This document shows, piece after piece, positions 1 to 32,000 of a DNA stretch of 32,000 nucleotides. Below the pieces are notes generated by a model. The model was not told where the DNA came from and made no database searches. It was given only the letters and a program-made list of their open reading frames with translations. How positions within the stretch are numbered: the first letter of the stretch is position 1; each line of letters begins with the position of its first letter. A program made the translations under genes and the position numbers. The stretch is taken from NCBI GenBank assembly GCA_964589775.1, contig CAZPUN010000020.1, positions 1 to 32,000 of the forward strand, written 5' to 3'. This stretch comes from an uncultured archaeon (GTDB lineage Archaea > Asgardarchaeota > Thorarchaeia > Thorarchaeales > CAZPUN01).

Positions 1-480
1 TGCACGCTGTCTCATACCACCACTGAATTCGTGTGGATAGTTATTAAGACGCTCAGGATCTAATCCGACCATCTCAAAAAGACGCGCACAACGATCTAAT
101 GCCTCTTCGCGAGTAACATCCTCATGCAGTAAGATAGCCTCGGCAATCTGATCTCCAATTGGAAATACAGGATTAAGGGCATTCATAGCACCTTGGAATA
201 CAAGTGAGATATTCTTCCACCTAATCTGGCGAACTTCTTTTTCGCTCATGGCAGCGATATCTTCACCATTGAAGTATATATGGCCACCAACGATTCGTCC
301 AGCTGGAGGAAGAAGTCTCATGATTGAATATGCAGTTGTACTTTTACCACAACCGGATTCTCCTGCAAGACCTAGAGATTCACCACGGTCAAGAGTGAAT
401 GAAACTCCATCTACTGCCTTGACAGAGCCTTTCTGGGTAAAGTAATATACTTTTAAGTCTCGTAATTCTAGTAATGCCAT
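1..480 (-). CDS. dppD: Oligopeptide/dipeptide ABC transporter ATPase (5' part; runs off the window start)
   Basis: Not in the ORF track. Manual translation from ATG at 480: MALLELRDLKVYYFTQKGSVKAVDGVSFTLDRGESLGLAGESGCGKST...VFQGAMNALNPV...YPHEFSGGMRQRA (Walker A, Q-loop, signature). GGAGG RBS upstream. Confidence 0.95.
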   Translation of the reverse strand, partial: MALLELRDLKVYYFTQKGSVKAVDGVSFTLDRGESLGLAGESGCGKSTTAYSIMRLLPPAGRIVGGHIYFNGEDIAAMSEKEVRQIRWKNISLVFQGAMNALNPVFPIGDQIAEAILLHEDVTREEALDRCARLFEMVGLDPERLNNYPHEFSGGMRQRA

Positions 481-494
481 TTTTCTTCCTCCAT

Positions 495-2000
495 TTACCT
501 CCGCTTAAGTCTTGGATTAAGTATAGTATCTAATGTGTGGCCTATAAATGTAAATGACATTGATAGTAGGGTGATTGCAAGACCTGGGAAGATAACTAAC
601 CACCATGCACCAGCAAGGAATGCACCACCGCCCTTTGAGCCGGCAGATAGCATAAGTCCCCAGCTGGGTATGTACGGGTCAGTAAGACCAAGGAATGCAA
701 GACCCGATTCAGTTAGAATTGCAGCCACAACTCCAAGTGTAACATTTGCAAACAGAATCGGAGTAACATTTGGTAGAATGTGCCTGAATATGATATAAGT
801 ATCAGACGCACCAATCGCAAGTGCAGATTCTACATAAGCCTTTTGGCGTTCCGCAAGAACTTGCGACCGTATAATACGCGACGTTCCAGTCCATCCGAGA
901 ATCGCAATGACAACGATGATTGTCTGCACGGATCGCCCTAGATATACAGTAAGAACCATCATCAATGGCAGACCCGGAATAACCATTAAGAAGTCTACGA
1001 TTCTCATGGATATTTCATCAATAATACCGCCATAGTATCCTGAAACAAGACCTACAACAAGACCTACGAATGTAGATAATGCTGTAGCAAGAATACCTAC
1101 AGTAAGTGAAATACGACTACCGAAGATCAACTGCGAAGCAACATCTCCACCACTTTCTGTAGTACCTAACCAGCCATGATAGTATCCCCAGAAAGTGATA
1201 TCAGAATAATTAATATCAACAACAATATGACCCATTAAAGATGGGTTTACATTTCCAGTAATATTGATCGCGATAACATAATCAAATGTTGCAGGATGTT
1301 GCTCATCAATACCATTGAAGAGCCATGGTGTTTGAAGTACGTTTGTAATATATTTTCTAATACCCCACTCATATACATAGGGAGCACTAGACTGGAATAA
1401 CATTGCATAGTCATGACCTCGGGGGTCAATAGCATGGCCGTTTGGACCTACAAGATATGTTGTAATCTTAAAACCGGTGGTTACAAAAGTATCAGAAGTG
1501 TAATCACCTTCTAATAATACACGATAGGACACAGACATATTTACTTGTGCGGGTTCAATATGAGCCCAATCAAAAGTTGTTTTCAGATATATTGATGTAG
1601 TTGATGATGTGCCTATTGTATTATTATCATCAGTAAATTCCATATGGAAATAAGTTCCATTTGAAGAAGTTTGCCAGCTGGTAGATGCAAAACTTGAAGC
1701 ATCACCAGTCATGCCAACGGTCCAACCCTGACCATTGTTTTCAAAAGTTGGGTTTGCAACCATATTTTGCGTTGGGAAATAATGAGGATCAAAGCCACTT
1801 GTCCAAATTGGCGCTTCCAGAGGAGGACCTACCCTTGCTACAGGGCTAGGATTATCTGGAGCAATCCATGGAGCAAAAATGGCCATTCCAGTGAAGAATA
1901 AAAGTAACGCAATTCCTACAAGACCCATTTTGTGTTTTTTATATTCGTTCCAGAAATTTTTTAACGATTTTATATATCCTTTTTGCTTGCGCTGAGACAA
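495..2000 (-). CDS. dppC: Peptide ABC transporter permease DppC/OppC with large extracytoplasmic insertion
   Basis: HGWLGT..GGDV, GSRISLTVG, RIVDFLMVIPGLPL, EAA-type loop (YVESALAIGAS...RHILPN), LNPR end. TTG start with GGAGGT RBS. Confidence 0.93.
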   Translation of the reverse strand: MSQRKQKGYIKSLKNFWNEYKKHKMGLVGIALLLFFTGMAIFAPWIAPDNPSPVARVGPPLEAPIWTSGFDPHYFPTQNMVANPTFENNGQGWTVGMTGDASSFASTSWQTSSNGTYFHMEFTDDNNTIGTSSTTSIYLKTTFDWAHIEPAQVNMSVSYRVLLEGDYTSDTFVTTGFKITTYLVGPNGHAIDPRGHDYAMLFQSSAPYVYEWGIRKYITNVLQTPWLFNGIDEQHPATFDYVIAINITGNVNPSLMGHIVVDINYSDITFWGYYHGWLGTTESGGDVASQLIFGSRISLTVGILATALSTFVGLVVGLVSGYYGGIIDEISMRIVDFLMVIPGLPLMMVLTVYLGRSVQTIIVVIAILGWTGTSRIIRSQVLAERQKAYVESALAIGASDTYIIFRHILPNVTPILFANVTLGVVAAILTESGLAFLGLTDPYIPSWGLMLSAGSKGGGAFLAGAWWLVIFPGLAITLLSMSFTFIGHTLDTILNPRLKRR

Positions 2001-2153
2001 GTCTGGATGACCTCCATTTTATTACCATAAGCAAGATTATCTGTGCTTTTTCTAATCAATGTGATTGATAGGAAGACTACTAAAAAAGCTTTCCTTCACA
2101 GCGATTTAAAAGAATAAAAATAAATAAATTATACGGTTACATTTTAATCAGCT

Positions 2154-2420
2154 TCAGAGATCTTCCCACTCTGACTCCTCTTTTTCTTTCATTGACTTAA
2201 AATATGATTCGAATGCTCTTGCTGAACCGTAAAGCCATGCAAATACGGTGCATACCATAATGGCTAGAAATAGAATTACTGTACTCCATAATCCAAATAC
2301 GGATGCTCCTGTCAAATAGAATAATGCATAGAGAATGAATCCTAAAATAAATATCGAAATTACCAGAATAGCGCCTCTTTTATCAAAAACTATTCTAACC
2401 ATCTTTTCATCATTTTTCAA
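2154..2420 (-). CDS. Small two-TM membrane protein, unknown function
   Basis: 88 aa, two hydrophobic helices, acidic C-tail. TTG start preceded by GGGAGGT. Co-oriented between dppB and dppC. Confidence 0.75.
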   Translation of the reverse strand: MKNDEKMVRIVFDKRGAILVISIFILGFILYALFYLTGASVFGLWSTVILFLAIMVCTVFAWLYGSARAFESYFKSMKEKEESEWEDL

Positions 2421-2440
2421 TGAATTTACCTCCCTATATA

Positions 2441-2470
2441 AAAATAAAAAAGGGGAACGATTATCTCCCC
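2441..2470 (-). terminator. Hairpin + U-tract terminator-like element right after dppB
   Basis: Minus strand reads GGGGA-GATAATCGT-TCCCC followed by TTTTTTATTTTT. Confidence 0.55.
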
Positions 2471-2471
2471 A

Positions 2472-3476
2472 TTAGCTATATTTAATTCTTGGATCTAGCA
2501 CACCATAAAGAAGGTCTGCTGCAAAGTTTGCAAGAACTGTCAGAATTGACATTATGAAGAAAATTGCTTGTACGACAGGATAGTCAAGCAATACTAATGA
2601 ATCAAAGATATATCGACCGAGACCATACCAGTTGAATACAGTTTCGGTAAGTGTTGCACCACCAACTAATCCTGCAATTGTCAATGCAATTATAGTTACC
2701 ATTGGGAGCATAGCATTCTTCATGGCATGCTTATAAAGCACAGTGTGTTCATCCAGACCTTTAGCGCGAGCTGTAAGGATATAATCCTCGGTCATGACAT
2801 CGATAAGATTACTTCGCATATATAGGAAGTATCCACCAAATCCACCAATACCCAATGCTGTTGCTGGCAATGTAAGATGCCATAATACATCCAAAGCAAA
2901 CAAGAGTGGGTTTGACGGAGGTGGCTTAGACATAGTTCCAAATAGTGGAAAGAGCGGAATATAATATCCAAAAATCATCAATAACATAAGACCAAACCAA
3001 AATATTGGCAGCGAATACAAGAATAGACTGACTGTAATAGCTGCGACATCTCCTTTAGAACCTGGATTTCGCGCGACACGCACTCCTAGCCAGATACCTA
3101 ATGAGATTGAAATTAATGCAGCAGTACCCATAAGTAGAAGGGTGTTTGGTAGTCTCCACATAATTTCATCAATTACAAGGTTTTTGCTGTAAATTGATCT
3201 CCCGAAATTACCACTGAGCGTATTTCTCATGTAAAGCACAAACATCCAGATCCAATCAGCTGCTGTTGGATTCTGGACAAGACCGAAGTCTCGGTACAAT
3301 TGTGCAATTTTTTCGGGATTTAGATTTTCTTTGAGACCACCTATCATTAGGTTAACTGGCGTAATACCGAACATGAATGATGCAATTCTGAACATAAAGA
3401 AGTTGAAGGCTGTGACTATGATAATTAGGTAGAACAGGTAGACACTACGCCTTATGACATATTCTCTTAATCCCAT
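2472..3476 (-). CDS. dppB: Peptide ABC transporter permease DppB/OppB
   Basis: GNFGRSI, RLPNTLLL, EDYILTARAKGL...KHAMKNA, ETVFNWYGLG, DYPVVQA, ADLLYGVLDPRI. Confidence 0.96.
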   Translation of the reverse strand: MGLREYVIRRSVYLFYLIIIVTAFNFFMFRIASFMFGITPVNLMIGGLKENLNPEKIAQLYRDFGLVQNPTAADWIWMFVLYMRNTLSGNFGRSIYSKNLVIDEIMWRLPNTLLLMGTAALISISLGIWLGVRVARNPGSKGDVAAITVSLFLYSLPIFWFGLMLLMIFGYYIPLFPLFGTMSKPPPSNPLLFALDVLWHLTLPATALGIGGFGGYFLYMRSNLIDVMTEDYILTARAKGLDEHTVLYKHAMKNAMLPMVTIIALTIAGLVGGATLTETVFNWYGLGRYIFDSLVLLDYPVVQAIFFIMSILTVLANFAADLLYGVLDPRIKYS

Positions 3477-3620
3477 TTTTTCAACCTCGATAGAGTTGAG
3501 TAATTACATGAAAAAGATAAAATCAATAAAATATAAGAATACTGTTTAACCAACTCTTTAACAGTTAAGAAAAGTACGATAACGAAAGAAAATCACATCT
3601 TTCAATTTGAGGCGGAATAG

Positions 3621-4175
3621 ATGAAGTATATTATTGCAATTACTGGAGCCAGTGGCGCAATTTATGCTATTAAATTGATCGAATTTCTCAACAATAAAGC
3701 TGAAATACACCTAATATTATCAGAAGGCGCTAAAAGTATCATAAAACAGGAAATGAATATGACAGTCGATTCGTTAAAGAGAAACGTGCACAAGATATAC
3801 AACAATGAAAATCTTACAGCTGCACTTGCCAGCGGAACATTTGCACATGATGGTATGGTAATAATTCCAGCTTCTATGAAAACTATTGCTGCACTTGCAC
3901 ACGGATACGCATCCAATTTAATTACTCGAGCTGCTGATTGTACATTAAAAGAAAATAGATTATTAATTGTGGTTCCACGTGAAAGCCCACTTAATTTAAT
4001 TCATTTACGAAACCTTACACTCTTGAAAGAAGCTGGTGCAATCATCATGCCGGCATCTCCGGCATTTTGGCACAATCCAAAAACTATTGATGAATTAGTA
4101 GAAGCATTCGTGCAGAGAGTTGCAGAAAAATTAGGGATAACTAGTGCAGAAATGGTTAGATGGAAAGGAGAATAA
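3621..4175 (+). CDS. ubiX: Flavin prenyltransferase UbiX/Pad1
   Basis: ITGASGAIY, ASG, PASMKTIA, NLITRAADCTLKE.R, VPRESPL, PASPAFW..P motifs. Confidence 0.96.
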   Translation: MKYIIAITGASGAIYAIKLIEFLNNKAEIHLILSEGAKSIIKQEMNMTVDSLKRNVHKIYNNENLTAALASGTFAHDGMVIIPASMKTIAALAHGYASNLITRAADCTLKENRLLIVVPRESPLNLIHLRNLTLLKEAGAIIMPASPAFWHNPKTIDELVEAFVQRVAEKLGITSAEMVRWKGE

Positions 4176-4179
4176 GATA

Positions 4180-5406
4180 ATGTATTTAACAAAAGAAGAA
4201 GAACAGATCTTAGATGGCGAATTTGGTTGGGCATTGCAAAAAGCCATAAAATTACTTATTAAAATAGGAGAAATTTATGGGGCTGAAAGACTTATACCGA
4301 TCAAGAAATCACAGGTTGCGGGGGTATCCTACAAAACTAGTGGTGACCCCACATTGAATTTAATTAAAGACATTGCAAAATCTGGAGTAAAGGTGCGAAC
4401 TACCGCCTCACTTAACCCTGCGGGAATGCCTCTTGAAGGTTGGGAAGAACTTCACATTCCGGAAGATTTTGCCCGAAAACAAATCGAACTAATTAACGCA
4501 TATGCAAAATTAGGAATTAAAACTTGGTGCACCTGCACGCCATATTATATGAATGAGAACCGCCCAGAATATGGAGAAGTTGTTGGATTTTCAGAATCAA
4601 GTGCAATTGCATTTGTAAATTCCGTAATTGGTGCAAGGACAAATCGACATGGAGGGCTTGATGCATTATCTGCAGCTCTTGTCGGAAGAGTACCTGAAAT
4701 GGGACTCGTTATAAAAGAAAATAGATTCCCAAATCTGATTGTAAATGTGGAACATGAAATGAAATCTCAAATCGATTTTGCAATTTTAGGCGGAATTATT
4801 GGAAAATATATATCCGCACAGGGAATGGCAGGTACAATTCCATACTATAAGGGAATTAAAATCAATAATGAAGATTATCTTAAGACTCTTGGAGCAGCTT
4901 CTGCAGCTACAGGATCCGTAGCACTATATCATGTTGAAAATATTACTGCGGAAGTACAGAGAGGATTCCTGAAAGATTTTGACTTCACGCGAATTGAGAG
5001 GGTCACAATCAGTGATTCGGACTTTAAGAAATACATTGACGAATTTGAACATATTGAAAAACCAGATCTTGTTTCTTTTGGATGCCCACATTATTCAATC
5101 AAAGAAATAGAACATGTTGTAAATTATGTCGGAAATAGAAAAGCCACCACAAAGTTCTGGATTTCGGTAGCACCTCAAGTTTTACGAAAAGCGATCGAAT
5201 TAGGATATAAAGAGAAATTAGATGCGGCAAATATTAAGCTAATTCCAAATACATGTGTAGTAGTAGCACCTGTAGAAAAATTAGGAATACGATATGTTCT
5301 TACAAACTCAGCAAAAGCTGCAGAATATATTCCGAAGCTATCCAAGAATTACCTAAGAGTAGAACTCGCAAGCACTGAAGAATGTATAGACATTGTATGT
5401 AAATAA
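4180..5406 (+). CDS. Aconitase X catalytic subunit (probable phosphomevalonate dehydratase large subunit)
   Basis: Start moved to ATG 4180 (MYLTKEEEQILDGEFG, typical AcnX N-terminus). GVSYK, LNPAG, CTCTPY, SESSA..FVNSVIGARTN, GCPH, TCVVV, TNSAKAA; three Fe-S Cys ligands. Directly follows ubiX. Confidence 0.88.
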   Translation: MYLTKEEEQILDGEFGWALQKAIKLLIKIGEIYGAERLIPIKKSQVAGVSYKTSGDPTLNLIKDIAKSGVKVRTTASLNPAGMPLEGWEELHIPEDFARKQIELINAYAKLGIKTWCTCTPYYMNENRPEYGEVVGFSESSAIAFVNSVIGARTNRHGGLDALSAALVGRVPEMGLVIKENRFPNLIVNVEHEMKSQIDFAILGGIIGKYISAQGMAGTIPYYKGIKINNEDYLKTLGAASAATGSVALYHVENITAEVQRGFLKDFDFTRIERVTISDSDFKKYIDEFEHIEKPDLVSFGCPHYSIKEIEHVVNYVGNRKATTKFWISVAPQVLRKAIELGYKEKLDAANIKLIPNTCVVVAPVEKLGIRYVLTNSAKAAEYIPKLSKNYLRVELASTEECIDIVCK

Positions 5407-5421
5407 GAGAGCATTGCTCTC
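5407..5421. terminator. Perfect palindrome between convergent genes (possible bidirectional terminator)
   Basis: GAGAGCA-T-TGCTCTC fills most of the 18-nt gap between the two stop codons. Confidence 0.45.
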
Positions 5422-5424
5422 ATT

Positions 5425-7743
5425 CTATTTCAAATAAAGACCCAGCGTTAGAATTGCCCCGCAATACGCACATTTTACTGGACGCCCGGAATGTAGTTTT
5501 TCAACATCAAGTTCAGACAAATTACCACCGCAATACAAGCAAGTCCAAGCATCGATACTTTCACCAAGTTCATCAATAGTTATGGGCAACATAGCAACAT
5601 CTTCGCCAACTGCTTCCACATCAACTTTTGTAGAAGAACCGGTTGCGGGTCCAGAAATGGTTATGACGATACCTACAGGCTTCCCAGTATTCTTTCCTTG
5701 TGCATAACCACGTATTATGCCTACATAATCGCCACCTGCTTCTCGCTCTTCGGTACTGATTATGTGAAAGTTTTTAGTAGGCAACAGAGCTTCAGTCTTA
5801 GTAAAAAGCACTCGAGCATTCCAATCCACCATTACACTTTCGCCAAGCTTGTTTAGATTCTGAATAATTTGATTAAATTCATCCACGGTCTTTTCAACAG
5901 GTCTTAGTAATTCGCATACTGAACGAATAACATATGGGTCTAGCTCGATTGTATGTAGTTCGTCCTTATAATCCATATAACTAACGACTGCAACAATCTT
6001 GCCCTCTACACAATCCTTAGTCGGGAAGAATTCAAATAGTAATCCCCGCATGCCCCCAACTTCAATACGATTTATCGTTCGCATTTTCTCATCTTTAAGG
6101 CTGAGAGATTCTTCAGGATAAGCTACAATAGATGCTGTGACATTTGTAATAACATAAGGGCTTTTGTTGAATATTTTAATTTTATAATCGAATTTTCCGC
6201 CGACAAGTTGTAGACTTTGTGATACGAAAACTTTCTCAGTATCTTTAGGATAATAATCTTCAATTTTAGGAGTGGATAAATCTGGAGTTTTTTCAATAGG
6301 TGTAATTTCTTCAGGAGTTTCGGTTTCTACTTTTTCTTCTTTCTCTCGTTCAGATAATATTGATTTATCAATAAGTTCTTCATGCTCCTTATCAACCTCA
6401 CTAACTAACTCCTTCATTGATATTGGAACTGATGCCTTAAATTCACCACAAACCGTACAAATCAATCGTAGTTCAAGATGACCTCCGGATTCTTTAATTT
6501 CAACAGCATCTAGAGGCTTACCACATTTAGGGCATGTCATAATACGTTTAATTAGATCTTTTTTAGAAACATCATCAAGGTCTTTCGAAAAATATCGCTT
6601 GCCCTTATGGCCATTACTACAGAATACTGATACTTCAATAAGGCTTTTTTCTTCAGATATATTACTGATGCTTAAAGGTTGACTGCATACTGGGCAAGTC
6701 ATAGATCGAGCTATACGTTCAAGATGGTCTGTGCGATTATTTACATCAAATATTGCAGGTAATAATATCGAAGGAATTTTTCTTCGAATTTGCTTGTGAA
6801 TAGGGCAAGATAAAGTGATATCAACATCATTCCCATGAGATTTATAATCTGAAATAATTAGCGAATTCCAACAATATGGACAAATCATAAAGTGCTTTGC
6901 AATTGATTCATATATTTTAGGCGATGAATCTACTGGAAGAATCCTACGTACATTATGATGATTCTCACAAACTCCAGAAACTCGAATTGCACCTTTTTTC
7001 ACAGAAATATTTTTAATAGCAATATCGGAGCCACATTTTTTGCATCGAAATATATCATCAATAAATTCAGAATCATCTATCGAACGACCAATAGATTCGG
7101 CTAAAGCAACCAAATCGGAAGGAATTTTTTTCTTAAATAATCCATGCTTAGGACAATTTAATATTAATTCGGATTCGTCATCACCTTTACGAATATCTAC
7201 TAATTGCGAAGGCATGCCACAGGAGTTATGATAGAATATCTGTCGCAAAACAAATTTGAGTGTATTTTCAGATACATTCTTGCTAATGAACCTTTCCAAG
7301 ACCTGTCGATTGTGAAGTACTATAAGATGATAGTATGAATTCTTTTCGCGAATATCTCTGACAATAAAGGGGCGTGAAGAACCAAAGGGTGTGAAGCTCT
7401 CAATGATACTAGTATCCGGATCCATAGATGCAAAAACAAAATTTAACATGGGGATTATGCTTTCCGGAACATCTTTCTCAACTGGACCATGAATCGGGCA
7501 TAAGAGGTGTATTTCACTATTACGACCTTTTCTAGCCCCAATAAAATCCATTGTCTTGCCGCATTTTTCACATAAGAATAAACCTTTCATAACTTCATTA
7601 AGAACTTCAGTTTTAGTATCACGGCTAAGTTGTCGCTTTGCAAAATGACCATTTAAGCATATAGTCTCAAATTGTAATACATTTCCCTTTATTCTGATTT
7701 TGCGAATTGAAATCGGTGAATCACAGATATGACACTTTAATAT
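5425..7743 (-). CDS. Multi-zinc-ribbon repeat protein (8 repeats) + acidic linker + Ig-like/platform module + C-terminal C4 zinc finger
   Basis: The track starts at 7590, but the frame stays open upstream to TAG at 7758-7756 and encodes another full repeat (ILKCHIC...CLNGH). AGGAGG lies 8 nt before ATA at 7743. Repeats are CxxC-x~20-CxxH/CxxxH. Confidence 0.85.
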   Translation of the reverse strand: MLKCHICDSPISIRKIRIKGNVLQFETICLNGHFAKRQLSRDTKTEVLNEVMKGLFLCEKCGKTMDFIGARKGRNSEIHLLCPIHGPVEKDVPESIIPMLNFVFASMDPDTSIIESFTPFGSSRPFIVRDIREKNSYYHLIVLHNRQVLERFISKNVSENTLKFVLRQIFYHNSCGMPSQLVDIRKGDDESELILNCPKHGLFKKKIPSDLVALAESIGRSIDDSEFIDDIFRCKKCGSDIAIKNISVKKGAIRVSGVCENHHNVRRILPVDSSPKIYESIAKHFMICPYCWNSLIISDYKSHGNDVDITLSCPIHKQIRRKIPSILLPAIFDVNNRTDHLERIARSMTCPVCSQPLSISNISEEKSLIEVSVFCSNGHKGKRYFSKDLDDVSKKDLIKRIMTCPKCGKPLDAVEIKESGGHLELRLICTVCGEFKASVPISMKELVSEVDKEHEELIDKSILSEREKEEKVETETPEEITPIEKTPDLSTPKIEDYYPKDTEKVFVSQSLQLVGGKFDYKIKIFNKSPYVITNVTASIVAYPEESLSLKDEKMRTINRIEVGGMRGLLFEFFPTKDCVEGKIVAVVSYMDYKDELHTIELDPYVIRSVCELLRPVEKTVDEFNQIIQNLNKLGESVMVDWNARVLFTKTEALLPTKNFHIISTEEREAGGDYVGIIRGYAQGKNTGKPVGIVITISGPATGSSTKVDVEAVGEDVAMLPITIDELGESIDAWTCLYCGGNLSELDVEKLHSGRPVKCAYCGAILTLGLYLK

Positions 7744-7840
7744 TTTGGTGGCCTCCTACAAAGTTACATAAATATATGACGAAAAAATAAAATAATACTT
7801 TGCTCTAGTGCATTAGTTGTAAATTAAAATGGTGACTATC

Positions 7841-8650
7841 ATGAGCAATGAAATCACAATTGGATTTATTCAAATGGAAGTCGAAGATGGAAATCGAAAA
7901 AAGAATTTCGAAATGGCAAAAAGAAAAATAACAGAATTAACCACCGATAAAGATCTGGACTTAATAGTACTTCCAGAATTATTTGATACGGGCTTTGCGT
8001 ATGAAAAATATATGGATCTGGATGCAGAATTACCAGGTGAAACAACCGAGTTTCTTTCAAAACTAGCTCAAGATAATTACTCGTATATTGTCACCACAAC
8101 GATTGAAAAAGCTGATTTTGGAAAATATTATAATACCGCAGTACTCATAAATAGGGATGGAAAAATTATAGGAGTATACCGAAAAGTTCATCCATTTCAA
8201 GATGAAAAACAATATTTTGAACCAGGAACTGAACTGACAGTTTTTAGAACAGAAATTGGAAGTATAGGTATTGAAATATGCTATGATTTGAGATTCCCAG
8301 AAGTTGCAAGGTCTCTAGCACTTGCAAATATTGATATATTGATAACTCCGGCATCATTTCCATTTCCCAGACAGTCCCACTGGGACATATTAACAGTTGC
8401 GAGAGCAATAGAAAACCAAATATTTCATGTTGCAGTCAATAGAGTGGGCTCGGGAATTGATAAAGAATATTTTGGACATAGTAAAATTATAGACCCATGG
8501 GGAAATATCATTGTAGGTGCATCCGAGTCACCACGAATATCAGCAATTGATGTAGATTTAGATATGATAAAAGAAGTAAGAGACCAAATTACATGTTTTG
8601 AAGATAGAAAGAATATTGCTTATTCAAAGATTTTTGTAGCAGATGAATAG
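7841..8650 (+). CDS. Carbon-nitrogen hydrolase (nitrilase superfamily, omega-amidase-like)
   Basis: Catalytic triad motifs LPELF, YRKVH, ICYDLRFPE; ARAIENQ; GHSKIIDPWG. GGTGA RBS favours ATG 7841. Confidence 0.93.
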   Translation: MSNEITIGFIQMEVEDGNRKKNFEMAKRKITELTTDKDLDLIVLPELFDTGFAYEKYMDLDAELPGETTEFLSKLAQDNYSYIVTTTIEKADFGKYYNTAVLINRDGKIIGVYRKVHPFQDEKQYFEPGTELTVFRTEIGSIGIEICYDLRFPEVARSLALANIDILITPASFPFPRQSHWDILTVARAIENQIFHVAVNRVGSGIDKEYFGHSKIIDPWGNIIVGASESPRISAIDVDLDMIKEVRDQITCFEDRKNIAYSKIFVADE

Positions 8651-8653
8651 AAA

Positions 8654-9733
8654 TTACAAAATCGCAGTATCTTCAATTATGTTCCCCAATAATTCAAGAT
8701 GACGTAACAGCACACGTTCATTTCTTGATGAAGTACGATAATGTCGGGCTATAATTTGTAGAACATATTCCGGGAAAAATACTACGATCTCAGGCTGTGC
8801 AAGTAGTGCTGTATAAGTTATCTTATTAACTTCCAGATCAATGATCATATTTGCATTTCGTAAAGCACGTAGTGCAATATTAAACGTACTTTTATCCAAG
8901 CCTGACTCATCCAATAATTGTTTAATTGGCATAGGTCGCTTTTTTAAAGCCTCAAGTATAGGCCATATAGAAGGTCTAGATAATAAATTAATTAATTCAC
9001 GCTCATCATTATCATCTGGAGTGTACCACGAGAAGAATTTCTTTACAACTTTAAGATATTTTTTATATAATTGCTTATTTCCAGATTCTTTTGACCATAA
9101 TAGCGCTTCATATGGGGGAAGACGTATGAAAAACAAGTCACGAATTAAATATACATTTTCAGTTGGTGAATTTCCAAATCGTTCAACCTGAATTAGACCA
9201 CATTTAGCTAAAGGCGCAAGAACTTCATGAATATCAACAACAGAAGTTTGTGTGCTTTCCTGTATCCATAGTGAAATTTGCCCAGAGGTGGAATTTGCAT
9301 TATTTCGGAGATACTCTAAAATTAGCTTTGAATAAGTAGCACTCATAGCATCCGCAAGTTTTTGTGCTTTTGTAAGAGGAATATCTTTATGAAGTGTTTG
9401 AAGTAAATAAGATATATCAGGTAGTTTATTTTCAGTTTCAAGAGTGTCGAAAATTATTGATGCCACACCCATAAGTGAGTTTTTGTATGATTCATAATCT
9501 TCAGTAGAGTCTAAAACGACACATACGAGACGATCTTCATGCACTCCATCGAAACACGATAAAACAGGTCCTATTTTCGTATCTGTAATCCTTATTTCGC
9601 CCTCTTTGAAACTATGAGATGCATAGATTTTCACAAGATCTTCTGCACTTATCATTATATCGTTTGGATATTTAGCTTCAAGAATCGTACCCAGAGTGTC
9701 GTCCCATCTTAAAATAAAAATTGCGCGTGGCAA
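8654..9733 (-). CDS. Longin/uDENN-like N-terminal domain fused to winged-helix domains (NPRL2/3-like architecture)
   Basis: GGAGG RBS then TTG at 9733 giving MPRAIFILRWDDTLGTILEAKYP (resembles the uDENN/NPR2 'F-D-xxx-G-P-x5-P' start). Two wHTH-like segments (ILEYLR...LAPLAKCGLIQV; ILEALK...LRALRNANMI). Confidence 0.6.
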   Translation of the reverse strand: MPRAIFILRWDDTLGTILEAKYPNDIMISAEDLVKIYASHSFKEGEIRITDTKIGPVLSCFDGVHEDRLVCVVLDSTEDYESYKNSLMGVASIIFDTLETENKLPDISYLLQTLHKDIPLTKAQKLADAMSATYSKLILEYLRNNANSTSGQISLWIQESTQTSVVDIHEVLAPLAKCGLIQVERFGNSPTENVYLIRDLFFIRLPPYEALLWSKESGNKQLYKKYLKVVKKFFSWYTPDDNDERELINLLSRPSIWPILEALKKRPMPIKQLLDESGLDKSTFNIALRALRNANMIIDLEVNKITYTALLAQPEIVVFFPEYVLQIIARHYRTSSRNERVLLRHLELLGNIIEDTAIL

Positions 9734-9761
9734 GCTTAGGCCTCCCCTCAAATTTTGATTT

Positions 9762-11036
9762 TTAATTCTTTTTCTGTATATTTAAAGTTCGTGTCTCCGA
9801 AACTATTGAATCCGCAGGAATATCGTCTGTGACCACAATACCTGGTAGTATATCAACATTTTGTCCAATTCTAATAGCAGGATAAAATGCTACATTGATA
9901 CCTATGACTGAATTATCGCCGACCATAATGCCAACTTTTTCTAAAGGTATGACCATCTCTAAGTTATTAAACCTAAATGTTAGTTTTTCACCACGTGGAG
10001 ACCAATTCCAAGTTTGAGTGCCAGCTTCAAACCGCACATTTGCGCCGATTACACTATCACCAATATAGGAGAGTCTGCCTATCCACGTATCCTTAAATAT
10101 TACACTACCTTTAATCTCAACACCATATCCAATTTTTACATTTTCACATATGGAAGTATATCTTCGAATCAACGCATTGTTCCCAATGTATGAACCTTTT
10201 CCAATATAAGCAGGACCAATTATAGAAGCTCCGGGTCGTATAATTACATCATCAGATATTATCACAGAACCTTCAATGGTAGCACTTTCACTAATATTTG
10301 CATTCTCAGAAATCCAACTGCCTTTTTTCCGGAGATATTCTCTTAATACAAGGTCATTTGCCTTTAATATATCCCATGGCCATGTAAATTCTGCCCATGG
10401 CTTTTCCCATACTGACGCGTAAAGTTCATAATTATCCTCAATCATTTTATTAAATGCTTTGTCTACGAACTTGGTTAGTGACAAATATCGTAAAAATATT
10501 GAATTTAGATAAAATACACCTGCAAGAGCGTAATTACTGGAAATACCATCACTTGGTTTTTCAATTACTTCTTCAATCTTAGCCTTCGTACCAATTTTCG
10601 CAATACCATAATCTTGAGGACGATCAACTAATGTAACAAGCATAGTGGAAGCGGCATTAAGCTTTTTATGTGTTTGAATGACTCTAGAAATCATTTCTGA
10701 ACTAACGATTACATCACCAAATAAAAGAATAAACTCATCTTCGCCTTGTAATTCTTCTTGAGCAAGCAAAATAGCATCTGCTACACCTTTGGGCTCATTT
10801 TGAAATACATACCTAATACGTACATCAAAATCAGAGCCATAACCAAAATAATCAATAATTTTCTCGCGCTGATATCCAACTACGATTATAATATCTTTTA
10901 TTCCATTTTTCTTTAATCCTTCTATTGAGTATTCTAAAACAGGCTTGCCCATAATTTGTATCATAGATTTTGGGCGTGTTGCTGTAATAGGCATTAAACG
11001 TTCTCCGGGTCCAGCTGAAAGAATGAGCGCTTTCAA
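9762..11036 (-). CDS. Sugar-1-phosphate nucleotidyltransferase/acetyltransferase (archaeal GlmU-like)
   Basis: ALILSAGPGERLMPITATRPKSM, Q.EPKGVADA, GD, EKP and C-terminal hexapeptide left-handed beta-helix repeats. GGAGG then TTG at 11036. Confidence 0.88.
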   Translation of the reverse strand: MKALILSAGPGERLMPITATRPKSMIQIMGKPVLEYSIEGLKKNGIKDIIIVVGYQREKIIDYFGYGSDFDVRIRYVFQNEPKGVADAILLAQEELQGEDEFILLFGDVIVSSEMISRVIQTHKKLNAASTMLVTLVDRPQDYGIAKIGTKAKIEEVIEKPSDGISSNYALAGVFYLNSIFLRYLSLTKFVDKAFNKMIEDNYELYASVWEKPWAEFTWPWDILKANDLVLREYLRKKGSWISENANISESATIEGSVIISDDVIIRPGASIIGPAYIGKGSYIGNNALIRRYTSICENVKIGYGVEIKGSVIFKDTWIGRLSYIGDSVIGANVRFEAGTQTWNWSPRGEKLTFRFNNLEMVIPLEKVGIMVGDNSVIGINVAFYPAIRIGQNVDILPGIVVTDDIPADSIVSETRTLNIQKKN

Positions 11037-11102
11037 ATATTTGCCTCCAATCATTATTACAAATAAATTATTACATAAATTGTTTAAAAGTGTTAATGAA
11101 CT

Positions 11103-11807
11103 CTATCTAGTAGCCTTCGAGACAACCAGGCGATTCCAATCAAATTTTACCATTAATACAATAATCAACATTAATCCAATAAATGTCAATACTTCGATCT
11201 GATTTAGATTCTCATTTAAAATGTTTTCAACAAGTTCGATAGAATATTTTCCAGCAATTGCAAACGCTGTTGTAAGAACAATCTTTCCGAGCGTACAGGG
11301 AATTATGGACTTTTTCCAACTATAGTTTATCAATCCAAGTGGAACTAAAATTATATCATCAGGCAATGGCGTCGCAGCAAAGAAAAAGATAAGAAAATGA
11401 GTTAACATAGGTCTTTGTTCAACTAAATTACGATATGCATTTAATTTTTCACTATAATTTGTATCCATTAATTTTCCACCGCCACGCCCTATAATGTATG
11501 ATGAAAGTTCCCCAATACCTGAACCAATACCAGTGATTATGCCTAGTAATATTGGGTTGATGCTAGGTGAAGACCCTAGGAAGAAAATCACAGCCAAATA
11601 TGGAATTGGAACAAATAGAGTTGAATTCCCAAAAATAGACAATAAGAATGCGCCAGGATATCCGATTGCAAGCGATAGATCTTTGAAATAATAATATACA
11701 AGATCGATTGAGCCCATTAGTGGAGGGAAGATCATTAATGCAATAACGTATAGACTAATACTAATCATTACGATAATTAAAATATAATCACTTTTCTTAA
11801 ATTCCAT
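11103..11807 (-). CDS. DedA/VTT-domain membrane protein
   Basis: GSGIGELSSYIIGRGG and FFFAATPLPDDIILVPLGL...GK motifs; multiple TM helices. Confidence 0.85.
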   Translation of the reverse strand: MEFKKSDYILIIVMISISLYVIALMIFPPLMGSIDLVYYYFKDLSLAIGYPGAFLLSIFGNSTLFVPIPYLAVIFFLGSSPSINPILLGIITGIGSGIGELSSYIIGRGGGKLMDTNYSEKLNAYRNLVEQRPMLTHFLIFFFAATPLPDDIILVPLGLINYSWKKSIIPCTLGKIVLTTAFAIAGKYSIELVENILNENLNQIEVLTFIGLMLIIVLMVKFDWNRLVVSKATR

Positions 11808-11958
11808 TTTACATCCTCAGACATTCAAGTCAAGAAAATTCTTAAAAAATGTAACGTAGAAACAAAAAAAAGCATAAAACAAAACCTTTACATTAATATA
11901 AAAGAACACATGATATTGATTAATAAATTTAATTAAAATCAAATGCGGGGTTTAAAAA

Positions 11959-13224
11959 TTGCAAGTATCATTAAAATATGGCAAAAGCCATCTGGATTTT
12001 GAAGTCCCAGATAGAAATGTATTGGGATATGTAAATGCAAAACACGTTGAAGGCGCACCTGATGTTGATAAGGAAATCCGAAAAGCATTAGATAATCCAA
12101 TTGGAACTTCAACCTTACAAAATATGGCAAAAGAAGGCATGAAAGTCGCCATTGTTGTTGATGATAATACTCGTGGCACCCCCTCACCAGTAATGGTAAA
12201 TCCAATTTTAGAAATTTTGAATGATAAAGGAATAAAGGATGAAGATATTACAATAATTATTGGCCATGGAGATCATCGTAGAATAACCGATGATGAATTG
12301 GTATCATTATTGGGAAAAGAAATAATAGAACGCGTAAATATTGAGCCGCATAATTCAAAGGCAGACGATTTGGTTTATGTAGGTACTACGAAAACGTATA
12401 ATAATGATGTATATATCAATAGAACATTTGCAAATGCAAATCTCAAGATTTTAACCGGGGATGTAACTATTCATTATTATGCAGGATTTGGTGGTGGACG
12501 AAAGAGCATACTCCCAGCAGTTTCAGGAGCTGAAACGATCAATAAGAACCATGGAATGTGCATTCACCCCAAAGCAAAAACTATGAATTTAGAGGGAAAT
12601 CCAGTACACATTGATATGGTCGAGGCTGCAAGGCTTGCAGGCCCAGACTTTATAATAAATATTGTTCAAAATGATAAAAAAGAAATCGTGAAGGCTTACG
12701 CAGGAGATCTTGTAGACGCATGGATGGAAGGAGTTAAGCTTCTTTCCTCATTTACAAAAGTAAACGTTGACAGATATGCAGACATTGTTATTGTTAGTTC
12801 AGGAGGCTATCCAAAAGATATCAACTTATATCAGGCATATAAGGCTTTAGATAATGCGATGAACATAGTACGCCAAGATGGTGTTGTAATTTGGCTAGCT
12901 GAATGTAGTGATGGAATTGGACATGTTAAATTTGAAGAATGGATGAAAAAATATCAAACATTAGAAGAAATGGAAGAAAGCCTAAGCAAAAAGTTTGTGA
13001 TGGGCGGACATAAAGCTATGTATTTACTTCGTGCATTAAAGAAAGCCAATATAGTTCTCGTTAGTAATTTAAATCCGAAAGAAGTTAAAAATACATATAG
13101 ATTAGAGCCTGCAAAAACAGTAGAAGATGCTTTAGATTATGCATTTTCAAAAGTAGGAAATGATGCAAAGATTTGGATTATGCCAAAAGGCGGAATAGTT
13201 TGGCCAGAAGTTAAAAGAACATAG
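11959..13224 (+). CDS. larA: Nickel-pincer-dependent lactate racemase-family protein
   Basis: ALDNPIG, DDNTR, GDHR, HYYAGFGGGRKSILP, NH, GGYPKDINLYQAYK, AECSDGIG. TTG start. Substrate not determinable. Confidence 0.92.
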   Translation: MQVSLKYGKSHLDFEVPDRNVLGYVNAKHVEGAPDVDKEIRKALDNPIGTSTLQNMAKEGMKVAIVVDDNTRGTPSPVMVNPILEILNDKGIKDEDITIIIGHGDHRRITDDELVSLLGKEIIERVNIEPHNSKADDLVYVGTTKTYNNDVYINRTFANANLKILTGDVTIHYYAGFGGGRKSILPAVSGAETINKNHGMCIHPKAKTMNLEGNPVHIDMVEAARLAGPDFIINIVQNDKKEIVKAYAGDLVDAWMEGVKLLSSFTKVNVDRYADIVIVSSGGYPKDINLYQAYKALDNAMNIVRQDGVVIWLAECSDGIGHVKFEEWMKKYQTLEEMEESLSKKFVMGGHKAMYLLRALKKANIVLVSNLNPKEVKNTYRLEPAKTVEDALDYAFSKVGNDAKIWIMPKGGIVWPEVKRT

Positions 13225-13225
13225 A

Positions 13226-13495
13226 TCATTTCCTGCTCTTCTTTTTTCGTTTTGGAATAACTGGTTCCTCATCGGTTTCTTTAGATACGGTAATAATTAC
13301 TTCAACATGATTTCCAATGGTCCGCATTTCCCATTTCGCATTTAGATCTTGCTCTTCATTCAAAATTTCACGTATCATGGAGATCCATTCTTTTTTGACA
13401 TCATCTATTTGAACATATTGGAATTCCTTAGCTGGAATAGTAACATGTATAACCATTGAGTCTTTAGTCATTGTATAATAGTCAATCTTCCACAA
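13226..13495 (-). CDS. Small hypothetical protein with basic C-terminal tail
   Basis: Fills the gap between larA and the CARF gene. AGGTGA precedes TTG at 13495 (alternative ATG 13513). Ends PKRKKKSRK. Confidence 0.65.
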   Translation of the reverse strand: MWKIDYYTMTKDSMVIHVTIPAKEFQYVQIDDVKKEWISMIREILNEEQDLNAKWEMRTIGNHVEVIITVSKETDEEPVIPKRKKKSRK

Positions 13496-13599
13496 TTGTA
13501 TATCACCTGCCATGGGCAAATACAATAAAATAATAAAACGTAACTACTATATCATAATTTCGGCTAGGTTGTATAAAAGATATGAGGTTGTTAACAAAC

Positions 13600-14247
13600 A
13601 TGAAAAAGCAGATAATACAAATAGCAACATGTGCTGCAGATACTACACCAATTAGAGAAGCATCATATATATTAAAACCAACAAAAAATATTGTTTTTCT
13701 TGAATCCATATACAATTCAAAAAGAAAGATTATGCAAGCATCATTGGAATCAGAACTGGGAATACCAACTGAAATCGAAATTGTCGATACAACACCTCAA
13801 CACTCAATATATAGAAAAATGGCAAATGTAATTAAACAATATCAAAAGGATAATGAAATAGTCGTAAATGTAACTGGAGGAACAAAAGAAATAGCTATCC
13901 TTACATTATCCGCAGCATTTATCATGGGTGTAAGAAGCTTTTATTTGTCAGGTGGAAAAATATTCTGGATGCCTTTTTCAGCAATTGGATTGCAAGAAAT
14001 ACTCGGAGAAACAAGATTACAAATATTGCAAACCTTAAAGAAGCTTGGTGGCGTAGCAGACAGTCTGTCAGAAATTGCAATAAATACAGGCTTAAATAAA
14101 TCACTGATTACATATCATATCCAGGGCTCAAATACATCAAAAGGGCTTGTAGAATTAGGCTTAGTAAGAACAACCCAAAAAAAAGTTGGAGTTAAGATGA
14201 GAATTCATCTTACAGATCTTGGCGAAGCAATACTAGAACTTGTCTAG
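13600..14247 (+). CDS. CARF-domain + winged-HTH transcriptional regulator (Csa3/DUF6293-like)
   Basis: Rossmann-like N-half with CARF signature VNVTGGTK...AAF. C-terminal wHTH SLSEIAINTGLNKSLITYHI...LVELGLV...LTDLG. Confidence 0.8.
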   Translation: MKKQIIQIATCAADTTPIREASYILKPTKNIVFLESIYNSKRKIMQASLESELGIPTEIEIVDTTPQHSIYRKMANVIKQYQKDNEIVVNVTGGTKEIAILTLSAAFIMGVRSFYLSGGKIFWMPFSAIGLQEILGETRLQILQTLKKLGGVADSLSEIAINTGLNKSLITYHIQGSNTSKGLVELGLVRTTQKKVGVKMRIHLTDLGEAILELV

Positions 14248-14732
14248 GTGAAGTATACAGGTCCTTCATCGTGATGCTGTGCAGGCTTGGGCTCAGCACC
14301 GAGAGTTCCCAGAATTTCATTTAATATTTTGATAACTCTTGCAGATGCATGAGCAATTCGCCTTAATGAACTAAAGAAACTTTGATGTGTAAGACCATCA
14401 TCATATATTTTATCTAATATTACAAACATAGGTTTGTTGGGCGGAAAGACAATATCCACATCAAGCCCAAGAATATAATCTAGAGCAACATTTCTAAATC
14501 GGGCATATTTTTCAGGCGTTAGAATTCGTTGATGCTCTGGGGAGATATTGATTACATTTTCAATTTGTATAAAATCCTTTTCAACGGGTCGTGTAACTAC
14601 CATATGAAAGCGAGCATACTCGATACGATAAACAAATTCCATTCGCTTATCTTTTATAGCCTCACGATAAATTCCATCAGATTCACACCATGAACGAACA
14701 AGCTTCTTAAAGTTTGATTCCTCATAACTCAT
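14244..14732 (-). CDS. DUF2299/YbjN-like protein
   Basis: VRSWCESDG start, I.ISPEHQ..L, IYDDGLTHQSFFSSL, typical of archaeal DUF2299. 4-nt 3' overlap with the CARF gene. Confidence 0.7.
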   Translation of the reverse strand: MSYEESNFKKLVRSWCESDGIYREAIKDKRMEFVYRIEYARFHMVVTRPVEKDFIQIENVINISPEHQRILTPEKYARFRNVALDYILGLDVDIVFPPNKPMFVILDKIYDDGLTHQSFFSSLRRIAHASARVIKILNEILGTLGAEPKPAQHHDEGPVYFT

Positions 14733-14796
14733 TTAAATTCCCCAATCGAAATTATTCATTAGAAAAAGTAGAGAAATGTAATATTAAAACTTTGTT

Positions 14797-15363
14797 TTAT
14801 ATTAAATTATTAGCCCTTAGAATCTCAAGACCCATAATTTCGAACATCTTATTTACATTTTCTCCAGTTAATGCACTTGTCTCGATATATTGAATTTCGT
14901 GACCAGCAGCTTCACTAAGCTTCTTAGCGTAGGCTTCACCTTCTTCTTTAAGAACTATTGTGTCACGAAACGCAGGACGATTCAGAAATTGCTCACGAAG
15001 ATCAATCTTATTTCCAACTAACAGCATAGGAATATCTTTACTGGTATATGTCCAGACCTCATTTACCCAATTTGGCACTGCTTCAAAAGATGCACGTTCT
15101 ACAGTCGAAAAAACGACAAATGCTGCTTGCGCACCCTTGTAAAATGCAGGCCGTACTGCTTTAAAATGGCTTTGTCCAGCAAGGTCCCATATGCTAAAAG
15201 AAATTTCATGTCCCTCAATTTTCATCTTTTTTACAGAAAAATCAGCGCCTATTGTCATAGCGTAGGCTTTTTGAAACTTATCGCCCATAAAACGTCTTCT
15301 CAATGATGTTTTTCCAACGCTGCCTTCACCAGCAAGAATAACTTTGAATAATGTACGAACCAT
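14797..15363 (-). CDS. Rab-like small GTPase (Ras superfamily)
   Basis: G1 GEGSVGKTS, G2 TIGADF, G3 WDLAGQ, FYKGA, G4 NKID, G5 ETSA. AAGGTGG RBS favours ATG 15363 (track start 15384). No C-terminal Cys. Confidence 0.95.
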   Translation of the reverse strand: MVRTLFKVILAGEGSVGKTSLRRRFMGDKFQKAYAMTIGADFSVKKMKIEGHEISFSIWDLAGQSHFKAVRPAFYKGAQAAFVVFSTVERASFEAVPNWVNEVWTYTSKDIPMLLVGNKIDLREQFLNRPAFRDTIVLKEEGEAYAKKLSEAAGHEIQYIETSALTGENVNKMFEIMGLEILRANNLI

Positions 15364-15489
15364 TATTTCCACCTTATTGGGCATTAGATTTAATTTATAA
15401 TATAATTCATGTTTGAGCTATAATTTAAAGATATTGCATAATAGGGTGATATTAATATTAAACATACTATTTCAATTATATTAATAAAT

Positions 15490-15870
15490 TTATGCACTTT
15501 TCTCCTCATCACTCTTCTTAATGATATGTATATCTTCGGAACGAATTATTAATGGTTTCCCAAAAAGAATTGAACGCGAAATCTTAGCTCTTGCAGAATT
15601 AACTAAACGCCAAATACTCCCTCGTGAAATACCCATTACTAATCCAGCTTCATCCTGGGTCATTCCATTAAGATCTACTAAACGAATAGCTTCTAACTCA
15701 CCTAAAGTTAATATTTCAGTCCCGCGTTCTAATTGTTCTTTTGTGAGTTCGTATGAATGCACGGGTAAAAATGCATCGAATGGTGGCACATGCTCAATTA
15801 CCAAGGGCATCCTGGGGCGTCCGGGTCCACGCCCCTTCATTCCATGAAATCTACCTCTTCTTGGACACAT
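15490..15870 (-). CDS. DUF134 (UPF0251) predicted DNA-binding protein
   Basis: GRPR N-motif; ELEAIRLVDLNGMTQDEAGLVMGISRGSIWRLVNSARAKI (sigma4-like HTH). Start uncertain (15870 vs 15900). Confidence 0.9.
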   Translation of the reverse strand: MCPRRGRFHGMKGRGPGRPRMPLVIEHVPPFDAFLPVHSYELTKEQLERGTEILTLGELEAIRLVDLNGMTQDEAGLVMGISRGSIWRLVNSARAKISRSILFGKPLIIRSEDIHIIKKSDEEKSA

Positions 15871-15982
15871 TTTCAATCGATTCAATACAAATAAATTCAT
15901 TCAAAAAACTTTCGAGATTACCATTCTTGTGCCTAAGAATAAATTTAAATGCTCCTAAATTATTATTTATATGGATATAATA

Positions 15983-15998
15983 TTGTGCATAAACACAA
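15983..15998. promoter_or_regulatory. Palindromic operator candidate TTGTGCATAAACACAA downstream of TATA box (TTTATAT 15966-15972)
   Basis: TTGTG-N6-CACAA dyad; near-identical copy at 18520. Confidence 0.6.
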
Positions 15999-16014
15999 AA
16001 AGAGGCAATGAAAA

Positions 16015-16491
16015 ATGAGAATTGTAGTAACTACTGTCCCACCAGGTGGACTTGATGCAATGGTAGATCCAAGATTTGGCAGATGTGCAACATATACAAT
16101 TGTTGATGTAGATGGCACAAATATTACAAATGTAGAAGTGATCCAAAATACCGCAGCAGCAGCTGCTTCCGGAGCTGGAATTCAAGCAGCTCAGATTGTA
16201 GCATCAAAGGGAGCACAAGTAGTAATATCAGGAGCTTTCGGACCGAATGCAAGTATGGGATTGGGACAATTAGGAATAAAAATGGTAACAACTGCAGCAA
16301 ATATTACAGCACGAGAAGCTGTTGAAAAATATCTAAAAGGAGAATTATCAACTGCCGCTGCACAACCAACAGGAATGCCCGGATATGGTACCGGATATGG
16401 TACCGGATATGGCATGGGTCGCGGCATGGGCCGTGGAATGGGCAGAGGAATGGGACGTGGCGGCGGCCGTGGTCGTGGAATGGGCTGGTAA
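16015..16491 (+). CDS. NifB/NifX-family (Orange-protein-like) metal-cluster-binding protein with Gly/Arg/Met-rich tail
   Basis: VDPRFGRC, GAGIQAAQ, SGAFGPNA, AREAVEKY..GEL; tail GYGT/GRGM repeats. Confidence 0.9.
   Translation: MRIVVTTVPPGGLDAMVDPRFGRCATYTIVDVDGTNITNVEVIQNTAAAAASGAGIQAAQIVASKGAQVVISGAFGPNASMGLGQLGIKMVTTAANITAREAVEKYLKGELSTAAAQPTGMPGYGTGYGTGYGMGRGMGRGMGRGMGRGGGRGRGMGW
16381..16488 (+). repeat. In-frame 12-bp tandem repeats (GGATATGGTACC x2+, then synonymous GRGM codons x4)
   Basis: ggatatggtacc ggatatggtacc ggatatggcatg..., seen directly in the sequence. Confidence 0.8.
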
Positions 16492-16547
16492 TCATTCCTC
16501 TCCTTATTACTTATTATTTTTAAAAGTCATCAAAGGAGGTCAATAAG

Positions 16548-17456
16548 ACGCCTTCAGAGACTAAGATCATCGGGGTTAGTGGAGGAAAGGGTGGAACCGG
16601 AAAAACCACAGTATCCATAAATTTAGCTGCAGCTCTTGCAAAAAGAGGATACAAAGTTATGATTGTGGACACTGATGTCGATGCCCCTAATGTTTCAACC
16701 TTATTGAATACTGAAATTTTCAATAAAAAAGAAGTTACTGGATTTGTTCCTGAAGTAAATCTAAGTGAATGTATACAATGTGGAAAATGTGCAGAAGTTT
16801 GCCTGATGCATGCAGTAATTGCAGTTCCCGGAAGAAATCCAATATTTTTCCATGACTTATGTAATGGTTGTACTGCTTGTAAGATTATATGCCCAACCAA
16901 TGCTATTTACGATGGCAAAAAAGTTTATGGCTGGACATATGAATCAAAGTATGTTATAGAAGATAATAATAATACTATTGATATAGTAATAGGCGAACTT
17001 AAACCAAACGAACCAAGATCCACCACTGTGGTTCACGAAACAAAAAAGAGAGCAAAAGAACTAGCAGAGAAAAAACATTACGATTTTATTATTGTCGATG
17101 TTGCACCTGGAGCACATTGTAATGTAATGAGCGCTGTTATAGATGCAGATTTAGTCCTTGCAGTAACTGAAACAACACCATTTGGAAAACATGATCTTGA
17201 ATTAATTTTAGAAATATTTAAGGATCGAAACATAAGTGCAGGTATAGTAATTAATCGATACGGCTTAGTGGAAGGCGATGGGGGAATAGATGAATCTGCA
17301 AAGAAATATAATGTAGAAATAATGGCGAAAATACCGTTGGATAATCGTCTAATTAAAAGCTACGTAAATACAAAGCCTGTTGTAATATCAGACCCAGAAG
17401 CACCATCGGCTAAAGCACTAGAACAACTTACAAATCGTGTTTTGGAGGTATTGTAA
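16548..17456 (+). CDS. MinD-superfamily P-loop ATPase with inserted 2x[4Fe-4S] ferredoxin domain (COG1149-type), copy 1
   Basis: The track start 16659 omits the Walker A (SGGKGGTGKTT, ~16578-16610). The frame is open from TAA 16521 with no ATG/GTG/TTG before the P-loop. GGAGGT lies 7 nt before ACG 16548. DTDVDAPN, CIQCGKCAEVC, CNGCTACKIICP. Confidence 0.9.
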   Translation, partial: TPSETKIIGVSGGKGGTGKTTVSINLAAALAKRGYKVMIVDTDVDAPNVSTLLNTEIFNKKEVTGFVPEVNLSECIQCGKCAEVCLMHAVIAVPGRNPIFFHDLCNGCTACKIICPTNAIYDGKKVYGWTYESKYVIEDNNNTIDIVIGELKPNEPRSTTVVHETKKRAKELAEKKHYDFIIVDVAPGAHCNVMSAVIDADLVLAVTETTPFGKHDLELILEIFKDRNISAGIVINRYGLVEGDGGIDESAKKYNVEIMAKIPLDNRLIKSYVNTKPVVISDPEAPSAKALEQLTNRVLEVL

Positions 17457-18397
17457 TGCCAGAAGTAGCAATTGTGTCAGGAAAGGGAGGATGCGGAAAA
17501 ACAACGCTTTCTGCATCATTAGCATATGTTTTGAAAAAGAGAGGTGTCCCAATTACAATTCTAGATGCAGATGTTGATGCTCCAGATCTTCAAATATTAT
17601 TTAATGGAGAGTATGAAGATAAAACTGTGATCCGTGCATCCCGAATGGCGAAAATAGATTATGATAAGTGTACAAATTGTGGAGTTTGCGTAGATGCATG
17701 CCAGTTCGACGCTATCAGATACAAAGATGATGGAGTAACCGTATATATTGATGAACCATTTTGTGAAGGCTGTGGAGTATGCAAACTTGTATGTCCAGTT
17801 GATGCAGTATCACTAGAAGAATACGAAACAGGAGATGTTACGATCTTCAAGAGCAACTTAGGTTTTAGAGTTGTAACTGGCCATGTTGGACCTCAGGCTG
17901 AAGCTTCAGGTATGATGGTAAATGAAGCACGTAAAATATCCAGAATTGCAATGATAAAAGACAAATCAGACTTGCTTCTTATTGATGGACCACCAGGAAT
18001 TGGTTGTCCGGTCATATCATCAGTTTCAGGAACAGACCTTGTTATTTTAATCACTGAGCCAACACCTACGGGATTGCATGATTTAAAGAGAGTTTATGAA
18101 ATTGTAAAACATTTTCAAATTCCAGCAGTACTTGTAATAAACAAGGCAGACATTCATGAACCAATAAAACAAAAAATCATCCAATGGGCTAAACAAAATA
18201 ATATCGAAATCATAGGCGAAATACCTCTTGAAGATGTCGTACCAAGGGCAATAGTTCAGATGAAGCCAGTTGTTGAAGTGTTCCCAGAATCTACATTCGC
18301 CAAAATAATGGAAGACATTACAAATAAATTCCTTGAGAAACTTGACGAGGTGCTAAAGAATCCGGTCAATCCATATGAAAAATATGAAATTAAATAA
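17456..18397 (+). CDS. MinD-superfamily P-loop ATPase with inserted ferredoxin domain (COG1149-type), copy 2
   Basis: SGKGGCGKTT, DADVDAPDL, CTNCGVCVDAC, CEGCGVCKLVCP, DGPPGIGCPVI, TEPTPTGLHDL, INK. TAATG stop/start coupling with copy 1. Confidence 0.93.
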   Translation: MPEVAIVSGKGGCGKTTLSASLAYVLKKRGVPITILDADVDAPDLQILFNGEYEDKTVIRASRMAKIDYDKCTNCGVCVDACQFDAIRYKDDGVTVYIDEPFCEGCGVCKLVCPVDAVSLEEYETGDVTIFKSNLGFRVVTGHVGPQAEASGMMVNEARKISRIAMIKDKSDLLLIDGPPGIGCPVISSVSGTDLVILITEPTPTGLHDLKRVYEIVKHFQIPAVLVINKADIHEPIKQKIIQWAKQNNIEIIGEIPLEDVVPRAIVQMKPVVEVFPESTFAKIMEDITNKFLEKLDEVLKNPVNPYEKYEIK

Positions 18398-18519
18398 TGT
18401 ATGATTTCAAAATAATTTGATGTAAATTTGATTGATTACAAAAAGATTTATTTCTATCTTTTTCCTTTTTATAAAATAGTGAGTGGAGCTACGTTCACAT
18501 AAAAAAGTTCATATATATT

Positions 18520-18535
18520 TTGTGCAATAACACAT
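18520..18535. promoter_or_regulatory. Second copy of palindromic operator candidate, TTGTGCAATAACACAT
   Basis: TGTG-N6-CACA dyad just upstream of the DUF5320-like gene RBS. Confidence 0.55.
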
Positions 18536-18549
18536 AATTGGTGATGAAA

Positions 18550-18858
18550 ATGGGATACAGATGGATGTATTATATGACTGGAATGCCAGGATGGGTACGA
18601 TGGGGATTTAGTCCAGGATGGATAGGAAGAAGTCCCAATGGATTACCACCTGCCGCAGCATATTTAATGAGCACTGGGCAATTGAATAATTTCATGAACT
18701 ATATGACTACTCAGTTCTATCCCATGGCAGCAACAACATCTCCCGTCATGACACAATTACCTGTCGATCAACAGAAGACTTTAATTGAACAGCAGATAAA
18801 AGCCTTAGAAGCACAGCTTGAAAATCTTAAGAAACAGCTTGAAGAATTAAACAAATAA
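18550..18858 (+). CDS. DUF5320-like protein with C-terminal coiled coil
   Basis: GYRWMYYMTGMPGWVRWG motif; ..LIEQQIKALEAQLENLKKQLEEL coiled coil. GGTGA RBS. Confidence 0.8.
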   Translation: MGYRWMYYMTGMPGWVRWGFSPGWIGRSPNGLPPAAAYLMSTGQLNNFMNYMTTQFYPMAATTSPVMTQLPVDQQKTLIEQQIKALEAQLENLKKQLEELNK

Positions 18859-18927
18859 TCGCTCCTTTTTTCTCCTTTTTGAAAAGTCTATAAGCACATG
18901 TCTATTTTAATATTAGATGTGCCAAAA

Positions 18928-20949
18928 ATGAGTTTTGAGATAAAAGTTAAGGATGGATTGGGTCGAATCGGAAAATTCACTACAAGACATGGGATAATTG
19001 AAACCCCTGTACTCATGCCAGTGATCAATCCAAAGAGATTAACTATTGATATAAATGAACTTGTTAATGAATTTAAGGTAAAAATGCTGATTACAAATTC
19101 ATATATTATAAATAGGGATGAGGAACTACGGACCATAGCTCTTGAGAAAGGAGTCCATGGTCTTCTAAATTTTGATGGCGTAATAATGACAGATTCGGGT
19201 ACATTTCAAATGTATGTTCATGGGCTAAAAACGGACGAAATAGATCCGATAAAGATTGTTCAATTCCAACGCGATATTGGATCGGACATTGGAACGATTT
19301 CAGATGTTTTTTCAAAGCCAGATATATCAAAAGAACAAGCACTAAAAGATTTAGAATTAAGCTTTGAACGCGGAAAAATAGCGATTCCAGAAAAAGGCGA
19401 TATGTATCTTGCAGGTACAGTTCAAGGAGGAATTTATCCAGATCTACGCGAGAGGTCCGCACAACTTATGGCATCTTTGGATTTTGATGTTCATCCGATT
19501 GGAGGCATAGTTCCACTGATGGAACAATATAGATATACTGAGCTCATAAATTCAGCAATTTCAGCAAAGAAGTATTTACCGCCCCAAAGACCTGTACATT
19601 TCTTCGGTTGTGGTCATCCAATGCTTTTTGCCCTTGCTGTATATATTGGCGCAGACTTTTTTGATTCGGCATCATACGCAAAATATGCGCTTGATGATAG
19701 ACTTATGTTTACAAATGGAACAAAGAGACTTTCAGAACTAACAGAATTACCATGTGAATGTAAAGCTTGTTCAAATCTTGATATTGATGATTTAAAGAGT
19801 TTACCAAAAGAAGAGCGAATAAAAGTAATAGCACGACATAATCTATATGTGAGTTTTGCAGAAATTAAACGAATTAAACAGGCTATTCGAGAAGGCACTT
19901 TATGGGAATTAGTAGAAGCTAGAGTGCGAGCACATCCAAATCTATTCAATGCATTTAGAGCCTTGAAAAACCATACAGCCTTTATTGAACGATATGATCC
20001 TATTACAAAACATAGCGCATTATTTATGCTAAGTGATGAAAGCCTATATAGACCCGAAATACTTCGATATAATAATCGAGTGCTAGAACGATATTCAGTA
20101 AAAAACAAAGATAATGTTATTATTATTACAGACTTTGGAGGCCAACCTTTTACAGAAAGCAATAAGCGATACTTGGGAAATTTGTTATTAAATATAAACA
20201 CTCAGATAATTTACCTTACGCCCATAGGGGTTGTTCCAATAGAACTTGAGCATATATTTCCTGCACAACAAGCAGTATTTCCGAGTATTTTATCAAATGA
20301 TCATAAAAACATGATTCAACGTATTCTATTACAATTCCTTGAACACAACAATATAACAAAAATATATCATATAGATAAATCCAATGAACTTGATAATATT
20401 ATAAAAAGCTTGCCGGAGAACATAGAAGTCATTAAAAGAGAGAAAGAAAATGCAGTTGACATATCACTAAAATCAATTCCAGATGAGATATCCAAACGCA
20501 AAATTGAATCTGTATTGGATTTCCAATTTGGTAAAGGAATTGGTAAAATAATAACAAATGAAATCGTATCATTAAAGAGATCAGCAAAAACTAAGAAGAT
20601 CCGTTTTGCATATGATAAAGACAAACAATTATTATTGTCAATCGTACCTCAGACGGGATTACCAGTTCTATCCATTGAAGGCGCAAGACATATTCTCAAA
20701 TCATCTCAGCCAGATCCATATATAATAAAAATAATGCCTGAAGTGGAAGAATTCGCAAAAGAAGGCCGAAGCATTATAGCAAAATATGTATCCAAAGCAA
20801 GTGATGATCTTCGACCGAATGAAGAAGTATTCGTTCTTTCTGAATCCGAGGAATTACTTGCCTTAGGAAAAGCGTTACTTTCAGGTATGGAAATGAAATA
20901 CTTCGAAAGAGGAGTGGCAGTAAAAGTTCGAAAAAGTATAAAATCATAA
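18928..20949 (+). CDS. tgtA: Archaeosine tRNA-guanine(15) transglycosylase with C-terminal PUA domain
   Basis: FEIKVKDGLGRIG, ETPVLMPV, ITNSYI, MTDSGTFQ, VQGG, HPIGGIVPLMEQY, HFFGCGHP, DFFDSASY, Zn site CECKAC..H, PUA (GVAVKVR). Confidence 0.96.
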   Translation: MSFEIKVKDGLGRIGKFTTRHGIIETPVLMPVINPKRLTIDINELVNEFKVKMLITNSYIINRDEELRTIALEKGVHGLLNFDGVIMTDSGTFQMYVHGLKTDEIDPIKIVQFQRDIGSDIGTISDVFSKPDISKEQALKDLELSFERGKIAIPEKGDMYLAGTVQGGIYPDLRERSAQLMASLDFDVHPIGGIVPLMEQYRYTELINSAISAKKYLPPQRPVHFFGCGHPMLFALAVYIGADFFDSASYAKYALDDRLMFTNGTKRLSELTELPCECKACSNLDIDDLKSLPKEERIKVIARHNLYVSFAEIKRIKQAIREGTLWELVEARVRAHPNLFNAFRALKNHTAFIERYDPITKHSALFMLSDESLYRPEILRYNNRVLERYSVKNKDNVIIITDFGGQPFTESNKRYLGNLLLNINTQIIYLTPIGVVPIELEHIFPAQQAVFPSILSNDHKNMIQRILLQFLEHNNITKIYHIDKSNELDNIIKSLPENIEVIKREKENAVDISLKSIPDEISKRKIESVLDFQFGKGIGKIITNEIVSLKRSAKTKKIRFAYDKDKQLLLSIVPQTGLPVLSIEGARHILKSSQPDPYIIKIMPEVEEFAKEGRSIIAKYVSKASDDLRPNEEVFVLSESEELLALGKALLSGMEMKYFERGVAVKVRKSIKS

Positions 20950-20993
20950 TTACGAATAATATATAAATAAAAAACTTCTGCGAGGAGGAATTT

Positions 20994-22859
20994 ATGAAAA
21001 AATATAAACTAATAAACTTGGGATTGATTTCCCTTCTCATGTTTAGTTCAATTTTTATAAGCCTACAGCCACAAATCGCAAATCAATCTATGTATAAACC
21101 AAATTTACAAAAAACTCTGTCAGATAGTGTTGTAATAAAAAGGGGCCCAGCAATAAATGCATTAACAAATGATTCCGTAGTTATTGCATGGCGAACTAAT
21201 GCCAATACATCAAGTATTGTTCAATATGGAACTACATCTGCTCTTGGAAATAGTGTTCAAAATAGCACGCTTACTACATTACATATCGTAGAATTAAGCG
21301 GCTTATCGCCTGGAACAACATATTATTATCGTGTGGGTGATGGAACATACTGGAGCGAAAATTATACATTTACAACTGATAGTGGCTCAGATGAATTTAC
21401 ATTTGCCGTCCTTGGAGATTCAAGAGGCGATGTTTCAAATAAGCCGCCTGAAGTATTTTCAACATTAATTAATTTAATAAAAAATGATAATCCAGCTCTG
21501 ACAATAATGACTGGAGATCATATACTCTCATTGACACCCTCTGAAACCCCAGAAACAACGTGGGAATATGTAACAAATGTAACAGATATCCTACAGCATT
21601 CGGTTCCGATATATGTTGCAATAGGAAACCATGATGACCCTGAAGGAACAAGCTTTGTTGAAACATGGAATTATGGTTGTGGGAACCAAAGATACTTCTC
21701 AATAAATTATGGAAATGCACATTTTGTGATTCTTGATAGCGAACAGAAAGATTATGCAGGTACAATCGCACCAGCCGAATTACAATGGCTTAAGAATGAT
21801 CTGAAACAAAATACCGCGGAGCACACATTTGTTTTTGTGCATAGACCGATGTATCCTCAATCATCACATGTAGGGGATTCATTAAATACGAATGCAACAC
21901 TACGCGATCTACTTCATGATCTATTCGTAGAACATTACGTGGATGCAGTTTTCGTTGCTCATGAGCATAACTATGTTAGAGAAACTTTTGATGGTCTTCT
22001 TCAAATAATTTCTGGAGGGGCTGGCGCACCATTAGTATCAATATACACACCTTCGCCTGAATATCCGGATTATGTGTATATGAAAACGTACCATTATATG
22101 AGAGTTCATGTTAATGGAACAAAAGTATCTATCGAAGCAGTAGATGACAATGGAAACGTTTTCGATAGAATCAACCTAAATTCAACACATAATCCAAAAC
22201 CAGTTATTCATGAAGTATCATGGACACCTACTACGCCTAAAACAGATGAGAAAATAATATTCAAAGTAAATGCAACTGATGATACACAGATAACATCAAT
22301 AAAAGTATATTACAAAGAAAGTACACAAAGCACTTGGACCATATTAGACACAACTTATTCTGATGGCATATATCAGACAGCCGAGATCGGCCCAATTAGT
22401 ACAGAAGGTGAATACAAAGTTTTTGCTCAAGCCTTTGATAATTCAGGAAATGCAATAAATAGCTCATTAAAAGATCTGGTTATTGATGGAACTGCACCAC
22501 AAGTATCCATTACGAATCCACATGATGGTGATACAATTTCTGCAACTACACTAACAATTTCAATTTCTGCAACAGATAACATAGCGATAGATCATGTAGA
22601 GGTTTATATTGATGGAAATCTTGTATTCACAGATAATACTGCACCATATACAAAAACTATTGACATTACTAACTTGGCTACTGGAACTCACAATATAACA
22701 GCAATAGCTTACGATAAAGCAGGAAATACTGCAAAAACAAGCATAACAATAAATATAGCTCCTGGCTTTGATGCTGCAGCCTTAGCACCTATAGGTATTG
22801 GAGCAGGAACAGTCGTTATCATCGTTTTACTTGTGATATTCATAAAAAAGAGAAAGTAG
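20994..22859 (+). CDS. Cell-surface purple-acid-phosphatase-like metallophosphoesterase (FN3 + calcineurin-like + Ig-like domains, C-terminal TM anchor)
   Basis: Signal peptide; FN3 (LSGLSPGTTYYYRVG); GDSR, TGD, GNHD, VH, AHEH; Big-like domains (AFDNSGN, AYDKAGN); PGF + TM + KKRK. Confidence 0.9.
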   Translation: MKKYKLINLGLISLLMFSSIFISLQPQIANQSMYKPNLQKTLSDSVVIKRGPAINALTNDSVVIAWRTNANTSSIVQYGTTSALGNSVQNSTLTTLHIVELSGLSPGTTYYYRVGDGTYWSENYTFTTDSGSDEFTFAVLGDSRGDVSNKPPEVFSTLINLIKNDNPALTIMTGDHILSLTPSETPETTWEYVTNVTDILQHSVPIYVAIGNHDDPEGTSFVETWNYGCGNQRYFSINYGNAHFVILDSEQKDYAGTIAPAELQWLKNDLKQNTAEHTFVFVHRPMYPQSSHVGDSLNTNATLRDLLHDLFVEHYVDAVFVAHEHNYVRETFDGLLQIISGGAGAPLVSIYTPSPEYPDYVYMKTYHYMRVHVNGTKVSIEAVDDNGNVFDRINLNSTHNPKPVIHEVSWTPTTPKTDEKIIFKVNATDDTQITSIKVYYKESTQSTWTILDTTYSDGIYQTAEIGPISTEGEYKVFAQAFDNSGNAINSSLKDLVIDGTAPQVSITNPHDGDTISATTLTISISATDNIAIDHVEVYIDGNLVFTDNTAPYTKTIDITNLATGTHNITAIAYDKAGNTAKTSITINIAPGFDAAALAPIGIGAGTVVIIVLLVIFIKKRK

Positions 22860-22862
22860 ATG

Positions 22863-22881
22863 AAAGGGAGATTCTCCCTTT
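22863..22881. terminator. Perfect palindrome between convergent genes (bidirectional terminator-like)
   Basis: AAAGGGAGA-T-TCTCCCTTT followed by further T's. Confidence 0.6.
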
Positions 22882-22882
22882 T

Positions 22883-23947
22883 TTATTCTTTAGGCAAAAC
22901 CATAACGTCTTTTACTGGAACATGTACTTCTAATGTATCGTTTTCTTTGACTTCAGAGTCACCAGGTAGAGTAACTCGAATTTCCATACCGGACACGTTC
23001 ATGAGAACTTCAAGTCGTTCTCCAGTATAGAGTGTACGTATAACCTTTCCGGAAAATGATGTGTGATGAGCTGATGGCGGTCGAATATGAAAACCTTCAG
23101 GTCGAATTGCAACTACAACTTGCTCATTAGGCTTGAATTGATAATCCTTCCGAGTTTTTCTACCTTCGATTGAAATATTGCCAATAGATACTTTTATAGT
23201 ATCATTAGCACTCAATACAGTTCCTTCGATAAATGTACATTGTCCAATAAAGTCTGAAACGAAGATGTTTTGTGGATTTGCATAGATTTCACGTGGGGTA
23301 CCGAATTGTTGCACTTTACCTTTATTAATCACAGCAATGTGGTCTGAGATACTCATTGCTTCAACTTGATCGTGTGTAACATATACTGTTGTAATTTTTA
23401 GTTCTCTTTGGATTCGTAAGATTTCCTCACGCATTTCTAGTCTGAGTTTGGCATCAAGATTTGACAGCGGCTCATCTAATAGGAGCACTTTCGGACGAAT
23501 CACCAATGCACGAGCCAATGCGATTCTCTGTTGTTGTCCTCCGGAAAGTTGATTTGGGGTTCGATTTTCCATACCCTCCATATGAACTAATTCTAGCATT
23601 TCTTTTACAGATTCCTTTATTTTGTCCTTCGGAACTTTTCGTATGCGAAGACCATACGCCACATTGTCAAATACTGTCATATGGGGCCATAATGCATAAT
23701 TTTGAAAGACCATACCTGTATCTCTTTTATAGGGGGGGTAGTCAGTTACATCTTCATCATCAAAGTAAATTTTACCACTATCTGGATAATAGAATCCAGC
23801 TATTAGACGAAGAAGTGTTGTTTTTCCACACCCACTAGGACCTAATAATGTTGATAATTTTCCATCTTCAAGAGTTAATGTAATATGGTCTGTCGCAACA
23901 ACCTCACCAAAGGTTTTTACTAGATTTTCAAGTCGTATTTCAACCAA
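22883..23947 (-). CDS. ABC transporter ATPase, FbpC/AfuC/PotA type with TOBE domain
   Basis: GPSGCGKTT, VFQNYALWPHMTV, LSGGQQQR, LLLDEPLSNLD, VTHDQ. Confidence 0.95.
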   Translation of the reverse strand: MVEIRLENLVKTFGEVVATDHITLTLEDGKLSTLLGPSGCGKTTLLRLIAGFYYPDSGKIYFDDEDVTDYPPYKRDTGMVFQNYALWPHMTVFDNVAYGLRIRKVPKDKIKESVKEMLELVHMEGMENRTPNQLSGGQQQRIALARALVIRPKVLLLDEPLSNLDAKLRLEMREEILRIQRELKITTVYVTHDQVEAMSISDHIAVINKGKVQQFGTPREIYANPQNIFVSDFIGQCTFIEGTVLSANDTIKVSIGNISIEGRKTRKDYQFKPNEQVVVAIRPEGFHIRPPSAHHTSFSGKVIRTLYTGERLEVLMNVSGMEIRVTLPGDSEVKENDTLEVHVPVKDVMVLPKE

Positions 23948-23960
23948 AATTTTTTCCTCC

Positions 23961-25949
23961 TTAGATACCAGTCATGGCAGATGCTCTCTGCTTCAGTATT
24001 GCATTGGTGATCGATATGATGATCATTTGAATTACCATCATCAATACACCAAGTACTGCGGCAATATATGGACCACCAGATAGGGATTGGTAAAGGTCCT
24101 TAATTTGCCATGTAATCGGTGCTAGATCCGGATTCACATCACCAAGTACAAGGCTTGTACTGACTTCCGAAATTGCATAGACAAATGATAGTAGACTACC
24201 GGCTAAAACACTGACACCAATCAATGGTAATGTGATTTTTAGAAATGTTCTTCCACGGGTGGCTCCAAGATTTAGTGACGCTTCCTCAAGAGTAACATGG
24301 GTTTGCAGTAATCCAGCATATGCTGCACGTACAGTAAATGGAAACTTACGAATAGTGTATGACATTACTAATAGCGGTACTATGTTAATCAATGGACTCA
24401 AAGGTGTATTAAGAAATGTCGTAAAGTATCCTAAAGCAATTACAATACCAGGGATCGCGATCGGCATCGTAACAAGAATGTCAAGCCAGTTTTTGCCAGG
24501 AATGTTTTTACGCGCTATAATATAAGCAGCACTAGTACCAAGAAATACGATGATTACAGTTGCAGCCATACCATAGAGAATTGTGTTAATAATAGGCATA
24601 TAGATTCGCGGGTCAGTGACTAATACAAGATAATTGTCTAGAGTCATTATTTCCGGAATTACCGCTGAAGTACTCCATTCTTTAGCAACAGATAGAAGTA
24701 TAACTCCAATCTGAGGTATTAATGCTAGGAATAAAAGCGGAATTATGAAAGCATACAATGCAAGAGTTTTCATACGAGATACTTTTGTAACTCTTGGATG
24801 CCATTGACCACCTTTGCTTATTGATGCATAATGCCGCAATGATGTATATTTTCTAATGGCCATGAATGCGATTATTGCAATGAATAGTAGGATAAAGCCC
24901 AGCGATGTTGCTCTAGGATCAATATTCCCAATAGGTGTAAATATCTGTGTAAATATTTGATATGTTAAAAGTGCCTTTGCTTGTGGATGCCCTTCAAATA
25001 TAATGGGAGTACCTAAGTCTTCTATACTTAGAATGAAAGTAAGAATAGCTCCAGCTTCAATTCCCGGAAGTGCTAGAGGGAGGGTCACTGTTCTGAATAA
25101 TTTAAATCCCTTTGCACCAAGATTTTCAGCCTGCTCTTCAAGAGAGGGATCTATTCCAACGAATGAAGAATAGGCATTCAAATAAACTAATGAGAAAAAT
25201 GTAAAACTTTGAACAAAGATTATAGCTGCAAGACCATCAAGAACAATTTTAATTGGAAATATATGCAGCACATCAACAAATAATAGACTTAATGAACCAA
25301 ATGGTCCAATTAATCGTTTGACACCCATTGCACCAACAAAGGGTGTTGAAAGTAATGGAAAGATCAGCAATGTACGAACTACACTTTTTCCAAAGAAATC
25401 ATATCGCGCCATAATAAACGCTAGGACAACACCAAGGAACGTAGAGATTACTGTAGTCATAAAGCCCAATACCAGGGAGTTTAATATTGTTCCCATATTG
25501 ATACCGGTTATGATCAATTGATCTCCACGTAATTCAAAAATATTGCCCACAAATGTATTTGTTATTGCAAAGAATGGAAACGTCGAGGTAGGTACTATCT
25601 GAATTTTCCAGTGTATTGGATTATTAAATATCGAGGAGAACCAATATAATGAAGGAACTCCATTCACAAAAAATGCAGTATATGCTACTGAAAGCAAAGG
25701 TATTACAAGAAATATGATAAAAATACCAAGAACCATAATTAATTGAAACCATGATAATGAATCCATCTCATGCTTTAGGTCTTTAATAGCAGAACGAAAA
25801 TTTTGTGGAATGTTTAATATCCAATTTACCAATCGTTTTGGGATATAAATGATCCATTTGATTAATCTGATAATAGGAGAAAAAATGCGGGAAAGAATAT
25901 GGAGAATCATATTCGATCCCGTTTTTTTACCAACTTCTTGGTCGGACAC
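23961..25949 (-). CDS. ABC transporter permease, duplicated FbpB/AfuB type
   Basis: Two EAA loops (LEEQAENLGA; LEEASLNLGA), about 12-14 TM helices. GTG start. Confidence 0.93.
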   Translation of the reverse strand: MSDQEVGKKTGSNMILHILSRIFSPIIRLIKWIIYIPKRLVNWILNIPQNFRSAIKDLKHEMDSLSWFQLIMVLGIFIIFLVIPLLSVAYTAFFVNGVPSLYWFSSIFNNPIHWKIQIVPTSTFPFFAITNTFVGNIFELRGDQLIITGINMGTILNSLVLGFMTTVISTFLGVVLAFIMARYDFFGKSVVRTLLIFPLLSTPFVGAMGVKRLIGPFGSLSLLFVDVLHIFPIKIVLDGLAAIIFVQSFTFFSLVYLNAYSSFVGIDPSLEEQAENLGAKGFKLFRTVTLPLALPGIEAGAILTFILSIEDLGTPIIFEGHPQAKALLTYQIFTQIFTPIGNIDPRATSLGFILLFIAIIAFMAIRKYTSLRHYASISKGGQWHPRVTKVSRMKTLALYAFIIPLLFLALIPQIGVILLSVAKEWSTSAVIPEIMTLDNYLVLVTDPRIYMPIINTILYGMAATVIIVFLGTSAAYIIARKNIPGKNWLDILVTMPIAIPGIVIALGYFTTFLNTPLSPLINIVPLLVMSYTIRKFPFTVRAAYAGLLQTHVTLEEASLNLGATRGRTFLKITLPLIGVSVLAGSLLSFVYAISEVSTSLVLGDVNPDLAPITWQIKDLYQSLSGGPYIAAVLGVLMMVIQMIIISITNAILKQRASAMTGI

Positions 25950-25969
25950 TGAAATCGATCACTCCATTC

Positions 25970-27388
25970 TTATGGTAATGCATTATATACCGCATTGTAT
26001 TGTTCAATTGCAGCATTAGTCCATACACTCTTAATTTGGTCTCTAAATTGTGAATCTGTATAGATTCTGTTGTTTATAGATGCAGCATATGCTTCTGTAA
26101 ATGTATATGTCTGTCCTTCAAATGTAAATGTAATTGGCTTACCCAACTGATGTGCATAACTTTCAAATTCAGATTCTGAAATTTTACCTGAGAAGTAATC
26201 TGAGACCAATTTAGCCCATGCCTGTGTAAGATATTCATGTGCGTGTGTGAATACAGCCTCAAAGTATTGCTGCATAGAAACTTCCCATGATAATGCACGG
26301 GTATCATTGAATTCGATACCAATGTTGCTGATTGTTTTATTGTAGATAGCATACAAGTCGGTTCTGTTTTTGCCAATTGGTGTATGGAATGCAGCAGCAG
26401 TAACTGGCATTCTATTTATTGTAGAAACCAACCAATGTTGCTGACCTTCAGGAGAAAGTACCCAACGAATAAATCCTTGTGCCAGTTTGTAATGAGGTGC
26501 ATTATAAACCACAGCTATGGGGTCACCATTGATAATGGTCTGATTTTCAGGAAGGACATATTCACATGCGGGATTTCTAAGCTGCGAGCTATAACCATAA
26601 AAGTCTATAGACATCGAGATACCAACTTCTGCAGTTTCAGCTGCGGATTGTGTTTCAACTGAGCCACTATAAATTCGTCCATTACCAGCCATACGAGTTA
26701 AGGTTTCCCAGCCATTATCCCAACCAAGACCTTGCAGAATGATCTCATAAATTCTTGTATTTGAAGTTGTATCTGGACTGTTGCCCATTGCAATAGAAGG
26801 AGTACCGGGCAGATATTTTCCATAAATTGGCTTTGCTAAATCAGTCCAATTTGTAGGTTTGGGTAATGAATATTCATCAAGGAAGTCATGATTTACAGTG
26901 AAGCCAAATGAGGATATGGCAGCAGCTACCCATAGAAGATCTCCATGAGTGTTATATCGCTTCATTGGCGCTCCAGCAAGACTGTCACTAATTGTACTAA
27001 CAACGCTCAATGTCTCAGAATCATTAATTGGACCGAGAAGCCCAAGGTCAATTAATTGATCAAATAGAGTCGGACCGCCACCCCAAGCTATGTCAACACC
27101 ACCTTGCTTTATAGTTTCATCCCATAAACCACCAACGGGACTTAACCATTTGATATCAGTAATATTATTCTCTTTTGCATATTGTGTGGCAAGGAAAGCC
27201 GGCTCAAATTCTTTCCAAATTGCAGTGTCATGACGAGTAATAATTGTAAGAGTAATTCCGTGTTCTTGTGGATTATTTGAAGTGGGATTTGAAAACATGA
27301 AATAAGCGCCAACTGAACCAATTATAATTAAAATTACGACAATACCAATTATTTTTGTCGTACCAGAACGACTAGCAACTTCAGACAT
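25970..27388 (-). CDS. ABC substrate-binding protein, AfuA/PgtC-like family, N-terminal TM anchor
   Basis: DIAWGGG, ISSFGFTVN, P.NWTDL, SIDFYG, INGDPIA, FIRWVLSPEGQ. Confidence 0.85.
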   Translation of the reverse strand: MSEVASRSGTTKIIGIVVILIIIGSVGAYFMFSNPTSNNPQEHGITLTIITRHDTAIWKEFEPAFLATQYAKENNITDIKWLSPVGGLWDETIKQGGVDIAWGGGPTLFDQLIDLGLLGPINDSETLSVVSTISDSLAGAPMKRYNTHGDLLWVAAAISSFGFTVNHDFLDEYSLPKPTNWTDLAKPIYGKYLPGTPSIAMGNSPDTTSNTRIYEIILQGLGWDNGWETLTRMAGNGRIYSGSVETQSAAETAEVGISMSIDFYGYSSQLRNPACEYVLPENQTIINGDPIAVVYNAPHYKLAQGFIRWVLSPEGQQHWLVSTINRMPVTAAAFHTPIGKNRTDLYAIYNKTISNIGIEFNDTRALSWEVSMQQYFEAVFTHAHEYLTQAWAKLVSDYFSGKISESEFESYAHQLGKPITFTFEGQTYTFTEAYAASINNRIYTDSQFRDQIKSVWTNAAIEQYNAVYNALP

Positions 27389-27682
27389 TTTTAATCACCT
27401 GAATCTCGAAGTTTCATCTAGAAATGATGAACAACCATTATTATTATGTGTTTCGTATATTTCAACGCTGGTAATACAATTAATATTTTCTTGATAAATA
27501 TTGTTCAAAATAAACATTACTGGCTTCTTAATTTGTAAATAAAACATGATACTAGGATTTATTATATAAAAAGTAAAAATTACTATGCTATTAAAAATAG
27601 CAACTAGAAAAAAAATATAAAAGATACGAATCATCATTTAATATAAGACTTCGAAGGAGTCGATAAGGAGGCAAAAACGATT

Positions 27683-28687
27683 ATGCCTGAAAAAAGAAAA
27701 CTAATCTCCACCACATTAATTGCGTTAATGATTATTTCATTTGCCGCCCCCTTCATATTCACAAATGTCCAGGCAGCTGAGACAACCAACATAACAATTG
27801 TCATTGATGCTTCACATGGTGAAATTTCATCAAAGAGTGAAGCCTTGACAAATCAGCTTATTGGAAATCTTACTGCCAAAGGATATAATGTGATCGTTGC
27901 TAAAGGTGGCATAAACGCAACCGTATTAGAAAACGCCACTGCATTACTTGTTGGTGCAGTATATGGCGCTAACTTTACAAGCGCTGAAATTCTTGCAATT
28001 AAGAACTGGTACAATACCGGTAATAAATTCATCTGGGTAAACGGTGACAGTGATTATAGCGGAAATTACATTGTCAAGAACTCAAATGATATTTTGGCTG
28101 CAATTGGTGCCCACCTTAGAGTCGAACCAACATCAGTCGAAGACCCAGAATCCAACTGTGGTGCTGGATACAGAGTTGTTGCAAATGTAACAAACAACGA
28201 TCCAACTGTTGCACCTATTGTAAAAGACGTATCAAAAGTCTTGTTCCATGGTCCTTCAATCCTATATGGTATTAATGCAGATGGTGATCCTGTCGCATTA
28301 GAAAATACAACATTACCCAATGTATACTGGATCATGAAGACTTCACCTGCCGGTATTATTGTAGATCATGATCTTGTATCACCTGTAGCTCACACAGTAA
28401 ATCAAGAAGGCAGCTTTGTAATCTTTGCAGTTGAATTAGCTGCAGGACCCAAAGCAAACAATGTAGTTATGGTATCTGGTGCTGCAGGCTACGGTGACTA
28501 TGAACCAATGTTCTCAGACTTGTATCATGATGTAAATCTTACCGGTAGCGCATTAGTAAAGCAAGCAATTGACTACGGAGTTACAAAGTGCCAGCCTGCA
28601 ATGGGTATTGATCCAATGATCATTACCGCTGCAATTGGTGCTGTTGTAGTCGTTGTTATAATTGCGGCAGTATTAAAGAAGAAATAA
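27683..28687 (+). CDS. Secreted, C-terminally anchored protein with GldG/DUF4350 (GATase-like) domain
   Basis: Signal peptide (..VQA/AE), IVIDASHGE, FTSAEILAIKNW..GNK..WVNGDSDY, N.ILAAIG; C-terminal TM + KKK; many NxS/T sequons. Confidence 0.65.
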   Translation: MPEKRKLISTTLIALMIISFAAPFIFTNVQAAETTNITIVIDASHGEISSKSEALTNQLIGNLTAKGYNVIVAKGGINATVLENATALLVGAVYGANFTSAEILAIKNWYNTGNKFIWVNGDSDYSGNYIVKNSNDILAAIGAHLRVEPTSVEDPESNCGAGYRVVANVTNNDPTVAPIVKDVSKVLFHGPSILYGINADGDPVALENTTLPNVYWIMKTSPAGIIVDHDLVSPVAHTVNQEGSFVIFAVELAAGPKANNVVMVSGAAGYGDYEPMFSDLYHDVNLTGSALVKQAIDYGVTKCQPAMGIDPMIITAAIGAVVVVVIIAAVLKKK

Positions 28688-28689
28688 AT

Positions 28690-28722
28690 GCAAGATTTTT
28701 CTTGCTATATTTTTTTATTTTT
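28690..28722 (+). terminator. Hairpin + T-tract terminator-like element
   Basis: GCAAGA-TTTT-TCTTGC 2 nt after the stop codon, followed by TATATTTTTTTATTTTT. Confidence 0.5.
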
Positions 28723-28797
28723 ATCATAAGACTTATTTTTATAAAATAATAGATTAAAAATCATAATTATTAAAATATTTTAGAGGTAATATGTCTA

Positions 28798-29856
28798 ATG
28801 ACCAACAGAAAAGTTTTGATTGCTAGCTTATTAATAATATTATTCATTGTATCGACGATACCAACAGATGCATACAGTAATAACAATGTAGTCCTTGATG
28901 TAGAGGGATATTTAAAAGCACCTGGAGTTGTACGATATAATGTAAATCTCACAGAATTAAATTCGAGTTTCTACTATAATATACATTTATATGTTCCACA
29001 AGGAGCAGATTTTGATTTATTTTTGAAAAATAATAGAACTGGAGAAGAAGTTGCTAGCTCATTTGATAAATATTGGTCTACAGACACATTAGGTAAAGAT
29101 GAAATAATAAACTATCGACCGAATACAAATGATACGTTTACAATTGAGATCTACGCATATGAACTTACAGATTCTGAAAATAATATAACATATTCCAATG
29201 AAGGAAACTATAGATTGGTTGTTTCTATCGAAAAGGCAACAACAATTGCAGATATAGTGACACCGTGGATATTACCAATTTTCACAATAATACTATGTAT
29301 CGTAGCAATCTATATTCTATATCCGCGTATAAATAAAATTATTTCAAAAGCAGAACTAAAACATCGAAAGACAAAAGAGCCAATTATTGATGACGTAAAT
29401 AGGTTTATAGAATCCATAGAACAAAATAAAGAAATAGCTCACGAGATTATATCTAAAATAATTAAAAATAAATTTCACCAAATTCAAATCGCAATAAAAC
29501 CAGATGACCTTTTTGTAAATATATATATTCAAATCAATAAGGATATGACTTGCGAAGTTCTAAACTCAGAAATCGATCAAAATTTTGATATTACTATAAG
29601 AGGCCTCAGAAAAGATATAGAAAAACTACTATCTGCCAAGTTTTCATCTAAAGAACTCAGAAATATTAATGACAAAATAACATTTGAAATTTCACATAAA
29701 AAGCAACTTTCAATCGTAGTATCAATATTACCTATACTCATAAAAGAAGCGAAAATGAAATCAATAGATGCCGCATTAGATCTTGCAAATGAGATAATTT
29801 CACAGATAATTACTAATGATGAAGATTCTGAAAATATAATAAATAAACTTGATTAA
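28798..29856 (+). CDS. Single-pass membrane protein: extracellular PPC-like beta domain + TM + cytoplasmic domain (possibly SCP2-like)
   Basis: Signal peptide, PQGADFDLFL...DEIINY...IEIYAY...GNYRL (PPC-like), TM near aa 157-175, soluble C-half. Confidence 0.7.
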   Translation: MTNRKVLIASLLIILFIVSTIPTDAYSNNNVVLDVEGYLKAPGVVRYNVNLTELNSSFYYNIHLYVPQGADFDLFLKNNRTGEEVASSFDKYWSTDTLGKDEIINYRPNTNDTFTIEIYAYELTDSENNITYSNEGNYRLVVSIEKATTIADIVTPWILPIFTIILCIVAIYILYPRINKIISKAELKHRKTKEPIIDDVNRFIESIEQNKEIAHEIISKIIKNKFHQIQIAIKPDDLFVNIYIQINKDMTCEVLNSEIDQNFDITIRGLRKDIEKLLSAKFSSKELRNINDKITFEISHKKQLSIVVSILPILIKEAKMKSIDAALDLANEIISQIITNDEDSENIINKLD

Positions 29857-29879
29857 ATTTGACTCTTTAAAATTACAAG

Positions 29880-29992
29880 AATTAGGTGAGCCGCCCCACA
29901 GCTCACCTTGCATTCCCGTTCTTAAAACTCGATTTGGCCCATCCAGAGAACAGGAACGCTATGCATCCCTCAGAGCCCACATACGGGAGTAA
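29880..29992 (-). ncRNA. Candidate structured non-coding RNA (unidentified family)
   Basis: 59/106 GC (about 56%) in very AT-rich flanks. A 13-bp stem (29959-29947 with 29922-29910) and a 10-bp stem (29908-29884) pair fully only on the minus strand, via G-U pairs. TATA-like TTTTAATA about 20-25 nt upstream. Confidence 0.6.
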
Positions 29993-30023
29993 CAGTATTG
30001 TATTTCATATTAAAATAATTAGC

Positions 30024-30044
30024 AAAATAGGCAACATTTGCCTA
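30024..30044 (-). terminator. Hairpin + T run downstream of alaX
   Basis: Minus strand TAGGCAA-ATG-TTGCCTA-TTTT. Confidence 0.4.
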
Positions 30045-30081
30045 AATATTATTTCAGAGTAAAAATAAAAAAATAAAAAGT

Positions 30082-30804
30082 TTAAGAAATCGTAAAATAA
30101 ATCCGTCTCTTTTTTGAACCCATATTTTTTTGTTTAACTATCTTAAAAGTCCCAATTTCGGAAAGATTACGAACATGAGTACCAGCACAAGATGCTGCAT
30201 CATAATCATCAATAATTACAATTCTAAATTCTTTCACGCTTTCAGGAACCATTTCAAGATATTGGGTTTGATATTTTCGCGCTTTTAGAAATTCTATTGC
30301 CTCTTGGCGTGCCATAAATTTTATTTCAACATCATATTTTTTTGAAAGGATTTCATTTATATTAGACTCAATATTAGAAATTTCATCATCAGACAGTTTT
30401 TCCATCGGATGAAAATCCGCATGAGATTTTGGAACATTGACTGATGAACTAATTGTTTGAGCAGAATATGTATTTTGCATATAACGGGAAAACACGTGTT
30501 GAAGCGTATGCATCTTCATAAGCATATATCGGCGATCCCAATCAATTTCTCCATGAACCATATCACCAACTGAAAATGAGACATCCCCATCGAAATAATG
30601 GCGTACTTCACCCGATTCTTTTGTTACTTTTGTAATATTTACCGTGGAATTTCCTTTTTTGATTATGCCATGATCGCATGCTTGCCCACCACCTCGAGGG
30701 TAAAAAGCAGAACGATCCAAAACCAAATAGTTTTCACCCACGTTTATTACTTTAGCATCAAATTCTTTAATGTAGTTGTCATGCATATGTAGAAGTTCGG
30801 TCAT
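30082..30804 (-). CDS. alaX: Free-standing alanyl-tRNA editing protein AlaX-M
   Basis: LDRSAFYPRGGGQACDHG, IDWDRRY.LMKMHTLQH (HxxxH), CAGTHV (CxxxH), 240 aa. Confidence 0.95.
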   Translation of the reverse strand: MTELLHMHDNYIKEFDAKVINVGENYLVLDRSAFYPRGGGQACDHGIIKKGNSTVNITKVTKESGEVRHYFDGDVSFSVGDMVHGEIDWDRRYMLMKMHTLQHVFSRYMQNTYSAQTISSSVNVPKSHADFHPMEKLSDDEISNIESNINEILSKKYDVEIKFMARQEAIEFLKARKYQTQYLEMVPESVKEFRIVIIDDYDAASCAGTHVRNLSEIGTFKIVKQKNMGSKKRRIYFTIS

Positions 30805-30953
30805 GATATTTCACCTAAAAATTCAGTTGAATTTTTGATATTAACGTTTTACCATATAATACAAAAAGAAATTTTCGTTTTGTAGTACATTTTAATTATT
30901 TTGCGTAAATTTACAAAATATGAATGAAAAATCGTTACATTGCATAAACAATA

Positions 30954-31400
30954 CTATTCCAAATATTCACGTTTTGCAAGCTCAATGACATCATCAATTT
31001 TATCGGGTGAAATACCAGAACCTTGCAGAATATTTTTCCAGTCCGATATTTCAGAATCTTCAAGAACTTCACAAATTGCATCAGCTTCACTATAGGAAAA
31101 TCCACATTCAACTAAAAATTCAACTAAAGGCTTTCCAGATAATAGAATCTCAGTACTTATTGTGGAAGGTTTTGATTCGGGTGGTTCAAGTTTTGATTCC
31201 TTTAATTTTTTATAATAATAATCATGAACGATTTTTTCAAACGACCGAACTTTTATTTCTTTAATCTTCTTTTTGTTTTCTATAGCATTAGCAAGAGATT
31301 TTATCTGCTTTTTTATAAATCTCCGTCTTAAGAAACTCCCAGCTATTATTATTGAATACAGTAGAGGTATATACATGTGAATTGATAATGTATTAAGCAT
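30954..31400 (-). CDS. Hypothetical membrane-anchored protein with small acidic helical C-domain
   Basis: GAGGGG RBS before ATG 31400 (the track's extension to 31508 is AT-rich promoter DNA). N-terminal TM followed by RRR. Confidence 0.7.
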   Translation of the reverse strand: MLNTLSIHMYIPLLYSIIIAGSFLRRRFIKKQIKSLANAIENKKKIKEIKVRSFEKIVHDYYYKKLKESKLEPPESKPSTISTEILLSGKPLVEFLVECGFSYSEADAICEVLEDSEISDWKNILQGSGISPDKIDDVIELAKREYLE

Positions 31401-31545
31401 GTCTGGCCCCTCAATAATATATGTTTGACAATACATATAAAAAACATATTTAAAACATTTATGTAAAAATAAATCAATAATAAAAAAAATAATAAAGAAA
31501 AGATACAATGAATATTGTGAGGGATAAGTCTGCGGAGATATTTCT

Positions 31546-32000
31546 ATGATTCAATGCTTATATATAATTTCACATAATGGGGACGAATTGTTTTCAAAAG
31601 CATATATAAAGGAAATGTGCCATCTGCCATCACATATCGCAAATGTAGCAGTAATGATCTTTCAACCGGGAATAAGTAATCAATCGATTTATTACCTTAA
31701 TGAAAATGGAACATTATGGACGTATTCTGTATATAGCAGGTTTATTCTTATAATTAAAAGTTCAAAGGAAACAGACCCAATTGAACTAAAACTGAAGACT
31801 CTAGAAATTGGCGAGTATATGACTCAAATAATGAAGAAATTACCAGACAATTGGGAAGGTAAATTAAACGATTTCAAAGACATTGAAGATGAAATAAATA
31901 AAATTGTACATAAGAAGATATCTATGGCACCCTCATTAGTTGTGTCATTAAAAAATATTGCAGAGGTATATGAGGAAACAAAAAAAGAAATCGACTATAT
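31546..32000 (+). CDS. Longin-domain protein (partial; runs off the window end)
   Basis: Not in the track. Manual translation is open to the end: MIQCLYIISHNGDELFSKAY...GTLWTYSVYSRFILIIKSS...WEGKLNDFKDIEDEINKIV. The beta-hairpin/helix/3-strand/2-helix pattern fits longins. GGAG RBS. Confidence 0.7.
   Translation, partial: MIQCLYIISHNGDELFSKAYIKEMCHLPSHIANVAVMIFQPGISNQSIYYLNENGTLWTYSVYSRFILIIKSSKETDPIELKLKTLEIGEYMTQIMKKLPDNWEGKLNDFKDIEDEINKIVHKKISMAPSLVVSLKNIAEVYEETKKEIDY

Follow-up and report, generated by a model that had tools for sequence, protein, structure and literature searches.

The gene analyzed here belongs to a Thorarchaeota-type Asgard archaeon and lies on the minus strand of the window (the whole stretch of DNA under analysis, 32,000 nucleotides), and its features are listed in Table 1. 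The frame was open throughout, from a TAG at 7756-7758 to the stop at 5425-5427. Translation from the first canonical start (ATG 7590) would yield 721 aa, and reading from ATA 7743 yields a product of 772 aa. The ATA occupies the homologues' common start position, a column with GTG, TTG or ATG in 29 homologues and ATT in one, and the same arrangement of AGGAGG and start was present in the relative L001. This orthologue (78% identity, syntenic locus) was used for codon comparisons. Across the codons of unit A1, identity was 89% and dN was 0.076, with synonymous sites saturated (47/51 codons compared). Based on this coding conservation, and on the position of ATA 7743 in the homologues' start column, unit A1 is translated; its ribbon is missing from public gene calls because the putative start codon is ATA. 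For the gene as a whole, dN was 0.142 and dS was saturated. Wherever dS was measurable, dN/dS was 0.03-0.12, which points to purifying selection, and per-unit dN/dS is lacking for half of the units due to saturation of the synonymous sites. As the L001 reference begins at His5 in the dN/dS and homologue alignments, one row of these lacks Cys4.

Table 1. Features of the array gene, by position in the window, with predicted metal ligands given by residue number.
Feature	Position (nt)	Strand	Residues (aa)	Description
Whole gene	5425..7743	minus		772 codons + stop; eight-ribbon array, hinge, appendage-like domain, terminal ribbon
Shine-Dalgarno-like AGGAGG	7752..7757	minus		8 nt upstream of the putative ATA start codon (7741-7743)
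Unit A1	7582..7743	minus	1-54	CHIC..CLNGH; C4, C7, C29, H33; upstream of first ATG
Unit B1	7402..7581	minus	55-114	CEKC..CPIHG; C58, C61, C82, H85; then two helices
Unit A2	7240..7401	minus	~115-168	Ligand-less (P, S, L, Q at the four positions); predicted fold retained
Unit B2	7054..7239	minus	169-230	HNSC..CPKHG; H172, C175, C197, H200
Unit A3	6892..7053	minus	231-284	CKKC..CENHH; C234, C237, C259, H262/263
Unit B3	6706..6891	minus	285-346	CPYC..CPIHK; C288, C291, C313, H316
Unit A4	6544..6705	minus	347-400	CPVC..CSNGH; C350, C353, C375, H379
Unit B4	6409..6543	minus	401-445	CPKC..CTVCG; C404, C407, C429, C432
Hinge	6244..6408	minus	446-500	Acidic, Pro/Thr/Glu-rich, net charge -10; poorly conserved
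Ig-like beta-sandwich subdomain of appendage-like module	5914..6243	minus	501-610	AF2 pLDDT 93.4
Platform (TBP-like) subdomain of appendage-like module	5551..5913	minus	611-731
Terminal C4 zinc ribbon	5428..5550	minus	732-772	CLYC..CAYC

Residues 1-445 comprised eight zinc ribbons of 54-62 aa each, arranged as four A-B didomains, and seven of the eight carried four Cys/His ligands. These seven followed the pattern CxxC, 20-21 residues, then Cx2-3H/C, which corresponds to the two knuckles of a zinc ribbon (CxxC and CxxC/H around a beta-hairpin). Like units were 114-116 residues apart, and alignments of the four didomains, and of the eight units, were nearly gap-free. Unit pairs were compared using Smith-Waterman scores against 300 shuffles. 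Scores of the A1/A3/A4 pairs (z = 12.2-14.9) and B-B pairs (z = 9.6-14.2) were reached by 0/300 shuffles, A-B pairs mostly gave z < 6.3 (maximum 8.7), and the ligand-less A2 showed a weak likeness to the other A units (z = 5.1 against A4, 2.7 against A1). When per-unit profiles of 31 homologues were compared with hhalign, the raw scores were 58-96 for A x A, 48-82 for B x B and 23-45 for A x B, so the A-B alternation is valid for the whole family. The earlier note had described eight tandem units in strict A-B alternation, making four copies of a ~115-aa didomain, and had read the third unit as one that lost its ligands and kept its spacing; all of this held up, and the self-alignment was significant (within-type z = 9.6-14.9 except for A2). 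No DNA-level tandem repeat was found under the array, which indicates that the repeats are old.

Ligands at 7/8 units were kept in 29-31 of the 31 homologues. The column of unit A2 held C, C, C and H in 29/31, and this was the fastest-evolving unit when compared to the orthologue (dN 0.33). Two single substitutions set this copy apart from most homologues: the first ligand of B2 was His (Cys in 29/31 homologues), and the fourth ligand of B4 was Cys (His in 29/31). In the 758-aa orthologues of the sister family the ligands were lost from A3, not A2, and the losses are thus lineage-specific. In the AlphaFold2 model of the array (pLDDT 88, dropping to 58 in the final block), each unit was predicted to form a knuckle, three strands and a helix, with the strands antiparallel and the knuckles placed before strand 1 and between strands 2 and 3, as in zinc ribbons. 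Unit A2 was modeled with strands at 127-154 and a helix at 159-170 (block pLDDT 79-94). Eight metal sites are predicted for this copy, seven of them in the array and the eighth in the terminal ribbon, and these are most probably structural, as the A-type sites differ in their loss between lineages while predicted fold and spacing persist. The closest fold match was the NrdR zinc ribbon, and a ribosomal protein was also among the best matches. A Foldseek search of the PDB with the whole 470-aa array returned propellers and sliding clamps at a TM of about 0.1, and these matches were discarded as meaningless. The Atlas language-model feature search returned nothing but zinc-ribbon look-alikes below the threshold, with scores of 0.85 at most.

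A word-indexed protein search gave only 2-3 array proteins, and the family emerged from exhaustive searches of representatives and genomes. The full array was collinear, unit for unit, in 69/86 sister-family genomes (one Asgard order), and no full array was found in any other family covered by a sample of 400 Asgard genomes. Even within the order, several genomes with good assemblies had no match, suggesting that the protein is probably dispensable, and a related-locus search in genome contigs gave no match. No Pfam or NCBIfam family reached its cut-off on the 772-aa protein and no family covered the array in PDB sequence and profile searches, consistent with the earlier note, which had recognized no named repeat family. 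Two relatives passed the whole-protein cut-off of Trm112p (one also that of DUF723) through summed weak matches, with no single-domain match.

Single A-B didomains were also found as stand-alone proteins of ~165 aa, in no fewer than six further families of Asgard archaea. Predicted models of one such protein and of didomain 3 had a common two-unit geometry (TM 0.69 over 104 aa); the A-B didomain is the evolutionary unit, and it also occurs alone in other Asgard lineages. Precomputed Pfam annotation covers only the C-terminal ribbon of the stand-alone proteins, and their database name derives from this Zn_Ribbon_1/DZR match alone. The A-B didomain is an unannotated module that a generic 'zinc-ribbon' label conceals; all examples found came from Asgard archaea, where it occurs in several classes.

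Downstream of the array, the hinge, predicted to be flexible, was 60% identical to that of the orthologue (dN 0.30). The module that follows, which lies beyond the coordinates given in the earlier note, was predicted to consist of an Ig-like beta-sandwich and then an alpha/beta platform lobe, the order seen in adaptor ears, and the model was matched by Foldseek and VIA to the ears of AP2, COPI and GGA. None of the Pfam appendage families (Alpha_adaptinC2, B2-adapt-app_C, COP-gamma_platf and the like) was found at E up to 1, and kinship to adaptin/COPI ears is visible by predicted fold alone. As in those proteins, a hinge precedes the ear; the trunk is a zinc-ribbon array and not an alpha-solenoid. 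In the terminal ribbon, which was 100% identical to the orthologue and gave weak matches of Zn_ribbon_9, LysW and RpoP type, the four Cys were invariant across 60 homologues. Of 40 relatives scanned, most had a hydrophobic, TM-like segment ~25-60 residues ahead of the ear-plus-ribbon module, and in the four long relatives scanned with Pfam, SBBP propeller, beta-helix, PKD or TSP3 domains preceded that segment. Only one clear ear-bearing gene was found in the present genome, so the membrane-tail network seen elsewhere may be missing here. In the Atlas search, the described UFL1/DDRGK/PCI-plus-ear cluster came up as a neighbor.

Gene context was analyzed here, in the sister family and around the stand-alone didomain genes, and no functional partner was found. 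The neighbors of the gene were housekeeping genes, kept by synteny only. In the sister family they were an ABC transporter, PadR, DUF2070, a flavoprotein, an HD-associated protein and an M28 peptidase, and neighbors of the stand-alone didomain genes were kept only inside one family. Upstream of the array gene, 6/11 sister-family loci encoded a small, acidic-tailed membrane protein; one query for it gave no match in the present genome.

The reading that we favor, at somewhat better than even confidence, is that of an Asgard-specific, soluble cytoplasmic scaffold or adaptor, built from a metal-stabilized ribbon array, an acidic hinge, a two-lobed appendage-like domain and a C4 cap. The eight ribbons would form a fixed platform with several protein-binding surfaces, and the ear would be a hub that gathers short peptide motifs or partner domains. 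Such a protein may dock into the same cytoplasmic network that many predicted membrane proteins of Asgard archaea address through their ear-plus-ribbon tails. Repeat trunk, hinge and ear would follow one another as in the large subunit of a eukaryotic adaptor complex, the ribbons standing where the alpha-solenoid is. A bolder proposal, which we consider quite unlikely, is that the three parts function as the archaeal equivalent of such a large subunit; in that case the rigid four-didomain trunk would capture cargo or membrane proteins, and accessory factors would be brought in through the ear. If true, Asgard archaea would practice ear-based hub recruitment on interchangeable trunks (zinc ribbons, HEAT repeats, receptor tails), this recruitment would predate the fixation of eukaryotic alpha-solenoid adaptors, and the A-B didomain would be an Asgard-specific protein-recognition module and a new family. 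The gene joins a previously undescribed kind of trunk to a domain with the fold of vesicle-coat ears; in many Asgard proteins with a transmembrane segment, the same ear also makes up the predicted cytoplasmic tail. The binding partners of array and ear would reveal whether Asgard cells possess an adaptor-like docking network, and a soluble, modular protein is a practical bait for identifying them.

The array could instead bind RNA or DNA in the manner of tandem zinc fingers, with the ear recruiting factors to nucleic acid. Zinc ribbons are often nucleic-acid binders, both top structural matches (the NrdR ribbon and the ribosomal protein) fit this function, and the A-type units are basic in this copy (pI 8.5-10.2, array net charge +13). 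However, the net charge of the array was unconserved (-3 to +18 in 31 homologues) and the B-type units were acidic or neutral. Pfam and NCBIfam detected no nucleic-acid domain (HTH, KH, OB or other), the domain joined to the array is of a kind known for protein-peptide contacts, and some stand-alone didomains carry membrane helices, all of which makes nucleic-acid binding unlikely. The earlier note had proposed an elongated scaffold for protein or nucleic acid; a metal-stabilized scaffold remains the best reading, and its nucleic-acid option is weakened by the charge and by the tether to the ear.

Ear-containing multidomain proteins of Asgard archaea were suggested as possible ESCRT-0 analogues (Makarova et al., 2024, PMC10936438), and the eight ribbons might accordingly form a multivalent receptor whose ligands are ubiquitin-like modifiers or ESCRT cargo. 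Ubiquitin binding is known for some zinc fingers of eukaryotes, and the genome holds three Snf7 homologues and one Vps28-like homologue. Nevertheless, the ubiquitin family (PF00240) had no match in this 96.75%-complete genome, no ESCRT genes adjoined the array gene here or in the sister family, and Pfam found no Vps28-C or steadiness-box region in the protein, so this function is very improbable. Least credible is a rubredoxin-like electron carrier, metal store or sensor with iron or another redox-active metal at its Cys3His sites, the notion underlying the comparison with tetraether synthase: there are eight predicted sites per chain and CxxC..CPxHG-type motifs can form rubredoxin-like sites, but lineages differ in which single site they have lost and still retain the unit, as structural sites behave, Pfam/NCBIfam showed no domain of the radical SAM, ferredoxin or oxidoreductase kind, PDB searches by sequence and by profile (E up to 10) yielded no such enzyme, and no redox genes were consistently adjacent. 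Nor was the likeness of the B units to tetraether-synthase radical SAM enzymes, noted earlier, borne out, as neither radical SAM enzymes nor Tes had a match in Pfam, in PDB searches (E up to 10) or among the top fold matches, although a motif this short could escape such searches; Radical_SAM had no match in Pfam/NCBIfam and the sequence lacks a CxxxCxxC motif.

Among known proteins, the array was compared with the stand-alone Asgard 'zinc-ribbon domain-containing proteins' (155-195 aa; records from Promethearchaeota, Odin-, Heimdall- and Helarchaeota). These share one A-B didomain with a gap-free core alignment to every array didomain, hhalign probabilities of 92-98% to array units, and a small C4 ribbon at the C-terminus behind a low-complexity linker. 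They differ in having one didomain in place of four and no ear, in carrying the B-like CPxHG knuckle in the first unit and, in some, in N-terminal membrane helices. Compared to classical zinc ribbons (the NrdR N-terminal ribbon, and the Pfam zinc beta-ribbon clan including Trm112p and Zn_ribbon_recom), the ligand set is Cys3His and not Cys4, one (A) or two (B) helices are added, and two diverged types are fixed as an A-B didomain with four in series; no Pfam ribbon model reached its cut-off on the array protein. Tandem C2H2 arrays of the TFIIIA type are an analogy, as they too place many small metal-stabilized modules in series to give an extended recognition surface. There is no homology between the two. 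The C2H2 fold is beta-beta-alpha of ~30 aa and the present one a ribbon plus helix of 54-62 aa, ligand spacing differs, and the array lacks a conserved basic charge.

Appendage domains are protein-interaction hubs, and Asgard-specific ear fusions, proposed as such hubs, have been described with Vps28-C, steadiness box, longin, UFM1-ligase region and GOLD (Liu et al., 2020; Makarova et al., 2024; 10.1101/2020.10.19.343400, PMC10936438). The present protein is alike in being an Asgard-specific ear fusion; term searches of both papers found no mention of the eight-ribbon array or the A-B didomain. Finally, the predicted ear was compared with those of AP2 alpha and beta2, AP-4 beta, COPI beta and gamma, and the BBSome GAE-platform. 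Sequence identity in structural alignments was 8-16%, the angle between the lobes was different (rmsd 9-15 A with both lobes aligned), and the archaeal domain is capped by a C4 ribbon and carried on a zinc-ribbon trunk in place of the alpha-solenoid.

The eight zinc-ribbon units of P0001, the 772-aa protein of the array gene, were compared with one another at the sequence and profile levels. CxxC and Cx2-3H motifs recurred with a spacing of 114–116 residues between like units, and the four A-B didomains, as well as the eight single units, aligned with almost no gaps. In Smith-Waterman comparisons (300 shuffles), the pairs among A1, A3 and A4 scored z = 12.2–14.9 and all B-B pairs z = 9.6–14.2, values matched by 0 of 300 shuffles; most A-B pairs were lower (z < 6.3), and the ligand-less A2 was weakly yet detectably A-like (z = 5.1 vs. 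A4). Unit profiles from 31 homologues gave hhalign raw scores of 58–96 for A x A, 48–82 for B x B and 23–45 for A x B. The A-B tandem alternation claimed in the earlier note was therefore borne out within types (A2 excepted), and these alignments indicate that all eight units are mutually homologous, with A and B distinct family-wide. No DNA-level tandem repeat was found in the array gene; the duplications are therefore old. The same note had recognised no named repeat family, which held: Pfam and NCBIfam matches to P0001 were sub-threshold and limited to assorted small ribbons, and PDB sequence and profile searches with array and didomain as queries gave no match at E up to 10. Radical SAM and tetraether-synthase (Tes) proteins were absent from the Pfam, NCBIfam and PDB results, leaving the suggested likeness to the N-terminus of those enzymes without support.

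P0001 was translated from ATA 7743. The first ATG of the frame, at 7590, gives 721 aa in the ORF listing, identical to the public gene call (P0002), and unit A1 (CHIC..CLNGH) lies upstream of it. The 78%-identical orthologue of a close relative (L001) has the same arrangement of TAG, AGGAGG, 8 nt and ATA-TTA-AAG-TGY. Differences in the upstream unit were for the most part synonymous; the codons upstream of ATG 7590 were 89% identical to the orthologue (dN 0.076, synonymous sites saturated, 47 of 51 codons compared). Start codons of 30 homologous genes aligned exactly with the ATA 7743 column, three codons ahead of the first Cys, and were GTG, TTG or ATG in 29 and ATT in one (L028). These comparisons support ATA 7743 as the start codon. 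The public calls lose the first zinc ribbon, as they begin the protein with ATG 7590 here and with an internal TTG in the relative.

Coordinates of the array gene and of features at related loci
Feature	Location	Strand	Remarks
Array gene frame	open from TAG 7756-7758 to stop 5425-5427	minus	single long frame
Non-canonical ATA start with AGGAGG 8 nt before	7741-7757	minus	from sequence
365-aa protein	8654-9751	minus	two genes away from the array gene
ESCRT-III (Snf7) homologue	window's genome (G000), contig C20, 59943-60449		same contig, ~28 kb past the window
Counterpart of the 365-aa protein in the close relative	L001 7929-9008		next to the CN-hydrolase gene
Small membrane protein	L054 10891-11379	minus	several hydrophobic segments, acidic Glu/Lys-rich tail
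587-aa didomain-ear protein	L046 2989-4737 (genome G124)		another Asgard family

Each of the eight units has a Cys3His ligand set across the 31 homologues, and at seven units these ligands are kept in 29–31 sequences. In the window's lineage A2 has lost all four ligands, the first ligand of B2 has changed from Cys to His and the last of B4 from His to Cys. The sister family's 758-aa proteins lack the first Cys of A3, and often its His too. Zinc sites have thus been lost independently, at A2 in the one lineage vs. A3 in the other. A2 is the fastest-evolving unit (52% identity, dN 0.33, near the rate of the hinge), and its strands and helix are the same as those of other units in the AlphaFold2 model. 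Because single sites are lost while the unit persists, the predicted metal sites are probably structural, not catalytic or redox.

An exhaustive search of 1.84 billion representatives returned 383 relatives of P0001; among the 150 matches listed, nearly all were confined to residues ~500–772. The array itself is shared with a 758-aa protein (37% identity across the full length) and with ~615-aa proteins (one of 544 aa; 24–26% identity), both collinear with P0001 unit for unit. By hhalign, the 615-aa proteins end in a tail homologous to the platform lobe and terminal ribbon of the longer, 758/772-aa form (probability 96.6%, E = 4.9e-10). Among 400 Asgard genomes searched, the full array was present in 69 of 86 genomes from the sister family, which belongs to the same taxonomic order; no full array turned up in any other family sampled, and several of the order's near-complete genomes gave no match. 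The 758-aa and ~615-aa genes are often adjacent on the same strand. The window's genome (96.75% complete), which represents a separate family within the order, holds a single array copy.

Outside the order, Asgard families encode ~155–260-aa proteins matching one didomain (E = 1e-10 to 1e-19), for example in 19/19, 6/6 and 46/135 genomes per family among the same 400. In these, a single A-B didomain is followed by a Pro/Gln-rich linker and then by a small C4 ribbon, the last being the only part covered by Pfam. In a 5.8-billion-protein collection the stand-alone didomain formed ~90 clusters, with records naming Promethearchaeota, Odin-, Heimdall- and Helarchaeota; bacterial matches were to the terminal ribbon only. 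The analysis thereby adds evidence that the didomain exists alone across other Asgard classes. Didomain 3 aligned with a 162-aa stand-alone cluster (Atlas structure search, TM 0.69 over 104 residues); array and stand-alone proteins are thus predicted to pack A against B in the same way. Some stand-alone proteins have N-terminal membrane helices (e.g. L041, L042, L043) that would anchor the didomain at the membrane. The 587-aa protein, with one didomain, further CxxC ribbons and the same ear-plus-ribbon module, looks like an independent didomain-ear combination.

Neighbouring genes gave no functional lead in the window, in the sister family or around stand-alone didomain genes. The 365-aa protein has no Pfam match (longin and winged-helix domains were proposed in the earlier note); its position beside the CN-hydrolase gene is conserved in the close relative and not in the sister family. 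In L054 and five other sister-family loci, the small membrane-protein gene lies directly upstream of the 758-aa/615-aa array genes on the same strand, and may for that reason share their operon; one query found no such protein in the window's genome. The best-supported reading of P0001, whose domain architecture is directly evident or well predicted, is a metal-stabilised docking scaffold with a multi-surface trunk, a flexible acidic hinge (net charge -10) and an ear-type hub; its binding role and partners we infer. A ubiquitin receptor is a weakened alternative, since no ubiquitin-family gene was detectable in the window's genome; Snf7 and Vps28-like genes are present there: besides the Snf7 homologue of contig C20, contig C23 carries two more and C64 carries the Vps28-like gene, none near the array gene. 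From homologue to homologue the net charge of the array ranges between -3 and +18, which makes a conserved nucleic-acid-binding surface less likely.

The C-terminal module of P0001, the putative hub of the docking scaffold, was modelled with AlphaFold2 from 60 sequences (pLDDT 93.4), and its top Foldseek matches were appendages of COPI and AP2, with E-values between 8.6e-11 and 1e-8 and a probability of 1.00. A scan of 40 relatives placed the ear-plus-ribbon module, in most of them, ~25–60 residues after a hydrophobic, TM-like segment, and in the four long relatives run against Pfam, SBBP propeller, beta-helix, PKD or TSP3 domains lie ahead of that segment; given this placement, the module is usually a predicted cytoplasmic tail. 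In P0001 the zinc array stands in place of the relatives' outer part. Five proteins of ~700–790 aa (P0005–P0009) have a helical N-terminus and two complete ear-plus-ribbon modules in tandem, without the zinc array. Adaptin-type ears are known in archaea and Asgard from two sources (PMC10936438; 10.1101/2020.10.19.343400), in which a term search found no mention of a zinc-ribbon array. Atlas neighbours of the ear model included eukaryotic gamma-COP and beta-adaptin, a Methanobacteriota cluster, an Asgard UFL1/DDRGK/PCI-plus-ear cluster and a Thorarchaeota HEAT-repeat cluster. The last (ESM Atlas, ~407 aa) has HEAT_2 repeats in 80% of members and a model matching the ear (TM 0.49), and may be a HEAT-trunk-plus-ear protein with a layout closer to that of true adaptins.

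Follow-up and report, generated by a model that had tools for sequence, protein, structure and literature searches.

Positions 29880 to 29992 of the 32,000-nt stretch of DNA analyzed here (referred to as the window) form a GC-rich island between two genes, which raises the question of whether an RNA is encoded there and, if so, of what kind. The island had been described in an initial annotation of the sequence as about 56% GC; an island was indeed found, although its measured GC content was lower (52.2%, with 54.5% in a core at 29884 to 29984). The window as a whole contained 35.4% GC, and the flanks of the island contained 25.6% and 19.1%. Because the three remaining GC-rich stretches of the window all lay within open reading frames (ORFs), the island was the only noncoding one in the 32 kb, and it was delimited at 29869 to 29984 on the minus strand (52 to 54% GC versus 19 to 26% in the flanks).

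The flanking genes were convergent, as previously claimed: an orphan ORF of 352 amino acids at 28798 to 29856 on the plus strand and alaX (PF01411 and PF07973) at 30082 to 30804 on the minus strand. Given this arrangement, with alaX on the minus strand, a minus-strand RNA would be codirectional with alaX and located downstream of it. The earlier statement that the element holds no ORF agreed with the comparison among relatives described below, in which no conserved ORF spanned the element, indels between lineages shifted the reading frame, and no frame was conserved. A small peptide gene was considered and rejected, as an AUG following GAGGG opened frames of 14 to 21 codons that differed among lineages while the nucleotides were conserved. 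The 352-amino-acid neighbor was also set aside as a partner of the RNA; it has no Pfam assignment, and searching the Atlas with it was uninformative.

Folding of the element favored the minus strand. The minus-strand MFE was -47.9 kcal/mol (z = -3.43 relative to dinucleotide shuffles, with 1 of 200 shuffles equally good), compared with -30.7 kcal/mol on the plus strand (z = -2.17). The same preference was found in homologs, for example in L005, in which the sense strand had an MFE of -38.1 kcal/mol versus -24.5 kcal/mol for the antisense strand. The minus-strand stems proposed from the sequence, one of 13 bp with two G-U pairs and one of 10 bp with one G-U pair, were present as described (P2 and P3 below), and their wobble pairs were legal on the minus strand only.

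The assembly that contains the window (2.16 Mb in 64 contigs, 35.2% GC, 97% complete) was the only species representative of its family in the set compared. Copy number had been proposed as a check on the element, and one copy was found in the 2.16-Mb genome, with no partial paralog. The 5S rRNA, signal recognition particle (SRP) RNA, and RNase P RNA of this genome were encoded on other contigs. The element was found downstream of alaX in six further contigs, which represent two additional lineages within the family, giving seven copies in total, and the AlaX proteins of these contigs were 78 to 85% identical to that of the window. Two of the contigs, L002 (Logan SRR21418560) and L003 (GCA_053994715.1), were reached through the 352-amino-acid neighbor, for which a search of 5.8 billion protein clusters yielded only two relatives (51 to 52% identity); both contigs were syntenic with the window, with the element between the 352-amino-acid gene and alaX. 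A search with alaX yielded L005, a 1.2-kb ENA contig (alaX 78% identical), and members of the alaX cluster yielded L063 (GCA_053940065.1), L064, and L065, all belonging to the L002 clade. Covariance models built on the first copies recovered all seven, and L005 was recovered at 55.8 bits (E = 2e-14) with a model that was blind to it. Other alaX homologs, at 50 to 58% identity, were labeled Thorarchaeota by their sources.

The three lineages thus available (the window, the L002 clade, and L005) were roughly equidistant from one another. Identity among them was 76 to 78% across the alaX coding sequence and 56% at its third codon positions, 45 to 63% in unconstrained spacers, 70 to 86% in the RNA core, and 77 to 90% in a block directly upstream of it. 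Conservation ended at the borders of the RNA and this upstream block, the latter being considered below as a promoter.

The conserved region was resolved into three hairpins and a tail, all on the minus strand. P1 (29960 to 29983) is a small, irregular 5′ hairpin on an invariant block, GGGCUC(UC)YGAGGGAUGC, whose 16 nt were the same in all copies except for the pyrimidine position (Y) and a 2-nt insert in L005 that lengthens the P1 stem. When the four distinct sequences were cut at the predicted transcription start, P2 and P3 appeared in the MFE structures of all four, and P1 appeared in those of three (the window, L002, and L005); covariation in P1 was too sparse to prove its pairing. P2 (29910 to 29959) is a stem of 13 bp, GCGUUCCUGUUCU/AGAACGGGAAUGC, including two G-U pairs, in which 29959 to 29947 pairs with 29922 to 29910 around an apical region of 24 nt. 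Within this region, an apical mini-stem, GAU/AUC, closes a heptaloop, GGGCCAA (29931 to 29943), and the 10-mer UGGGCCAAAU (29941 to 29932) was identical in all seven copies. The mini-stem was closed by G-C in the window and by C-G in L005, and the pair below was A-U or G-U (G-U in the L002 contig). P3 (29884 to 29908) is a 10-bp hairpin, AGGUGAGCUG-loop-CGGCUCACCU, with one U-G pair and the loop UGGGG in the window; both of its stem strands were unchanged in the seven copies, and the loop followed the form NNGGGG with two variable positions. The invariance of the P1 block, the apical loop, and P3 means that these parts yield no information on pairing; what they demonstrate is constraint at the level of sequence. 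A U-rich 3′ tail (29869 to 29883), with a T-run at 29872 to 29869, is the likely termination zone. The sequence of the tail was not conserved (52 to 63% identity), and T-runs followed P3 in every copy at varying distances.

Covariation, which had been proposed as a further check, was found in P2. The strands of this stem could be aligned without gaps between invariant anchors, making the comparison independent of any model. Overall, three to four double compensatory changes and three to four wobble-compatible changes maintained the pairing. Between the window and L005, pairs 4, 8, 9, and 10 were altered on both sides and remained paired (U-A to A-U, U-G to A-U, G-C to U-G, and U-A to C-G), pairs 3, 7, and 11 became or ceased to be wobbles through a change on one side, and one terminal pair was lost. 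In model-fitted alignments, 97 to 98% of the P2 cells were in standard pairs, compared with 35 to 50% when the partners were slid by one to three columns, and between 0 and 5 of 500 column shuffles attained the observed measures. As only three diverged lineages were represented, this support came mostly from one sequence, L005.

Two features initially attributed to the RNA were not borne out. The 5′ element CUCCCGUAUGUGGG was present in the window and missing from L005, the most divergent homolog, so a pseudoknot between UGGGG and UCCCG, which had been suggested on the basis of this element, is not a conserved feature. The corresponding 5′ hairpin, CCCR/UGGG, was retained in the window and in the L002 clade and was absent from L005. 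The element (CUCCC) probably lies upstream of, or at, the predicted start; in view of this position and of its loss in L005, the hairpin and the pseudoknot were excluded from the RNA.

The upstream block, by comparison, supported the earlier claim of a TATA-like element. Directly before the RNA, a nearly invariant block of about 28 nt had the form TTGCCTATTTTGCTA-NN-TATTTTAATAT; in the window, it reads TTGCCTATTTTGCTAATTATTTTAATAT (30007 to 30034, minus strand) and ends in the TATA-like box TTTTAATAT (30015 to 30007). The box was kept in relatives, with one substitution in the L063 clade (TTTTAGTAT). Identity across the block was 77 to 90% among the three lineages versus 45 to 63% for the adjacent spacers, and the block occurred once in the genome. 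Since the 5S rRNA of this genome begins 25 nt past its own TATA-like box, similar spacing was used to place the transcription start of the RNA at 29982 to 29985 (G29984 or A29982), 22 to 25 nt after the box, with an uncertainty of about 5 nt in either direction. The window, L002, and L005 all have a purine at such a distance, 1 to 6 nt before GGGCUC in each lineage. On these sequence features, we infer the start and end of the RNA and its independence from the alaX mRNA, and independent transcription is plausible.

Searches for known RNA classes were negative. No match was obtained anywhere in the window with Rfam 15 at gathering thresholds, and a search at E ≤ 10 of the 500 nt from 29700 to 30200 returned only four chance matches (12.6 to 22 bits versus thresholds of 50 to 176). 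ARAGORN predicted no tRNA in the window, and no RF00005 match fell on the locus in either the genome-wide search or the local search at E ≤ 10. The initial impression that the element resembles no known family, tRNA included, was therefore upheld by the Rfam comparison recommended at the time. Together with the presence of the element in two further lineages, the compensatory changes in P2, and the lack of a conserved ORF, these results support the proposal of a novel noncoding RNA. In the reading that we hold with moderate confidence, the locus is a single-copy, family-specific gene for a small noncoding RNA of about 100 to 115 nt, probably with its own TATA promoter, which folds into three hairpins and would act in trans through its invariant surfaces.

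The main rival to this reading assigns the element to the alaX transcript, either as a cis-acting 3′ segment (a stabilizer or terminator in the 3′ untranslated region [UTR]) or as a small RNA (sRNA) processed from that region. The position of the RNA, on the alaX strand and directly downstream of the gene in seven of seven copies, is compatible with such an origin. So is an upstream hairpin, P0 (TAGGCAA-ATG-TTGCCTA; 30028 to 30044, minus strand), a perfect 7-3-7 palindrome between the T-runs of alaX and the promoter block. The presence of a hairpin between alaX and the RNA had been noted initially, and P0 proved to be conserved in relatives, being kept in L002, L003, and L063; in L005 (TGGGTAA/TTGCCTA), two transitions produced G-U wobbles that are valid on the minus strand only, so that P0 stays paired on this strand. 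Two roles are conceivable for P0, either as the hairpin that ends the alaX mRNA or as an operator-like palindrome through which the RNA gene would be regulated. Against an origin in the alaX transcript, however, long T-runs, an archaeal termination signal, immediately follow the alaX stop codon, the conserved TATA block is at the right distance from the RNA, and in more distant Thorarchaeota alaX is present, the element is missing, and 64 nt separate alaX from the next gene. The alaX 3′-UTR explanation is considered unlikely on balance, though less so than the other alternatives.

If the element is instead a separate trans-acting RNA, its gene, immediately downstream of alaX, would probably have a TATA promoter of its own, and the RNA would present three adjacent hairpins, with P2 as a structural spacer in which selection acts on pairing and not on sequence. 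Its recognition surfaces are likely to be the P1 block GGGCUC..YGAGGGAUGC, the apical loop of P2 (UGGGCCAAAU), and the entire P3 hairpin, and the presumed partner of these invariant surfaces would be a protein or a second RNA. Contact with an RNA could be made by the exposed heptaloop and perhaps also by C/U-rich strands that resemble anti-Shine-Dalgarno (anti-SD) sequences, and P3 with the U-rich tail could shield the 3′ end and serve as a handle for a protein. The invariance of the P3 helix suits recognition by a protein better than it suits a simple base-pairing sRNA. When the whole genome was searched for complements of the 5′ block, the loop, and the 3′ strand of P3, no site exceeded chance expectation.

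The RNA was also compared with the translation signals of the host. The SD motifs GGAGG, AGGUG, and GGUGA were 10- to 16-fold enriched within the 20 nt that precede the start codons of 1,279 long ORFs, indicating that this Thorarchaeon leans heavily on SD-led initiation, and the 3′ end of its 16S rRNA (contig C23, about 22041 to 22100, plus strand) reads GGAUCACCUCCU. The 3′ strand of P3, GGCUCACCU, matched the 16S rRNA 3′ tail, GGAUCACCU, at eight of nine bases, a lead and not a result given that a rough post hoc estimate puts the probability of this match by chance near 0.04. The 5′ strand of P3 contains the SD motif of the organism, AGGUGA, and P1 contains the SD-like sequence GAGGG. That P3 mimics an SD/anti-SD duplex, and that the RNA belongs to a new translation-level or small-subunit-directed ribonucleoprotein, is a tentative idea with a rather small chance of being correct. 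Were it correct, the RNA would serve as a decoy, drawing off a factor that recognizes the 16S rRNA 3′ end, or as a switchable mask of ribosome-binding sites, and not as an ordinary mRNA-specific sRNA.

A pseudoknotted catalytic or ligand-binding RNA (a self-cleaving ribozyme or an orphan aptamer), in which the 5′ GGCUC pairs with GGGCC of the apical loop, is improbable. The 5-bp pairing was possible in all copies and appeared in the MFE structure of L005 (duplex energy, -8.8 kcal/mol), and more than half of the RNA was invariant in sequence, as are the cores of ribozymes and aptamers. Because GGCUC and GGGCC were both invariant, covariation is uninformative on whether they pair. At E ≤ 10, however, there was no match to models of hammerhead, twister, pistol, hatchet, or hepatitis delta virus (HDV) ribozymes or of riboswitches. 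The core motif of the hammerhead ribozyme is CUGANGA, which the CUGAGGG of the element (CCGAGGG in L002) does not fit. No gene follows on the strand of the RNA that could be the target of a riboswitch, which makes a role as leader or riboswitch unlikely.

Derivation from a disrupted, split, or degenerate tRNA gene, an explanation to which we give very little weight, would draw on the tRNA content of the genome. Only 30 RF00005 matches and 20 ARAGORN calls were obtained from this 97%-complete genome, which shows approximately 28 to 30 detectable tRNAs, many with odd introns; moreover, the loop GCCAAAU resembles a T-loop (UUCAAAU), and the 11-mer GGGCCAAAUCG also occurs in an insertion of a tRNA-Thr(GGU)-like gene. 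This derivation was largely refuted by the absence of an RF00005 match at the locus, even at E ≤ 10 over 500 nt, by the lack of a 3′ strand complementary to the 5′ GGGCUC, and by the covariation in P2, which contradicts threading of this stem as a D arm or an anticodon arm. Neither a cloverleaf nor a bulge-helix-bulge was found, and a 9-mer occurred 17 times in the genome, as expected by chance.

A modification guide RNA of the box C/D or H/ACA type is just as hard to credit, even though the GC-rich hairpins of this archaeal RNA and the CUGA found in both the window and L005 speak for it. Both types were rejected because their defining boxes are missing. The element has no C box (RUGAUGA), and CUGA is changed to CCGA in L002; P2 consists of 13 continuous base pairs without a pseudouridylation pocket or a K-turn; and the nucleotides between P2 and P3 are (C)AA, not ACA. 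The lone match of the snoRNA type at E ≤ 10, to SNOR75 (16.1 bits versus a gathering threshold of 50), was outside the element at 29798 to 29834 on the plus strand. Finally, a mobile-element end, miniature inverted-repeat transposable element (MITE), or attachment site, proposed solely as an alternative in the initial annotation, can be dismissed given the single copy, the same syntenic position in three lineages, the lack of a match in viral contigs, and the lack of an integrase or transposase among the neighbors scanned.

The small-RNA gene thus favored was not found outside one family-level lineage of Thorarchaeia in the genomes searched, to which it appears to be restricted. No homolog was detected by blastn in 40 relatives, by covariance model R1 in 86 genomes of the same order, or by covariance model R2 in 86 other genomes of the class Thorarchaeia and 150 sampled Asgard genomes. 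With laxer filters, R2 gave two weak matches in 38 relatives (21.5 and 17.9 bits), which were rejected as chance because they lacked the invariant loop and P3. In more distant Thorarchaeota, with alaX 56 to 58% identical, another gene was located 64 nt past alaX, and the RNA was not found there. Exact patterns likewise gave no match: that of P3 in species genomes, patterns in JGI metagenomes (two scans), and a pattern in viral contigs. A looser two-block pattern gave 54 matches in unrelated bacteria, about equal to or below the estimated chance number.

No known prokaryotes are more closely related to eukaryotes than the Asgard archaea, whose repertoire of noncoding RNAs is, to our knowledge, almost uncharted. 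A cleanly delimited and conserved Asgard RNA gene with covariation support is suitable for entry in family catalogues and would seed a new family of the Rfam type, and the combination of a covarying spacer helix with an invariant SD/anti-SD-like helix is an unusual pattern that offers a concrete hypothesis. The narrow range (one family-level lineage with three diverged species groups) limits the immediate impact.

Among RNAs recognized in a comparable way, the Hgc noncoding RNA genes of AT-rich archaeal genomes are said to have been detected by composition by Klein, Misulovin, and Eddy in 2002. The element is like them in being a noncoding GC island (52 to 54%) in AT-rich DNA (flanks of 19 to 26%). 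It differs in that Hgc families are represented in Rfam and none of them matches here. Most Hgc RNAs reportedly turned out to be H/ACA RNAs or members of other known classes, the boxes of which are missing from the element.

The element is best read as a new family within an established type of RNA, the archaeal intergenic structured sRNA; in common with such RNAs, it is noncoding (no conserved ORF) and has a conserved structure (P2 covaries). Documented examples in archaea, sRNA154 and sRNA41 of Methanosarcina mazei, are intergenic and mask ribosome-binding sites through conserved loops (PMC5867862). Like sRNA154, sRNA41, and sRNA162 of that species, the element is intergenic, stably folded, restricted to a genus or family, and equipped with a conserved loop, and it shares with them C/U-rich segments complementary to the ribosome-binding motif of the host (PMC5867862). 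It has no homology to these sRNAs in sequence or structure and, in contrast to them, no target above chance (PMC5867862); the whole P3 helix is invariant, and the anti-SD-like strand is locked within it.

A likeness to the selenocysteine insertion sequence (SECIS) elements of Asgard archaea was also considered. The eSECIS-like element described in this group has a GA_[G/A]A core under an upper stem of 7 to 15 bp, with unpaired A's on top, and lies 3′ of a selenoprotein gene (PMC11227280). The type II form is matched by the element in strand and distance (same strand, less than 600 nt after a gene) and in outline (an upper stem of 13 bp capped by a bulge and then by a mini-stem with a small loop at its apex), whereas P2 has neither the GA_[G/A]A quartet at its base nor a run of unpaired A's on top (PMC11227280). 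Furthermore, alaX does not encode a selenoprotein; no in-frame TGA interrupts its ORF, which is intact and full length.

Two minor observations were made in the course of this work. Of the tRNAs of this genome, 20 were identified by ARAGORN and 28 by RF00005 above threshold, several with insertions at noncanonical positions, and about one third of the full set may be hidden, disrupted, or missing from the assembly. On contig C13 (57850 to 57939, minus strand; L068, 151 to 240, minus strand), a tRNA-Thr(GGU)-like gene was missed by ARAGORN (RF00005, 48 bits) and carries an insertion of about 19 nt in the D arm; the insertion contains GGGCCAAAUCG, the same 11-mer as in the apical loop of the RNA, probably by chance. 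In addition, the orphan protein of 352 amino acids (28798 to 29856, plus strand) is adjacent to a second one of 334 amino acids (27683 to 28687, plus strand). The two proteins belong to no Pfam family and are mutually dissimilar, and the pair is situated beside a gene for a solute-binding protein, in an order conserved in L002.
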